DNA of 63,990 bases, counting the filler, from Caldilineae bacterium (GTDB lineage: Bacteria > Chloroflexota > Anaerolineae > DTLA01), in NCBI GenBank assembly GCA_037446815.1. It is 11 parts of 11 records of this genome, joined end to end, with 100 filler letters (N's around TTAATTAATTAA, not from the genome) between each part and the next. Parts side by side here need not be neighbours in the genome. Positions count along the whole stretch, not along the records: positions 6,177 to 12,210 come from JBBIHX010000171.1; 10 more parts are not named here. One strand, written 5' to 3'. How positions within the stretch are numbered: the stretch's first letter is position 1; each line of letters begins with the position of its first letter. Positions 1-63,990 of the stretch are shown piece by piece. A program made the translations under genes and the position numbers. The notes under the pieces were generated by a model, which made no database searches, was not told where the DNA came from, and saw only the letters and a list, made by a program, of their open reading frames with translations.

Positions 1-129
1 GGTGAACCGTAGGCGCACTCTCCTCGTGTGTCATTGCGAGCGAAGCGAAGCAATCCCACGCCCCGGAGATTGCTTCGGGCGCTTCGCGCCCTCGCAATGA
101 CAGCCACCAACAGACTTTGGAACCGAATC
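1..129. mobile_element. MITE-like element, partial (left end outside the window)
   Basis: Palindromic core TGTCATTGCGAG...CTCGCAATGACA followed by the end CCAACAGACTTTGGAACCGAATC; closely matches copies at 24198-24347 and 51565-51714. Confidence 0.8.
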
Positions 130-143
130 GATCCACGCGCGCC

Positions 144-172
144 TTGCGCCCCGCCCCCGATTCTGCTACAAT
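144..172 (+). promoter_or_regulatory. sigma70-type promoter of the xpt-guaA operon
   Basis: TTGCGC (144-149), 17-nt spacer, TGcTACAAT extended -10 (hexamer 167-172). Confidence 0.6.
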
Positions 173-199
173 AGGCTAAACTCCGGGGAGGTGTTCTCC

Positions 200-784
200 A
201 TGGAATCCCTCAAAGCCCGCATCCTTGCGGAAGGCCGCAACATGGGCCGAGGCATCCTGAAGGTGGACAGTTTCGTCAACCATCAGGTGGACGCCGCCCT
301 CATGTACGAGGCCGGCCAGGCCCTGGCCCATCGGTTCGCCAATCTCGGCGTTACCAAAGTCCTCACGGCCGAGATTTCGGGCATCGCCCCCGCCCTGATG
401 ACGGCGCTGGCCCTGGGCGTGCCCATCGTCTACGCCCGCAAGACCAAGCCCATCACCATGCCCGAGCGCATCTACATCCGCACCGCGCCGTCGCACACCA
501 AGGGGCATGAGGTCGCCCTGATGGTCTCGCCCGAATTCCTCGGCCCGGGCGACCGCGTCCTCATCGTGGACGACTTCCTCGCCACCGGCAAGACCATTGA
601 CGCGCTGGTGCAGATCGTCAAAGACGCCGGCGCCGAACTGGTGGGCATCGGCGCGGTGATTGAGAAAACCTTTGAGGGCGGACGGGCCGTCCTGGAGCAC
701 CACGGCGTGCCCATCTACGCCCTCGTTACCATCACCAGCATGGAAAACGGCAAGATCACCTTTGCCGACGGAGCGGAGCGGTGA
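200..784 (+). CDS. xpt: xanthine phosphoribosyltransferase
   Basis: [13 protein letters not shown] and PRPP motif [20 protein letters not shown] before ATG 200; overlaps the guaA start. Confidence 0.92.
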
Positions 785-2328
785 GCAGCGGAGAAACCAT
801 CGTCGTGCTGGATTTCGGCTCGCAGTACGCGCAACTCATCGTGCGCCGCGTGCGCGAACAGCACGTGTACTCCGTCCTTGTGCCCCACGACGCGCCCGAG
901 GACGAGGTCATGGCGCTATCGCCGGTCGGGTTCATCCTATCCGGCGGCCCCGCCAGCGTGTACGACGAGGGCGCGCCGCAACTGCCCGCCTACGTCCTGC
1001 GCAGCGGCCTGCCGGTGCTCGGCATCTGCTACGGCATGCAACTCCTGGCCCATGCCCTGGGCGGACGCGTCGCCCCATCCCAGCGCCGGGAATACGGCCC
1101 CGCCGAACTCTACATCAACGACCTGGAATCGCCCCTGTGGACGGGCTTGCCCTTCTCGTTCCAAGTCTGGATGAGCCACGGCGATGCCATCGCCGAACTC
1201 CCGCCTGGGTTCCAGACGCTGGCATCCACCGACAACTCGCCCATCGCCGCCATGGGCCACCCGGAGCGCCGCATCTACGGCGTTCAATTCCACCCCGAAG
1301 TCGCCCACACGCCCCTGGGCAAGGACATCCTCCGCAACTTCCTGTACGGCGTCTGCGGTTGCCTGGGCGCGTGGACGCCGGAATCGTTCATCGCGTCGGC
1401 GGTTGCATCCATCCGCCAGCAGGTGGGCGATGGGCGCGTCCTTGGGGCGCTGTCGGGCGGCGTGGACTCCACCGTCGCGGCCACCCTCGTCCAGCGCGCC
1501 ATCGGCGACCGCCTGACCTGCATCTTCGTGGATCATGGCCTGCTCCGCGAGGGCGAGGCCGAGGCCACCCTTCGGGTGTTGCGTGAGCGCGTCGGACTGA
1601 ACGTCATCGCCGTGGACGCATCGGCCCGCTTCTTGGCCGCCCTCGCCGGCGTTACCGACCCCGAGGCCAAGCGCCGCATCATCGGCGAGACCTTCATCCG
1701 CGTCTTTGAGGACAAGGCCGCCGAGATAGGGCAGGCGCGTTTCCTGCTCCAGGGCACCCTGTACCCCGATGTCATTGAGAGCACGACCCGCGACACCAAG
1801 GCCGCCGCCCGCATCAAGACGCACCACAACGTCGGCGGCCTGCCTGCCGACCTGCGGTTTGAACTCGTAGAGCCGCTGAAATACCTGTTCAAGGACGAGG
1901 TGCGCGAGGTTGGGCTGGCGCTCGGGCTGCCGCCGGAGATCGTGCACAAGCAGCCGTTCCCCGGGCCTGGGCTGGCCGTCCGCATCATCGGCGAGGTTAC
2001 CGCCGAGCGCCTGGCCACCCTGCGCAAAGCCGACGCCATTGTGCGCGAGGAGATTGAGGCCGCCGGACTGGGCCGCGAGGTGTGGCAGTACTTCGCCGTC
2101 CTCACGCCGGTGCGCTCCGTGGGCGTCATGGGCGACGGCCGCACGTACCTCAACACCGTGGCCGTGCGCGCCGTCTCCAGCGTGGACGGCATGACCGCCG
2201 ACTGGGCGCGCCTGCCCTACGCCGTCCTGGCGCGCATTTCCAACCGCATCGTCAACGAGGTGCCCGGCGTGAACCGCGTGGTGTACGACATATCCAGCAA
2301 ACCGCCGGCAACGATAGAATGGGAGTGA
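781..2328 (+). CDS. guaA: GMP synthase (glutamine-hydrolysing)
   Basis: [38 protein letters not shown] and C-terminal KPPATIEWE. Confidence 0.98.
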
Positions 2329-2336
2329 GCGTCAAC

Positions 2337-3557
2337 ATGATACGCATCGTGCACTTCGCCGATTTCCACCTGGGGATGGAATCCTACGGGCGCTTGGATG
2401 CCGCCACGGGCCTGCCGGGCCGCGTCGTGGACTTCCTGGCGGCGCTGGACGCCATGGTGGAATTCGTGCTGGCGAACGACATCCACCTGGTCATCTTCGC
2501 GGGCGACGCCTACAAGACCCGCGACCCCAATCCCACCTATCAACGCGAGTTCAACACGCGCATCCTCAAGATGGCGCGGGCGGGGATTCCGGTTGTCCTC
2601 ATCGTGGGCAATCACGACCTGGCCCCCGCCGAGGGCCGCGCCAGCACACTGGATGTGTTCACCACCTTCAACGCCGAGAACGTGTACGTGGGCCGCACCA
2701 TGGCCACGCTCCGAATCCAAACCAAGGGCGGCCCTGTGCAGGTGGTAACGTTGCCCTGGGTTCAGCGCAGCCGCTTCCTCGCCCGAGAAGACCTGCGGGG
2801 CAAGTCGGTCAAGGAGGTGGATGAGGCGCTCATGGGCAAAATCCTTGAGTACCTGCGCAAGGAGAAAGAGGCCCTCTCGCCCGATGTCCCCGCCATCCTT
2901 GCCGCCCACGCCAGCGTCCACGGCGCGAGTTTCGGCTCCGAACGCAACATCATGCTGGGCCAGGACATCATCCTCCCCATGGGCGACATCGGCGACGCTA
3001 CTTTTGACTACGTGGCCCTGGGCCACATCCACAAGTACCAGGTGCTGCGCGAACAGCCGCCGGTTGTGTACGCGGGGAGCATGGAGCGCATAGACTTCGG
3101 CGAGGAGAAGGACGACAAGGGGTTCGTCGTCGCCGAGGTGGAGAAGGGCCGCGCGCGCTTGGAGTTCCATCCCGTCCCCGCGCGTCGCATGGTAACCGTG
3201 CGCGTGCATCCCAAGGGCGACGACCCAACCGCCGAGGCGCTGAAAGCCATCGCCCGAGCCCGCCCCAGGGATGCCATCGTCCGCGTTTTCGTTCAGTGCA
3301 GCGAAGACCAGGCGCGCAGCATTGACCAGAAGGCGCTGCGCGACGCGCTGGATGACGCCTTCTACGTCGTCGGCGTGAACATTGACACCGAGCGGCAGTT
3401 TCGCACACGGCTTGGCGTCGGGGCACTGGAGCAACTGACGCCCGAGGAGATCCTCGTCCGCTACCTGGAGCAGAGGAACGAGCCCAAGGAGCGGTTTGAG
3501 GTGTTGCGCGAGAAGGGAAGCGAAATCCTGAGGGAGGCCGCCTCGGGGCAAGACTAG
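2337..3557 (+). CDS. sbcD: SbcD/Mre11-family nuclease subunit
   Basis: HFADFHLG, FAGD, VGNHD, DYVALGHIH, YAGSMERIDFGE; alternative GTG start at 2325 overlapping the guaA stop. Confidence 0.9.
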   Translation: MIRIVHFADFHLGMESYGRLDAATGLPGRVVDFLAALDAMVEFVLANDIHLVIFAGDAYKTRDPNPTYQREFNTRILKMARAGIPVVLIVGNHDLAPAEGRASTLDVFTTFNAENVYVGRTMATLRIQTKGGPVQVVTLPWVQRSRFLAREDLRGKSVKEVDEALMGKILEYLRKEKEALSPDVPAILAAHASVHGASFGSERNIMLGQDIILPMGDIGDATFDYVALGHIHKYQVLREQPPVVYAGSMERIDFGEEKDDKGFVVAEVEKGRARLEFHPVPARRMVTVRVHPKGDDPTAEALKAIARARPRDAIVRVFVQCSEDQARSIDQKALRDALDDAFYVVGVNIDTERQFRTRLGVGALEQLTPEEILVRYLEQRNEPKERFEVLREKGSEILREAASGQD

Positions 3558-3655
3558 CCGAGCGCGCCGCGCGGCACAGGGATTGCACGGACAATTGTCG
3601 GGCGAGACAGGGCCCCGCCTCCTGCGCGGAGCGCGGGACAAGAGGAGGGAGGAGA

Positions 3656-6028
3656 ATGGCGGTAGATCTCACCTCAACGGTCGGCCTGTTCAGCATCCTG
3701 GATGGCACCGTCCAGGACGAAGCCCCTAACCTGCTGGTAACGCGCGGGCCGCTGGATGCCCAGGGGCGCGAAGCGGGCCAGTTGGCCATCGCCGTGGAAC
3801 TCGTGGGCCGCTCCCTGGGCGAAGAGGAGATGTACGAGGAACTCCTCCAGGCCATCAGCGACGCCTACTTCCGCCATCCGGGCAACATCACCGCGCGCCT
3901 GCAAGAGGCCATCCAGGAGGCCAACGCGCTCCTCGTCCACGCCAACGCCGCGCTCCTGCCGGAGGAGCGCCTTCTCGGCGGGGTTACCTGCGTCTTCCAC
4001 ATGGGGCAGGATGTGTACATCGGCCAGGCGGGCCCCGCCGTGGTTTTCCTGGGGCAGAAAGGCGCCCTGCGCCGATTCCCGGAATCCTCGCCCTGGCTCC
4101 AGAAGCCGCTCCCCAGCGCCCCGGAGCGCCTCTACCCCGCGCCCCTCGGCGTCCACGCCACGGTGCACGCGAACCTGTTCCACGCGACGGTGCAGCCGGG
4201 CGACGTCCTCGTCCTGGGCACAACCGCTCTGGCGCACACCGTGGCGACGAAGGCCGTGGAGGAGGCGGTCTTGTTCCAGCCGATAGAGGATGCGCTGTAC
4301 AACCTGGCGCGCCTGTGCGGCGATGCGGAGGTCGCGTGCATGGTCATCCTCGTCCACGCCAAGGGCGAGCGGCCCGCCGTCGCAGCGCCCGCGCCGGCCG
4401 CTCCTGCCGCTCCTGCCGAGGAACCCGCCGAACCCGAAGCGCCGCCGGAGGCGGAACCGGCGGCCCTGCCGGAAGAAGCCGCACCGGAGGCCGAATTGGC
4501 GGAAGAAGACCTGCTCCCCGCCGACCGGGAGACAGCCGCCGAGGCGCTCGCTCCGGGACGCCCCGCTCCCGCCGCGCCCGACCTGGAGGAGTTGCCCCTG
4601 CCCGAAGAAGCGGCCGAGGCCGAAGAGGCAGAGTTGCCCGCCGCGCCCGTCCGCGCCCCCTCGCGGCCCGCAAGGGGCGGCTTCTCCCTCTTGGGGCTGG
4701 GTCGCGCCCTCCGCAGGGGCCTTCGCGCGTTCTTCTCGGATGTGGCGTTGGGGTCTGCCGTCGTCGCGGGCTGGCTGGCATCCCTGTTTCGCCGGAAGCC
4801 GCGCCCCGTCGCCGCCCGCCCGCGCCCCGCGCCCGCCGCCAGAGCGGCAAGGCCGGCGGTGCGGCGCCTGTGGCTACTGCTCGCCATCGCCATCCCGCTG
4901 GTCATCATCCTCATCCTGGTAACGCAATTGATCCAGTCCAAGCAGCGCCTCCAGCGCTACGACGAACTGCTGCGCCTGGCCGAAAGCAAGGCGGCCCTGG
5001 CCCAGAGCGCCCCCACTGCCCAGGAGAAACAGACGCTGCTCAACGAGTCGCTGGTGCTGCTGGGGCAGGCGCGCGCCATCGGCCCCCATGACCCGCGCGC
5101 GGCGCAAGTGGCCGCCCAGGTGCAGGCGACGCTGGATCAGGTGGAGGGCACCGTTCGCCTTGACCCGCCGCTCGTCCTCTACCAACCTCCCGCCTCGGAG
5201 CAGGCCGCCCTGGACGGGCTTGTCATTGCCGGGTCCGACCTGTACCTGCTGGACGCCAAGAACGCGCGGCTGATTCGCAAGACGCTGGACGAGACGGGCG
5301 TGGGACTGCAGCCGGACCAGGGCGCGCCCACCATCGTGGCCCGCGGGGCTACCGTCGGGGGGTACGCCGTCGCAAACCTATGGAAGATGGCGTGGGCGGC
5401 CGCCATGGACAACCGCGCGTCCAGCGGGCTCCTCGTGGCCACCGCCGACCGCCGACTGCTGGAGTACAGCCCCCGGCGCGGATTGAGCCTGCTCGCGCTG
5501 GCCGGCACCGACAAATGGCAACAGCCCGCGGCCATGGCATCGTATCGGGGCAATCTGTACGTGCTGGATGCCGGGGCGAATCAAATCTACCGCTACTCGC
5601 CCACCGCGGGCGGGTACGAGGCTGCTCCTGACGATTGGTTCGCGCTGTCGCAGGCCCGCGACCTGCGAGGCGCAGTGGACATGGCCATTGACGGCGCCAT
5701 CTACATCCTGTACGGCGCCGGCCGCCTGGAGAAGTTCATGCGCGGCGACAAGCAGCCCTTCTCGCTGGAGGGCCTGGCCCAGCCGCTCCAGCAGCCAGTG
5801 GCCCTGTACACCGACGTGGACGATGAGGCGAAGCACGTGTACGTGGCCGACCCGGGCGCGCAGCGCGTGGTGCAGTTCGCCAAGGATGGCCGATTCGTGC
5901 GGCAGTTCCGATTCCGCGAGGGGGATTTCTTCGCGCGCATCACCGACCTGCGCGTGGACGAGGCCAGCGCGCGGTTGTATTTCACCGCGGGCGACGCGCT
6001 GTACGTGTGCGCATTGCCCCGGCCGTAG
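3656..6028 (+). CDS. membrane protein: degenerate PP2C-like domain, Pro/Glu/Ala linker, TM helix, NHL-like beta-propeller
   Basis: PP2C-like pattern (RLQEAIQEANALL, VYIGQAG, PLG, QPGDVLVLGT); TM LWLLLAIAIPLVIILILV; repeats LYLLD/LYVLD/IYIL/VYVAD; strong RBS. Confidence 0.7.
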   Translation: MAVDLTSTVGLFSILDGTVQDEAPNLLVTRGPLDAQGREAGQLAIAVELVGRSLGEEEMYEELLQAISDAYFRHPGNITARLQEAIQEANALLVHANAALLPEERLLGGVTCVFHMGQDVYIGQAGPAVVFLGQKGALRRFPESSPWLQKPLPSAPERLYPAPLGVHATVHANLFHATVQPGDVLVLGTTALAHTVATKAVEEAVLFQPIEDALYNLARLCGDAEVACMVILVHAKGERPAVAAPAPAAPAAPAEEPAEPEAPPEAEPAALPEEAAPEAELAEEDLLPADRETAAEALAPGRPAPAAPDLEELPLPEEAAEAEEAELPAAPVRAPSRPARGGFSLLGLGRALRRGLRAFFSDVALGSAVVAGWLASLFRRKPRPVAARPRPAPAARAARPAVRRLWLLLAIAIPLVIILILVTQLIQSKQRLQRYDELLRLAESKAALAQSAPTAQEKQTLLNESLVLLGQARAIGPHDPRAAQVAAQVQATLDQVEGTVRLDPPLVLYQPPASEQAALDGLVIAGSDLYLLDAKNARLIRKTLDETGVGLQPDQGAPTIVARGATVGGYAVANLWKMAWAAAMDNRASSGLLVATADRRLLEYSPRRGLSLLALAGTDKWQQPAAMASYRGNLYVLDAGANQIYRYSPTAGGYEAAPDDWFALSQARDLRGAVDMAIDGAIYILYGAGRLEKFMRGDKQPFSLEGLAQPLQQPVALYTDVDDEAKHVYVADPGAQRVVQFAKDGRFVRQFRFREGDFFARITDLRVDEASARLYFTAGDALYVCALPRP

Positions 6029-6056
6029 GGGCGCGATTCAATTGCGCCCCCACGGA

Positions 6057-6076
6057 GAGTCGGTTTCATCTTGTGT
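6057..6076. mobile_element. MITE terminus at contig end
   Basis: GAGTCGGTTTCATCTTGTGT, identical to the terminus at 51565. Confidence 0.75.
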
Positions 6077-6176
6077 NNNNNNNNNNNNNNNNNNNNNNNN
6101 NNNNNNNNNNNNNNNNNNNNTTAATTAATTAANNNNNNNNNNNNNNNNNNNNNNNNNNNNNNNNNNNNNNNNNNNN
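6077..6176. other. artificial contig linker (also 12211-12310, 18327-18426, 24421-24520, 30438-30537, 36417-36516, 42362-42461, 48283-48382, 54151-54250, 60017-60116)
   Basis: N44-TTAATTAATTAA-N44 with stops in all frames, identical ten times; contig lengths decrease monotonically. Confidence 0.99.
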
Positions 6177-6228
6177 GGCTTCGCCGCTCAGAATGACAGT
6201 AGATGCCAACAGACTTTGGAACCGAATC
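6177..6228. mobile_element. MITE right part at contig start
   Basis: GGCTTCGCCGCTCAGAATGACAGTAGATGCCAACAGACTTTGGAACCGAATC; the first part matches the copy near 50176-50211. Confidence 0.8.
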
Positions 6229-6306
6229 CGCCTCTCGCGCCTTTCTCCCTTATCAAGCCGCTCGTCCCGCGCTATATCCCTTGCAATCGCACACAGGAGG
6301 TTTGCC

Positions 6307-8166
6307 ATGGCCCAAATCCGCATCACCAACGCATTGGACGCGGCGCTGGTGCCCGGCGCGGCGCGCGAGGTAGAGGTAACCCTCATCCGCCCTGGCCTGA
6401 GCCTCAACGGGTGGCTGTGGACGCCGGAGGTGTTGGCCGAGGCCGCGCCGCTGTTTGAGGGAGCCACCGCCCTCATGGATCACGCCCCGCCGGGGCAGCA
6501 CCCATCGGTACGCCAGGCGGTGGGGGCCTACCACTCGGTGCGCGCCACGCCCGACGGGCTGAAGGCGCGGCTGGCGTTTCTGCCGTCGGCCAGGGACGCA
6601 TGGCGGCTGGCCCGCGATTGCGTCCTGGCGCGCGAGCAGGGCCGCCCCACCCCGAACGTCGGCATCAGCGCCGACGTTACCGTGGAATCACGGCCGGTCC
6701 GCTACGGCGGGCGCCCGGCGCGCCTGGTGGAACGCATCGCCGCCGTCCATTCCGCCGACATCGTCCTGCACCCCAGCGCCGGCGGAAGTCTGGACCGCAT
6801 CACCGAAGCCTACGACGTGGCGAGGCTGGAGTTGCGCCGCGGAGCCGCGCAGGACACAGAGGAAGGAGCGAATGAAATGAAGAAGACGAACGAGTCGCTG
6901 AATCGGCAATCCGACTTTCCCAACGGTGAGGCGTCTCCCGCAGAGGAGAGAGAAACCCTTGCGCCGGCGTCCCGCCCCACGGGCCTGGAGACGGCCAAGC
7001 CCCTGGCCGCCCGCGAGTGGACGGGCAACGCGCCCACCGTCGCCATGGGCCTGAGCCCCGACGATGCCGTGCGCGCGGCGTGCTATCGGGCCTTCGGCAT
7101 CGCGCCGGAGCACTGGGAGCAGGAACTGCGCGCCGCCGAGAGTCGCCTGGGCAACGGGCGCGTGCGGCCGTTCCTGGGCCTGCGCGACCTGTACGTTCAC
7201 ATCACCGGCGACTATGCCATCGCGGGGCACTTCTGGGCGCGGGCCCAGGAGGCCGCCATGCTCACCACCGACCTGCCCAACCTGCTGGCCGACACCCTGA
7301 ACAAGAAACTCCAGGTGGAGTACAACCACTACCCCCAGGACTGGCGCAAGTGGTGCAGCGTCGTTGCCATCCCCAGCCTGTCGGAGCAGGACAGCGTGCA
7401 GCTGGACGATCTGGGCGCGCTGCCGGAAGTGGCCGAAGGCGATCCCTACACCACCGCCGAGTTGGATGAGTTCAAGGCGTCGTACACGCCGCACAAGTAC
7501 GGCGAACTCATCACCATCACGCGGGAGATGATCCTGCGCGACGACCTGCGCGGCCTGGCGCGGATTCCGGGGAAACTGGCACAGGCCGCCGCGCTGCGCC
7601 TCAACGACACGGTGTACGGCCTGGTGGAGGACAACACGACCATCTACGACGGGCTGGCGCTGTTTCTGGGGACAACGGCGAGAGGCGCGGCGGGCAATCT
7701 GGCGTCTGGGCCGCTGGACTCGGAGGCACTGGCCGACGCGCTGAGCAAACTTCGGCGCGTGCGGGGCGGGGCCAACGCCAGCCCCATCGTATTCCGCAAG
7801 GTGTGGCTGGTGGTGCCGCCGGCGCTGGAACTCACCGCCGCGCAACTCTGCGGGAGCGCCTATGCCTGGGGCGGGCAGGAGCCGCCCGCGACCGGCTATA
7901 ACTTCTTCCGCCAGAGCGGGCTGGACTACATCGTCGCTCCCTGGAACGACTCGCAGGAGAAGTGGTGGATAGTGGGCGATCCTGCCGACTGCGCCGGTCT
8001 GGAAATCGGCTTCGTGCAGGGCGTGGACTCGCCGCAGTTGTTCATCCAGGACGACCCGCGCGTGGGCAGCGTCTTCACCCACGACCAAATCTCGTACAAG
8101 GTGCGATTTGAGTTTGGCGCGGGCATCGTCAACTGGCGGCCCTTTGTGGGATACATGGGGGCATGA
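6307..8166 (+). CDS. phage-type prohead protease fused to a major capsid protein (Mu gpT-like, HK97 fold)
   Basis: Protease part: IRPGLSLNG, MDH, VGISAD, SADIVLHPSAGG. Capsid part: TDLPNLLADTLNKKL, KYGELITITREMILRDDL, LVVPPALE, YKVRFEFGAGIVNWR. AGGAGG RBS before ATG 6307. Confidence 0.85.
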   Translation: MAQIRITNALDAALVPGAAREVEVTLIRPGLSLNGWLWTPEVLAEAAPLFEGATALMDHAPPGQHPSVRQAVGAYHSVRATPDGLKARLAFLPSARDAWRLARDCVLAREQGRPTPNVGISADVTVESRPVRYGGRPARLVERIAAVHSADIVLHPSAGGSLDRITEAYDVARLELRRGAAQDTEEGANEMKKTNESLNRQSDFPNGEASPAEERETLAPASRPTGLETAKPLAAREWTGNAPTVAMGLSPDDAVRAACYRAFGIAPEHWEQELRAAESRLGNGRVRPFLGLRDLYVHITGDYAIAGHFWARAQEAAMLTTDLPNLLADTLNKKLQVEYNHYPQDWRKWCSVVAIPSLSEQDSVQLDDLGALPEVAEGDPYTTAELDEFKASYTPHKYGELITITREMILRDDLRGLARIPGKLAQAAALRLNDTVYGLVEDNTTIYDGLALFLGTTARGAAGNLASGPLDSEALADALSKLRRVRGGANASPIVFRKVWLVVPPALELTAAQLCGSAYAWGGQEPPATGYNFFRQSGLDYIVAPWNDSQEKWWIVGDPADCAGLEIGFVQGVDSPQLFIQDDPRVGSVFTHDQISYKVRFEFGAGIVNWRPFVGYMGA

Positions 8167-8174
8167 TAACGGCA

Positions 8175-8284
8175 AGGTGCGACGCGCTTCAGAAGTGCGT
8201 CGCACCTGACCTCACGGCAGAGACCGCGGAGAGTGCGCAGAGACCTTGCGGAATCTCCGCGGTCTCCTTGCGCCCTCGGCGTGA
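8175..8284. repeat. two intergenic palindromes between convergent genes
   Basis: AGGTGCGACGC...GCGTCGCACCT (8175-8207; family also near 30307, 42108, 54028) and GAGACCGCGGAGA...TCTCCGCGGTCTC (family also at 13299-13376). Confidence 0.75.
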
Positions 8285-8292
8285 AAGCCGCT

Positions 8293-9327
8293 TCAGCGGG
8301 GCGATTCGGGGAAAGATGCCTCGTGCGGCCCCAGCGCCAGCGGCAGGTACAATCGCTCCTCGGGATGCAGATACCCCACATGCCGCACGCGGTACACGCC
8401 GCCCGCGGCGTCATCGCGGTAGGCGTGAACGCGCACTAGGCCGCCATCCACATACACGACAAGGAACGTGCTCCGCGCCCCAGGGTCTCCCAGCCCGCGG
8501 GCGTGCCCTGCGTCAATCTGCCACACGCCGCCGACGCGCGCGGCGCTGAAGTTGTGCGTGTGGCCACAGACGTAGGCCCGCACGCCTGCGCTCTCCAGCA
8601 GCGCCCAGAATCGGTCCCGGTGGGATGGGTACGCGTTCAGGCTGTCGTAGGCATGGCGCAGGCGGCCATTGTCGGCGTCGGGGAGCGGATACGCCGGCTC
8701 GTGCCCGAAGACGAAAATGTGCTCCTGTGTTGTCGCGGCAAGGTCGGCCGCCAGCCAGTTGTACAGATGGTCGGGGATGTCGCCATCAGTAACATGGTCG
8801 CCTGCCGCGTCGCAGTATTGGTTCAGCACCACGAAGTGCGCATTGGCGTAGTCAAACGAATACGTGGTGGTGGGGCATCCCGTCGGGCCTGGATTGACCG
8901 CCCCATAATCGTAGGTATTGAGCCAGGCCAGGTTCGCCCCGAAGGCCGGTTCGCGGCCCTGCCCGGGCAGTTCGTGATTGCCGACGACGGGGTACCAGGG
9001 GATCGCGCCGAGGGTGCTCGTGATGGTCCAGTACGCGCCCGCCACGGGATCCATATCGCCGGGGGTAACGAGGAACGCTGCGCCCAACGGCGCGAGGGCC
9101 TGCGTCGCCCCGCGAAAGTACTGTGGCCTGTCGTACACGCCCGGGCCGGCGTAGTAGCGCATGTCCGCGGCCACGGCGAACGCAAAGCGCGTCTCGGCGG
9201 CAGGGTAGGCATCCGGCGGGCCGCCCGTGCCCGCAGACGCCGCGACAGCGAGCAGGAGCAGCGCCATGCCCAGAAGCACACACCAGGTCGCCTGTCGCCC
9301 GGCACCGTGGCGCTGCGCCGCGTTCAT
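8293..9327 (-). CDS. secreted calcineurin-like metallophosphoesterase with C-terminal LYLPL motif
   Basis: Hydrophobic signal peptide; AADMR, PGDMD, VGNHE, FGHEP, CGHTH; GAGGTG RBS before ATG 9327. Confidence 0.85.
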   Translation of the reverse strand: MNAAQRHGAGRQATWCVLLGMALLLLAVAASAGTGGPPDAYPAAETRFAFAVAADMRYYAGPGVYDRPQYFRGATQALAPLGAAFLVTPGDMDPVAGAYWTITSTLGAIPWYPVVGNHELPGQGREPAFGANLAWLNTYDYGAVNPGPTGCPTTTYSFDYANAHFVVLNQYCDAAGDHVTDGDIPDHLYNWLAADLAATTQEHIFVFGHEPAYPLPDADNGRLRHAYDSLNAYPSHRDRFWALLESAGVRAYVCGHTHNFSAARVGGVWQIDAGHARGLGDPGARSTFLVVYVDGGLVRVHAYRDDAAGGVYRVRHVGYLHPEERLYLPLALGPHEASFPESPR

Positions 9328-9337
9328 CCCGCGCACC

Positions 9338-9570
9338 TCACATCTTCACTGCCCGCGTGGCGATGAACATCGGCATGTAGCGGTTGAGGGGTTCGGCGCT
9401 ATCGAGCGGGGGAACCACGCCTTGGGCACGGGGCGGGTGGGCGTGAGGAAGATGTCCCAGCGGCCCATGCCGGCGTCGGCGATGGCATCGGGGCCGACGG
9501 GCACCGTCCAGATATTGCCGCGTTCCACCTGGAGATCCCAGGCGCGGCGGTTATGGGCTCGGATGTCCAT
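9338..9570 (-). pseudogene. class I SAM-dependent methyltransferase remnant with internal deletion
   Basis: N-terminus MDIRAHNRRAWDLQVERGNIWTVPV...LTPTRPVPKAWFP joined out of frame to C-terminus EPLNRYMPMFIATRAVKM*; SAM-binding core absent. Confidence 0.7.
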
Positions 9571-9715
9571 GAGGCACTCCCTCTGCGGCGTGAGGACCTG
9601 TGGCGCGCCCGTCGCTCCCACACGAATCTACGCTTGGGGTAGGCGCCACGCCGGAGCCTGTGCGAGCCCCCGACGCAGGCCGTGCGGCGTCCTCGGGCGC
9701 GGCCTCACAATGCCC

Positions 9716-10207
9716 CTACTGCGTGTCGTCCGGGCTGGCCTCCTCGCCGACGGCGACGGGGATGGGCGGGGCCACCTGCGACGTGCCGCAGTACGGGCAC
9801 ACGTTCCACTTCAGGTGCAGCAGCCGCCCGCAGTGAACACACGGCTTGCGCAGTTTGGTGTGGCAGTTGGGACACACCATGTAGTCCGGCTGAACAGGTT
9901 GCTTGCAGCCGGGGCACGCCTGCTTCTCCTCAATGTCCTGCAACAGCGCCTCTTCTTCCAGCGCCCGCTCGTAGGCCTCGGCCAACGTCTCCTTGGGCCG
10001 CAGGATGAGGTAGATGACCAGGCCGGGGACATTGAACAGCAACACGATGAGCGCGGCCAGGATGTGAGCGAAGACATCTCGCGAACGCGACCGGATGTCG
10101 CGGTAGGTCCACACCACAAGGCTCAGGGTGAAGGCCACGAAAAAGCCGCTGAGCACGGCTACCAGAATCTGCACGATGGTGATGAGGTTGTTGATCAAGT
10201 TGGACAT
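9716..10207 (-). CDS. membrane protein with double zinc ribbon
   Basis: Two TM segments then CPGC, CPNC, CVHC, CPYC. Confidence 0.85.
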   Translation of the reverse strand: MSNLINNLITIVQILVAVLSGFFVAFTLSLVVWTYRDIRSRSRDVFAHILAALIVLLFNVPGLVIYLILRPKETLAEAYERALEEEALLQDIEEKQACPGCKQPVQPDYMVCPNCHTKLRKPCVHCGRLLHLKWNVCPYCGTSQVAPPIPVAVGEEASPDDTQ

Positions 10208-10295
10208 GTCAGGGTTCCTTCCTCCTGCCGGAACGATTCATGGCGGGCATTATACCATTCTTCGGCGAAGTTGTCATTTTTCGCGCCGCGCGCCC

Positions 10296-12209
10296 CTACC
10301 CCCGCGCCCGCTGCAAGTGCACCAGCAGCGCGGCGATGTCGGCGGGGTTGACGCCCGACAGGCGCGACGCCTGCCCTACCGTCGCCGGCCGCGCCCGCGC
10401 CAATTTCTCCTTCGCCTCGTTGCGCAGGCCCGTCAGCGCCGCGTAGTCCAGGTCCGCCGGAATGCGCATCTCCTCCAGGCGGCGGGCGCGCTCCACCTGC
10501 TCCCGCTGCCGCTCTATGTACCCCGCGTACTTCGCCTCAATCTCCACCTGCTCGCGCGTGTAGGCGTCCAGGGGCGCGGGCGGCGGGCAGATTTCGGCCA
10601 GCACGTCGTACCGAGCCTCCGGCCGGCTCAGGAAAAGCAGCGCGTTCACGCCATCGGACAGCGGTTCCAGGCCATGGCGCGACAGAATGGCGTTGGTCTC
10701 CGCGTCGGGGCGCAGGTATGTCGTCCGCAGGCGCGCCAGTTCGTCGCGGATGGCCGCCTTCCGCGCCAGGCGGTGCTCATACTCCTCCCGCGAGATGAGG
10801 CCGCACTCATAGGCCACGTCGGCCAGGCGCAATTCGGCGTTGTCCTGCCGAAGCAGCAGGCGGTACTCGGCCCGCGAAGTCATCAGGCGGTACGGCTCGT
10901 CAATTTCCTTCGTGATGAGGTCGTCTATCATCACGCCGATGTAGGCCTCGTCGCGGCGCAGGATGATGGGCGGCTTCCCCTGCACCTGGCGCGCGGCGTT
11001 GATTCCCGCGATGATCCCCTGTCCGGCCGCCTCTTCGTACCCCGACGTGCCGTTGATTTGCCCCGCCAGGAACAGCCCCTCCACCAACTTCGTCTCCAGC
11101 GACGGCAGAATCTGGTCCGTGGGCACGGAATCGTACTCAATGGCATAGCCGGGGCGCATGATTTCCGCATTGCGCAGCGCGGGGATGCTGTGGAGCATGG
11201 CCCGCTGCACGTCCTCGGGCATGGACGTGAAGAACCCCTGCACGTACACCTCGCCCGTGAGGAACCCCTCCGGCTCCAAGAAGATTTGGTGCGACTCCTT
11301 GTGTCCGAAGCGGACGATCTTCTCCTCAATGGACGGGCAGTAGCGCGGGCCGGCGCCCTCTATGAACCCCGCCGCGATGGGCGAGCGGTGCAGGTTCTCG
11401 CGCACGATGCGATGCGTCTCAGCGTTGGTGTACACCAGGTAGCAGGGCAGTTGGGGCCGCCAGTCCGTCTGCCGAGGGATGGGGTACACCGAATTCGGCG
11501 GCGGCAGCGGAATCTCCACCGGATTCAGGTCGCGCCGACGGCTGAAGTAGAGTGGGATCTCCGAGCCGATTTGCGGCGTGGTCTGCGAGAAGTCAATCGT
11601 GCGCGCATCCACGCGGGGCGGCGTGTTCGTCTGCAGCCGCTTGAGCCGGAACCCCAGGTCGCGCAGGCTGGCCGACAGGCCCACGGCGGGGAACTCCCCC
11701 GCGCGGCCCGCCGGATGGCTCCATTCGCCGCTGAGCACGCGCCCGGCCAGGAACGTCCCCGTCGTCAGCACCACGGCGCGGCCGTAGTACAGTTGACCGG
11801 TGGACGTGGCGACGCCGCGCACGCGCCCCTTCTCCACCAGCACGCGCTCGGTCAGGGCCTGCTTCAGGTGCAGGTTGGGCGTGGCTTCCAGCGTGAGTTT
11901 CATCGCCAGCGAGTACAAGCGCTTGTCGGCCTGGGCGCGCAGGGCCTGCACCGCCGGCCCCTTGGACGAATTCAGCAGGCGGATTTGGATGAACGTGCGA
12001 TCGGTGTTGCGGCCGATTTCGCCGCCCAGCGCATCCACCTCGCGCACCAGGTGCCCCTTGGCCGGCCCGCCCACGCTGGGGTTGCACGGCATCTGCGCGA
12101 TGAGGTCCAGGTTCATGGTGAGCAGGAGCGTGCGGCAGCCCATGCGCGCCGCCGCCAGGGCCGCCTCGCACCCCGCATGTCCCGCACCCACTACGATGAC
12201 GTCGTACAT
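10296..12209 (-). CDS. mnmG: tRNA uridine 5-carboxymethylaminomethyl modification enzyme MnmG/GidA (starts at the contig edge)
   Basis: [61 protein letters not shown]. Confidence 0.97.
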
Positions 12210-12333
12210 CNNNNNNNNNNNNNNNNNNNNNNNNNNNNNNNNNNNNNNNNNNNNTTAATTAATTAANNNNNNNNNNNNNNNNNNNNNNNNNNNNNNNNNN
12301 NNNNNNNNNNTGTTATTCGTGGATACAACCCTC

Positions 12334-12691
12334 GGGTCGGTTCCAAACTGTGTTGGTGAAACGCATGCGCACTCTCCTCGTGTGTCATTGCGAGCGAAGC
12401 GAAGCAATCCCACGCCCCGGAGATTGCTTCGGGCACTGCGTGCCCTCGCAATGACGGCCACCCGCAGACGCTGGAACCGAATGCGGGGCGCCATCGCGTA
12501 GGGGCGACCGATCGGTCGCCCCTACTCTCCCCAATCCCCGCAATCCGTGCCATCCGTGGATGCACCCCAACCCTGTTCGCGTGGATTCGCGTTATTGACG
12601 GTTGCACTCCTCCGAAGTTGCCTCGTGTCGTGCGGCATTGTGCGCGACGCCAAGCCGCGTGAACTGCGCCAACACTTTTTGGAACCGAATA
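12334..12691. mobile_element. composite MITE with 8-bp target duplication
   Basis: Ends GGGTCGGTTCCA and TGGAACCGAATA; CAACCCTC at 12326-12333 and 12692-12699; extra internal terminus near 12482 and a GTAG palindrome at 12498-12525. Confidence 0.75.
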
Positions 12692-12706
12692 CAACCCTCG
12701 CGCGCC

Positions 12707-12735
12707 TTGACGCTCTTCCCGTCGGGTAGTAGAAT
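12707..12735 (+). promoter_or_regulatory. sigma70-type promoter
   Basis: TTGACG (12707-12712), 17 nt, TAGAAT (12730-12735). Confidence 0.7.
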
Positions 12736-12767
12736 GCCCCCAACGCTGGAGTGAGGCCATCGCCATC

Positions 12768-13079
12768 GTGAACACAGCAGAAGCCACACGACAACTGCAT
12801 GAATTGCTGGCCCGCCTGGACGAATTCGCGGGAGAGGCCGGGCCAACGCCCGCATTCCTGGCGTGGCGCGAAGAGGCCGAGGCAGCGATCCGCCGCATCT
12901 TCGGAGACGAGTCGCGGGAGGTGGCCATCTTCCTCCAGGTGCGCTACACGCCGCTCACGCACGCCGCGTGCCTTTCGGACGAAGAGAAGGTTGTGGCGTT
13001 CCAGCGCGGCGTGGCCCAGGCTCGTTTCATCCTGGAATCGCTCGTGCAGCGACTGGAGCGGCCGGGTTGGCCGGACTGA
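12768..13079 (+). CDS. hypothetical helical protein
   Basis: 103-aa ORF downstream of a promoter with host-like codon use; FLAWREEAEAAIRRIFG...FQRGVAQARFILESL. Confidence 0.65.
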   Translation: MNTAEATRQLHELLARLDEFAGEAGPTPAFLAWREEAEAAIRRIFGDESREVAIFLQVRYTPLTHAACLSDEEKVVAFQRGVAQARFILESLVQRLERPGWPD

Positions 13080-13093
13080 TGGAGGGGCAAACC

Positions 13094-13261
13094 ATGTGCG
13101 ACGGACACTCTCACGATAGGCCAAGCGTCAGCGACACCGTTCAGAACCTGCGTCAGCCTATGCCGCTGGGCCGGAAGATTCGCCTGTTCATCCGCAACAA
13201 CTGGAAAAAGATACGCACGGGCCAATCCTGCTGCGGCAACTATGGCGAGCCAGGCTGCTGA
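13094..13261 (+). CDS. small Cys-rich protein (55 aa) ending CCGNYGEPGC
   Basis: GGAGGGG RBS before ATG 13094; ends in TGA. Confidence 0.7.
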   Translation: MCDGHSHDRPSVSDTVQNLRQPMPLGRKIRLFIRNNWKKIRTGQSCCGNYGEPGC

Positions 13262-13298
13262 CGGGCCGCTCCGCCCCGTGAGGGCGAGTAGGAGAGGC

Positions 13299-13376
13299 TT
13301 TCACCGCGGAGCGCGCGGAGAACGCAGAGGTATACAAGGTCTTCTCTGCGCTCTCAGCGGTCTCTCCGCGGTGAAA
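13299..13376. repeat. imperfect long inverted repeat
   Basis: TTTCACCGCGGAG...CGCAGAG / CTCTGCG...CTCCGCGGTGAAA. Confidence 0.75.
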
Positions 13377-13399
13377 CAAGGTTGCCAGAGGTTTGAACC

Positions 13400-14728
13400 A
13401 TGCTGATCATCGTGAGCGACTTGCACTTTCGCGACGGGACGGCGGGGGAGCATAACGCTTCCCCGCGGGCGTTTGAGGGTTTCCTGGAGGCGCTCGCCGC
13501 CGCCGCGAGAGCGATGTGCGCCCGCGAAGTCAAAATCCTCTTCCTCGGCGACATCTTTGACCTTCTGCGCACCGAACTGTGGTTTGACGTGCCCGAATCC
13601 GAGCGCCCCTGGGGACTGCCCGCGGGGGCGACGGACGCGCTGGAGCGCCACGCGAACCGCATCTTGGACGCCATTCTGGAGCATCCGGTGAACCGCGAAA
13701 CCTTCGCTCTGCTGGGCGGGAGCCTAAAGGAGCGCTTCCCGCTGTTCCCCGCGGAGCCGGAACGCCTGTATGTGGTGGGGAATCACGACCGACTGTGCGC
13801 GCAGTTCCCGTCGCTCTTGCGCAAGGCCCAGCAGGCCCTCGGCGCGGCCCCCGGCCCCGTGCGGCACGTGTACCGCGACCCGCGCTACGGCGTGCTGGCG
13901 CGGCACGGGCACGAGTGGGATGTGTTCAACTACGAGGGAGGGCCTGCCCTCTCCGACGAGGACTACGTGCAGGTCCCCATTGGGGATGTCATTGCCACCG
14001 AAATGGTGGCGTGCCTTCCCTACACCATCATGAGGCATTCCAAAATCCAGAGCCTGCCCGAGGCCACGCAGAAGGCCCTGCGGCGCAACCTGCAGCAGAT
14101 TGAAAACGTGCGCCCTCTCCATGCCGCCCTCCATTGGCTCTTCTACCAGGTCCAGCAGCACGAGTGGCTGCGCAATGTGGTGGAGGAGGCCATTGACGAG
14201 ATCGTGGCCCAGTTCAGCGACCTGCCCTTCGTCCGCGACTGGTATCGCCGCCACGACCGCTGGCCCAATCCGCTGGACGAGGCCGACCAGATTCAGACCA
14301 TCCTGTTCGTGCTGGACAAGTTCCGCGTTACGCGCATGGGGGGCTTGCTGTCCCTGGCCGAGGCGCTCAAGGGAATCCGTCCCAAGCCCGCCGAGGAGGC
14401 CGCACGCAAGGAGGCCGCGGAGTTGGGCCCGGATGTGTACTACCTCGTCTACGGCCACACGCACCAGCCGGTGCAGGTCCCGCTTCAGATTCGCGAGACC
14501 GCCGACGGCAGGCCCGTGGAACAGGTGTATATCAACGCGGGGTTCTGGGGCACGCGCCACGTGGAGGCCGCCGGGGGCGGGTTTGTATCCTGGAAGCAGA
14601 TGGCCTACGCCATCTTCCACGCGGAGGACGAGGACGCGCCGCCCGGTCAGGAGCGGCGGGGGTTCCCGTCATTTGAGACTTGGTCGGCCACGCTCAAGGA
14701 AAGCCTCACCTGGCCGCCGGTGGGGTGA
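13400..14728 (+). CDS. metallophosphoesterase family protein
   Basis: VSDLH, LGDIFD, VGNHD, HGH, YGHTH. Confidence 0.85.
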   Translation: MLIIVSDLHFRDGTAGEHNASPRAFEGFLEALAAAARAMCAREVKILFLGDIFDLLRTELWFDVPESERPWGLPAGATDALERHANRILDAILEHPVNRETFALLGGSLKERFPLFPAEPERLYVVGNHDRLCAQFPSLLRKAQQALGAAPGPVRHVYRDPRYGVLARHGHEWDVFNYEGGPALSDEDYVQVPIGDVIATEMVACLPYTIMRHSKIQSLPEATQKALRRNLQQIENVRPLHAALHWLFYQVQQHEWLRNVVEEAIDEIVAQFSDLPFVRDWYRRHDRWPNPLDEADQIQTILFVLDKFRVTRMGGLLSLAEALKGIRPKPAEEAARKEAAELGPDVYYLVYGHTHQPVQVPLQIRETADGRPVEQVYINAGFWGTRHVEAAGGGFVSWKQMAYAIFHAEDEDAPPGQERRGFPSFETWSATLKESLTWPPVG

Positions 14729-14824
14729 GCCGGCTTCGGGCCGAGAGCATCGGCTTTTCGCCGCGGGTGCGCGGGGGATGTGGGCCACCTCGCACCCCGA
14801 ATATCCGTGTTGAGGAGGGAGACG

Positions 14825-15457
14825 ATGACCGAATCCGCAGCCCAGGCCCTGAGCATCCTTCGCGACCCGTCGCAGTTCCAATGGTACGTCATTCCCCTTT
14901 TTGCCCTGGTGGTCATTGTGTACGCCAATGAGATAGAGCGCCGGAACTGGAGCCTGGTATTCGCCGGCCTGGCCTACTGGGGCATGGACTGGTTCAACGA
15001 AATCTGGAACGGCCTCGTGTTCCATTTCACGCAGTACGCGCCGGTATGGGGCGCGCCCGGGGCCACGGCCTACCTCATCCTCATCGGGCTGAACATTGAA
15101 ATCTGCTTCATGTTCGCCGTGGCGGGCATCGGCTTCGCCAAGATGCTTCCGCCGGACAAGTGGATGAAGGTACTGGGCATCCCGAACCGCCTGTTCTTTG
15201 CGGTTGCCGGCTCCATCTTCTGCGTCATCGTGGAGATTCTGCTGAATGCCGCCAACGCCCTGACCTGGGACTATGCCTGGTGGAACGCCCGCGCGCCCTG
15301 GCTTATCTTCCTCATCGGCTACCTGCCGTTCTTCCTGGTGTCGTTCTGGGTACACGACATGGAGAGCGTGCGGAAGAAGGCGATGACCGTCGGCGCCATC
15401 CTGGGGTTTGACCTGGTGTGCCTCGTGGTCTTCGGGGGCGTGTTGGGCTGGATATAG
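14825..15457 (+). CDS. hypothetical multi-pass membrane protein
   Basis: About six hydrophobic segments; GAGGAGGG RBS before ATG 14825. Confidence 0.8.
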   Translation: MTESAAQALSILRDPSQFQWYVIPLFALVVIVYANEIERRNWSLVFAGLAYWGMDWFNEIWNGLVFHFTQYAPVWGAPGATAYLILIGLNIEICFMFAVAGIGFAKMLPPDKWMKVLGIPNRLFFAVAGSIFCVIVEILLNAANALTWDYAWWNARAPWLIFLIGYLPFFLVSFWVHDMESVRKKAMTVGAILGFDLVCLVVFGGVLGWI

Positions 15458-15652
15458 GTGCGCGTTTGGTTGCCGCTGCTCCCTCAGCGGTGCTCGCAGG
15501 GCGAAATTGCCGATTTGCCCTACGGCGGGCACGCCCGTGCGTTCCGTTCCCAATCCCAATGCGCTGAAACGGAGCCCCTACGCGGGCGCGAGTTTACATC
15601 TGCCCGGGGGCCTGCTATACTCATGCTGCAATTCCGCGTGGAGGTGGGAGAG

Positions 15653-16381
15653 ATGAAACGGCTTCTGATGATTGCGCTCGTGATGGTCTTGGTGGTGCTG
15701 GCCGCGGCCCCCGCGCTGGCCCAGCCGCCCGATGATGGCAAAGACACGATCAAGTTGCGTGTCTTCGTCCACTACCCCAAGCCCGGCAAACCCCAGCCCA
15801 ACCCCGGCGTGTGCGACCCGACCCAGAACGAGACGGCCAACTACGGCCTCGCGGGCTGGAAGCGCTCGGGAACGGTGGTGTATCGGGTGAATTACAGTTC
15901 CATCCCCAGCACGGTAACACAGCCACAGCCGGCGATTTCCAACTCGTTTGAGGTGTGGGAGCAGCAGACCGGCGGCAAGGTTGACTTCATGGAAGGCGCG
16001 CCCACGACCCTCACGAGGTACAAACTGGACGGGGTCAACCTGGTGGCTTGGGGGCGCGTGTCCGCCTCCGGTGCCATCGCCGTAACGTACACGTGGTACA
16101 ACTCCAGCACGGGCGAGGCCGTGGAGCAGGATGTTATCATGAACGCCAAACTGCCGTGGAAGCAGACCTACGTCTCCAACTACGACGCGGTGTGCGGCGA
16201 CCTGTACGCCTATGACGTGCAGAACATCCTGACCCATGAGGTCGGCCATTGGGTGGGCCTGGATGACCTGTACGACGACGTAGACCAAGACCTGACGATG
16301 TACGGGTACGGCGACAAGGGCGAACTCAAGAAGGTAACCCTCGGCCTCGGCGATGTCCGCGGCATGGATGCGCTGTACTAG
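15653..16381 (+). CDS. secreted matrixin-like zinc metalloprotease
   Basis: Signal peptide ending APALA; HEVGHWVGLDD with Met-turn LTMYG. Confidence 0.85.
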   Translation: MKRLLMIALVMVLVVLAAAPALAQPPDDGKDTIKLRVFVHYPKPGKPQPNPGVCDPTQNETANYGLAGWKRSGTVVYRVNYSSIPSTVTQPQPAISNSFEVWEQQTGGKVDFMEGAPTTLTRYKLDGVNLVAWGRVSASGAIAVTYTWYNSSTGEAVEQDVIMNAKLPWKQTYVSNYDAVCGDLYAYDVQNILTHEVGHWVGLDDLYDDVDQDLTMYGYGDKGELKKVTLGLGDVRGMDALY

Positions 16382-16399
16382 GGCGTGGTGTCAGACGCA

Positions 16400-16434
16400 G
16401 CCGTAGGGGTAATCCCGGGGATTACCCCTACGGC
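16400..16434. repeat. GTAG-type REP palindrome, possibly a terminator between convergent genes
   Basis: GCCGTAGGGGTAATCCC-G-GGGATTACCCCTACGGC, perfect 17-bp arms. Confidence 0.8.
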
Positions 16435-16454
16435 GGGTTGCGCGTCGACGACCG

Positions 16455-18158
16455 CTACCGCTTCGGCGCCGCGTCAAAGATGCTCTTGAGGATGCCGGCG
16501 CGCTCCTCGGGCGTGGCCCAGCGCGGCTGCGCGTAGTCCTCCAGGACGCCGGTCAGAATCTCCGTACTCAGCAGCCGCCCGTCGTAGATAGTGTGGCGGG
16601 CGTAGAGTTCGGTGCGCGTCTCCCATGACCACATCTGGTCAAAGAACAGGTTGCCCAGGCCGTAGACGATGATGCCCGGGCCGCCCGGGTCGCTCGCGCC
16701 ATACGGCTCCATCGCTTGGGGGACATGACTCTGGACGCCGGTAACGATGTCTGCCCCCGCCGCGCGCAGTTCGCGGAATTCCTCCACCTGCTTGTCCGTG
16801 GGGAAGGGATTGTACGTCTCGTAGTACTGCAACTCCACGGCCACGATGTCCACCTGCTGGCTCAATTCGGACACCTTCTTCAGGATTTCGTCCTTGTGAT
16901 CGTAGTAGTAGCAGGCGCCCGGCTCGGTGTCGGTGGCCCAGGCGTACCAGGGGTCAAAGGCCAGCGCCGCAAGGAAGGCGAAGGTGTTGCCGTTGTGCTC
17001 CCACATGAGCGGGGCGCACGCCTCGGCGGTATTCATGCCGCTGCCGTAGATGGGGATGCCGTGCTCGCGGTACCAGTTCAGCGATGTCCGCGCACCCTCG
17101 GCGCCGAAGTCGTTGACGTGGTTGCCGCTCAGGCCCACGATGTCGGTGCCGATGGCCTCCAGCGCGGCCCAGTAGGTGGTATCGCTGCACATGGTCAGGT
17201 TCCCCGGCGTGGGGTCCACCCTGCACCCCGGGATGAAGGGCACCTCATTGCTCACGTGGGTGATGTCGGCGGCTCGGAGCGTGGCTGAGATGATTTCGGC
17301 GGGGTAGGTGTAGCCCTTCTGCTCCATCTTGAGCGCCGTCATGCGGGTCATGGCCGTTACGCCCGTCATGATGAGCGTGGTCAGTTTGGCAGCGTCGCGA
17401 TTGGTGCGCGGCTGGATGGCCCCGGCCAACCGCGGGGCGAGGAGCGCCGCATCCGGCCCCTCCACCGCCACGCCGACCGCCAGGGGATACGTCGCCGGGT
17501 CCAGGTGGTTGTCCAGCACATTGACGCCGTCCACGGTCAGGACCTTGAAGCGCGGGTCCAGTCGCTCAAAGGGCAGGATGCCCACGGCGTGGCGCGCGGC
17601 TTCCAGCCGGGCAAGCATCTCCTCGGCGGGGACGATTTCGGCCAGCCGCTGGTCGCCCAGCACGGCGGCCAGGTCATCGGCGGCGTCCTGGGTAACGTAC
17701 AGGATGCCCTGGCTGGATACACCCGTCCATCGGCCGCGCAACTCAACCAGGGTGATATCGTCGGCGATGGTCGGGAACGGGACCACGACGGCGTAGAACC
17801 GCTCGGCCAGGGGGTTCTGCGCCACGGGCAGCGGGACGAGGGCCAGGCGCGCCGTGGCCGCATCGGCATCGGTCAACACCACGGGGCGCTCTTCGGCGCC
17901 ATCGGCCACGGCCTTGACATCGGCAACCGCAGCGCGAAGGGCGTCGGCGTAGGTCTGGGGAAGGCCGACTAGCGCCACGGCCACCGGCTTGGGAGTCGGG
18001 GTCGGACTGGGTTCGGGCGTAGCGGTGGGCCGCGGCGTCGTCGGCTGCGGCGCGGCGGAAGGCGAGGCCGCCGGAGTGCAGGCCGACAGCAGCGCCGGAA
18101 TGAGCAACGCGGCGACCGCGGCCGCGAGGGTTCGGCGAAGCAAAGTCCTGTGATGCAT
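16455..18158 (-). CDS. CapA-family (metallophosphatase fold) lipoprotein
   Basis: Lipobox LSAC, Pro/Thr linker, LSGNHVNDFG, GADIVTGVQSHVPQ, YGLGNLFFDQ. Confidence 0.8.
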   Translation of the reverse strand: MHHRTLLRRTLAAAVAALLIPALLSACTPAASPSAAPQPTTPRPTATPEPSPTPTPKPVAVALVGLPQTYADALRAAVADVKAVADGAEERPVVLTDADAATARLALVPLPVAQNPLAERFYAVVVPFPTIADDITLVELRGRWTGVSSQGILYVTQDAADDLAAVLGDQRLAEIVPAEEMLARLEAARHAVGILPFERLDPRFKVLTVDGVNVLDNHLDPATYPLAVGVAVEGPDAALLAPRLAGAIQPRTNRDAAKLTTLIMTGVTAMTRMTALKMEQKGYTYPAEIISATLRAADITHVSNEVPFIPGCRVDPTPGNLTMCSDTTYWAALEAIGTDIVGLSGNHVNDFGAEGARTSLNWYREHGIPIYGSGMNTAEACAPLMWEHNGNTFAFLAALAFDPWYAWATDTEPGACYYYDHKDEILKKVSELSQQVDIVAVELQYYETYNPFPTDKQVEEFRELRAAGADIVTGVQSHVPQAMEPYGASDPGGPGIIVYGLGNLFFDQMWSWETRTELYARHTIYDGRLLSTEILTGVLEDYAQPRWATPEERAGILKSIFDAAPKR

Positions 18159-18426
18159 ACAGCACGCTCCTCGGTAGAATTGGTGTCGTTTCGGGGCGAG
18201 TATAGGACGGTGCGGCGGAATGGTCAAAACAGGCGGGGCGGCCTTGTGGCGGAGTGGCGCCGAACCCAAAAGCCGCGGGGGCGATGCGCGCACCGCCCCC
18301 GCAAGACGCCGCTCATTTGTCGCGCGNNNNNNNNNNNNNNNNNNNNNNNNNNNNNNNNNNNNNNNNNNNNTTAATTAATTAANNNNNNNNNNNNNNNNNN
18401 NNNNNNNNNNNNNNNNNNNNNNNNNN

Positions 18427-19794
18427 CCCCACCAACGACCACGGCCCCGCCCAGGTGATGCGCACCTGGGCCAGGCGGCCCGTCCAGTCGTCTGGGCTGT
18501 CAAAGAAGACCAGTTTGTTGGTGCGGGTGCGGCCGAACCATCGCCCCTTCTTCCGCCCCTCCACCAGCACCTCCACCACCTGGCCGACCAGCGCCGCGTT
18601 GATTTCGCCGACGATGCGCTTCTGCAGGTCGTCCACGGCCTTGCGGCGGCGCTCCTTCACGTCGGGGGGCACGTCCTCGGGTAGGCGCTCGGCAGGCGTG
18701 CCCGGGCGCACCGAATAGGCCGCCACGTGCACGGCGTCAAAGCGAATCTCCTCCAGCAGGCGGTAGGTGTTCTGGAACGCTTCCTCGGTCTCGCCCGGGA
18801 AGCCGACGATAACATCGGTGGCGATGGCCGCGCCCGGGATGGCCTCGCGGATCGCGGACACCAACTCGCGGTACTGGCCCGCCGTGTACGTCCGTCCCAT
18901 GCGGCGGAGGATGCCGTCGTCGCCCGATTGCACGGGCAACTCAAAGTGTTCGCACACCTTGGGCAGGTCGCGCACGGCGCGAATGACGCGGGGCGACAGG
19001 TCGGCCGGGTGCGATGTCAGGAAGCGGATGCGCCAGATGCCCTCCACCGCGTGCACGGCGTGGAGCAGGTCGGCCAAGTCCAGCGGCGGGTTCAGGTCGC
19101 GCCCGTAGGCGTCCACGTTCTGGCCCAGCAGGACGATTTCGCGCGCGCCGCGTTGGGCGGCCTGCTCGGCTTCCCGCACGATGTCGGCTATGGGGCGGCT
19201 GGTCTCTCCGCCCCGGCGCAGCCGCACGATGCAGTAGGTGCAGTGGTGGTTGCACCCGTAGATGGCGGTGATGCCGCGCGATACGGGCGAAGGCGGGATG
19301 ACGGCGCGGGGTTCTTCGTCGCGCGCGGACGGGCACGGGGCCAGCGCGGCGCGGGATTCCTCCCCGCGCTCGGGATGATGGGCGGCCGGTGCAGCGCGGA
19401 ATTCTTCGCTTCGCTCCGAAGGACGGATGTGGGCGGGCGCGAGGCCGGTCTGCTCCACGGCTCGCAGGAGCCCTTCCACGTCCGATGGGCGGATGAAGGC
19501 GTCCACGTAGGGATATTGCCGCGCCAGGGCCTCGGGGTCATCCACGGCGCAGCCCATGAGCACGAGGAAGGCCCTGGGGTTTCTCTGCTTGACCGGCTTG
19601 AGCGAGTGGAGCCGCCCCCACACGCGGTCTTCCGCGCTCTGGCGGACGACGCAGGTGTTGAGCACGATGACATCGGCCTGCTCAATCTGCGCCGCGCGGT
19701 GGAAGCCCAACGCCTCCAGGCCCTCCTCGGCGCGGCGGGCGTCGGCGGCGTTCATCTGGCAGCCGATGTTCCACACGTAGTACCGAGGAGGCAT
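18427..19794 (-). CDS. miaB: tRNA-2-methylthio-N6-dimethylallyladenosine synthase MiaB (3' end cut by the contig edge)
   Basis: GCQMN, LNTCVVR, radical-SAM CNHHCTYC, TDVIVGFPGETEE, TRAM domain GRTRTNKLV. Confidence 0.92.
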
Positions 19795-19795
19795 C

Positions 19796-21177
19796 TCACC
19801 CTCGCCTTAGAATCTCGCGGGCCACCCACACGCCCGAGGCGGACGCCTGCACCAGCCCCCGCGTTACGCCCGCGCCATCGCCCGCGGCAAACAGGTTGGT
19901 AACGGCGGTTTCTAGGTTCGCGCTCAGTCTCAGCCTGGACGAGTAGAACTTGACCTCCACGCCGTACAACAGCGTGTGGCGCGAATACACGCCTGGGATG
20001 AAATCGTCCATGGCCTTGAGCATCTCCAGGATGTCCACCACGTAGCGGTGGGGCAGGACGAGGGCCAGGTCGCCCGGGCTGGCCTCGCGCAGCGTGGGCG
20101 TAACGATGCTGCGGCTCAGCCGTTCGGGCGTGGAGCGCCGCCCCTGCTCCAAATCGCCCAGGCGCTGGACGATGATCCCCCCGCCGAGAAGGTTCGCCAG
20201 GCTGGCGATGTACTTGCCGTAGGCGATGGGTTCCTTGAACGGCTCGGTGAAGGATTTGCTGACCAGGAGCGCGAAGTTGGTGTTGGCCGTGCGGTGCTCG
20301 GCGTAACTGTGGCCGTTGACGGTGATGACATCGCCCGCGTATTCGGTAACCACTTCGCCATACGGGCAGACGCAGAAGGTGCGCACCTTGTCGTCAAAGG
20401 CTTTGGTGTAGTACAGGAGTTTGGGCTCGTACACGGCATCGGTGAGGGACTCCATGACCGTGGCGGGCAGTTCCACGCGCACGCCCACGTCCACCGGGTT
20501 GTTCTGGAGGCCCAGTTGCAGCTCGTTGGCCCGCTCGGTGAGCCAGGGCGCGCCCTCTCGGCCTGGCGCCACGATGACGTAGCGGCCCAGGATGTCCTCG
20601 CCCTTGGCCGTGGAGACGCCGACGGCGCGCGAGTTCTCGGTGAGGAGGCGCCGCACCTCGGTGCGCAGGCGAATCTCCACGCCGCGCCGCTCCAGTTCCT
20701 CGCGGATGGCCCTCACGACGCCCTGGGCGCGGTCGCTCCCCAGGTGGCGGATGGGCGCGGAGACAAGTTGCAGCCCGGCGCGCGCGGCCTGCTTCGCCAG
20801 GCGCTCGTACACGTCCTGGTCGGTGCCGTACACTTTGTCCGGCGCGCCGAACCGCATCCAGGTCTGATCCACCTCGCGGATGAGTTCCTCCGTGGTGGCG
20901 CGGCCCAGAATGTCGGGCAGTTGGCCGCCGACATCCGGCGACAGCGTCAGTTTCCCGTCGGAGAAGGCGCCCGCGCCGCCCCAACCGGAGACCAATCGGC
21001 ACGGCTTGCATTCCAGGCACTTGCCGCCGTTGATGCGCGACGGGCAGGTGCGTTTGTCCAGCGCAGGCCCCTTGTCCAGGATGAGGATGCTCATTCCCTT
21101 GCGCTGCGATAGTTCCAGCGCGGCGAACATCCCTGCCGGGCCTGCGCCCACGATGACGACATCGTACTGCCGAGAAT

Positions 21178-21181
<4 letters not shown>
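19796..21181 (-). CDS. FAD-dependent oxidoreductase
   Basis: [40 protein letters not shown]. Confidence 0.88.
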
Positions 21182-24090
<2,909 letters not shown>

Positions 24091-24152
24091 TACGCCGTTC
24101 CTCTTGCGGCCCGCGCCCACAGGTAGGACCGCGTCTTGTCTCGCAACTTACC

Positions 24153-24181
24153 ATTTTACCACGTCCGCGCCGCGGGCACAA
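24153..24181 (-). promoter_or_regulatory. sigma70-type promoter of uvrA
   Basis: Minus strand TTGTGC, 17 nt, TGgTAAAAT. Confidence 0.55.
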
Positions 24182-24197
24182 AGTGGAGAACTCGGGC

Positions 24198-24347
24198 GAC
24201 ACGGTTTCAAAGTCTGTTGGTATTTGTCATTGCGAGGGCGCGGAGCGCCCGAAGCAATCTCCGGGGCGTGGGATTGCTTCGCTTCGCTCGCAATGACATA
24301 CGAAGAGAGTGCGCCTACGGTTCACCAACACAAGATGAAGCCGACTC
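24198..24347. mobile_element. complete 150-bp MITE with perfect 8-bp target duplication
   Basis: GACACGGTTTCA...TGAAGCCGACTC flanked by ACTCGGGC at 24190-24197 and 24348-24355. Confidence 0.88.
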
Positions 24348-24355
24348 ACTCGGGC

Positions 24356-24420
24356 GATTCGGTTTCAAAGTCTGTTGGCACCTACCGTCATTCTGAGCGG
24401 CGAAGCCGCGAAGAATCTCG
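24356..24420. mobile_element. second MITE directly after the duplicated target (partial)
   Basis: GATTCGGTTTCAAAGTCTGTTGG then GTCATTCTGAGCGGCGAAGCCGCGAAGAATCTC. Confidence 0.8.
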
Positions 24421-24520
24421 NNNNNNNNNNNNNNNNNNNNNNNNNNNNNNNNNNNNNNNNNNNNTTAATTAATTAANNNNNNNNNNNNNNNNNNNNNNNN
24501 NNNNNNNNNNNNNNNNNNNN

Positions 24521-24885
24521 CGTGCAATCCGCGTTATCCGTGGATGTGGCCGAGCCCTATTCGCGCGGATTCGTGCTATTCGTGGATACCGTCTCGGCCC
24601 TCGGCGGTGAGCAAAGTGGCCGCCATGCGCCTACCCTTAGCGCGGCGGCTTTAGCCCCGCGCGGCCATGCGCGCACAACCCTCACCCTATTCGCGTTCCT
24701 TCGCGGTTCTGGTGCTGTCATTCTGAGCGGCGAAGCCGCGAAGAATCTCCCGCCCGTCCGTGCAATCCGCGTTATCGGTGGATGCAAGCCCCGAGATGCT
24801 TCGCCTTCGGCTCAGCATGACAGGAGGGGGACAACGTGCGACGCACGTTCTATTCGCGCGGATTCGTGTTATTCGTGGATACCGT
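24521..24885. repeat. mosaic intergenic repeat cluster
   Basis: CGTGCAATCCGCGTTATC twice, TATTCGCGCGGATTCGTG(C/T)TATTCGTGGATACCGTC twice, GTCATTCTGAG...CTCAGCATGACA palindrome. Confidence 0.75.
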
Positions 24886-24892
24886 CCCGGGC

Positions 24893-26671
24893 CTATGCGT
24901 CCAACAGATGCGGGGCGAGGTCGGCGGTCGTGGCGAGGATCAAATCGGCGCGCGCCAGGTCATCCAGCATCCCCAGCCCGCACAGCACCCCCACGGCCTG
25001 GGCCCCCGCTGCCTTGGCCGACCGCACGTCCAGCGCCGTGTCGCCCACCATCACCACCTGGGCGGGCGAAAGGCCCAGCGCCTCCGCGGCCTTCCGCACC
25101 GGTTGCGGGTGGGGCTTCAGCCGCCGCACATCCTCACGGGCAATGATCACCTCAAACCGGCCGTCAAAGCCGATCTGCCGCAGGAACGCCAGCGCGTCCT
25201 CGCGGCTTCGGGTCGTTACCACGCCCAGCCGATACCGCTCGCCCAGCCGCTCCAGCATGGGGCCGATGTCATCCACGGGCAGGAAATCCTCGCGCTTGCC
25301 ACGCCACACGGTGCGCAGGGCATCCCGCAGGGCAAACACCACGCCATCCAGCCCGACGTAGTCCAACGCGGTCAGCGCGCCGTTGACCCAGCCCTCGCCG
25401 CCCATGATGAGGTGGCGGAGGAAGGGCTTGGGGTCGCGGTTGCGGAATAGCCAGTCCACGGGCTTCAGTCGCCGCGCCCACGTCTGGATGGCGGCGTCGT
25501 CGCTGTCAATCAGCGTGCCGTCCAGGTCAAAGAGCACCGCCTTCACAACGTCCCGCCGCAACGCCCCAATGGGCGGTTCCGGCGCGGCGGGTTTCGGCTC
25601 CGCCTCGGGGAAAGGCTCCTGGTCCAGCAGTTTCCGGTACACGTACCTCCCGATGACCCGCAGCGTGGCCAGGGTCGGCGCAGCCAGGAAGATGCCCAGC
25701 ACCCCGGCCATGCTCGCGCCCATGAGCACGCCCAGGAGCACCACCAGCGGGTGCAGGTTCAGACTGTAGCCCATGATGCGCGGGACGAGCACGTTGTTCT
25801 CCACCTGCTGGATGAGGACGTACAGCCCGGCCACCAGCACCGCAAACCAGAACGGCGTCAGCGGCAGATAACTGGAGCCGCGCAAGAGCGCCACCAGAAT
25901 CGCGGGCACGGCGGCCAGCGTCGGCCCAACGTTGGGGATGAGTTCCAGAACGCCCGCGATGAGGCCCATCAGCAGCGCATAGGGCAGCCCGACGATGCCC
26001 ATCGTTACGGCCACCGCCGCGCCCACGGCCAAGCACAGGATCACCTGCCCCTGGAAGAACGCCTGCCAGACCCGCAGCACCTCGGCGATGAGCAGGCGCA
26101 TATCCCGCTGGTAGCGCACCGGCGCCAACTCCATCACCTTCTGGCGAATGTACGGCGCGTCCTTCACAAACCAGAACGCCAACACCAGGACGAGGACGAA
26201 CCACGCCAGGCCAGAGGCGACATTCAGGAGCAGGCTCACGGACGACGTGGCGACCGATGAGAGCACGGATTGCAGCGATGTGGACAGTTGCTCGTACAGT
26301 TGGCCCGTCTCAAAGGTGAAGCCCGCGATGACGACGGGGCCTTTGAGGAACGAGATGGCCGCATCCAGCATCTCCTGGATGTTCAGGTTGAGCCCCCGCA
26401 CCTGATCCACCAGCGCGGGGATGATGAGGATGGGCGCGAGGGCGATGAGGCCCAGCAGGACGAGCAGGACCACCAGCGCCGCCAATGTGCGGGGCACGCG
26501 CAGCCTGCGGTGCAAGAACGACACGGCAGGGTTCAGCACGTAGGCGAGGATAAGCGCCAGCACAACCGGCGTGAGGATGCGCCGGAACTGGTAGAACGCC
26601 ACAGCGGCGAGGACGATGATCCCCGCCAAGACCCACTGCTTTGTCCTGTCGCTCCACTTCTGCTCGGCCAT
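24893..26671 (-). CDS. AI-2E family transporter fused to a HAD-superfamily hydrolase
   Basis: LELIPNVGP, QQVENNVLVPRIMG, LHPL (AI-2E); FDLDGTLIDS, KPHP, VGDT (HAD). Confidence 0.88.
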   Translation of the reverse strand: MAEQKWSDRTKQWVLAGIIVLAAVAFYQFRRILTPVVLALILAYVLNPAVSFLHRRLRVPRTLAALVVLLVLLGLIALAPILIIPALVDQVRGLNLNIQEMLDAAISFLKGPVVIAGFTFETGQLYEQLSTSLQSVLSSVATSSVSLLLNVASGLAWFVLVLVLAFWFVKDAPYIRQKVMELAPVRYQRDMRLLIAEVLRVWQAFFQGQVILCLAVGAAVAVTMGIVGLPYALLMGLIAGVLELIPNVGPTLAAVPAILVALLRGSSYLPLTPFWFAVLVAGLYVLIQQVENNVLVPRIMGYSLNLHPLVVLLGVLMGASMAGVLGIFLAAPTLATLRVIGRYVYRKLLDQEPFPEAEPKPAAPEPPIGALRRDVVKAVLFDLDGTLIDSDDAAIQTWARRLKPVDWLFRNRDPKPFLRHLIMGGEGWVNGALTALDYVGLDGVVFALRDALRTVWRGKREDFLPVDDIGPMLERLGERYRLGVVTTRSREDALAFLRQIGFDGRFEVIIAREDVRRLKPHPQPVRKAAEALGLSPAQVVMVGDTALDVRSAKAAGAQAVGVLCGLGMLDDLARADLILATTADLAPHLLDA

Positions 26672-26731
26672 GCGAACTCACTGGAGGTAGCACAAGCGCC
26701 CACCATGGGGCGGGCGCTTGAGATTCATCGC

Positions 26732-27310
26732 TTAGTCCACGAACCCGATGGCGTTGGGCGGCCAGTAGGAAAGCCACGCATGTCCCACGATATTGTCCAG
26801 CGGCACCGGCCCGAAGGCGCGGGAATCGTTGCTGTACGCGCGGTTGTCGCCGAGGACGAACACGTGTCCCTCGGGCACCACCAGCGGGGCCATCTGCCCG
26901 GCCGTCGGCTGGGTCAGGTACGGCTCGTCCAGCGGCTGGCCGTCAACCCACACGGCGCCGTCGCGAATCTCCACCGTCTCGCCCGGAAGCGCGATGACGC
27001 GCTTGATGAGCAACTCGGAGGGGTCGCGGGGCAACCGCAGCACCACCACATCGCCGCGCCTGGGCAGGTGGAACCGATACGACAGTTTCTCCACCACGAT
27101 GCGCTGGTCGGTGTGCAGGTTCGGCTCCATGCTCTGGCCGAAGACCCGCGTGGCCTGGGCCAGGAACAGGTTGATGACCAGCGCCAGCAGCACCGCCGGC
27201 AGGATGGTCTCCAGCAGTTCGCGGACCCAGGATGTCCCGCCGCTCTGCGGGCGCGGTTCGGGTGTCGGTTCGGGCGCCGATTCGGACATGTGCGGAACGT
27301 TGTCTTCCAT
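26732..27310 (-). CDS. lepB: signal peptidase I
   Basis: QSMEPNL, LIKRVIALPGE, FVLGDNRAYSNDSR. Confidence 0.93.
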   Translation of the reverse strand: MEDNVPHMSESAPEPTPEPRPQSGGTSWVRELLETILPAVLLALVINLFLAQATRVFGQSMEPNLHTDQRIVVEKLSYRFHLPRRGDVVVLRLPRDPSELLIKRVIALPGETVEIRDGAVWVDGQPLDEPYLTQPTAGQMAPLVVPEGHVFVLGDNRAYSNDSRAFGPVPLDNIVGHAWLSYWPPNAIGFVD

Positions 27311-27316
27311 GCGCGT

Positions 27317-29515
27317 CTATCGCCTCTGCGGGGGCTTTCCGCCGCGGCGGTCTCCGCCAGGGCGTCCGCGGTCGCCGCCGGGCCTGGGGCCGCCGCTGGG
27401 CTTGCGGTCGCGCGCCCGGGCCTCTTCCGCAGTCCAACCTTCCAGCACTGCCTGCCGCGACAACTTGATCTTGCCGTCTTTGTCTATGTCAATGACCATG
27501 ACCATGATCTCGTCGCCGACCTTGACCACATCCTCCACGCTGGGGACGCGGTAATCGGCCAACTGCGAGATGTGCACCAAACCATCGGTCCCGGGCAGAA
27601 TCTCCACAAAGGCGCCGAAGTCCGTGGTACGGACGACTTTGCCGGTGTAGATTTTGCCGATGGTGGCCTCTTCGGTCAGGGCGCGCACCATGCGCTCGGC
27701 CTCCATGCCGCCGGGCCCTTCCAGCGCCGAGATGTACACGGTGCCGTCTTCTTCCACGTCAATCTTCGCGCCGGTTTGCTCCTGGATGCTGCGGATGGTC
27801 TTGCCGCCCGGGCCGATGAGCGCGCCGATCTTCTCCTGCGGGATCTTCACCATGACGATGCGCGGCGCGAAGGGCGACAGGCTGGAGCGCGGCTTGTCTA
27901 TGACCTCCAGCATCTTGTCCAGGATGTACATGCGGGCCTCGTAGGCCTGCTGCAGCGCCTGCTCCAGGATGTTGTAGTCCAGACCCTTGATCTTGATGTC
28001 CATCTGCAGGGCCGTTACCCCGTCGCGGGTTCCGGCCACCTTGAAGTCCATGTCTCCCAGGTGGTCTTCCATGCCCAGGATGTCGGTGAGCACCGCGTAG
28101 CGATCGCCTTCCTTGATGAGGCCCATGGCGACGCCGGCCACGGGCGCCTTGATGGGCACGCCGGTGTCCATCAGCGCCAGCGTGCTGCCGCAGACCGACG
28201 CCATGGACGTGGAGCCGTTGGACGAAAGGACTTCGGACACCAAGCGGATGGTGTACGGGAACTGCTCCTGGGATGGGATGACCGGAACCAGCGCGCGCTC
28301 GGCCAACGCGCCGTGGCCGATTTCGCGGCGGCCCGGCCCACGCAGGGGCCGCACCTCGCCGGTGCTGTAGGGCGGGAAGTTGTAATGGTGCATGTACCGC
28401 TTGGCGCCGACGGTCCCCACGGTGTCCAGGATTTGCTCATCGGCGCTGGTGCCCAGCGTGGCGATGGTGAGCACCTGCGTCTCGCCGCGCGTGAACAGGC
28501 CGGAGCCATGGGCGCGGGGCAGCAGCCCCACCTGGCAGGATATCGGGCGAATCTCGCGAACACCGCGCCCGTCCACGCGCACGCCCTTGTCCAACACCTG
28601 GGCACGCATGGCGGCGCGCAGTGTCTCCTCAAACACCTCTTTGACATCGGCGGCGACAAACTGCTCGCCAGCCTTCTCCACCAGTTCCGCCGCCAGGTTG
28701 TCAATGGCGGTGTTGCGCTCTTCCTTGGTCAGGCCCGCCGTCAGAATCTGCTGAACGCGGTCGCCGATTTGCTCCAGCGTCCACTGGCGCGTTTCCTCGG
28801 GCACGACGTGCAGCGCAAACTCGCGCTTGGGCTTACCAATGGCCGTCGCCATCGCGTTCTGCATGCGGATGACATCCTGCATGGCCTCGTGGCCCAGGCG
28901 GATGGCCTCCAGCATCAGGCTTTCGGGCACCTCGTCGGCGCCGGCCTCCACCATGAGGACGGCATCGGCCGTGCCCGCGAGGCGCAGGTCCATCTCGCTG
29001 TTCGCCATCTCGGTGGCGGTGGGGTTGAAGACGAAGCGGCCGTCAATGTACCCCACGCGCACCGCGCCCACCGGCCCCTGGAACGGGATGTCCGAGATGG
29101 TCAGGGCCGCCGACGCGCCGATGATGGAAAGGATGTCCAGATAGTTCTCCTGGTCGGCGGACAGGGCCGTAACGATAATCTGCACATCGTTGCGGAAGCC
29201 CTTGGGGAACAGGGGACGCAAGGGGCGGTCGGTCAAGCGACACAGGAGAATGGCCTCCTCTGAGGGTTTGCCCTCGCGCTTGAAGAACCCGCCGGGGATG
29301 CGACCGGCTGCGTAGAGCCGCTCCTCATAGTCCACGGTGAGGGGGAAGAAGTCCACGCCCTCGCGGGGCTCTTTAGATGCGGTGGCCGTCGCCAGGATCA
29401 TGGTGTCGCCGCAGCGCACGGTAACGGCGCCGCCGGCCTGCTGGGCGAGCAGCCCCGTTTCCACGATGATGTCGTGCTCGCCCAACTTCGCTGTGAATCT
29501 GTGTACTGTATTCAA
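27317..29515 (-). CDS. pnp: polyribonucleotide nucleotidyltransferase
   Basis: [39 protein letters not shown] and S1 domains; TTG start after GGAGG. Confidence 0.97.
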
Positions 29516-29688
29516 TTCAAACCTCCGTAGTTTGCCGGGTACGGAGGTCAGGGACTGGGGACTATCTCCCAACCTGTGAGAGGCACTCCCCAATTCCTGT
29601 ACCATCCGCCCCGGCGATGAAATGCGTCAGGGTTTTGGCTGTCCGTGAGACGCTAGAATCTTTCTACACCTCCTGCGCTAGAATGTCA

Positions 29689-29724
29689 AACGAGTAGATG
29701 CTGGATGATGCTCATCTACTCGTT
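29689..29724. promoter_or_regulatory. 12-bp stem-loop between rpsO and pnp
   Basis: AACGAGTAGATG / CATCTACTCGTT. Confidence 0.5.
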
Positions 29725-29758
29725 CCGCTTGAACGTATAGAGAGATGACCGGCGCCAT

Positions 29759-30028
29759 CTACTTGCGCAAGCCAAGCCGATCCACAATCGCGCGGTAGCG
29801 ATTGATATCCTTGCGGCTCAGGTAGGCCAAATGGCGACGCCTCTGCCCAACCAGTTTCAGGAGCCCGCGCCTGGAGTGCTCGTCATGCTTGTGCACTTTC
29901 AGGTGCTCAATCAACTGGTTGATGCGCGTGGTCAGCAGCGCAATCTGCACCTCGGGCGAACCGGTGTCCGCCGGGTGCATGTGATACTGCTGGATGATGC
30001 TGTCCTTCTCCGACTTCGTGAGCGGCAC
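29759..30028 (-). CDS. rpsO: 30S ribosomal protein S15
   Basis: [34 protein letters not shown] start after AAGGAGG. Confidence 0.98.
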
Positions 30029-30077
30029 GCTGTCCTCCTTAACGCTCATTGCTCAACTCAAAACCCTTTCCGGCCGC

Positions 30078-30106
30078 ATTATATCACACTTGAACCGACC
30101 GCGCAA
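30078..30106 (-). promoter_or_regulatory. sigma70-type promoter of rpsO-pnp
   Basis: Minus strand TTGCGC, 17 nt, TGaTATAAT. Confidence 0.7.
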
Positions 30107-30157
30107 ATCTCGCGTGGTGTGGAGGGCATGCGCGCCTTCAAGGCTTGGTCGGGCTTG

Positions 30158-30437
30158 CTGTCATCTGAGCGGCGGAGGTGCGAAGAATCTCGTAGAGCAA
30201 ACTGGCAATTGCTCTACTTTGCCCCATCCGCGCAATCCGTGTCATCCGTGGATACCACCCTGGAGATGCTTCGGGCTGCTCTCTCGCTATGACGCATGGG
30301 AAAGAACGTGCGACGCACTTTCGGAAGTGCGTCGCACGTGAATGCCCTCACCCCGGCCCTCTCCGGCGGGCGAGGGAGCGACGCCCTCACCCCGGCCCTC
30401 TCCGGCGGGCGAGGGAGCGACGCCCTCACCCCGGCCC
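30158..30437. repeat. repeat cluster including a 39-nt tandem repeat
   Basis: GCCCTCACCCCGGCCCTCTCCGGCGGGCGAGGGAGCGAC at 30344, 30383 and 30422 (partial); GTGCGACGCACTT...AAGTGCGTCGCAC palindrome. Confidence 0.8.
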
Positions 30438-30539
30438 NNNNNNNNNNNNNNNNNNNNNNNNNNNNNNNNNNNNNNNNNNNNTTAATTAATTAANNNNNNN
30501 NNNNNNNNNNNNNNNNNNNNNNNNNNNNNNNNNNNNNCG

Positions 30540-32153
30540 ACCGTCCCTCAGCCGCCGGCTGCTCCCCCGACGGCCACGCCGACCACGACGCCTCCTCACA
30601 CTGCGACCCCGACGGCCACCGCGACGAACACTCCGCCGGCTACCCCGACGAAGCCGGCGGGCACGGATCCCGCGCCTACCCCGACGTTCACGCCGACCCG
30701 CACGGCGACCGCGACATATACGCCCACCGCGACGCCTACACGGACGGCCAGCGCAACGCCGACCGCCACGCCGCCGTGCCCGGGCATCGCGCCTGACCCT
30801 TACGAGCCTGACAACGTTGCCAGCCTGGCCAGCGGGATTCTCGTGGATGGGTCGGCGCAGGCGCACACGTTCCACTACGGGAGCGATGTGGACTGGATAC
30901 GGTTCAACGCGGTCGCAGGCAACGAGTACGTGATAGAGACCTTCGGACTGTATGGCGGCGCGGACACCGTCATCACGCTGTACGGCCCCGACATGGCCCT
31001 GCTGGCGACGAACGATGACGCGAACGGGAAGGAATCCGCAATCTCGTTCACGGCGGCCGTAACCGGCACGTACTACGTCAAGATTCAGACCAAGAACGTG
31101 CACCTCCTGCTGTGCGAGAACGGGTACAGGGTCCGCGTAACCCAGTTCGCGCCTCAGGGTGTATGCGCGTGCGTGGACTGGATTGTGTTCCTGAGCAACC
31201 GCGACGGCAACTGGGAATTGTACCGTGTGGACACGGCCAACAACAATGTGATTCGCCTGACCAACGATGCGGGTGTGGACATCGCCCCCGCTCGGTCGGC
31301 GGATGGCTCCTGGGTGGCCTTCCAGTCCAACCGAACCGGCCTCTGGAACATCTACCGCGTGGACGCCTTCGGGCAGGGGCTGCTCCAACTTACTGCCAAC
31401 GCCGGCAACAATACCGACCCTGTCTGGACGGCGGATTGCGGCTCCTCGCAAATCGCCTTCCAGTCGGACCGCGATGGGAACTGGGAAATCTACATCATGG
31501 ACGAGAACGGGAACGGTCAGACGCGGCTCACGGAGCACCCTGCGGCCGATGAGGATCCGTTCTGGTCTCCGGATGGGTTCCACATCGTGTTCAAGTCCAA
31601 CCGCAACGGCAACTGGGACCTGTACAGGGTTGACATAACGGGCACCGAATTGGTGCAACTCACCAGCGCGCCGTCTGATGAGGTTGACCCGGTGTACTCG
31701 CCCGATGGCCGGTACATCGCCTTCCGCTCCAACCGCGAGGGGCAGTGGAACGTGTATGTGATGCCCGCGGAGGGCGGCAGCGCAGTCAAGGTGAGCGCGG
31801 CGGGCAACAATCTGAACGCCGTGTGGTCGCCGGACAGCCGGTATCTGGCGTATCAGTCCGATCGGAACGGTCAGAATGACATCTACGTAGCGGACGTGGC
31901 CGCGGGCGCCGAGGTTCGCGTAACCGAGCACCCGGCCGCTGATGAAGCGCCGGCCTGGGACTGCAACAGCACCCGCGTGGTGTTCCAGTCCAAGCGGGGC
32001 GAAAACTGGGACCTGTACGTGGCGGATGTCTTCGGCGGGGGCGCGCCGGTGCAGTTGACCAACCACCCGCGCGTTGATGCCTACCCGATGTGGAATCCGG
32101 CCGAAGAGGATGCGAGCCTGGCCGGGCTGGGAGTCCTTCTCGGAAACCGCTAG
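30540..32153 (+). CDS. surface protein fragment: Thr/Pro linker, PPC-like domain, TolB-like PD40 propeller (5' truncated)
   Basis: Frame open from the contig start; DPYEPDN, DVDWIRF, GTYYVKI; repeats of AFQSDRDGNWEIY and PxWSPDG. Confidence 0.85.
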   Translation, partial: TVPQPPAAPPTATPTTTPPHTATPTATATNTPPATPTKPAGTDPAPTPTFTPTRTATATYTPTATPTRTASATPTATPPCPGIAPDPYEPDNVASLASGILVDGSAQAHTFHYGSDVDWIRFNAVAGNEYVIETFGLYGGADTVITLYGPDMALLATNDDANGKESAISFTAAVTGTYYVKIQTKNVHLLLCENGYRVRVTQFAPQGVCACVDWIVFLSNRDGNWELYRVDTANNNVIRLTNDAGVDIAPARSADGSWVAFQSNRTGLWNIYRVDAFGQGLLQLTANAGNNTDPVWTADCGSSQIAFQSDRDGNWEIYIMDENGNGQTRLTEHPAADEDPFWSPDGFHIVFKSNRNGNWDLYRVDITGTELVQLTSAPSDEVDPVYSPDGRYIAFRSNREGQWNVYVMPAEGGSAVKVSAAGNNLNAVWSPDSRYLAYQSDRNGQNDIYVADVAAGAEVRVTEHPAADEAPAWDCNSTRVVFQSKRGENWDLYVADVFGGGAPVQLTNHPRVDAYPMWNPAEEDASLAGLGVLLGNR

Positions 32154-32179
32154 GCAACGCATTCACCGGTGCTACACAC

Positions 32180-32212
32180 AAAAAGCAGCCCTCCGATTCG
32201 GAGGGCTGCTTT
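32180..32212. terminator. bidirectional intrinsic terminator
   Basis: AAAAAGCAGCCCTCCGA-T-TCGGAGGGCTGCTTT between convergent genes. Confidence 0.85.
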
Positions 32213-32231
32213 GCTTTGCGATTTCGCCGCC

Positions 32232-34643
32232 TCACGGCACCGTCCACGTGCTCGGCGCAGTGGCATATAGCCAATACCCTCGCCCGGGTTCAAAGGCGCG
32301 CAGCGTGCTCGCCTCGGGCGTCGCCGGATTGTACATTAGCCACGCTCCGTCGGGGCCCGGCTCCAGGGTGAATACAGACTCCACCGCCGAAGCGATGCTC
32401 TGCAAGCCTTGTTCCACCGGTGTCGGGGCGTCTCCTGGGAATCCGACCAGGTTCCACCCTGGGTAGAGTTCCACCGAGTGGCCGGACGCTGTTGCGGGCG
32501 CGCCAACCGGGATGGTCAGAGTCGCATCCGCGTTGGCGAGAAGCCAGAAGCCCTGAAGGGGATTGAGTTGCCGCAGGGTGTTGGCTTCTGCCGGCGCGCC
32601 GGCGACGCACACCTTCCAGGGCGTGGCGTTATCGGTTGGGTCGTAGGCGTGAACCTCTGCCCAGATGCCGTCAATAGATGACAGCGCGCTCGGCAGGGCA
32701 AGCGGCCCGACCTCGGCCGGCACCGCCAGTAGGTTCCAGCCCTCTCGCACGGCGACCTGCACGGTCTGCTGGCGCTGGCGCGGCTTCATCTGGAGCGAGG
32801 GGTCGCCGTAGAGCGCGAAGGCGAGCACCGTCTGCTGCTGGCCAGGCGAAGAGAGGTAGCGCGCGCTGTGGAGTTCGCGGGCGCGCGCCAGAGCTTGGCC
32901 TACCGTCTGCTCCTTGGTGATGAGTTCATCTCCGAAGAGGTACGCGAAAGTCGCGCTGCCGCCATCGGCGACGGAACGCCATCCGGTTCGGTACCAGGTG
33001 ATGGCAGTCGGCGCGATGGTTGCGATGGCTCCGTACCGCAATACCTGCGCCGCCAGGCTGTAGGTCTGGGGGACGCCGTTGGAGCACGCATTTTGGAACA
33101 CGATCGGCGGGTTGTCCGTGGCGAGCGAAGCCAGGTGGTAGATGTCGGCGAAGGCCTTGCGCGTCGCCTGGCTGTTGGCCCACAGGGTGCGGTATGCGCC
33201 CGTGGAACTGCCGTGTCCCCACCACGAGACGAATCCGTATCCACTGACCCAGGATGAGGCCAGCGTGTCCCTGTCCAGCGCCGCGTCGTAGGGCAGCCTT
33301 GTCCCGCCGCTTTCCGCCTCGTACATTCGCCAGGTGCTGAAGCCGGCCTTCGTCAGGTAGGCCGACATGGACTCGCCGAGATACGCGCCATCGGTCTGCG
33401 GGGTGCCGTTGCTGTTGTAGTCCAGAACGGCCATCGCCAAGAGCGCGCGCTTGCGCCATTCGCCATCGGTGGTCTCGTAGGCGATGGTTTTCTCCAGCAC
33501 CGAGTTGATGAGAGGCTCGGCGTCAAAGGGGATTCGCCCGACTAGCAGTTCTGCTCCGAAATCCACGGCGTCATCCCGGAACTCGCCCGGAAAACCGTCC
33601 CGGTCCTTGTCCCAGTCGCCCGTGAGGTCGGCGAAGTACATGTCGGAAGGCGTCGCCCAACTGCTCTTGTGATCCGTGTTGGACGGATAGAGCGTCTTCA
33701 TGGGGATGGATGTGCTGCTGCCGATGATGAGCAGGTATTGGAGGTTCCAGACCTGCCATTTGTCCTTGAGAAAGGCCCGCAGTTTGTCGGCGGCGTCTTT
33801 GCCGGTGTGGTTGGCCCAGTTCTCGGGGGTGATCAGGTACACAGCGAACCCTTCGGACTCCTTGTGTCGCTTGAAGTTCAGGATGCCTGCGCTCTGGGCG
33901 AAGTCGCTGCGGACGGCGATGGCGTAGCCTGGGGCTGCGGCGTCGCTATGGGGCTGCGGCGCGTCCGTCCCGGGGGCCTGCGCCATGCCCGGCCGCGCCG
34001 TCGGGGCGCCGAGCCGACGGTAGCGCACGACGATCCGACCGCTGCGAACCCATGTGAGCGTCTTGTCCGACAGGTTGTACTGCACGGGATAGAAGCGCAC
34101 GGCAACCACCTGCGCGCCGCCACGGGAGTAAACGGCGCTGACCTCCACCGGCGTCTGGGGGAAGACCTGGGAAGCAGGCGGCTCAAATTCAATTGGAGCC
34201 TGCACTCCTCCTTCGCTCTCGGCCTCCGGCGTTACCCGAGCGATGTCGTAGGTGCCTGGCATAGGCTGATAGGTGGCATCTTCCAGGGTAACCCCATCCA
34301 GGCGCGCGCCCATCGGCAGGTGGACCTCCAGATGCCGCACGGGCAATCGCGGAGCGCCGGACACGCTGACGTAGTCATAGCCGTCCATGATGATTGCGGA
34401 TTCGCCGGCGTCGGTGAGGGCAATCTGCGGCTCGTCGGCTTCAACCGCGATGGCGATCTCGCCAGCGTTGTTGGGGTTCGCCGGCGCCAAGCCGCCGGGC
34501 TGCGGGATGGGCGGCGAGTACGGCGGTTGCTGCGCCAACGCCGCGTAGGGTGTTAGCACGAAAAGAGCACACACAACAAGCACGCTCACAGCGCGCCAGT
34601 AAAGCGTCCAGCGTCTTGTCTGTGCATGGTCCATGGGTTCCAC
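32232..34643 (-). CDS. secreted C25-family (gingipain-like) cysteine peptidase
   Basis: Signal peptide, propeptide-like region, YLLIIG, SDMYFADL, VGRIP, WGHGS (His), NACSNG (Cys), two GWNL..GxW modules; start may be 34634. Confidence 0.8.
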   Translation of the reverse strand: MEPMDHAQTRRWTLYWRAVSVLVVCALFVLTPYAALAQQPPYSPPIPQPGGLAPANPNNAGEIAIAVEADEPQIALTDAGESAIIMDGYDYVSVSGAPRLPVRHLEVHLPMGARLDGVTLEDATYQPMPGTYDIARVTPEAESEGGVQAPIEFEPPASQVFPQTPVEVSAVYSRGGAQVVAVRFYPVQYNLSDKTLTWVRSGRIVVRYRRLGAPTARPGMAQAPGTDAPQPHSDAAAPGYAIAVRSDFAQSAGILNFKRHKESEGFAVYLITPENWANHTGKDAADKLRAFLKDKWQVWNLQYLLIIGSSTSIPMKTLYPSNTDHKSSWATPSDMYFADLTGDWDKDRDGFPGEFRDDAVDFGAELLVGRIPFDAEPLINSVLEKTIAYETTDGEWRKRALLAMAVLDYNSNGTPQTDGAYLGESMSAYLTKAGFSTWRMYEAESGGTRLPYDAALDRDTLASSWVSGYGFVSWWGHGSSTGAYRTLWANSQATRKAFADIYHLASLATDNPPIVFQNACSNGVPQTYSLAAQVLRYGAIATIAPTAITWYRTGWRSVADGGSATFAYLFGDELITKEQTVGQALARARELHSARYLSSPGQQQTVLAFALYGDPSLQMKPRQRQQTVQVAVREGWNLLAVPAEVGPLALPSALSSIDGIWAEVHAYDPTDNATPWKVCVAGAPAEANTLRQLNPLQGFWLLANADATLTIPVGAPATASGHSVELYPGWNLVGFPGDAPTPVEQGLQSIASAVESVFTLEPGPDGAWLMYNPATPEASTLRAFEPGRGYWLYATAPSTWTVP

Positions 34644-34770
34644 GTCTCCTACCGGGTATTAGGTTCATGCCCAGTATAGGGTGTGAAGGGGGAGACGGGA
34701 ATGGGAAAAGAGTACCAGCGGGGGTAAACGTTGCGTGAACGCCGGGGCGAGAGCGAGGGCGCGGGTTAGG

Positions 34771-36189
34771 CTAGTACGCGCCCCTTCCGCGAATCACCGC
34801 CAGCGCCGTCAGCAGGAGAATTCGGATGTCCAGGAGGAGGGAATAGTGCTGGAGGTAGTAGAGGTCGTCCTCGGTGTGCCAGTACATGGGCTTGTCGCTT
34901 CGGTCGTGCACCTGCCACCAACCGGTGAGGCCCTGCGGAACGCCAAATCGCTTGCGCTGCCAGGGCTCGTAGCGTTCCACAAAGGCAGGGAGTTCTGGCC
35001 GAGGGCCGACCAGGCTCATATCGCCCTTGAGGACGTTCCACAGTTGCGGCAATTCGTCCAGGCTCGTGCGGCGCAGGAACCGCCCCACGCGCGTTACGCG
35101 GGGATCGTTGGGTGATTTGAAGTGCCGAGGGCCCTCGGAGATGGCAGCCTCTACGATCTCTCGCTCCATCTGCTCCGCGCCGGCGAACATGGTGCGGAAC
35201 TTGTACATGGTGAACAGCCTGCCGCCTTCGCCCACGCGCTGCTGGCGGAAAATGACCGGCCCCGGGGAGTCCAGTTTGATGGCGATGGCAATGGCCGGCC
35301 ACGCGGGCAGGGAGACCATCAGGGCCACCAGGGAAATGCCGATATCCATGATGCGCTTCAGGACGCGCTGGTACGGGCGAATCACCGGCTCTTTCAGGCC
35401 GATGAGCGGGATGTCGCCGAAGGTCTCCACCGTCATGCGGTAGAACACCAGCGGCCCCAGGTCCGGGGCGACCTTGATATTGACCGGCAGTTCCTCAAGT
35501 TGGGCTACGACGTTGGCCATCTCGCGGTGGGCGCGCAGGGGCAGCGCCAGAACGACATCGGTGATGCGATGCGTCGCGACGATTTTGGGCGCGTCGGCCA
35601 GCGCCCCGAGAACGGGGATTCCCCCGATGTGCTGCCCGTGCTTGGCAGGGTCGTCGTCCAGGAATCCCACGGTCTCAAGCCCCATCCACGCGTGTTCCAC
35701 AAACGAGTGGGCGATGTCCTGGCCCAGCAGGCCGGCCCCGATGATGAGGATGCGCGATGTGGGGATGCGGCGCACGCCCAGGCTCCGCCAGATGATTCGG
35801 AGCGTCAGGCGGAGCGTCAGGAGGGCGATGCTGTCCAGGGTGACGAAGTAGGTGACAAGGAGGCGCGACACAGCGCGGTACGAGAAGTAGAGCGCGCCCG
35901 CAAAGAGCAGAGACCCGAATCCGATTCCCACAAGGACGCGCGCGATTTCGTGCTCGGTGCGGAGGATGCGCTGCGGGTCGTAGGCGCTTGAAACCACCAA
36001 GGCTACAGTCCACGCGACCAGCGCGATGGCGAAGATGGCCGGGTTCAGCCCCCCGTACTGCTCCTCAAAGGGCTTGCCCCAAGGCCATGCACGCCGTGCC
36101 AACAGCGCGGCGTGGAGCGAAGCAAGGGTAGCAACCATGTCCAAGACATACAGCGCGAGCGTGTAGCGGAACGAAGCCCTTTGCAGCAT
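34771..36189 (-). CDS. polyprenyl-phosphate hexose-1-phosphate transferase (WcaJ/WbaP-like)
   Basis: KRIMD, YKFRTM, DPRVTRVGRFLRRTSLDELPQL, MSLVGPRP. Confidence 0.92.
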   Translation of the reverse strand: MLQRASFRYTLALYVLDMVATLASLHAALLARRAWPWGKPFEEQYGGLNPAIFAIALVAWTVALVVSSAYDPQRILRTEHEIARVLVGIGFGSLLFAGALYFSYRAVSRLLVTYFVTLDSIALLTLRLTLRIIWRSLGVRRIPTSRILIIGAGLLGQDIAHSFVEHAWMGLETVGFLDDDPAKHGQHIGGIPVLGALADAPKIVATHRITDVVLALPLRAHREMANVVAQLEELPVNIKVAPDLGPLVFYRMTVETFGDIPLIGLKEPVIRPYQRVLKRIMDIGISLVALMVSLPAWPAIAIAIKLDSPGPVIFRQQRVGEGGRLFTMYKFRTMFAGAEQMEREIVEAAISEGPRHFKSPNDPRVTRVGRFLRRTSLDELPQLWNVLKGDMSLVGPRPELPAFVERYEPWQRKRFGVPQGLTGWWQVHDRSDKPMYWHTEDDLYYLQHYSLLLDIRILLLTALAVIRGRGAY

Positions 36190-36293
36190 GGCTTACACCC
36201 CGAGTCGGTCTCCTAGAGAATGCTGGTGGTTCACGAGAATGTGGTGTACGTGGATCGCCACGGCCGCGCCGTTGCTGGCCGTGGCTGGGCAGA

Positions 36294-36322
36294 AGTATAG
36301 CACGCGTGGCGCGGGGTTGCAA
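36294..36322 (-). promoter_or_regulatory. sigma70-type promoter
   Basis: Minus strand TTGCAA, 17 nt, TGcTATACT. Confidence 0.65.
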
Positions 36323-36340
36323 ACACGCCGCCCGACACGC

Positions 36341-36416
36341 GATGCGGTTCCATCTGGTGTTGGCCTGCCTCGCGCGCCGCCTCCCCACTCTGTCATGCTG
36401 AGCCGAAGGCGAAGCA
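36341..36416. mobile_element. MITE, partial
   Basis: GATGCGGTTCCATCTGGTGTTGG...TGTCATGCTGAGCCGAAGGCGAAGCA; resembles the copy starting at 50078. Confidence 0.7.
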
Positions 36417-36580
36417 NNNNNNNNNNNNNNNNNNNNNNNNNNNNNNNNNNNNNNNNNNNNTTAATTAATTAANNNNNNNNNNNNNNNNNNNNNNNNNNNN
36501 NNNNNNNNNNNNNNNNCTCAGACCTGCCCCTACAGGGCCCTGTGCCTTTCTGCGGTGCAAGGCCATTATATCACAAAACC

Positions 36581-36609
36581 TTGCGCAAGGCACGCCAACG
36601 TGCTAGAAT
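36581..36609 (+). promoter_or_regulatory. promoter, probably giving a leaderless transcript
   Basis: TTGCGC, 17 nt, TGcTAGAAT; ATG follows after 6 nt with no RBS. Confidence 0.55.
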
Positions 36610-36615
36610 GTCAGC

Positions 36616-37524
36616 ATGAAGAAGGCGTGGATTTGGGCGGGGGCGGCCGTGGCGGTCGTCGTGGCGATGGAAGGCGTGGCGAGGGCGCTGCTGCGGCCCT
36701 GGCCCACGCTGGCGGATTTTGCGCTCCGCCGCGAGACGCTGGCAGCGGCCCAGGCGACGGCCCCGACCCGCGTCCTGTTCATCGGCGATTCCATCGTGTA
36801 CGGGCACGACGTGGCGCCCGACCAGGCCTACCCTGCCGTGCTGGGCAGCATGTGGCGGGCCGCCCATCCGGACATCCCCGTGGAGTTCGTCAACGGTGGC
36901 GCAAACGGCCTGACGACGATGCACGGCGTGCAGTTGCTGCCCCTGCTCCTTCGCGCTTTCCGACCGCAGGTGGTGGTCATCGCCTTCGGCCTGAACGATG
37001 CTAACCTGGCGCGGTCGTGCGCCGACGCGCACATGGAGTCGGTCTTCGCCGCGTCCGCGTGGGTTCGCGCCCTGCGCCACTCGCGGCTGTTCCTGGGGCT
37101 AGAGCGGCGATGGCGGCGGTGGCAACGGCCGTGCGGGGTGTGGGAGGGCAAGCGGTGGGAGCCGCGCGTGTCGCCGGAGGCATTCTCCCAGGCCCTGGCC
37201 TGGATGGATGGGCAGGCGGCGCGGCGCGGCGCGGAAGTAATCTTCCTGACCACGACGCCCCTGGCGCCTGCGTTTCGGCCCGAACTGGACGCCGAATCTC
37301 GCCGCCAGGTGCGCCAGTCGTGCGACGCCTACAACGGGCGGGTGCGGGCAGTGGCGCAGGCGCGGCGCGCGCACGTGCTGGACGTTTACGCGCGGTTGCC
37401 GCTTGCGGAGGGCGATTGGATGGCCGATGGCGTGCACCTGAGCGCGAGCGGGTACCGCAAACTGGCGTCGTATCTGTATGTCCGCCTGGAGCCGCTGCTG
37501 TTGGGGCTGGCCGGGCGCGGCTAG
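36616..37524 (+). CDS. SGNH/GDSL hydrolase
   Basis: FIGDSI, NGGANG, FGLND, DGVHLS. Confidence 0.88.
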   Translation: MKKAWIWAGAAVAVVVAMEGVARALLRPWPTLADFALRRETLAAAQATAPTRVLFIGDSIVYGHDVAPDQAYPAVLGSMWRAAHPDIPVEFVNGGANGLTTMHGVQLLPLLLRAFRPQVVVIAFGLNDANLARSCADAHMESVFAASAWVRALRHSRLFLGLERRWRRWQRPCGVWEGKRWEPRVSPEAFSQALAWMDGQAARRGAEVIFLTTTPLAPAFRPELDAESRRQVRQSCDAYNGRVRAVAQARRAHVLDVYARLPLAEGDWMADGVHLSASGYRKLASYLYVRLEPLLLGLAGRG

Positions 37525-37537
37525 GCGAGGGGTGCGC

Positions 37538-38182
37538 ATGGGAAAGCGGAAACTGGCGTTGCGAGAAATCTCCGACCCGCGCGTCTTGGCGGCTATGGAG
37601 GCTGTGCCGCGCGAGCGGTTCGTGCCCGCCGAGTACGCCGAAGACGCCTATGGCGATCATCCGCTGCCCATCGGCTACGGTCAGACCATCTCCCAGCCAT
37701 ACATCGTCGCGCTGATGACGCAATTGCTGGAACTGAAGGGCCACGAGCGGGTGCTGGAAGTCGGCGCGGGGTCGGGATACCAGGCGGCCATCCTGTCGCT
37801 GCTGGCCCGCGACGTGTTCACCGTGGAGCGCATCCCGCAACTGGCCGAGAAGGCCCGCGAGCGGCTGCGGGAACTCGGATACCACAATGTGCACATCCGA
37901 GTCGGCGATGGGTACGAGGGCTGGCCCGAGCACGCGCCCTACGATGCCATCATCGTAACGTGCGCGGCGGATGAGGTGCCCCCGCCCCTGATTGAGCAAC
38001 TGGCCGACGGCGGCCGCCTGGTCATCCCCGTGGGTGAGTCGGGCTGGTCGCAGCGGCTGATGCTGTTGCGCAAGCGCGGCGCGGAGGTGGAGCAGCGCGA
38101 GGTCGCCGGCGTGGTCTTCGTGCCCCTGGTGCGGGGCGTGGCGCAATCGCCCGGGAATGCAGGAGGTCAGCATGAACCCTGA
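37538..38182 (+). CDS. pcm: protein-L-isoaspartate O-methyltransferase
   Basis: GQTISQPYIV, VLEVGAGSGYQAA, APYDAIIVT, GGRLVIPVG, FVPL. Confidence 0.92.
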   Translation: MGKRKLALREISDPRVLAAMEAVPRERFVPAEYAEDAYGDHPLPIGYGQTISQPYIVALMTQLLELKGHERVLEVGAGSGYQAAILSLLARDVFTVERIPQLAEKARERLRELGYHNVHIRVGDGYEGWPEHAPYDAIIVTCAADEVPPPLIEQLADGGRLVIPVGESGWSQRLMLLRKRGAEVEQREVAGVVFVPLVRGVAQSPGNAGGQHEP

Positions 38183-40478
38183 GGACACGTACATCCGCGA
38201 CCGTCTGATTCTGCACGGGGGGCGGGGGACGGTTACGTTCGTCTTCCAGGCCACGCCTGTTCTCCAGGAGGCCGCCGCGGGCCTGGAGTATCGCGCCGAT
38301 GGCGAGCGCCGCGCCCTGACGATTGCGGGGCCGGATGCGGCCCTGGAGGTGAACCGAGACTACATCTGCTGGGAGCGCAGCGATGGCCGCATTCGGCTGC
38401 GATGGTACATCCACCTGGGTGCGGACTTGGAGGTGATGCTGGAGGCGCAGAACATCGGCGCGGCGCCCGTGAACCTGGACCGCCTGGCCGTCCTGGACGT
38501 GCGGAGCGAGAACCACGGCGCGGTGAACCTGGGGGCCGGCCCTCACCGCTGGGCGTTCTACAAGCACGGGTGGCAGTCCTGGTCGCCGACCTTTGCCCGC
38601 CACATCGGCGATGGGGTGTACATCAACCCGGGCGGGGCCGAATACGACCGCAAGCACACGCCCCATCCGAGTTCCGGCACCGAGGACTTCCAGAGCGAGT
38701 GGTTCACCGTGCTGCACGACCGAGAGGGCGGGCTTTCGGCGCTGCTGGGGTTCACGGACGGCCGCCGCGCCCTGTCGGATGTGGCGCTGTACCTGGACGG
38801 GCGCGTGTTTCGGCGGCTTGTGGCGACGTGCTACGCCGACGGCGTCGTGCTGGAGCCCGGCGGGCGTTTTCTATCCGAGCCGCTGCTGGTGGCGTTCGCG
38901 GATGACCCGCTGCGCCTGCTGGAACACTACGCCGACCGCGTCGGCTCGCGCATGGGCGCGCGCGTCCCCGACTCCATCCCCACCGGCTGGTGCACGTGGT
39001 ACTACTTCTACGGTGAGAATTCGGCGGAGGACGTGCTGGCGAACGCCGCGCAGATTCGCAAGCACCGCCTGCCGCTGGAATACGTCCTGATTGACGACGG
39101 GTACCAGCAGGCCATCGGCGACTGGCTTCGGATTGACGCCGGTAAGTTCCCGCAGGGGATGAAGGCCGTGGCCGATGGCATACGCGCGGCGGGGCTGCGG
39201 CCGGGCATCTGGCTCGCGCCCTTCGGCGTGAGCAGCGAGTCGGCGACCTACGCGGAGCATCCCGAGTGGACCCTGAAGCACGCCGACGGCTCGCCGGTGA
39301 TCGCCTGGCAGCACTGGGGCGTGAACATCTACGCGCTGGACTTGACCCGCGCCGATGTGCTGGACTGGATAGCCCACGTCTTCCGCGTCATGAGCGAGGA
39401 GTGGGGCTACGATTTGTTCAAGATAGACTTCGTGTTCGCCGCGGCGGTGGAGGGCATCCGCCACGACCCCAGGGTTACCCGCGCGGAAGCCTATCGGCGC
39501 GGGATTGAGCGCATCCGCGAAGTCATCGGCGAGCGATTTCTGCTGGGGTGCGGCGCGCCCCAATTGCCCAGCGTGGGCGTGGTGGACGCCATGCGCATCG
39601 GCCCGGACGTCGCCTTCAACTGGACGCCCATCTGGGCCGACCTGTCCGCGCCGGCGGTGGCCAATGCGCTGCGCAACACCGCGGCCCGCTACTTCATGCA
39701 CCGTCGCTGGTGGCTCAACGACGGCGACTGCGTGCTGGTGCGCATGCGCGGCGACCAGTCCGACCTGGTGCTCAACGAGATGCGAACGCTGGTTACCGGC
39801 ATCGCGCTGTCGGGCGGGCTGACGCTGGACAGCGACAACCTGCCCACCATCCGCCCTGGGCGGCTGAAGTACCTGAAGATGGCGCTCCCGCCGTCGGGCA
39901 TCGCCGCCAGGCCGGTGGACTTGTTCCGCAGCGAGAACCCGCGCGCGCAGGTGCTGCATGTGGACAGGCCGTGGGGCGCGTGGTGGGTGGTGTCGCTGAT
40001 GAACTGGCGCGACAAGACCACCAAGACCGAGGTAACGTTGCGCGAACTCGGGCTGCCCGAGGGCGAGTATCACGTGTACAACTTCTGGCGGCAGCGGTAT
40101 GTGGGCGTGCGCTCGGACAAACTCGCGTTTCGCCGCCACCAGCCCCACGAAAGCATCGTCCTGTGCCTGAAGCCCGCCTCCGACCAGCCCGACCTGCTGA
40201 CATCTACCTTCCACGTAACCCAGGGCGCGGCGGAGATTGCGGGCGTTCGGCGAATTGTCCACGGCCCCAGCGGCCAGACCGTGCGCGTGGATTTGCGGAA
40301 GGCTGGGGTGCAGCGCGGGCAGTTGATTTTCGTCGCCCCTGCGCCCTGGAGGGCCAGCGAGGCCCGCGTGGACGGGCGCAAGTGGCCGTTTCGCGTGCTG
40401 GCGTCGGGGCCTGTGGCCATTCGCTTCCGCCTGAAGGACACCGTGCTGGTGGAACTGGACTTCGTCCGCGATGAATAG
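38172..40478 (+). CDS. glycoside hydrolase family 36 (alpha-galactosidase-like)
   Basis: GWCTWY, IDDGYQ, GIWLAPF, FKIDF, MRIGPD, LNDGDC. Confidence 0.85.
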   Translation: MNPEDTYIRDRLILHGGRGTVTFVFQATPVLQEAAAGLEYRADGERRALTIAGPDAALEVNRDYICWERSDGRIRLRWYIHLGADLEVMLEAQNIGAAPVNLDRLAVLDVRSENHGAVNLGAGPHRWAFYKHGWQSWSPTFARHIGDGVYINPGGAEYDRKHTPHPSSGTEDFQSEWFTVLHDREGGLSALLGFTDGRRALSDVALYLDGRVFRRLVATCYADGVVLEPGGRFLSEPLLVAFADDPLRLLEHYADRVGSRMGARVPDSIPTGWCTWYYFYGENSAEDVLANAAQIRKHRLPLEYVLIDDGYQQAIGDWLRIDAGKFPQGMKAVADGIRAAGLRPGIWLAPFGVSSESATYAEHPEWTLKHADGSPVIAWQHWGVNIYALDLTRADVLDWIAHVFRVMSEEWGYDLFKIDFVFAAAVEGIRHDPRVTRAEAYRRGIERIREVIGERFLLGCGAPQLPSVGVVDAMRIGPDVAFNWTPIWADLSAPAVANALRNTAARYFMHRRWWLNDGDCVLVRMRGDQSDLVLNEMRTLVTGIALSGGLTLDSDNLPTIRPGRLKYLKMALPPSGIAARPVDLFRSENPRAQVLHVDRPWGAWWVVSLMNWRDKTTKTEVTLRELGLPEGEYHVYNFWRQRYVGVRSDKLAFRRHQPHESIVLCLKPASDQPDLLTSTFHVTQGAAEIAGVRRIVHGPSGQTVRVDLRKAGVQRGQLIFVAPAPWRASEARVDGRKWPFRVLASGPVAIRFRLKDTVLVELDFVRDE

Positions 40479-40508
40479 ACTGTTCATTCCAGACAGAGGA
40501 GGGTGCCG

Positions 40509-41300
40509 ATGCTTCTGTGCGTGAACGTGGGCAACACGAACACGGTGGGGGGATTGTACGAGGACGGGAAATGGGTGGCCCAGTGGCGGGTGCGTACCGA
40601 ACACGACATGATGCCCGACGAGTACGCCATGCTGTGGAAGGCGCTCCTGGATGACAGGGGCTATTCCTTCCGCGACGTGCGGCGGGTTACGATTTCCAGC
40701 GTCGTGCCGCCGGTTACGGGCGCGCTGGTGGAACTCTGCGAGCGTTACTTCGGGTTCGCTCCCCTGCTCATCGGGCCGGGCATCAAGACCGGCATGCGGA
40801 TTCGGATTGACAACCCCGCCGAACTGGGCGCCGACCTGCTGTGCGATGCCGTGGCGGCGTACCATCGGTTCCGCACGGCATGCATCGCCATAGACTTCGG
40901 CACGGCGACCACGTTCAGCGCAGTGGCCGAGAACGGCGACTTCATGGGGGTGGCCATCGCCCTGGGCCTCGGCCCCGCCGCGGACACCCTGGCCGGACGC
41001 ACGGCGCAACTGCCCCGCATCAACCTGGCGCCGCCGCCTGCCGCTATCGGCAAGAACACCGTGCACTCCATGCAGTCGGGCCTCATCTTCGGCTACGTGG
41101 GGCTGGTGGAGGGGCTGGTAACACGCATGCGGTATGAACTGGGCGGGCAGGCCAAGGTGGTGGCCACGGGCGGCCTGGTGCAGGTGCTGGCCCCGCTGCT
41201 CACGTGCGTGGATGTGGTAGACCCGTGGCTGACCCTGGACGGGGTGCGGCTGCTGAGCGAACGGAACGCCCCGCCCGAAGGGAGAACCGGTGACGGATGA
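40509..41300 (+). CDS. coaX: type III pantothenate kinase (variant motifs)
   Basis: VGNTNT, SSVVP, LGAD, IDFGTATT, ATGG, LTLDG; GTG at 40503 is an alternative start. Confidence 0.9.
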   Translation: MLLCVNVGNTNTVGGLYEDGKWVAQWRVRTEHDMMPDEYAMLWKALLDDRGYSFRDVRRVTISSVVPPVTGALVELCERYFGFAPLLIGPGIKTGMRIRIDNPAELGADLLCDAVAAYHRFRTACIAIDFGTATTFSAVAENGDFMGVAIALGLGPAADTLAGRTAQLPRINLAPPPAAIGKNTVHSMQSGLIFGYVGLVEGLVTRMRYELGGQAKVVATGGLVQVLAPLLTCVDVVDPWLTLDGVRLLSERNAPPEGRTGDG

Positions 41301-41907
41301 GGTTGCACACGCGCCGGGCGAAGAGGAATCGCCCATCTTGCTGCGCCCCCTCACCGAGGGGGATGCGGCCATCGCCCACGCGTGGTGGCGCGACCCCATC
41401 GTGCAGGGCCTGAGCGGCGCGCCGTTGGGGCCGAGCGATCCCGACGAGTTCCGCCGCTTTTTTGTGGACAAGTACGTCCGCCCGAATCCCAGGCGCATCG
41501 CGGCGGGCATCGTCGTGAAGGAGACGGGCAAACTCATCGGCCTGTGCGTGGCCTACATAGACCCGGACTTCCGCGAGGCCGAGTATGGCATCAAGATCGG
41601 CGACCGGTCGTCGTGGGGCAAGGGGTACGGCACCGCCGCCACCCGCGCCTTCATAGACCTGGTGTTTGAGACGACTGGCATTGATTCGCTGTTCGGGCTG
41701 GTGGAACTGACCAACGAGCGGGCCAAGCGCACCCTCATCTCGGCCGGGTTCCGCATCTGCTGTTTGCTGTACAACCGCGAGTTTCTGCGCGTGGACCTGA
41801 CGCGGTACGAGTGGGAGTGCGATAAGCGTCGCCGCCAGGCGCAGCCCGCGCCCGGTTGCAACGGCGAACAGGGAACGGGGACGGTGTCCACGAATCAGCA
41901 CGGATAG
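41290..41907 (+). CDS. GNAT N-acetyltransferase (RimJ/RimL-like)
   Basis: LRPLT, AEYGIKIG, WGKGYGT, NERA. Confidence 0.8.
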   Translation: MTDEVAHAPGEEESPILLRPLTEGDAAIAHAWWRDPIVQGLSGAPLGPSDPDEFRRFFVDKYVRPNPRRIAAGIVVKETGKLIGLCVAYIDPDFREAEYGIKIGDRSSWGKGYGTAATRAFIDLVFETTGIDSLFGLVELTNERAKRTLISAGFRICCLLYNREFLRVDLTRYEWECDKRRRQAQPAPGCNGEQGTGTVSTNQHG

Positions 41908-41919
41908 GGTTGGGCCGTA

Positions 41920-42361
41920 TCCGCGGATGCCGTCCCGCGAGATTGCCTCACTTCGCTGTCCTTGGCGCAGTCGGCGCAGCGTCGTAGTAGGGGCGACCGG
42001 CCGGTCGCCCCTGCATGAGCTTTGCCACTTCCGCCCCATCCGTGCCATCCGTGGATACAACGCTGGAGATGCCTCGCCTTCGGTTCAGCATGATAGGAGG
42101 GGGGACAAAGTGCGACGCACCTCCAAGGTGCGTCGCACTTAGCCCCTCACCCCTACCCTCTCCCAGCGGGCGAGGGAGCACGGCCGCGCGGGGCTAAAGC
42201 CGCCGCTTTGCCCCCATCCGCGCCATCTGCGTTGTCCGCGGATGCCGTCCCGCGAGGGAGCGCGGCGGCGCGCCAACACCCGGGTCGGTTCCAAACTGTG
42301 TTGGTGAACCGCAGACACACTCTCCTGCGTGTCATTGCGAGCGAAGCGAAGCAATCGCACG
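41920..42361. repeat. mosaic repeat cluster ending in a partial MITE (42282-42361)
   Basis: GTAG palindrome 41987-42014, GTGCGACGCAC palindrome, CCCTCACCCC unit, terminus GGGTCGGTTCCA at 42282. Confidence 0.75.
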
Positions 42362-42650
42362 NNNNNNNNNNNNNNNNNNNNNNNNNNNNNNNNNNNNNNN
42401 NNNNNTTAATTAATTAANNNNNNNNNNNNNNNNNNNNNNNNNNNNNNNNNNNNNNNNNNNNGCATGGCGGCAAGGGCGGCCCGGCCCCCGCCTCTCCCCA
42501 GCCCTATCCGCCCCATTCGCGTAAATTCGCGCTATTCGCGGTTATAAGGCCGTCATTCTGACCGGCGAAGCCGCGAAGGATTTCACCCACACCCCCTGTC
42601 CATCCGCGTGCATCCGTGTCATCCGCGCATAACGTTGCGCGATCGCCGCG

Positions 42651-43058
42651 CTACTCCCCCCAGTCGCGCTTGTGGATCATGGCGCAGGCGTCGTGCACCA
42701 CCTGTATCCCGTGCTCGTGGCAATAGCGGATGGCCGCCTCGGACTCGGAGCCGGGCTGCATCCACACGCGGGTCAACCCCAGCGCGGCGCACTCCTGCAC
42801 CACCTGCTCGGTAACACGGGGCGGCACCACCAGGTCAACGACCTGCGGCTTCTCGGGCAGCGCGGCCAGGCTGGGGTACAGCGCCTGCCCATCAATCTCC
42901 CCGCCGCCCGGGTTCACGCCATACACCTTGTAGCCAGCGCCCCGCAACGTGCGGAAGATGCGGTTCCCGTATTTGGCCGGGTTCGTGGACGCTCCCACAA
43001 CGGCCCAGATGCGCAGGTTCGTAAACTCCTGAATCAACGTCTCCAAGTCGGTTTCCAT
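42651..43058 (-). CDS. CoA-binding domain protein
   Basis: WAVVGAS, YGVNP, VWMQPG, DAC. Confidence 0.88.
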   Translation of the reverse strand: METDLETLIQEFTNLRIWAVVGASTNPAKYGNRIFRTLRGAGYKVYGVNPGGGEIDGQALYPSLAALPEKPQVVDLVVPPRVTEQVVQECAALGLTRVWMQPGSESEAAIRYCHEHGIQVVHDACAMIHKRDWGE

Positions 43059-43113
43059 GTCGCACCTTCTAATGCAGACCAGGGTTCACCGCGCCTTGCC
43101 GGTGAGCCAAGGG

Positions 43114-44082
43114 CTAGGGCTGTGAGCCGCCGTCCCTGTGGAGGCCGTTGGCCGCCGTCGCCGGGTAGCACACGCCGCCCTCAAAGGCGTCCACGCATTG
43201 CCCGCAGTGGTTGCACTCAAACTGCACGGTGGTATGCTCAATGCCAAACCTGGCCTGCAAGCCCTGCTTGATGGCGTCCATGATGACCTGGGTCTGCGCC
43301 AACGCCTGATCCTCCAGCACCACGTGGGCACTGAGGGACGTGTACCCAGGCCCGACGCTCCAGATGTGCAGGTCGTGGACATTGCGGACACCAGGCACCG
43401 CGCCGATGGCCGCCGCCACCTCGCGCGCGCTTATGCCTGCGGGGCTGCCCTCCACCAGGATGTGCACCGACTCGCGGAAGATGCGCCACGCCCCGCCCAA
43501 GATGAGCAGTGCAATCCCCACGCTGAGAAGGGGGTCAACCACATACCAGCCGGTCAAAGCGATGACAATGGCGCCGCCGATGACGCCCACCGACGCCAGA
43601 GCATCCCCCAACACATGCCAGAAGGCGCTGCGGGTGTTCAAATCGTCGTGGTCGTGGGCGCGGAGCACTTGCGCCACGACGAGGTTCGCCACCAGGCCAA
43701 CCACCGCCACGGCCAGCATCAAGCCCGAGTCTATCTCGCGGGGGTTGAGCCAGCGCTCCCACGCCTCGCGCGCGATGAAGAACACCATGGCGAACAAGAG
43801 CAGGCTATTGGCGAGCGCCGCCAGCACCTTGGCGCGGTGGAAGCCGAAGGTATGATTCTCGTCCGCGGGCAACTCCGCCACCCGAAGCGCCACGTAACTC
43901 AACGCCAGCGCGAAGACATCCAGGAACACGTGCCCCGCGTCCGACAGCAGCGCAAGGCTATTGGACAGAATCCCGCCGACCACCTCGGCCACGAGGACGA
44001 CCGAGGTGATGACCAGGGCGAGGATGAACCGCTTCCCGACGGATCCGTGATTGTGTTCGTGTTCGTGCTCGTGATTGTGCAT
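43114..44082 (-). CDS. cation diffusion facilitator (CzcD/ZitB-like)
   Basis: His-rich N-terminus, SLALLSDAGH, HVLGD, VHDLHIW, HTTVQFE. Confidence 0.92.
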   Translation of the reverse strand: MHNHEHEHEHNHGSVGKRFILALVITSVVLVAEVVGGILSNSLALLSDAGHVFLDVFALALSYVALRVAELPADENHTFGFHRAKVLAALANSLLLFAMVFFIAREAWERWLNPREIDSGLMLAVAVVGLVANLVVAQVLRAHDHDDLNTRSAFWHVLGDALASVGVIGGAIVIALTGWYVVDPLLSVGIALLILGGAWRIFRESVHILVEGSPAGISAREVAAAIGAVPGVRNVHDLHIWSVGPGYTSLSAHVVLEDQALAQTQVIMDAIKQGLQARFGIEHTTVQFECNHCGQCVDAFEGGVCYPATAANGLHRDGGSQP

Positions 44083-44255
44083 GTCGTTCCGATGCCCCGT
44101 AACGTGATAGTCTTGGATACACCCATTCGGGCGGGCTGTCAAATCGTGTCTACGGGGCGCAATGCGTGGGGGCGCGATGGAATTGCGTCGGTGCCACCAA
44201 CGTCGCGCCCTGCGCCCTTGACAAACGCCGAAATCCGTTGACAATAGGCCCCAGC

Positions 44256-44338
44256 GGGGCGGTGGCGAAACGGCAGACGCTGCGGACTTAAAATCCGCTG
44301 GACGCGAGTCCGTGTGGGTTCAAATCCCACCCGCCCTA
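44256..44338 (+). tRNA. tRNA-Leu(TAA)
   Basis: Acceptor GGGGCGG/CCGCCCT, anticodon arm GCGGA-CTTAAAA-TCCGC, long variable arm, GTGGG-TTCAAAT-CCCAC; CCA not encoded. Confidence 0.95.
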
Positions 44339-44385
44339 TCTGGGGCGCGGGTGTCCCGCTTGCGTCGGCTCGCCGGGGGCCTGCG

Positions 44386-45936
44386 CTAGCGCTCCCGCCT
44401 GTACACCCGGTACGCCAGCCAATCCTCCCACCGGGGATTGGTGCGCCGCTCGCCCTCGCCCACGGGCGCGAAATCGCCGAACTCCGCCACCCGGCGATAG
44501 TCCGCTTCCAGCACCGCCAGAAGCCGCGCATAGTCCGCCTGCGGGTCGGGCGCATTGGTAAGCGCAACCCACTCCGGGCGCGCCTCCGGAGCCACGCGCA
44601 GGAACTCGTCCGTCGCCCGCATCGCCAGGGGCCGCCCCGATAGAAACGCAAGCATCTCGCCCGCCCAGGGCACGGCAGCGATGGCCTCGCCTTCGGGCAC
44701 GCGCTCCTTTAGATAGCCAACGACGCCCTCAAGATTCCGGCCGTAGGTCTGGCTCACGCGCACGCCGCGCGCCCGCTCTAACGCCAGCGTGTGGGCGAAC
44801 TTCCCAGGCGTCGCGTATCGCACCAGCGCGCCCCCGTACACCGCCACCAGCAGCGCCGCCGCCAACCCGAGCGCCAGCGCCCGCGTCGCCCGATGGCGGC
44901 GCCCCTCAACCCACCGGCGCACGACGTACACCAACAGCGCCAACGACGTGATGAGCAGCGCCGCGTTGTCGCCGGTGGAACCCGACGGATCGCCCACGAT
45001 GAACGCCTGGACGTAGACCGCGGGCGAGTACAGCGCCAGCAGGCGAACGGCATCCCGAGGGGCAGGGCGCTCGCGCCGCGCCATCCACCAGGCCACGGGC
45101 GAGATGACCACCGGCAGCGCGAACAGCGCCAGGTAGTACGCCTGTCGGACGCTCTCCCGCGACAGGGAGCGCGGAACGGCCGCGGCGAGGTTGTGCCACA
45201 GCGCCCACGCGGCGACCTTCTCACCCACCACTGCGAACTGCGGCCCGTAGATGGCGCCGAGCGCGTCCCACCCCAGCCAGGCCAGCAGAGCAACGTCTTG
45301 CAGTGCCACGACTCCGAGCCAGGGCGCGGCAAACCACAGGCAGGCGCGCGCGGCCTGCTTCCACGCCTTGCCAGGCCACGCCGCAAGCCACAGGAACAGG
45401 AGCATCGCCGCACCCGCCTGAACGCCGACGTTGAACTTGAACGAGCACAGCACCCCGACGAGCGCGCCCGCAACGGCCCACCATCGCACGCTGTCCGTCT
45501 CCCGCGCCCGGCACGCGCATTCCAGGGCCAGCAGGCCCACGACCGCCGCGTACATGTGGTTGTAGTTGTACGTCGGCAAGCGGTACAGGGCCAGGGCCGT
45601 CGTCGCCGCGATGCCCGCCCACGCGGGCGACAGGAACCGCCGCGCGATGCGCCAACACAGCAGAAGCGCCGCGTAGCCGGCTACGATGCCCGCCAGCCGC
45701 AGCGTGATGAGGCTCACGCCGAAGATGCGGTACAGCCCCGCGTTGAGGAACAGCCCCGTCGGCCCGTACAACCACCAGAAATCCAGGTACGGCCGCTCGC
45801 CCTGCAGAAGACGCAGCGGCGTAATCGCCGCAAATCCCTCATCGGCCGGGATGATGCCCAGCCGGAAGGTGAGGAGTTGCGTCGCGAAGTAGAGCAGCGT
45901 GATGGCGAGCAGGATTGCGTGCGTGCGTCGTTTCAT
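44386..45936 (-). CDS. ArnT/PMT-like (GT-C) membrane glycosyltransferase
   Basis: ADEG, GERPYLDFWWLYGP, many TM helices, FKFNVG. Confidence 0.75.
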   Translation of the reverse strand: MKRRTHAILLAITLLYFATQLLTFRLGIIPADEGFAAITPLRLLQGERPYLDFWWLYGPTGLFLNAGLYRIFGVSLITLRLAGIVAGYAALLLCWRIARRFLSPAWAGIAATTALALYRLPTYNYNHMYAAVVGLLALECACRARETDSVRWWAVAGALVGVLCSFKFNVGVQAGAAMLLFLWLAAWPGKAWKQAARACLWFAAPWLGVVALQDVALLAWLGWDALGAIYGPQFAVVGEKVAAWALWHNLAAAVPRSLSRESVRQAYYLALFALPVVISPVAWWMARRERPAPRDAVRLLALYSPAVYVQAFIVGDPSGSTGDNAALLITSLALLVYVVRRWVEGRRHRATRALALGLAAALLVAVYGGALVRYATPGKFAHTLALERARGVRVSQTYGRNLEGVVGYLKERVPEGEAIAAVPWAGEMLAFLSGRPLAMRATDEFLRVAPEARPEWVALTNAPDPQADYARLLAVLEADYRRVAEFGDFAPVGEGERRTNPRWEDWLAYRVYRRER

Positions 45937-46050
45937 CGTGAGCAGGAGTTTATCACCGTTTTGCCGCGGAATCAAGCGAGCCCGGCCAGACGATCGTTCC
46001 ATCTGGTGTGTCGTCGGCCCGTGCAGCCGCGCACCCTCGCCCGCCGCAAT

Positions 46051-46293
46051 CTGTCATTCCGAGCCGCGAAGCGGCGAGGAATCTCGTTGACCGAGATGCT
46101 TCGCCTTCGGATCAGCATGACATGAAGGGGCTGTCATTCTGAGCCGCGAAGCGGCGAGGAATCTCGTTGAGCGAGACCCTTCGCTTCGCTCAGGGTGACA
46201 CAACGAGGCTGTCATTCCGAGCCGCAAAGCCGCGAGGAATCTCGCTGAGCGAGACCCTTCGCTTCGCTCAGGATGACACAACGAGGCTGTCAT
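46051..46293. repeat. tandem array of three 78-80-nt REP-like palindromic units
   Basis: CTGTCATT(C/T)GAGCCGC...GAGGAATCTCG...TGACA starting at 46051, 46131 and 46209. Confidence 0.85.
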
Positions 46294-46427
46294 CAGTATA
46301 CACCAACTCTGCACCAATTTCCCCCATTGTCCGAACGGTCACAGAATGACTCTCCGTTTGACCCACCCCGCCCCCCTGTGCTAACATACGGTCTCCAGGG
46401 ACGAACTTCAGTTCACCGTAGAGTCAT

Positions 46428-46530
46428 GGTTGTAGGGGCAGGTTGTAGGGAGAGTCGTAGAGGCAGGTCGTAGGGGCAGGTCTCGGTAGGGGCAGGTCTG
46501 AGACCTGCCCCTACACCCCTGCACCCCTAC
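46428..46530. repeat. GTAG-type REP with tandem degenerate half-copies
   Basis: Four GTAG(G/A)G half-units at about 13-nt spacing before GTAGGGGCAGGTCTGAGACCTGCCCCTAC (46486-46514). Confidence 0.75.
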
Positions 46531-46692
46531 ATGTCTACGCGGCGTGGCAACATTCCATAATGCCCTCCGCATTCTCCGCAGTCCGCTCCGAGAATAGCAG
46601 TACGGTTCTCGTTCTTTGTGGTGAACGAAGTCTATGAAAACTCTGCGGTGAACCAGGTTCCGTCAATCGGCATTCCACACGCGAGGAAGCGC

Positions 46693-48012
46693 ATGAACGC
46701 CATAGAAATCATCGCCAAGAAGCGAGACGGCCAGACCCTAACCCGTGAGGAAATCAACGACTTCGTGCAGGGATTCGTGCGCGGCGACGTGCCCGACTAT
46801 CAGGTCGCCGCCTGGCTCATGGCCGTATTCCTGCGCGGCATGTCCTACGAGGAAACCGCCGACCTCACCCTGGCCATCGTCAACTCGGGCGACCGCCTGG
46901 ACCTGAGCGACATCGCGCCGTTCGTGGTGGACAAGCACTCCAGCGGCGGCGTGGGCGACAAGACCACCCTAGTCGTCGCGCCCATCGTCGCCGCCTGCGG
47001 CCTGCCCGTCGCCAAGATGAGCGGCCGCGCGCTGGGGTTCACCGGAGGCACGCTGGACAAACTGGAATCCATTCGCGGCTTCCGCGCCGACCTCACGACC
47101 GAGGAGTTCCTGGCCCAGGTGCGCGAGCACGGCATCGTCGTGGCGGGCCAGTCCAAGGACCTGGCGCCGGCCGACGGCAAACTGTACGCCCTGCGCGATG
47201 TTACCGCCACCGTGGACTCCATCCCCCTCATCGCCGCGTCCATCATGAGCAAGAAGATCGCCTCGGGCGCGAACGGCATCGTGCTGGACGTGAAGGTGGG
47301 GCGCGGGGCCTTCATGGAGACCGAGGAGCGCGCGCTGGAACTGGCGCAGACCATGGTGCGCATCGGCCGCAGCCTGGGGCGGCGCGTTACCGCCGTCTTG
47401 TCCGACATGAACCAGCCCTTGGGCAGGGCCGTGGGCAACGCCGTTGAAGTCAAAGAGGCGATAGATACCCTGAAGGGGCGCGGCCCCGCCGACTTCCTGC
47501 AACACTGCCTGACCGTCGCGGGCCAGATGGTGCTCCTGGCCGGCCGCGCCAAGGACGAGACCGAGGCGCGCGAATTGCTTCTCCGGCAAATCCGCTCGGG
47601 CGCCGGCCTGGCGAAGTTCAAGGAGATGGTCGCGGCCCAGGGCGGCGACACGGCCTACGTGGACGAGCCGGAGCGCCTCCCCAAGGCCGCCATCGTGCAG
47701 TCGTTCTTCGCCCCGCAGTCAGGCTACATCGCCGCGATAGACGCCCGCACCGTGGGGCTTACGGCGGCGCTGCTGGGCGCGGGACGCCAGAAGAAAGGCG
47801 ATCCCGTGGACTACGCCGTGGGCATCGTGTTCCAGCACAAGGTCGGCGATTATGTCAATGCCGGCGAGCCGCTCCTGACCATCCACGCCAACGACAACGA
47901 CAAACTGCGCGAGGCCCAGTTGCGGCTCCGCAACGCTATTCGCTTCAGTGACGCGCCGCCGCAGCCCTTGCCGCTCATCCATCGCATCTTGCGCGACACG
48001 GAGGTGGCGTAG
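46693..48012 (+). CDS. pdp: pyrimidine-nucleoside phosphorylase
   Basis: [46 protein letters not shown]. Confidence 0.94.
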
Positions 48013-48096
48013 CACATCACGGTGCGACCACCGCACGCGGGCACGCGGCTGCGGTTCGCGGGGAGAAAGCACAAGACACGAGAGCAAACAAAAAGG

Positions 48097-48169
48097 CTCC
48101 TCGGGCAGGACTCGAACCTACAACCAACCGGTTAACAGCCGGCCGCTCTGCCGATTGAGCTACCGAGGA
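48097..48169 (-). tRNA. tRNA-Asn(GTT)
   Basis: TCCTCGGTAGCTCAATCGGCAGAGC...CCGG-CTGTTAA-CCGG...GTTCGAGTCCTGCCCGAGGAG. Confidence 0.96.
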
Positions 48170-48183
48170 GCGTTACAAACCCT

Positions 48184-48211
48184 ATTATACGCAGCGGCCA
48201 GAAAACGTCAA
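48184..48211 (-). promoter_or_regulatory. tRNA-Asn promoter
   Basis: Minus strand TTGACG, 16 nt, TATAAT. Confidence 0.75.
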
Positions 48212-48228
48212 AATCGCCCGCCGAGGAG

Positions 48229-48282
48229 GATTCGGTTCCAAACTGTGTTGGTGAACCGCATGGACACTCTCCTCGTGTGTCA
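48229..48282. mobile_element. MITE, partial
   Basis: GATTCGGTTCCAAACTGTGTTGGTGAACC... Confidence 0.8.
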
Positions 48283-48382
48283 NNNNNNNNNNNNNNNNNN
48301 NNNNNNNNNNNNNNNNNNNNNNNNNNTTAATTAATTAANNNNNNNNNNNNNNNNNNNNNNNNNNNNNNNNNNNNNNNNNNNN

Positions 48383-48475
48383 CAATCTCCGGGGCGTGGG
48401 GTTGCTTCGCTTCGCTCGCAACGACACACGAGGAGGGTGCGCCTACGGTTCACCAACATCAGATGAAACTGACTC
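48383..48475. mobile_element. MITE, partial
   Basis: ...GGTTCACCAACATCAGATGAAACTGACTC. Confidence 0.8.
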
Positions 48476-48490
48476 CGCCCCGAGGCGCGC

Positions 48491-48519
48491 TTGCGCAGGG
48501 ACGCCACTTCGGTCATAAT
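48491..48519 (+). promoter_or_regulatory. sigma70-type promoter
   Basis: TTGCGC, 17 nt, CATAAT. Confidence 0.55.
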
Positions 48520-48603
48520 ACCTGCGGGCCATGTGCGCCCCATGGGAACATCCGAGCGCCGAAAACCGTCTCCGCGTCAGAGCAACCCATCGGGAGGAGA
48601 TGC

Positions 48604-50037
48604 ATGTACCGACAGCCGGTCCAGCCGGAACCCGACTCGTCCAACCAGAGGCTTCTAATCGCCGCGCTCCTCGTCGGCGCGGTAGCGCTGGCGTGCGCCG
48701 CCGCGGCGGTGGTCGGCGGTCTCATGCTCCTGCGCCACCGTCAACCCCCGCCGGTCGTTCCCACAAGTCCGCCTGCCAGCGCCACGCCCGAACTCAAGAC
48801 GCGGATTGTCCTGGAACCGAGCGTGGGCGCGTTGGGCACGCCCGTATTCGTCCGCGGTACCGGCTGGGTTCCCGGCGAAGTCATCGTAGTGTTCCTGTTG
48901 GCGCCCAGCGGCAACATCAATGAGAGCCTGACCGTCGCCGTAGCCGTCGCGGACGAGCAGGGCGGGTTTGAGAAATCGTTCACCGCGCCCAAAGGGCCGC
49001 CCTGGGAAGGCATGACCGAACTCACCATCCTGGCCCGGTCCAACCGCACGGGCAGCGAGGCTCGCGCCACATTCCAGGTCGTGCCGCCCACCAGCACCCC
49101 AACCGCCACGCGGACGCCGACGTTGACACCCACGCCGACGCCGGGCACGCCCACGCCCACCCCCACGCAGGCCACGCCAACGCCCACCCGCACGCCCTTC
49201 GTCGCCACCGACTGGCTCGGCGAGTACTGGGCCAACCCGAACCTGTCGGGCGAGCCGGCGCTCCAGCGCAACGACGTCAAGGTGGACTTCGCGTGGGGTA
49301 CCGCCGCGCCCGACCCCTCCGTCCCCGCCGACCGATTCTCCGCGCGCTGGACCCGCGAATTGGTCTTTGACGAGGGGGCGTACATTTTCCACGTGGCCGT
49401 GGACGACGGAGCGCGGCTCTGGGTGGATCAGCGCCTAATCATTGACGAATGGCACGATTCGGGCCTCACCGAATACACCGCGCCCCTCTATCTGACAGCG
49501 GGGCGCCACTTCATCCGCATGGAGTACTACGACGCGGTGGACAACGCCGTGGCGAAACTCTGGTGGACGCCGCTCACTCAGTTCGCCGGCTGGAAGGGCG
49601 AGTACTACGAGAACCGCGACCTGGCCGGAGCCCCCATCCTCGTGCGCGACGAGCCGCAGATAGACTTTGACTGGGGCGAGGGCGCGCCGCCGGGCCTGGC
49701 CACGCCCGACCGCTTCTCCGTCCGCTGGACGCGCACCCTGAACCTGGCCGCGGGGTTGTACCGATTCCGCGCCCTGGCCGATGACGGCGTCCGCCTGTGG
49801 GTGGACGGCCAACTGCTGATAGACGAGTGGCACGATTCGCTGCGCCGGGCCTATGTGGGCGAGATCGCGCTGCAAGCAGGCCCGCATACAGTCCGCGTGG
49901 AGTATTACGAGAACGCGGGCGGGGCCGCCTGCAAGGTGTGGTGGGACACGGCGCTGCTCCCCACGGCCACGGCCACGGCCACGCTCGCGCCCACGTTCAC
50001 ACCGACGGCCCAGGCGACCACATCGGGCGCGCAGTAG
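48604..50037 (+). CDS. membrane-anchored protein with two PA14 domains
   Basis: N-terminal TM, Thr/Pro linker, and twice the pattern WxGEY, FSxRWTR, DDGxRLWVD, EYY. Confidence 0.88.
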   Translation: MYRQPVQPEPDSSNQRLLIAALLVGAVALACAAAAVVGGLMLLRHRQPPPVVPTSPPASATPELKTRIVLEPSVGALGTPVFVRGTGWVPGEVIVVFLLAPSGNINESLTVAVAVADEQGGFEKSFTAPKGPPWEGMTELTILARSNRTGSEARATFQVVPPTSTPTATRTPTLTPTPTPGTPTPTPTQATPTPTRTPFVATDWLGEYWANPNLSGEPALQRNDVKVDFAWGTAAPDPSVPADRFSARWTRELVFDEGAYIFHVAVDDGARLWVDQRLIIDEWHDSGLTEYTAPLYLTAGRHFIRMEYYDAVDNAVAKLWWTPLTQFAGWKGEYYENRDLAGAPILVRDEPQIDFDWGEGAPPGLATPDRFSVRWTRTLNLAAGLYRFRALADDGVRLWVDGQLLIDEWHDSLRRAYVGEIALQAGPHTVRVEYYENAGGAACKVWWDTALLPTATATATLAPTFTPTAQATTSGAQ

Positions 50038-50077
50038 GGCCGCGCACACGTGACGGAACGGCATCCACGGATAGCGC

Positions 50078-50225
50078 AACTCGGTTTCATCTTGTGTTGG
50101 GCTGCCCGCACGCCGCCTCCCCGCTCTGTCATGCTGAGCCGAAGGCGAAGCATCTCGGTCAGCGAGATTCTTCGCGGCTTCGCCGCTCAGAATGACAGTA
50201 GATGCCAACAGCCTTCGCGCGAGTC
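50078..50225. mobile_element. MITE with degenerate right end
   Basis: AACTCGGTTTCATCTTGTGTTGG...GTCATGCTGAG/CTCAGAATGAC...CCAACAG; no clear target duplication. Confidence 0.65.
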
Positions 50226-50241
50226 CAGGACACCCCCGAAT

Positions 50242-50270
50242 ATGACACATCCGCATTCCGTGCGTATAAT
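50242..50270 (+). promoter_or_regulatory. sigma70-type promoter
   Basis: ATGACA, 17 nt, TATAAT. Confidence 0.65.
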
Positions 50271-50313
50271 CCGACCGACATCGGAATCTGTGTCGCAGGA
50301 TTGCGGATAACAT

Positions 50314-51531
50314 ATGCGGAACTGGAGAACCACGCTGGCCGCCGCGTGGGTGGCCCAATTCCTGTGCATCGTGGGCTTCAACGCGGTGGGGCCATTCTAT
50401 CCCTTCTACGTCCGCGCGCTGGGCATTACCGACGTGAATCAGGTAACCCTATGGGCGGGCATCTTGGCGTCCACGGGTGCGGTTTCCATGGCCCTCATGT
50501 CGCCCATCTGGGGCGTCCTGGCCGACCGCCACGGGCGCAAGATCATGGTTGTGCGCGCCACGTTTGGCGGGGCCGTGGTTCTGGGCGCAATGGCCCTCGT
50601 GCAGTCGGTGCAGCAACTCTTCGTCCTGCGACTGTTGCAGGGGATGCTCACGGGGACGGTCAGCGCATTCATGACGCTCATCGCCACTATTGCGCCGCCT
50701 GGCGAGGTGGGGTTCGCCCTGGGGATGATGCAGATGGCCGTGTTCGGCGGGGCCTCGGTGGGGCCGCTGGTGGGCGGGCTGGTAGCCGACAACCTCGGCT
50801 ATCGGTGGGTCTTCGGGGTTACAGGCATCCTGCTGTTCGCGGGGGGCTTGCTGGCCACGCTCCTCATCCACGAGCAGTTCATCCCGCCCCAAGGCAAGCG
50901 GAACAACGGCCTGCTGGATGGCGTCCGAACCATCACCCACACGATGCCGGTGCTGGGGGCCCTTGTCGCCCTCGCCGGCATGTCCATGAGCAATGCCGTG
51001 CCCGGCCCGGTGCTCCCGCTGCTCGTGGAATCGCTCCAGCGCGACCCGACGCTGGTAAACACGGCGACCGGCTCGGTCTACGGGGTCAATGCCGTCGGCG
51101 CCGCCCTGGCGGCGGTGGTCATCGGGAGGCTTGTAGACAGGCGGGGCGCGAGCGTCCTCATGCTCGCTTGCGGCGTCGGGGCCGTGCTCGGCAACCTGGC
51201 GCAGGCCATCGCCCCCTCGTACCTGGTGATCACCGCCGGCACATTCGTGCTGGGGTTTTCGGTGGGTGGGCTGATGGTGTCGGCCAACGCCACGCTGGCC
51301 CGAACCGCTCCCAAGGAGCAGCAAGGCGCCATCTACGGGTTGAGTAATTCCACGGGGAGCGTCGGCTCGGCCCTTGGGCCGATGCTTGGGGCGTCGGTGG
51401 CGACGGCCTGGGGCATGCGCGCGCCATTCGCGACAGCCGCGGTGCTGATGGCGCTGGTTACCGGCTGGGTCGCGCTGACGCTGAAGCCGCGCCGCTCGGC
51501 GGCAGTCGGGGATTCGGCCAGCAGCCGATAG
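50314..51531 (+). CDS. MFS transporter (MdtG/DHA1-like)
   Basis: WGVLADRHGRK, LRLLQG, GPLVGG; about 12 TM segments. Confidence 0.9.
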   Translation: MRNWRTTLAAAWVAQFLCIVGFNAVGPFYPFYVRALGITDVNQVTLWAGILASTGAVSMALMSPIWGVLADRHGRKIMVVRATFGGAVVLGAMALVQSVQQLFVLRLLQGMLTGTVSAFMTLIATIAPPGEVGFALGMMQMAVFGGASVGPLVGGLVADNLGYRWVFGVTGILLFAGGLLATLLIHEQFIPPQGKRNNGLLDGVRTITHTMPVLGALVALAGMSMSNAVPGPVLPLLVESLQRDPTLVNTATGSVYGVNAVGAALAAVVIGRLVDRRGASVLMLACGVGAVLGNLAQAIAPSYLVITAGTFVLGFSVGGLMVSANATLARTAPKEQQGAIYGLSNSTGSVGSALGPMLGASVATAWGMRAPFATAAVLMALVTGWVALTLKPRRSAAVGDSASSR

Positions 51532-51564
51532 CCGCGCCAGGTCGCTGGGGCCGCGTCGCGCCTG

Positions 51565-51714
51565 GAGTCGGTTTCATCTTGTGTGGGTGAACCGCAGGCG
51601 CACTCTCCTCGTGTGTCGTTGCGAGCGAAGCGAAGCAACCTCACGCCCCGGAGGTTGCTTTGGGCGCTCCGCGCCCTCGCAATGACAAATACCAACAGAC
51701 TTTGAAACCGAATC
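51565..51714. mobile_element. complete 150-bp MITE, target duplication 7/8
   Basis: GAGTCGGTTTCA...TGAAACCGAATC flanked by CGCGCCTG and CGCGTCTG. Confidence 0.88.
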
Positions 51715-51737
51715 CGCGTCTGGCTGCCCCACCCCGC

Positions 51738-52583
51738 CTAGATGACGATCGTGGGGTAGAGGCGCGCGCCCACCGCCACCAGCGCCGCCAAGATGGCCGC
51801 CAGCACCAGGAAGTCCACGCCCAGGCCGAACCCGCTCACCCCACCCGCCAACATCAGCGCGCGCAGCGCGTCCACCTGGTACGACAGCGGGTTCACCCGC
51901 GAGATGACCTGGAGCCAGCCGGGCATCATGGCGATGGGGTAGATGGCGTTGCTGGCGAAGAACAGCGGCATGGTGAGCACCTGGCCGATGCCCATAAACC
52001 GCTCGCGCGTCTTCACCAGGCACGCGATGATGAGCGAGAACGTGGAGAAGATGGCCGCGCCCAACATGACCGTCAGAATCACGCCCGCCAGCGCCAACGG
52101 GTGCCAGTTGACCCGCACGCCCAGCACAAGCGCCAGAAGGTAGATGAACAGCCCCTGCACCAGGCCGCGGACGCCAGCCGACAACGCTTTGCCCAGCACC
52201 AGGGCCGTGCGCGGCGTCGGGCTCACCAGGAACTTGTGCAAGATGCCCAAGTCCCGCTCCCAGATGACCGAAATGCCGTAGAAGATGGCGATGAACAAGA
52301 CGCTCTGGGCCAGGATGCCCGGCGCCATGAAGTCTAGGTACCGGACGTCGCCCGTGGGGATGGCCCGCACCCGCGTGAACACCTGCCCGAAGACCAGCAA
52401 CCACAGCGTCGGCTGGACGGCGCGCATAAACAACTCCGTGGGGTCGTGGCGGAGTTTGCGGACATCCAGTTCGGCGATGATGAGAACTTTGTGCACGAAC
52501 TGGACGAGTGCGGCGAAGGGGTTCCCGCTCCAGGCCCGGCTAGCCAAGCCTGCGGGCTGTACGCCTTTCTCTGAGAGTCTCAC
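51738..52583 (-). CDS. ABC-2 type exporter permease
   Basis: YLDFMAPG, WERDLG, PLFFASNAIYP, NPLSY; start approximate. Confidence 0.88.
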   Translation of the reverse strand: MRLSEKGVQPAGLASRAWSGNPFAALVQFVHKVLIIAELDVRKLRHDPTELFMRAVQPTLWLLVFGQVFTRVRAIPTGDVRYLDFMAPGILAQSVLFIAIFYGISVIWERDLGILHKFLVSPTPRTALVLGKALSAGVRGLVQGLFIYLLALVLGVRVNWHPLALAGVILTVMLGAAIFSTFSLIIACLVKTRERFMGIGQVLTMPLFFASNAIYPIAMMPGWLQVISRVNPLSYQVDALRALMLAGGVSGFGLGVDFLVLAAILAALVAVGARLYPTIVI

Positions 52584-53337
52584 GGTACGTTCCTCCCGAA
52601 TCCAGGCTGTTGCCTGTGTAATGGACGAACACATCCTCCAGGGTCGCGCCGTTGCCGCCGATGGACGCCTTGAGTTCGTCCGGCGTCCCGATAGCGGCGA
52701 TGCGCCCCAGGTGCATGATGGCGACGCGGTCGCACAGGCGGTCGGCTTCCTCCATCAGATGTGTCGTGAGCAAAATCGTGGTGCCGAACTCATGCCGCAG
52801 TTCCTCCAAGTGCCCCCAGATGGCGCGGCGCGCGTTGGGGTCCAGCCCAATCGTGGGCTCGTCCAGAAACAGCACCTGCGGATGGTGAATCAGCGACTGG
52901 GCGATTTCCAGGCGGCGAATCATGCCCCCCGAATAGGCGCGCACCAGTTTGTCGGCGCTATCGGTGAGGCCGACGAACTCCAGGGCCGCGCGCACGCGCT
53001 TGTCCTGCTCGGCCCGCGGCACGTCGTACAGTTTGGCGAAGATGAGCAGGTTCTCGTAGCCGGTCAGCGTGCCATCGGCGGAGATCATCTGCGGCACATA
53101 GCCGATGACGCGCCGGACGGCCGCGGCCTGGCGGGTGATGTCGTAGCCGGCCACACGGGCCCCGCCCGACGTCGGCGGGAGAAGCGTGGTCAGCATCTTG
53201 ATGGTGGTCGTCTTCCCCGCGCCATTCGGCCCCAGAAGCCCGAACATCTCCCCTGGCTCAATGCTCAAGGCCAGGGCGTCCACGGCGGTAAGCGTACCGA
53301 ATCGGCGGGTCAACGCCTGGGTTTCCAGAATCGGCAT
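52540..53337 (-). CDS. ABC exporter ATP-binding protein (DrrA-like)
   Basis: GPNGAGKTT, YSGGM, FLDEPT, TTH. Confidence 0.93.
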   Translation of the reverse strand: MPILETQALTRRFGTLTAVDALALSIEPGEMFGLLGPNGAGKTTTIKMLTTLLPPTSGGARVAGYDITRQAAAVRRVIGYVPQMISADGTLTGYENLLIFAKLYDVPRAEQDKRVRAALEFVGLTDSADKLVRAYSGGMIRRLEIAQSLIHHPQVLFLDEPTIGLDPNARRAIWGHLEELRHEFGTTILLTTHLMEEADRLCDRVAIMHLGRIAAIGTPDELKASIGGNGATLEDVFVHYTGNSLDSGGTYRETLRERRTARRLG

Positions 53338-53357
53338 ATGTCCCTCCAAGCGACGCA

Positions 53358-53792
53358 TCAGGCCCCGAACAAGGTGCGCAACGCCCGCATGCCCTCCACC
53401 ACGACGCCGCGGGCCGGCTCTTCCAACTGCGCCAGCGCCTCGGCCAGGCGGGTTTGCGTGGCCTCCGAAGCCGCCTGCAACATCGCCGCGCCCGATGGCG
53501 TAACGACCAGCATCACGCGGCGTCGGTCTGTCGGACTCGTCTGGCGCGCCACCAAGCCGCGCGCAACCAGGCCGTCCACCAGTTTGGACGCGGAGGGCGG
53601 GGTCAGCCCCAGGTGATCCGACACAGCAGTCAGGGAGGCGCCTGGGTGGCGCTGCAAGTACAAGAGGGCGCGAAACTGCGGCACCGACAGGTCGGGCGAG
53701 CGGTGGCTCCGCATCTCGGCGCGGATGACCCGCATCACCAGGGGGACCACGTCCAACACCTCGCGGGCGCACTCCTCGGGCGAAGGTCGCAT
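53358..53792 (-). CDS. MarR family transcriptional regulator
   Basis: LSVPQFRAL, HTH, LVARGLV, DRR. Confidence 0.92.
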   Translation of the reverse strand: MRPSPEECAREVLDVVPLVMRVIRAEMRSHRSPDLSVPQFRALLYLQRHPGASLTAVSDHLGLTPPSASKLVDGLVARGLVARQTSPTDRRRVMLVVTPSGAAMLQAASEATQTRLAEALAQLEEPARGVVVEGMRALRTLFGA

Positions 53793-53812
53793 ATTCGTTA
53801 GCCTCTCTCACT

Positions 53813-53853
53813 ATTAGATAATCTAATTATATTCGCGGCGCGCAGGCTGTCAA
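53813..53853 (-). promoter_or_regulatory. consensus promoter with overlapping palindromic operator
   Basis: Minus strand TTGACA, 16 nt, TATAAT; ATTAGAT-A-ATCTAAT at 53813-53827. Confidence 0.8.
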
Positions 53854-53869
53854 ATTCAGGCACGCCGCG

Positions 53870-54150
53870 AACTATCATTCCAGGCGGCCTCGCCGCGAAG
53901 AATCTCGCGCCCCTCACCCCTACCCTCTCCCGAAGGGCGAGGGCGCCGGAGGCCCCGTCATTCCGAGCGGCCTCGCCGCGAAGAATTTCCCGCCCCTATC
54001 CGTGCGATCCGTGGATGGTGGCGACAACGTGCGACGTGCCTACGAGGTGCGTCGCGCGTTTCATGATGAAGCCGAATCCCTTCCCGACTCGGTTGCATCT
54101 TGTGTTGGTGAAACGCATGGACACTCTCCTCGTGTGTCGTTGCGAGCGAA
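53870..54150. repeat. mosaic repeat cluster plus partial MITE (54086-54150)
   Basis: GCGGCCTCGCCGCGAAGAAT twice, CCCTCACCCC unit, terminus TGAAGCCGAATC at 54078, new terminus GACTCGGTTGCA at 54086. Confidence 0.75.
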
Positions 54151-54463
54151 NNNNNNNNNNNNNNNNNNNNNNNNNNNNNNNNNNNNNNNNNNNNTTAATT
54201 AATTAANNNNNNNNNNNNNNNNNNNNNNNNNNNNNNNNNNNNNNNNNNNNGGTCTTCTGGGGTAAAATGCAGCGCGAACTAACCGTACAGGATGTTTGGT
54301 GAGCACAATGGGTGGGCACGCTGCGCTTCTCGCTTCTGTTGAGATGCCCCGATAAGGGCCAGCCGCCGGCAGGCGGGCTGCCCTCATTTTGTGCCTTTCG
54401 CATTGGACGCCCAAACACAACATCGTGCCTTGCCGTGCATAGCGACAGGCAAGAGGAGGAAAT

Positions 54464-55039
54464 ATGAGCAAGTTGGTAGAAGTACGTTGGCATGGCCGCG
54501 GCGGCCAGGGCGCGGTTACGGCGGGAAAGGTCCTCGCCGAGGCCGCGCTGGATGCGGGACTGTACTTCCAGGCCTTCCCCGAGTACGGCCCCGAACGCAT
54601 GGGCGCGCCGATTCAGGCTTTCACCCGCATCAGCGATCACCCCGTTGACCTGCACTGCCAGATTGAGGAGCCCGACGTGGTAGTGGTTCTGGACCCCACC
54701 CTGCTGGGCACCGTGAAGGTAACCGAGGGCCTCAAGCCCGATGGCATCCTGCTGGTCAACACCAGCGCTTCGCCCGCCGAAATCCGCGAGCAACTGAACT
54801 TGCGCACCGGGCGCGTCTTCACGGTGGATGCCAGTCGCATCGCCATTGAGACGCTGGGCCGCGAAATCACCAACACGCCCATGCTAGGCGCGTTGGTGAA
54901 GGCGACCGGCCTGTTTGAGGTGGAGGCCATCGTGGAGCAGACCCGCCAGCGGTTCGCCAAGAAGCACATGAAGGCGGACATCGTAGAGGCCAACGTTGCC
55001 GCGATTCGTCGCGCAGCCGAAGAAGTCAAAGAGGGCTAG
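54464..55039 (+). CDS. porC: pyruvate/2-oxoacid:ferredoxin oxidoreductase gamma subunit
   Basis: EVRWHGRGGQG, FPEYGPERMGAP, NTPMLGA. Confidence 0.9.
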   Translation: MSKLVEVRWHGRGGQGAVTAGKVLAEAALDAGLYFQAFPEYGPERMGAPIQAFTRISDHPVDLHCQIEEPDVVVVLDPTLLGTVKVTEGLKPDGILLVNTSASPAEIREQLNLRTGRVFTVDASRIAIETLGREITNTPMLGALVKATGLFEVEAIVEQTRQRFAKKHMKADIVEANVAAIRRAAEEVKEG

Positions 55040-55062
55040 CCCTCGTCGGAAAGGAGGACACT

Positions 55063-55395
55063 GTGGCTAAGGGTTGGAAAGACCTCCCCATCGGAGGCAT
55101 GATTTTGGAAGCGGGTAATTCCGCGCAGTACAACACAGGCGCGTGGCGGGCCTTCCGTCCCGTGCGCGATGCCAGCCGCTGCACCAACTGCATGTTCTGC
55201 TGGGTCTTTTGCCCCGACTCCAGCATCCGCGTCAAGGATGAGAAGATGGTGGGCTTTGACCTGCTGCACTGCAAGGGCTGTGGCATCTGCGCCAATGTGT
55301 GCCCCGTCAAGTGCATTGAGATGCACGACGAAGCCGAGTTCGGGGGCTCTATGGAGATGGTAGATGAGCCTGGCCGCGCGGGAGGTGCCAAATGA
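55063..55395 (+). CDS. porD: pyruvate/2-oxoacid:ferredoxin oxidoreductase delta subunit
   Basis: TGAWR, CTNCMFCWVFCPD, CKGCGICANVCP. Confidence 0.9.
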   Translation: MAKGWKDLPIGGMILEAGNSAQYNTGAWRAFRPVRDASRCTNCMFCWVFCPDSSIRVKDEKMVGFDLLHCKGCGICANVCPVKCIEMHDEAEFGGSMEMVDEPGRAGGAK

Positions 55396-56579
55396 GCGAG
55401 TTCAAAGCACTGGACGGGACGGGCGCCGTCGCCGAGGCCATGCGGCAAATCAATCCCGATGTCGTCGCCGCCTATCCCATCACGCCCCAAACCGCCATCG
55501 TGCAGACGTTCTCGGAGTTCGTGGCCGATGGACTGGTGGACACCGAATTCATCACCGTGGAGAGCGAGCACAGCGCCCTGAGCGCATGCGTGGGCGCTTC
55601 GGCTGCAGGCGCGCGCGTCATGACCGCGACCTCGTCGGCAGGGCTGGCCTTCATGTGGGAAATCCTCTACGTGGCCGCGTCCAACCGCCTGCCCATCGTG
55701 ATGACCAACGTCAACCGCGCCCTGTCGGCCCCCATCAACATCCACTGCGACCACTCGGATTCCATGGGCGCGCGCGATGCGGGCTGGATTCACCTCTTCT
55801 GCGAGAATGCGCAGGAAGCCTACGACACGGTCATCCAGGCGGTGCGCATCGCCGAGCATCCCGACGTGCTCCTGCCGGTGATGGTGCTGTTTGACGGCTT
55901 TATCACCTCCCACGCCGAAGAGCGCGTGGAAATCTTTGACGACGCCAAGGTCAAGGCCTTCGTCGGCGAGTATCGGCCCAAGCATTCGCTGCTGAACCTG
56001 GATCACCCCGTAACCTACGGCCCGCTGGACTTCACGGACTACTACTTTGAGCACAAGCGCCAGCAGGCAGAGGCCATGCGCCACGCGCCGAAGGTCATCC
56101 TGGAGGTGGCCGAGGAGTTTGCCAAGACGTTTGGCCGCAAGTACGGCTTCTTTGAAACCTATCGGCTGGACGATGCCGAGGTGGCGGTTGTAGTGTCATC
56201 GTCCACCGCCGGCACGGCCCGCGCCGCCGTGGACAAACTGCGGGCGCAGGGGGCGAAGGTCGGCCTGTTGAAGCCGCGCGCCTTCCGCCCGTTCCCGGCC
56301 CAGGAGATGGTCGCTGCCCTGCGGCACGTAAAGGCCGTGGGCGTGATGGATCGCGCCATCTCGTTCGGCTCCATGGGCAACGCGGGGCCCCTGTTCCTGG
56401 AACTGGCCGCGGCGATGAAAATCTACGATGCCACCGTCCCCATGGCGGACTTCGTGTTCGGTCTGGGCGGGCGCGACATCGTCCCCTCGCAGATTGAGGG
56501 CGTATTCCACGACCTGCTCCAGATCGCCAAGACCGGCAAGGCAACCGACCTGGTCTCCTATGTCGGCGTGCGCGAGTAG
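55392..56579 (+). CDS. porA: pyruvate/2-oxoacid:ferredoxin oxidoreductase alpha subunit
   Basis: AYPITPQT, VESEHSA, NRALSAP, GLGGRD. Confidence 0.92.
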   Translation: MSEFKALDGTGAVAEAMRQINPDVVAAYPITPQTAIVQTFSEFVADGLVDTEFITVESEHSALSACVGASAAGARVMTATSSAGLAFMWEILYVAASNRLPIVMTNVNRALSAPINIHCDHSDSMGARDAGWIHLFCENAQEAYDTVIQAVRIAEHPDVLLPVMVLFDGFITSHAEERVEIFDDAKVKAFVGEYRPKHSLLNLDHPVTYGPLDFTDYYFEHKRQQAEAMRHAPKVILEVAEEFAKTFGRKYGFFETYRLDDAEVAVVVSSSTAGTARAAVDKLRAQGAKVGLLKPRAFRPFPAQEMVAALRHVKAVGVMDRAISFGSMGNAGPLFLELAAAMKIYDATVPMADFVFGLGGRDIVPSQIEGVFHDLLQIAKTGKATDLVSYVGVRE

Positions 56580-56597
56580 GCGGGAAAGGAGAGCAAC

Positions 56598-57533
56598 ATG
56601 GCAACGAAACTGAACCTGAAAGAACTGTCCAAGCGCGAAGACCGCCTGGCTCCGGGACACCGCCTGTGCGCGGGGTGCGGCGCGGGCATCGTGGTGCGCC
56701 AGATTCTGGCCGCGATTGACGAGCCTGTGGTGATCGCGAATGCCACCGGCTGCCTGGAGGTCTCCACCACCATCTTCCCGTACACGTCGTGGCGCGTGCC
56801 GTGGATTCACAACGCCTTTGAGAACGCGGCGTCCACCATGAGCGGCGTAGAGACGGCCTACCGCGCCCTCGTCAAGCGCGGCAAGATTCCCGAGCAGAAC
56901 GTGAAGTTCATCGCCTTCGGCGGCGACGGCGGCACCTACGACATCGGCATTCAGGCGCTGTCGGGTGCGTTGGAGCGCGGGCACAAGATGATGTACGTCT
57001 GCTACAACAACGAGGCGTACATGAACACCGGCATCCAGCGTTCCAGCGCCACGCCGCTGGGCGCGAACACGACCACATCGCCCGCCGGCAAGGTCATCCC
57101 GGGCAAGATGCAGCCCCGCAAGGACCTGACCGCCATCTGCGCGGCGCACAACATCCCCTACGTGGCACAGGCCTCGCCCCACAATTGGCGCGACCTGATG
57201 GAAAAGGCCCGCAAGGGCGTGGCCGCCGATGGCCCGGCGTTCCTGAACGTCCTGTCCTCGTGCAACCGCGGCTGGCGGCACGATACGGACACCACCGTGG
57301 AGGTCATGAAACTGGCGACGGAGACGTGCGTCTGGCCGCTGTACGAGGTTGAGAATGGCGTGTGGCGGCTCACGTACAAGCCCAAGGTCAAGAAGCCCGT
57401 TACCGAATGGTTGCAAGCCCAGGGGCGCTTCCGCCACCTGTTCCGCCCGGAGAATCAGTACATGATTGAGCGCATCCAGCAGGACGTGGATGAGCGCTGG
57501 GAGCGCCTGCTGAAACTCTGCGGCGAAGCCTAG
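56598..57533 (+). CDS. porB: pyruvate/2-oxoacid:ferredoxin oxidoreductase beta subunit
   Basis: [19 protein letters not shown] motif GGDGG...NEAYMNTG. Confidence 0.92.
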
Positions 57534-57558
57534 CGGGCGCGCGCACGAATCGCCACCG

Positions 57559-57591
57559 AAAAGGTCTGCACCCGACAGTGCAGACCTTTTT
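57559..57591 (+). terminator. intrinsic terminator
   Basis: AAAAGGTCTGCA-loop-TGCAGACCTTTTT. Confidence 0.85.
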
Positions 57592-57611
57592 CTTGCGCGT
57601 GATTCTTGCGT

Positions 57612-57640
57612 TTGACAGGCGCGGCCCGCCACCGTATAGT
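57612..57640 (+). promoter_or_regulatory. upp promoter
   Basis: TTGACA, 17 nt, TATAGT. Confidence 0.75.
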
Positions 57641-57778
57641 GGGGGCAAAGCGTCGCTAGGCTCCCTGTCGGGCAAATTGCCAATTTGCCCGACGAGTGCG
57701 TTCCCTCTCCCGATACGCCGAAAATGGAGATGGGAGCGTTCTGTTGCAGCACGAGACTCAACAGGAGGTCTTATCCGA

Positions 57779-58405
57779 ATGGCGCAGGTCTACCCATCGG
57801 GACATCCGCTCATCCAGCATAAACTGACGCTGCTGCGCGACAAGAACACCGAGCCGAAGAAGTTCCGCGAGTTGGTGCGCGAGATCGCCATCCTGCTGGC
57901 CTACGAGGCCACGGCGGATTTGGCGCTGAAGCCCGCGCGGATAGAGACACCCCTGGCCCCGTACAACGGCGCGCAACTGGCGGAGAAGATCGGCCTGGTG
58001 CCCATCCTTCGCGCGGGGCTGGCCATGGTGGAGGGCATCTGGGAGATGATGCCGTCGGCGGAGGTGTGGCACATCGGCCTGTACCGCGATGAGCGCACGC
58101 TGCGGCCCGTGGAATACTACAACCGCCTGCCGGTGGATCCGACTGTGCAGGTGTGCTTGATTCTGGACCCCATGCTGGCCACGGGCGGCTCGGCGGTGGC
58201 AACGGCCGACATCCTGAAGCGATGGGGGGCCAAGCGCATCAAGTTCGTCGGGATCATCGCCGCGCCCGAGGGGATTGAGCGGCTGACCACCGCCCACCCG
58301 GACATCCCGATACACGTCGCGGCCATAGACGAGCGGCTCAACGAGCGGGGCTACATCGTGCCCGGCCTTGGCGACGCAGGCGACCGACAATTCGGGACGG
58401 GCTAA
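57779..58405 (+). CDS. upp: uracil phosphoribosyltransferase
   Basis: [28 protein letters not shown]. Confidence 0.96.
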
Positions 58406-58408
58406 TCT

Positions 58409-59488
58409 ATGGCGTTTGGGGTGGTGTTCGCGACCTCGTTCCTGGTGGCGCTGGCGCTGACGCCGCTGGCGGGGCGGCTGGGCCTGCGCCTCGGCATCGC
58501 CGATGTGCCCGGCGGCCGGCGCAAGCACGTGGGCCGCGTGTCCCGCCTGGGCGGCGTGGCGCTGTTCGCCGCGTTCATGGCGGCCATCCTCGTCATGACG
58601 CTCCTGCCCGCGGGCATCCGGCCTGCCACCAACGACCCGAAGGAGACCACGCGGCTGCTAGGCGTTGTCCTCGGGGCCATCTTCGTCTTCGCGGCGGGGA
58701 TATGGGACGACGCGCGCGAACTTCCGTCGTGGCCGCAGTTTGTCGTGCAGGCGGCGGCCGCGGGCATCGCCATGCTGTTCCTCATCTTCATTGAGGTTGT
58801 CAACAACCCACTGACAAATCGGCAGATTTGGTTCCCCTGGTACGTTACCATCCCCCTCACGCTGTTCTGGATCATGGGCGCGATGAACACGGTGAATTTC
58901 CTGGACGGGCTGGACGGCTTGGCGGCAGGGGTAACGGCCATCGCCGCGCTGGTGCTGACCGTGCACATGGTGCGCGAGGGGCAGTATAGCGTGGCGCTCC
59001 TCCCGTTGGCGCTGCTGGGGAGCACGCTCGGCTTCCTGCCGTACAACTTCCATCCGGCGCGGGTGTTCATGGGGAGCGGGGGGTCGTACTTCCTGGGGTT
59101 CGCCCTGGGCACGCTGTCCATCGTGGCGGGGGGCAAGGTGGCGACGCTGCTCCTGGTGCTGGGCATCCCCATCATGGACGTGGCGTGGCAGATCGTGTCG
59201 CGCATCCGGCGGCGGCAGCCCATCGGCCAGGGCGACCGAGGGCATCTGCACTTCCGTCTGGCCGACATGGGGTGGTCGCAGCGGCACATCGTGCTGGCGT
59301 ACTACGCCTTCTGCGCGTTGTTTGGCGGGTTGGCGCTGCTCATCTCCACGCGCGTGTACAAACTCGTCGCGCTGCTGGCGCTGGGCGCGCTGGTGGCGGC
59401 GGTGTTCATCTGGGCGTCGCGGCGCGGGGGGCCTGCGGGCGCGGGCGGGGCAGAGCGACAGGGCGGCGGTGATGAGCGCGAAGGATGA
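58409..59488 (+). CDS. WecA/TagO-like polyprenyl-phosphate GlcNAc-1-phosphate transferase (MraY family)
   Basis: GIWDD, NTVNFLDGLDGL, YNFHPARVFMG, DRGHLHFRL. Confidence 0.9.
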   Translation: MAFGVVFATSFLVALALTPLAGRLGLRLGIADVPGGRRKHVGRVSRLGGVALFAAFMAAILVMTLLPAGIRPATNDPKETTRLLGVVLGAIFVFAAGIWDDARELPSWPQFVVQAAAAGIAMLFLIFIEVVNNPLTNRQIWFPWYVTIPLTLFWIMGAMNTVNFLDGLDGLAAGVTAIAALVLTVHMVREGQYSVALLPLALLGSTLGFLPYNFHPARVFMGSGGSYFLGFALGTLSIVAGGKVATLLLVLGIPIMDVAWQIVSRIRRRQPIGQGDRGHLHFRLADMGWSQRHIVLAYYAFCALFGGLALLISTRVYKLVALLALGALVAAVFIWASRRGGPAGAGGAERQGGGDEREG

Positions 59489-59960
59489 CCCGGACATTCA
59501 CCATCGGCGCTCCATCCGCCTGTCGGCTGGGATTACAGCAGCGCGGGGGCGTATTTCGGAGTCGGTTTCAAAGTCTGTTGGTATCTACTGTCATTCCGAG
59601 CCGCGAAGCGGCGAGGAATCTCGCCCCTCACCCCAGCCCTCTCCCGAAGGGCGAGGGCGTATCGCCTTCGGCTCCGCATGACAGAGCGGGGAGGCGGTGC
59701 GCCGTACAGACCAACACAAGATGAAACCGACTCGTATTGTGTAACGATTTGCGCCCGGGGATGGCGAATCGGTTTTCGGCCATGCGGTGGACGGCGACAT
59801 GAAACGGAATGCCTGGGGCGATGTTGTTGCGGGATGTTGGCGGGACCTGCCGTGCCATTTCCCGACCGCGTGCTTGGGCGCGTTTGTGGTGATGCCCAAC
59901 CACGTGCGTGGCATCGTGTGGTTGAACCCCCCGCCCGAACCCACGGGGCGCAATCCGTGG
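59472..59960 (+). pseudogene. REP-associated tyrosine transposase (RAYT/Y1) pseudogene, frameshifted and interrupted by a MITE
   Basis: HHRRSIRL, frameshift, GWDYSSAGAYF, [MITE], VTIC, frameshift, FG...CWRDLPCHFP...FVVMPNHVRGIV (HUH motif decayed). Confidence 0.85.
59559..59733. mobile_element. complete 175-bp MITE with perfect 12-bp TIRs
   Basis: GAGTCGGTTTCA...TGAAACCGACTC flanked by GTATTTCG and GTATTGTG. Confidence 0.88.
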
Positions 59961-59961
59961 A

Positions 59962-60016
59962 GAATCGGTTCCAAAGTTTGTTGGTGTCTGTCATTGCGAG
60001 GGCACGCAGTGCCCGA
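59962..60016. mobile_element. MITE, partial
   Basis: GAATCGGTTCCAAAGTTTGTTGG...TGTCATTGCGAG. Confidence 0.8.
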
Positions 60017-60198
60017 NNNNNNNNNNNNNNNNNNNNNNNNNNNNNNNNNNNNNNNNNNNNTTAATTAATTAANNNNNNNNNNNNNNNNNNNNNNNNNNNN
60101 NNNNNNNNNNNNNNNNGTGGCAACGAGCAGGGGTGAATCAGCGGCCGAAACGTCGTCTGAAGCAGAACCACCTGTCTGCGGTGAGCCCAATGTCGGCG

Positions 60199-61077
60199 CT
60201 ATGGCTTCTTGAGCGCATCGGCGGCAGCCTTCAGTTCCGCCGCCTTGCTCCGCGCCAGTTCCGCCAGGTTGTTGGCCGCGTCCTTGCCGCTCTGGATGAT
60301 GCCGATGAGGGCGTGCATCGGGCCTGGCCCCGCGCCGATGACGAGGCCCGTAATCACCATGTCCAGCAGGCGGGGAGCCGGCGCGCCGAGGGTGCGGATC
60401 ATCCCCAGGTCGCCGAAGATGGCCACGCCCAGCCCCACGACAAGCCCGGCCCAGATGCACAGCGCGCGCTTCCACGCGATGTACTCGGGCGCGGATGTCC
60501 AGGCGCGCACGCGGGCCTCCGCCTGGGCCAAGCGGGCCTCGGCAGCGGCCAGCGCCGCCAGCGCCTCCGCCGACGCCTCTTTCCCGACGGCGCTCGCCGC
60601 CGCAGCCGCGGCCTCATACGCCGCCTGATACTCGCGCCCGATCCAGTCCAGCGCCTCCTTCGGCGCCGCCAGGACATCGGCCACGGCGCGCGACGACTGC
60701 TCAAAGGCGTCAAACGCCGTCTCCAAGAGCCGCTCCACGGCCACCGACACGGCGAGCAGCGGCCCAAGCACGGCGGCCACATCTCCGGCCACCCCCGCCG
60801 CCGGCGCCACGGCCAACAGCCACGCCAGGCCGTTCGGCTCGGCCAACGCCCGGAGCGCGGCCATCGCCAGGGCGATGAGCAGCAGCGTTCCGAGAAGCAC
60901 GCGCATGTTCACGCGCCACCGCCTACGGACGGGCTGCTTCAGAAGCCGCTCCTTTTCCGCCGCGGCCTCTTCTGGCGTCTTGGCGCCTTCCTCCACCAGG
61001 CGGTCCAGGGTCTTCACCGCCTCCAACTTGGCCGCCGTCTGCGCGGTCCGTTCCATGGACGAACTGGAAACGACCAT
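60199..61077 (-). CDS. hypothetical membrane protein with SHOCT-like N-terminus and Ala-rich coiled coil
   Basis: LDRLVEEGAKTPEEAAAEKERLL; several TM segments; AGGAGG RBS before ATG 61077. Confidence 0.7.
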   Translation of the reverse strand: MVVSSSSMERTAQTAAKLEAVKTLDRLVEEGAKTPEEAAAEKERLLKQPVRRRWRVNMRVLLGTLLLIALAMAALRALAEPNGLAWLLAVAPAAGVAGDVAAVLGPLLAVSVAVERLLETAFDAFEQSSRAVADVLAAPKEALDWIGREYQAAYEAAAAAASAVGKEASAEALAALAAAEARLAQAEARVRAWTSAPEYIAWKRALCIWAGLVVGLGVAIFGDLGMIRTLGAPAPRLLDMVITGLVIGAGPGPMHALIGIIQSGKDAANNLAELARSKAAELKAAADALKKP

Positions 61078-61189
61078 GCTCCACCTCCTGGAGTCCGACC
61101 GGTACATCCTTTGTCAACAGGCGGGGCAGCCCGGCCCTCATGGGGCATCGGCCAACCGCGCCACCGATTAGGCGCACCCCGCGGGAGCG

Positions 61190-62080
61190 TCATCGCCGAC
61201 GCGGAGCGCGTTGCAGCAGGTTCTTGAGTTTGGTGAGCAGCCTGCGGGAATAGACGCGGGCGAAATGCGTGGCCGCCTGCTCCATGGGAATTTCTCCGCC
61301 CGCTTCGCGGAGATACCAACTGTGCTCAATAATCCACAGATACAGGTCGGCCTCGGTGCGCCCGGGGAACTCGCGCAGGATCCCATGCTCGCGGATAATC
61401 TGCACCAGCGGCATGTACACGCGGTCGTACCAGGAAGCCACGGCCTCTTCATGCGGCACCTCGGCGTTGCGCTCCTGGCCCAGAAACCAGCGGTGCACCT
61501 GAATGTGCTCCGCGAGTTTCCCGTACTGCCCGGGGAGTGTCAGCCGCACATCGGCCTCGGGGCGGATGCGATTCAGCCCGGTGTCCTGCAGGAACAGGAT
61601 GCGCTCTTGTTCCAGCACGATATCGTCGAGGTCGGCATCGGGGGTGAGCGACACGGGGGTGGCGAGTTCCGTTACGTAGGCGTCCACGAATTCCTGGCCG
61701 CGCTCCCTGGCCACCGACACGCGGTGATTGCCGTCGCGCACGAAGTAGACATCGCCGATTTTGTAGAGGCTCACCGGCGGGAGTTCCACTTGCTCGTATT
61801 GCAGACGGTCAATCCGAATCCACCGGTCCCGCGTGTGCGACTGGCGCGGGAGAAAAGCCCGGTCAAAATCGCGGTAGCGGCTTTCGCTGCCGACAATCTG
61901 TCGGATGGGCACCGCCTGGAGGCCCAGGTCGCGCTGTCCTTCCACGGGCAGGCGGGCCCTCACAGCATCCAGCGGCAGCAGGTCCGTGTCCTCGCCCGTG
62001 AGCCAGCCCAGGATTTGGTTCCAGAAGGCTTTGCTCCGGGCATGTTGATAGTCGTCTCTGGCCATGTGCTCAAAACTCAT
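61190..62080 (-). CDS. ParB/Srx-like domain plus DUF4032-like domain protein
   Basis: IVGSESRYRDFDRAFLP, YFVRDGNHRVSVA, FPGRTEADLYLWI. Confidence 0.8.
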   Translation of the reverse strand: MSFEHMARDDYQHARSKAFWNQILGWLTGEDTDLLPLDAVRARLPVEGQRDLGLQAVPIRQIVGSESRYRDFDRAFLPRQSHTRDRWIRIDRLQYEQVELPPVSLYKIGDVYFVRDGNHRVSVARERGQEFVDAYVTELATPVSLTPDADLDDIVLEQERILFLQDTGLNRIRPEADVRLTLPGQYGKLAEHIQVHRWFLGQERNAEVPHEEAVASWYDRVYMPLVQIIREHGILREFPGRTEADLYLWIIEHSWYLREAGGEIPMEQAATHFARVYSRRLLTKLKNLLQRAPRRR

Positions 62081-62790
62081 CGCTCGCTCCGTTGTTGGCG
62101 ATTGCCCGTGAGGCGCGGCCGGGCAAGTCGCGCAGCAGGATGTCGCACCACGGTCTCCAAGTAGGGATACGTGTTGATGACGCGGGTACTGTGAAACAGC
62201 GTCTCGGTTACCGCGTCCCGGCGATACACGTGGCTGTGGCCGTGAAAGTGCACGGCGGGGCGAAAGGCCCGAACGAACCAACGGAACGCCTTGATGCCGC
62301 GGTGTGCGGGGTCCGTCGCGTCGTGAATGCCCCACGGCGGCGCGTGGGTTACGAAAACGTCCAGGTAGCGCCCGTACAGGACGCGATTGCGAAGAAGCGC
62401 GGGCACAAGCGCGAGGACGTGTCCCCACATCTCCACCTGGGTGTACTGGATGGGCCCCCGATTGTAGCGCACGCTTCCCTCCACCCCCGCCAGCAACAGG
62501 CCCCGATGATTGACAACCCTGCGATGGAGATTCACGCCGCCATGCTCCACGGGACGCTCGCCGCTCTCCGAATACTCCACGATGCCGGTGTGGTTGCCGC
62601 GCACGAAGAACAGGGGCTTGTTGAGCACGCTCACCACGTATTCCAAGTACTGGCGCGGCAAATCGCCACACCCGATGACGAGGTCCACATCCCCGAAACG
62701 GTCGCGCACGGCAGGGCTATAGATAAACTTCACCACCTCGTCGCTGAGGGTGAGAATCCGAAGGGTGCGCTGTTGTTCCTCGGTGCCCAT
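62077..62790 (-). CDS. Icc-like metallophosphoesterase
   Basis: LSD, GCGDL, VRGNH, VTHAPP, HGHSH; stop overlaps the next ATG. Confidence 0.88.
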   Translation of the reverse strand: MGTEEQQRTLRILTLSDEVVKFIYSPAVRDRFGDVDLVIGCGDLPRQYLEYVVSVLNKPLFFVRGNHTGIVEYSESGERPVEHGGVNLHRRVVNHRGLLLAGVEGSVRYNRGPIQYTQVEMWGHVLALVPALLRNRVLYGRYLDVFVTHAPPWGIHDATDPAHRGIKAFRWFVRAFRPAVHFHGHSHVYRRDAVTETLFHSTRVINTYPYLETVVRHPAARLARPRLTGNRQQRSER

Positions 62791-62797
62791 CACGCGC

Positions 62798-63883
62798 TCA
62801 CCGCCATTCGTGCACCACCAGGTCGCCGATGACCAGCCTGACCGCATCCACCCAAAGCCAGATGCGCTGCTCCTTCAGGAAGTCGGCGTCGGTCAATCGG
62901 GCATCCTCATCCCAGTTGGACAGAAGCAGGCTTTCCGCCCTGTCCAGGCGGAAGTACATCTCCAGTTTCCAGCCCTTCTCCTTGGCGCGATCGGCCCAAA
63001 TGCGCGCTGTTTCAGGCTCCACACGCACCCAGGCCGTCCACTGGGGCGCCTTCAAGCAGGGGTGGGGCTTGGGGTTGGGCTTGGACTTGGCCCGCACCTC
63101 TCGCAGCCGCTTCAGGATGTCCAGGCGAGACGCCGCTTGGCTCCCAGGATCGGGCCAGGGGCCTGCGGTGATGCCCGAGGGCATCTGCGCGATGACGAGA
63201 AAGGGCACGCACGTCTTCGCGTCGGCGCGGACGTCTCCTTCCACGGCGAGCGTGAACGTGAACACCTGGGTCTCTCTGTTGTATGTCGGGAACGCCTCCC
63301 CCGCGCGTGTCCATTCGGCGTAGTACTGCCGACTTTGGATGGCCGCGACGTACTGGGAGAAATCGGCCTGCCATTTCTCGGCGCTGGCGGCCAGCCGCTC
63401 CCCGCATGGGCCTGGCGGGTCAACAGGTCCGCACTGGGTGGATGGCAACGCGGGCCTCTGCGCCATCCAGTCGTACAGCACCGCTGCGAAGCCAAGGTCG
63501 GGGGCCTTGGCCTTGGCCATGAGCGCGGCGGGTGGCCGTATCCCGATGTACCCCGCCGCCACCGCCAGGAGGAAGGCCATCAGCAGCGAGAGGATCAGAA
63601 TGCCCACCTGGACGTAGTCTTCCTGCGCGGCGAACCAGGCGGAGTAGCGTCGCACGACCGGAAGCGCGAGCACGGTCTCGGCGGGTGGGCGGCGTGCCCA
63701 CATGGCGCCCGCAACCCTCCGCGCCCGCTGCCAGGCGTCGCCGAGCACCATCCACAACGGCCGGATCGCGTCTGTCAGACCCGCGCCAGATCTAGTAACC
63801 GCACTTGCTATTCGGACAACCGCCCCGAACAGGCCCCGCCTGACCGGTCGTCTCACCTCGCGCCCTCCAGGCAACCCATGCAC
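62798..63883 (-). CDS. hypothetical single-TM protein (start uncertain)
   Basis: Long ORF with host codon bias, one TM segment (VGILILSLLMAFLLAVAAG), stop 7 nt before the next gene. Confidence 0.6.
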   Translation of the reverse strand: MHGLPGGREVRRPVRRGLFGAVVRIASAVTRSGAGLTDAIRPLWMVLGDAWQRARRVAGAMWARRPPAETVLALPVVRRYSAWFAAQEDYVQVGILILSLLMAFLLAVAAGYIGIRPPAALMAKAKAPDLGFAAVLYDWMAQRPALPSTQCGPVDPPGPCGERLAASAEKWQADFSQYVAAIQSRQYYAEWTRAGEAFPTYNRETQVFTFTLAVEGDVRADAKTCVPFLVIAQMPSGITAGPWPDPGSQAASRLDILKRLREVRAKSKPNPKPHPCLKAPQWTAWVRVEPETARIWADRAKEKGWKLEMYFRLDRAESLLLSNWDEDARLTDADFLKEQRIWLWVDAVRLVIGDLVVHEWR

Positions 63884-63936
63884 CCAAACCCACGGGAGTA
63901 TCGTAGCACAGGCGCGCTCCGTTTGTCAATGCGGAT

Positions 63937-63990
63937 GGCCGGGGTGAGGGCCGCGCTCCCTCGCCCACCGGGAGAGGGCCGGGGTGAGGG
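63937..63990. repeat. CCCTCACCCC-family palindromic repeat (reverse orientation)
   Basis: GGCCGGGGTGAGGG twice around CCCTCGCCC...GGGAGAGGG. Confidence 0.7.

Follow-up and report, generated by a model that had tools for sequence, protein, structure and literature searches.

A protease-capsid fusion gene in Chloroflexota: candidate head gene of a dispersed, host-kept, phage-derived particle system

We have analyzed a stretch of 63,990 nucleotides (the window) made up of 11 contigs of ~6 kb each, joined by N44-TTAATTAATTAA-N44 spacers. The gene under study lies on one of these contigs, of ~6 kb (6177..12210), and codes for a protein in which a protease-like domain, a linker and a capsid domain are fused. 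The features found there are as follows.

6177..6232, no strand: dispersed host repeat (MITE/REP-like) at the left contig end, an assembly break (blastn copies and depth)
6247..6278, + strand: promoter-like element (motif common to the dispersed phage-derived genes)
6295-6300, + strand: ribosome-binding site AGGAGG, 6 nt before the ATG (read from the sequence)
6307..8166, + strand: protease-linker-capsid fusion gene, 619 aa and stop (translation without internal stops)
6346..6816, + strand: N-terminal domain, about aa 14-170, predicted prohead-protease (assemblin) fold (AF2 and conserved residues)
6817..7011, + strand: linker, about aa 171-235, hypervariable in length and sequence (alignment A1)
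7012..8163, + strand: predicted HK97-fold major capsid domain, about aa 236-619 (Pfam and AF2/Foldseek)
8176-8206 and 8220-8266 (together 8176..8266), + strand: two strong hairpins, probable terminators or host palindromes (RNA fold)
8293-9336, - strand: metallophosphoesterase (Pfam Metallophos)
9716-10207, - strand: double-zinc-ribbon membrane protein (Pfam DZR)
10296-12209, - strand: MnmG/GidA, starting 1 nt from the contig end (Pfam GIDA, E 7e-157)

An earlier note on this DNA had described an uninterrupted 619-aa reading frame with a strong ribosome-binding site, and both are there: the frame translates without stops and AGGAGG stands 6 nt from the ATG. The motifs that it quoted were found in the translation as well (MDH at aa 57-59, GISAD at 119-123, SADIV at 149-153 and PSAGG at 156-160). 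There are 12 full-length relatives, at 77-91% identity, and homologues fused in the same way are common. Among the PHROG families the protein matched phrog_29592, phrog_4523 ("major head and protease protein") and phrog_133, the last two being fusion families (E 5e-47 and 4e-44). The protease-MCP fusions of tailed phages and proviruses in these two families have the same architecture, i.e., a prohead protease domain, a linker and an HK97-fold capsid domain, and such genes are carried by thaumarchaeal proviruses (Krupovic et al. 2019, PMC6563490). Sequence-profile searches of the PDB, with the whole protein and with the N-terminal domain, gave nothing meaningful, and scanning the IMG/VR viral contigs by protein alignment gave no relative.

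Pfam searches with aa 1-310 at E<=10 gave no protease family (S78/U35, S77 and others), the sole match being a chance one to DUF4129, and none of 20 stand-alone homologues matches any such family. The same segment matched only phrog_29592 among the PHROGs (E 1e-20), a family of unknown function. Since no curated protease family matches, we class this domain by its fold. Its AF2 model (pLDDT 88) matched the T4 gp21 protease (5jbl) in Foldseek (E 5e-4, prob 1.00, TM 0.50-0.57), and in the VIA comparison T4 gp21 reached Z 10.4 over 132 residues and the VZV protease Z 9.1, versus Z 6.3 for the best unrelated fold. A total of 742 clusters match the domain at E<=1e-3. Residues H59, G73, G119 and S121 are invariant across 25 diverse homologues (30-41% identity), and His59 and Ser121 may be the catalytic pair. 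Judging by predicted fold and conserved residues, the N-terminal domain is a putative prohead (assemblin-fold) serine protease.

The capsid motifs had been called Mu gpT-like, and the Pfam family Mu-like_gpT does stand weakly above its cut-off (E 1.7e-4, 21.5 bits vs. 20.1), with Phage_capsid_4 (PF25209) far stronger over aa 314-613 (E 1.3e-38, 134.2 bits vs. a cut-off of 27). The AF2 model of aa 225-619 (pLDDT 80) matched 389 PDB chains at E<=1e-3 in Foldseek, with the tailed-phage capsids of Muddy, NF5, SaPI1, HK97 and Mu at the top, all at prob 1.00. As modelled, the C-terminal domain has the HK97 fold of major capsid proteins. The linker showed dN/dS values of 0.34-0.73 versus 0.05-0.17 in both flanking domains, and is probably a scaffold-like or cleaved part of the protein, the cleavage being presumed.

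The gene starts 130 nt from the left end of its contig, whose first 56 nt are the dispersed repeat. The host MITE end reported upstream is real: blastn detected 7 more copies, full or partial, in the window, several of them near contig ends, and the summed depth in the public run X1 was 1627 over the repeat versus 10.8 over the gene. Several public contigs stop or diverge at 6225-6232, and none of the public DNA contigs aligned to the stretch bridges the repeat. With the gene this close to a contig end, and a repeat at the edge, a solitary status cannot be shown within the window. The statement that the contig holds no portal or terminase gene covers no more than 6 kb. The remaining 58 kb of the window, which represent little of the genome, gave no portal or large terminase (TerL) of this type.

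Downstream, the palindromes and convergent host genes previously described were recovered. The hairpin region folds at -78.2 kcal/mol (z -8.5) and stands between the capsid gene and the genes convergent to it; the terminator scan left the hairpins uncalled because they lack a T-tract. Similar GAGACCGCGGAG palindromes are found downstream of the orthologue in L001. The metallophosphoesterase, whose translation shows a hydrophobic leader at the N-terminus, follows the orthologue in two other contexts (L001 and L007) and is the sole recurring neighbour; synteny with mnmG, which the earlier note had contemplated, is not conserved among orthologues.

Orthologues were found in related Chloroflexota genomes and in metagenome contigs of up to 70 kb, at 77-95% identity. 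In long contigs they are flanked on both sides by cellular genes. In L001 and L011 the 10 kb upstream and the 10 kb downstream contain cellular Pfam families only, and the synteny is repeated across five independent assemblies (L002, L008, L009, L010 and L033). A 439-aa gene upstream of the orthologue in L011 was considered as a portal remnant and rejected, as it showed no similarity.

Our genome-wide statements come from four relatives, G001-G004, which are MAGs of unknown completeness. The capsid orthologue was found in three of them (not in G004), and an intact portal gene and a large terminase gene were found at other loci in all four. The portal protein has 387 aa (phrog_10963, E 2e-23); the terminase belongs to Terminase_6C, shares 52-55% identity with the TerL encoded in a clustered phage-type module and conserves ATPase-like and nuclease-like motifs. 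A truly lone gene had first been suggested by Pfam searches in G001, where Portal_Mu, Phage_portal, Terminase_6N and TerL_ATPase gave no match (Portal_Mu matched no control either), and this was overturned when PHROG and phage-derived queries found the portal and TerL. The description of the gene as a solitary, stand-alone shell therefore did not survive, since the relatives keep portal and TerL elsewhere with the same promoter-like motif (see below).

Up to five further genes (p97, p140, p204, p675 and p301) lie at other loci and are unevenly spread over the four genomes. Three of them, p97, p204 and p675, have homologues in phage-type modules, downstream of the capsid gene; p140 and p301 gave no phage homologue in the searches. 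No Pfam or PHROG name could be given to p204 and p675, which were not found in G001. A 909-aa frame spanning both matched a "phage tail protein" cluster of the Atlas with a score of 0.93, a lead only, and they may be tail-like. Another gene, p239, located beside the portal in G002 and G003, was left out of the set because its promoter is ordinary (TTGAC-N17-TACACT) and it has no phage homologue. Genes for a small terminase, for lysis or for regulation were not identified. The capsid, portal, terminase, p97-p140, p204-p675 and p301 units are found at separate chromosomal sites among housekeeping genes. G001 has its capsid, portal, TerL and p97 genes each on a contig of its own (13-62 kb), surrounded by cellular genes (these being MAG contigs, the distances between units are minimal estimates), and integrase families were absent from the Pfam matches near the four loci. 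The arrangement differs in distant homologues (27-35% identity) from the same genome group. In three of four annotated loci the fusion gene comes directly after a portal gene, within clustered modules, and one of the three, L036, also has a TerL-like gene ahead of the portal. The gene studied here forms a unit of its own, with cellular genes around it.

The dN/dS values were 0.06-0.16 for the N-terminal domain and 0.05-0.17 for the capsid domain, with dS of 0.24-0.8, indicating purifying selection in both; those of the portal were 0.07-0.21 and those of TerL 0.13-0.16, all being pairwise estimates on 4-6 sequences. By pairwise dS, capsid, portal and TerL place the genomes in the same order, with values similar to those of host genes nearby. 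The dN/dS of the FeS neighbour in G003 is excluded, having been computed in a wrong frame. On these sequence comparisons, the three genes appear to be inherited vertically under purifying selection. One orthologue is truncated at the 5' end (L016) and one frameshifted (L013), and therefore the gene can be lost. The proposal of a gene that the host retains, as opposed to the debris of a decaying prophage, is borne out by the cellular flanks in long contigs and by the selection on both domains. For the same reasons, the opposite situation, with all close homologues in complete prophages and under relaxed selection, does not apply.

The dispersed genes have a promoter-like element in common. At the window gene it consists of an extended -35-like CCCTTATCAA at 6247-6256 (hexamer TTATCA at 6250-6255), a 17-nt spacer and a -10-like TATATC at 6273-6278, and the motif stands 51 nt upstream of the gene. 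The same element precedes the capsid orthologues in their differing contexts and the portal, p97, TerL, p204 and p301 genes of G001-G004, with the general form CCCTTATCAA, 17 nt, then TAnnnn. At the ribosome-binding site, ACAGGAGG is conserved across all aligned upstream regions. Exact CCCTTATCAA sites in the four genomes stand, in 18 out of 18 cases, 58-103 nt before the start codon of a member of the set, and variants with 1-2 mismatches are found at TerL (G002, G003) and at p301 (G001). The number of sites per genome (4-5) is ordinary versus the 0-13 found among 60 relatives, and was rejected as a statistic; only the placement is special. The element scores 8/12 against the sigma-70 consensus and was left uncalled by a simple sigma-70 scan. 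One shared element at all these loci suggests a common regulation of the dispersed genes.

The gene set of the related genomes suggests a phage-like particle kept by the host, and in the best reading the lineage that keeps it would be Anaerolineae-type Chloroflexota. We consider, with a probability of roughly 0.6, that the fusion gene provides the head of a phage-derived particle system that is dispersed, co-regulated and inherited vertically and that resembles a gene transfer agent (GTA). The fusion protein would build a procapsid on the portal ring, the protease would then remove itself and the linker by cutting, and the large terminase would load DNA into the shell. A dispersed set cannot package itself as a unit and would therefore act like a GTA or another host-controlled phage-like particle; its production, the packaged content and any DNA transfer are presumed. 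More tentatively, and at somewhat less than even odds, this would be an independently domesticated GTA-like system of Anaerolineae-type Chloroflexota, with the head-tail module of an ancestral phage split into units of one or two genes that form a regulon, each unit being preceded by a copy of a private promoter element.

Among the alternatives, the one that fares best, although we think it improbable, is a helper-dependent or defensive element, in which the kept head and packaging genes would act during infection by a related phage, hijacking its tails or poisoning its assembly. Capsid-forming PICIs (cf-PICIs) bring genes of their own for capsid, portal and packaging, the same three functions as here, and a cf-PICI capsid (PDB 9gyi) ranked 16 among the Foldseek matches of the capsid model. 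The lack of the tail-like p204 and p675 among the genes found in G001, the toxin-antitoxin pairs and STAND NTPase beside the capsid locus in relatives, and the related clustered modules in genomes of the same group also fit. However, in G002-G004 the tail-like p204-p675 and p301 share the promoter motif. Besides, a cf-PICI is mobile as one uninterrupted island and has an integrase, whereas the present genes are scattered with no integrase nearby and so cannot move as an island, and a divergence that tracks host genes favours long vertical descent over a mobile satellite.

We regard as less probable again an ordinary prophage in the genome of the window, with this gene as its final member and all the others beyond the left contig edge. 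The sequence to the left is indeed unseen from the repeat 130 nt upstream of the ATG, and the clustered phage-type modules have the portal directly upstream of this type of gene. Yet in none of the eight relatives with upstream sequence (2.4-10 kb; L001, L002, L008, L009, L010, L011, L012 and L033) are the upstream genes phage head genes. In addition, the metallophosphoesterase follows the gene both in the window and in L001, and in L001 the upstream side carries a STAND NTPase gene; the fusion gene of the window also has its own promoter motif, like the dispersed loci.

The earlier note suggested, as one possibility, a self-maturing compartment; this encapsulin-like reading, in which the fusion protein alone would form a shell around a cargo, we rank lower still. 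As in encapsulins, an HK97-fold gene stands alone at a chromosomal locus and is kept by selection, here on both domains, and encapsulins appear among the Foldseek matches of the capsid model at ranks 34, 47 and 49. Ranks 1-33, though, are all tailed-phage capsids, and no encapsulin Pfam family matched at E<=1, Phage_capsid_4 and Mu-like_gpT being the only matches. No neighbour recurs in all contexts so as to qualify as cargo. The metallophosphoesterase carries a hydrophobic leader, and L011-type loci lack it. The present protein differs from encapsulins also in its protease domain and in the intact, co-conserved portal and large terminase under the same promoter motif, which a cargo shell would not need. 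An encapsulin-like lone shell is thus unlikely, and the gene set fits better a multi-part, probably DNA-packaging particle. Least credible of all are functionless remnants of an old prophage, scattered by rearrangement and still undecayed: the two defective orthologues, additional portal fragments in L012 and a narrow close clade (capsid in 3/60 relatives, portal in 4/60) would agree with them, but the dN/dS values of the capsid, portal and TerL genes (0.05-0.21, with dS reaching 0.8), intact reading frames in four species-level genomes and a promoter motif retained at every unit would not.

A host-kept, GTA-like particle has its closest parallel in RcGTA of Rhodobacter capsulatus, whose head-tail cluster comprises about 15 genes. 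GTAs have been reviewed (PMC8987985), and RcGTA has a multilocus "genome", with the head-tail genes in one prophage-like cluster and four further loci (Hynes et al. 2016, PMC5026251). The likeness lies in phage-derived head, packaging and putative tail-like genes with vertical host inheritance and purifying selection, in a spread over several loci that are not packageable as a unit, and in signs of common regulation. The Chloroflexota set is unlike RcGTA in that even the genes for terminase, portal and capsid stand apart, in units of one or two genes that each have a promoter-like motif of their own; it differs also in the phylum and in having the capsid protein fused to its protease. Among the papers listed for GTAs in Chloroflexi, none describes such a system.

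If the more tentative reading, of an independently domesticated GTA-like system, is right, the set would be more dispersed than any phage-derived particle "genome" known, and the phylum would have its first case in print. It would represent a new, independent domestication of a phage, in a group whose members abound in sediments, hot springs and reactors but are hard to culture, and would indicate that a particle gene set can outlive the total loss of clustering, given a common promoter for each piece. The 10-base motif offers a direct handle on the regulator and on the full gene set, and the fusion of protease and capsid, being simple and self-contained, lends itself to tests of self-maturing shells. 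For annotation, "orphan" capsid, portal and terminase genes should be read together before being called debris or encapsulins.

Matches to Phage_portal and Terminase_6N were also present in G002 (L005 and L006), at places other than those occupied by the set.

We found the protease-capsid fusion gene in the following setting in the window.

6307-8166, plus strand: protease-capsid fusion ORF, 619 aa, stop-free translation
downstream of this ORF: two strong hairpins (z -8.5)
after the hairpins: three convergent cellular genes (metallophosphoesterase, double-zinc-ribbon protein, MnmG/GidA)
6177-6232 (first 56 nt of the contig): dispersed repeat (about 55 nt); seven more copies, full or partial, lie elsewhere in the window
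24356-24407, 50176-50211, 59557-59609, 107-129, 24715-24737, 51692-51717, 46131-46152: the further copies
6077-6176, and nine more at 12211, 18327, 24421, 30438, 36417, 42362, 48283, 54151, 60017: spacers, N44-TTAATTAATTAA-N44

An AGGAGG lies 6 nt ahead of the ATG, and the protease and capsid motifs quoted in the earlier note are all found in the translation. That note had described the gene as solitary; the observation itself holds, but in this window the solitariness is a product of an assembly break. The window is made of 11 pieces of about 6 kb each with ten spacers between them, the contigs being ordered by falling length, and adjacency across a spacer is meaningless. The piece of the fusion gene is 6177..12210, and the gene looks solitary because the assembly breaks 130 nt upstream of its ATG. 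Copies of the dispersed repeat are often close to contig ends, their summed depth is very high in one public run, and many public contigs end or diverge at the 6177-6232 copy. The repeat is probably MITE/REP-like and the cause of this assembly's fragmentation.

The focal protein has twelve full-length relatives (77-91% identity), and loci were fetched from species genomes (2) and metagenomes (11), plus one genome locus (L033). In the 60-kb contig L001, the 10 kb at either side of the capsid gene contain cellular families only, including a kinase, a threonine-synthase-like PALP, an ECF sigma factor, PIN/MazE, a STAND NTPase, a metallophosphoesterase, Fe-S proteins and MFS. A second arrangement, common to L002, L008, L009, L010, L011 and L033, runs DHOD-B-like, GltD-like, unknown, HicA, capsid gene, Fe-S protein, sensor kinase. 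In L012 (77% identity) the gene sits amid small unknown ORFs, and L007 has the same arrangement as the window, its contig also breaking just upstream of the capsid gene. Across these loci the capsid gene thus forms a unit of one gene, surrounded by cellular genes, in no fewer than three contexts. In the window's own genome, an ordinary prophage to the left of the contig break is possible.

The C-terminal part of the protein matches Pfam Phage_capsid_4 (E 1.3e-38), with a weak match to Mu-like gpT. The top structural matches of a predicted model of aa 225-619 (pLDDT 80) were the tailed-phage capsids of Muddy, NF5, SaPI1, HK97 and Mu; encapsulins appeared from rank 34 and the capsid of RcGTA, the gene transfer agent of Rhodobacter capsulatus, at rank 48. 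No Pfam family matched the N-terminal 170 residues. This domain has a large family, 742 clusters out of 1.84 billion representatives matching at E<=1e-3, whose members are stand-alone proteins of 160-240 aa or fusions to Phage_capsid_4. A model built from 25 diverse members (pLDDT 88), in which His59 and Ser121 are invariant, resembled the prohead protease gp21 of T4 (Z 10.4) as well as herpesvirus proteases (Z 9.1 and 7.3), the best of the other folds reaching Z 6.3. PHROGs labels this architecture 'major head and protease protein', and such fusions are reported from proviruses in PMC6563490. Protease and capsid domains are both under purifying selection (dN/dS 0.06-0.16 and 0.05-0.17, at dS 0.24-0.8); the linker between them varies freely in length and sequence in the alignment and gave 0.34-0.73.

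Among 60 relatives of G001, a related Chloroflexota genome, close capsid orthologues were found in 3 genomes and distant ones (27-35% identity) in 9. Four loci with distant homologues were annotated (L034, L035, L036, L037). The fusion gene is directly 3' of a portal gene (phrog_10963) in three of them, L034, L036 and L037, a gene resembling the large terminase (TerL) preceding the portal in L036 only; in L035 no portal adjoins it. With these three portal-linked modules as queries, an intact 387-aa portal was found in G001 and three further relatives, G002, G003 and G004 (92-100% identity). In L012 and L011 the portal gene is on the opposite strand to the capsid gene, at a distance of 4.6 and 9.5 kb respectively. 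TerL (Terminase_6C match, 52-55% identical to that of the clustered module) is at yet another site, near dnaG-rpoD in G001 and, in G002 and G003, next to a gene for a papain-like protease; G004 also carries it. Its motifs, which we take to be Walker-like and nuclease-like, are conserved with phage-type TerL. The set further includes the genes p97 (then p140), p204 and p675; homologues of p97, p204 and p675 come after the capsid gene in the clustered modules, and for the stretch p204-p675 the Atlas suggests, as a lead, a tail protein. Portal and TerL have dN/dS of 0.07-0.21, and ordering the genomes by pairwise dS of these two genes gives the ranking seen for the capsid gene and for a neighbouring Fe-S gene.

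Upstream of the capsid orthologues about 100 nt are conserved and move with the gene whatever lies farther upstream, in the order CCCTTATCAAC, 16-17 nt, a TAnnnn element, a leader and ACAGGAGG. This promoter-like element also stands ahead of the portal, p97, TerL and p204 genes. A whole-genome pattern search gave 4, 5, 5 and 4 exact CCCTTATCAA sites in G001 to G004, all 18 of them 58-103 nt 5' of where one of these genes starts: capsid, portal, p97, TerL, p204 or p301, a newly recognised 301-aa gene. In G002 and G003 TerL is preceded by a variant that differs at one or two positions, as is p301 in G001. The count per genome is ordinary (0-13 in 60 relatives), and what is special is the placement, which by our own estimate a random site would have about once in ten thousand. 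In the window the exact motif is at 6247-6256, its sole match even with one mismatch allowed.

We read the focal gene as coding for the head shell within a set of phage-derived genes that the host lineage inherits vertically and keeps intact, and which it appears to co-regulate. The encapsulin-like shell that the earlier note had proposed is unlikely, given that the portal and terminase genes have the promoter and the selection regime in common with the capsid gene. The set might have a helper-dependent or defensive role. Because its genes are scattered, the host-kept phage-derived set cannot be packaged as a unit, and by analogy it would operate as a gene transfer agent does: the fusion protein would cleave itself and assemble on the portal, DNA would be packaged, and release and transfer would follow. 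According to PMC5026251, RcGTA comprises 24 genes or more, distributed over five loci; in the present set the dispersal extends to single genes, and capsid and protease are one fusion protein. In a full-text literature search for 'gene transfer agent' and 'Chloroflexi', such a system was not described among the matches listed.

In G004, TerL, p204 and p675 are side by side (L085:2888-7144), TerL and p204 each with its own motif copy, a less scattered state than in G001-G003. In G002 and G003 a gene for a 757-aa PLD-like (HKD) protein runs divergently to the portal gene (L048:9612-11885 (+), L046:15307-17289), with a long ORF that overlaps the region of the portal promoter. Two extra portal C-terminus fragments (L012:7387-7557 and 9366-9434) lie between capsid gene and portal in L012, the most divergent locus, where one pentapeptide-TIR gene and one DUF559 gene also lie close by, with L012:13174-14343 flagged alongside.

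In relatives, the capsid locus adjoins an nSTAND5-TPR NTPase and a 142-aa unknown gene, or a PIN/MazE pair, or a HicA pair (L001:7153-9597 (-), L001:6721-7149 (-), L001:5621-6314, L011:9376-9826), surroundings that look variable and defence-island-like. Between CbiQ and PIN genes, L016:1890-2600 is a 5'-truncated capsid gene (codons 389-618 only, 86% DNA identity), and the gene has therefore been lost in one lineage. The frameshift near codon 279 in L013 may be an error, this being a 2-kb metagenome contig. A sister group at about 52% identity (P0014-P0018, P0020) has a longer, helical linker; in P0020 (917 aa) the capsid domain is combined with HTH-XRE domains. At L014, a locus of this sister group, an Amidase_2 (endolysin-like) gene ends 10 nt ahead of the capsid gene (L014:3-1208 and 1219-3165). 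Between promoter and RBS, most capsid orthologues have an inverted-repeat leader of about 44 nt (AATCCGCG...CGCGGAT-like; L001:9930-9990, L012:3150-3205 and aligned loci; absent from window 6279-6290), which may be an operator or RNA element.
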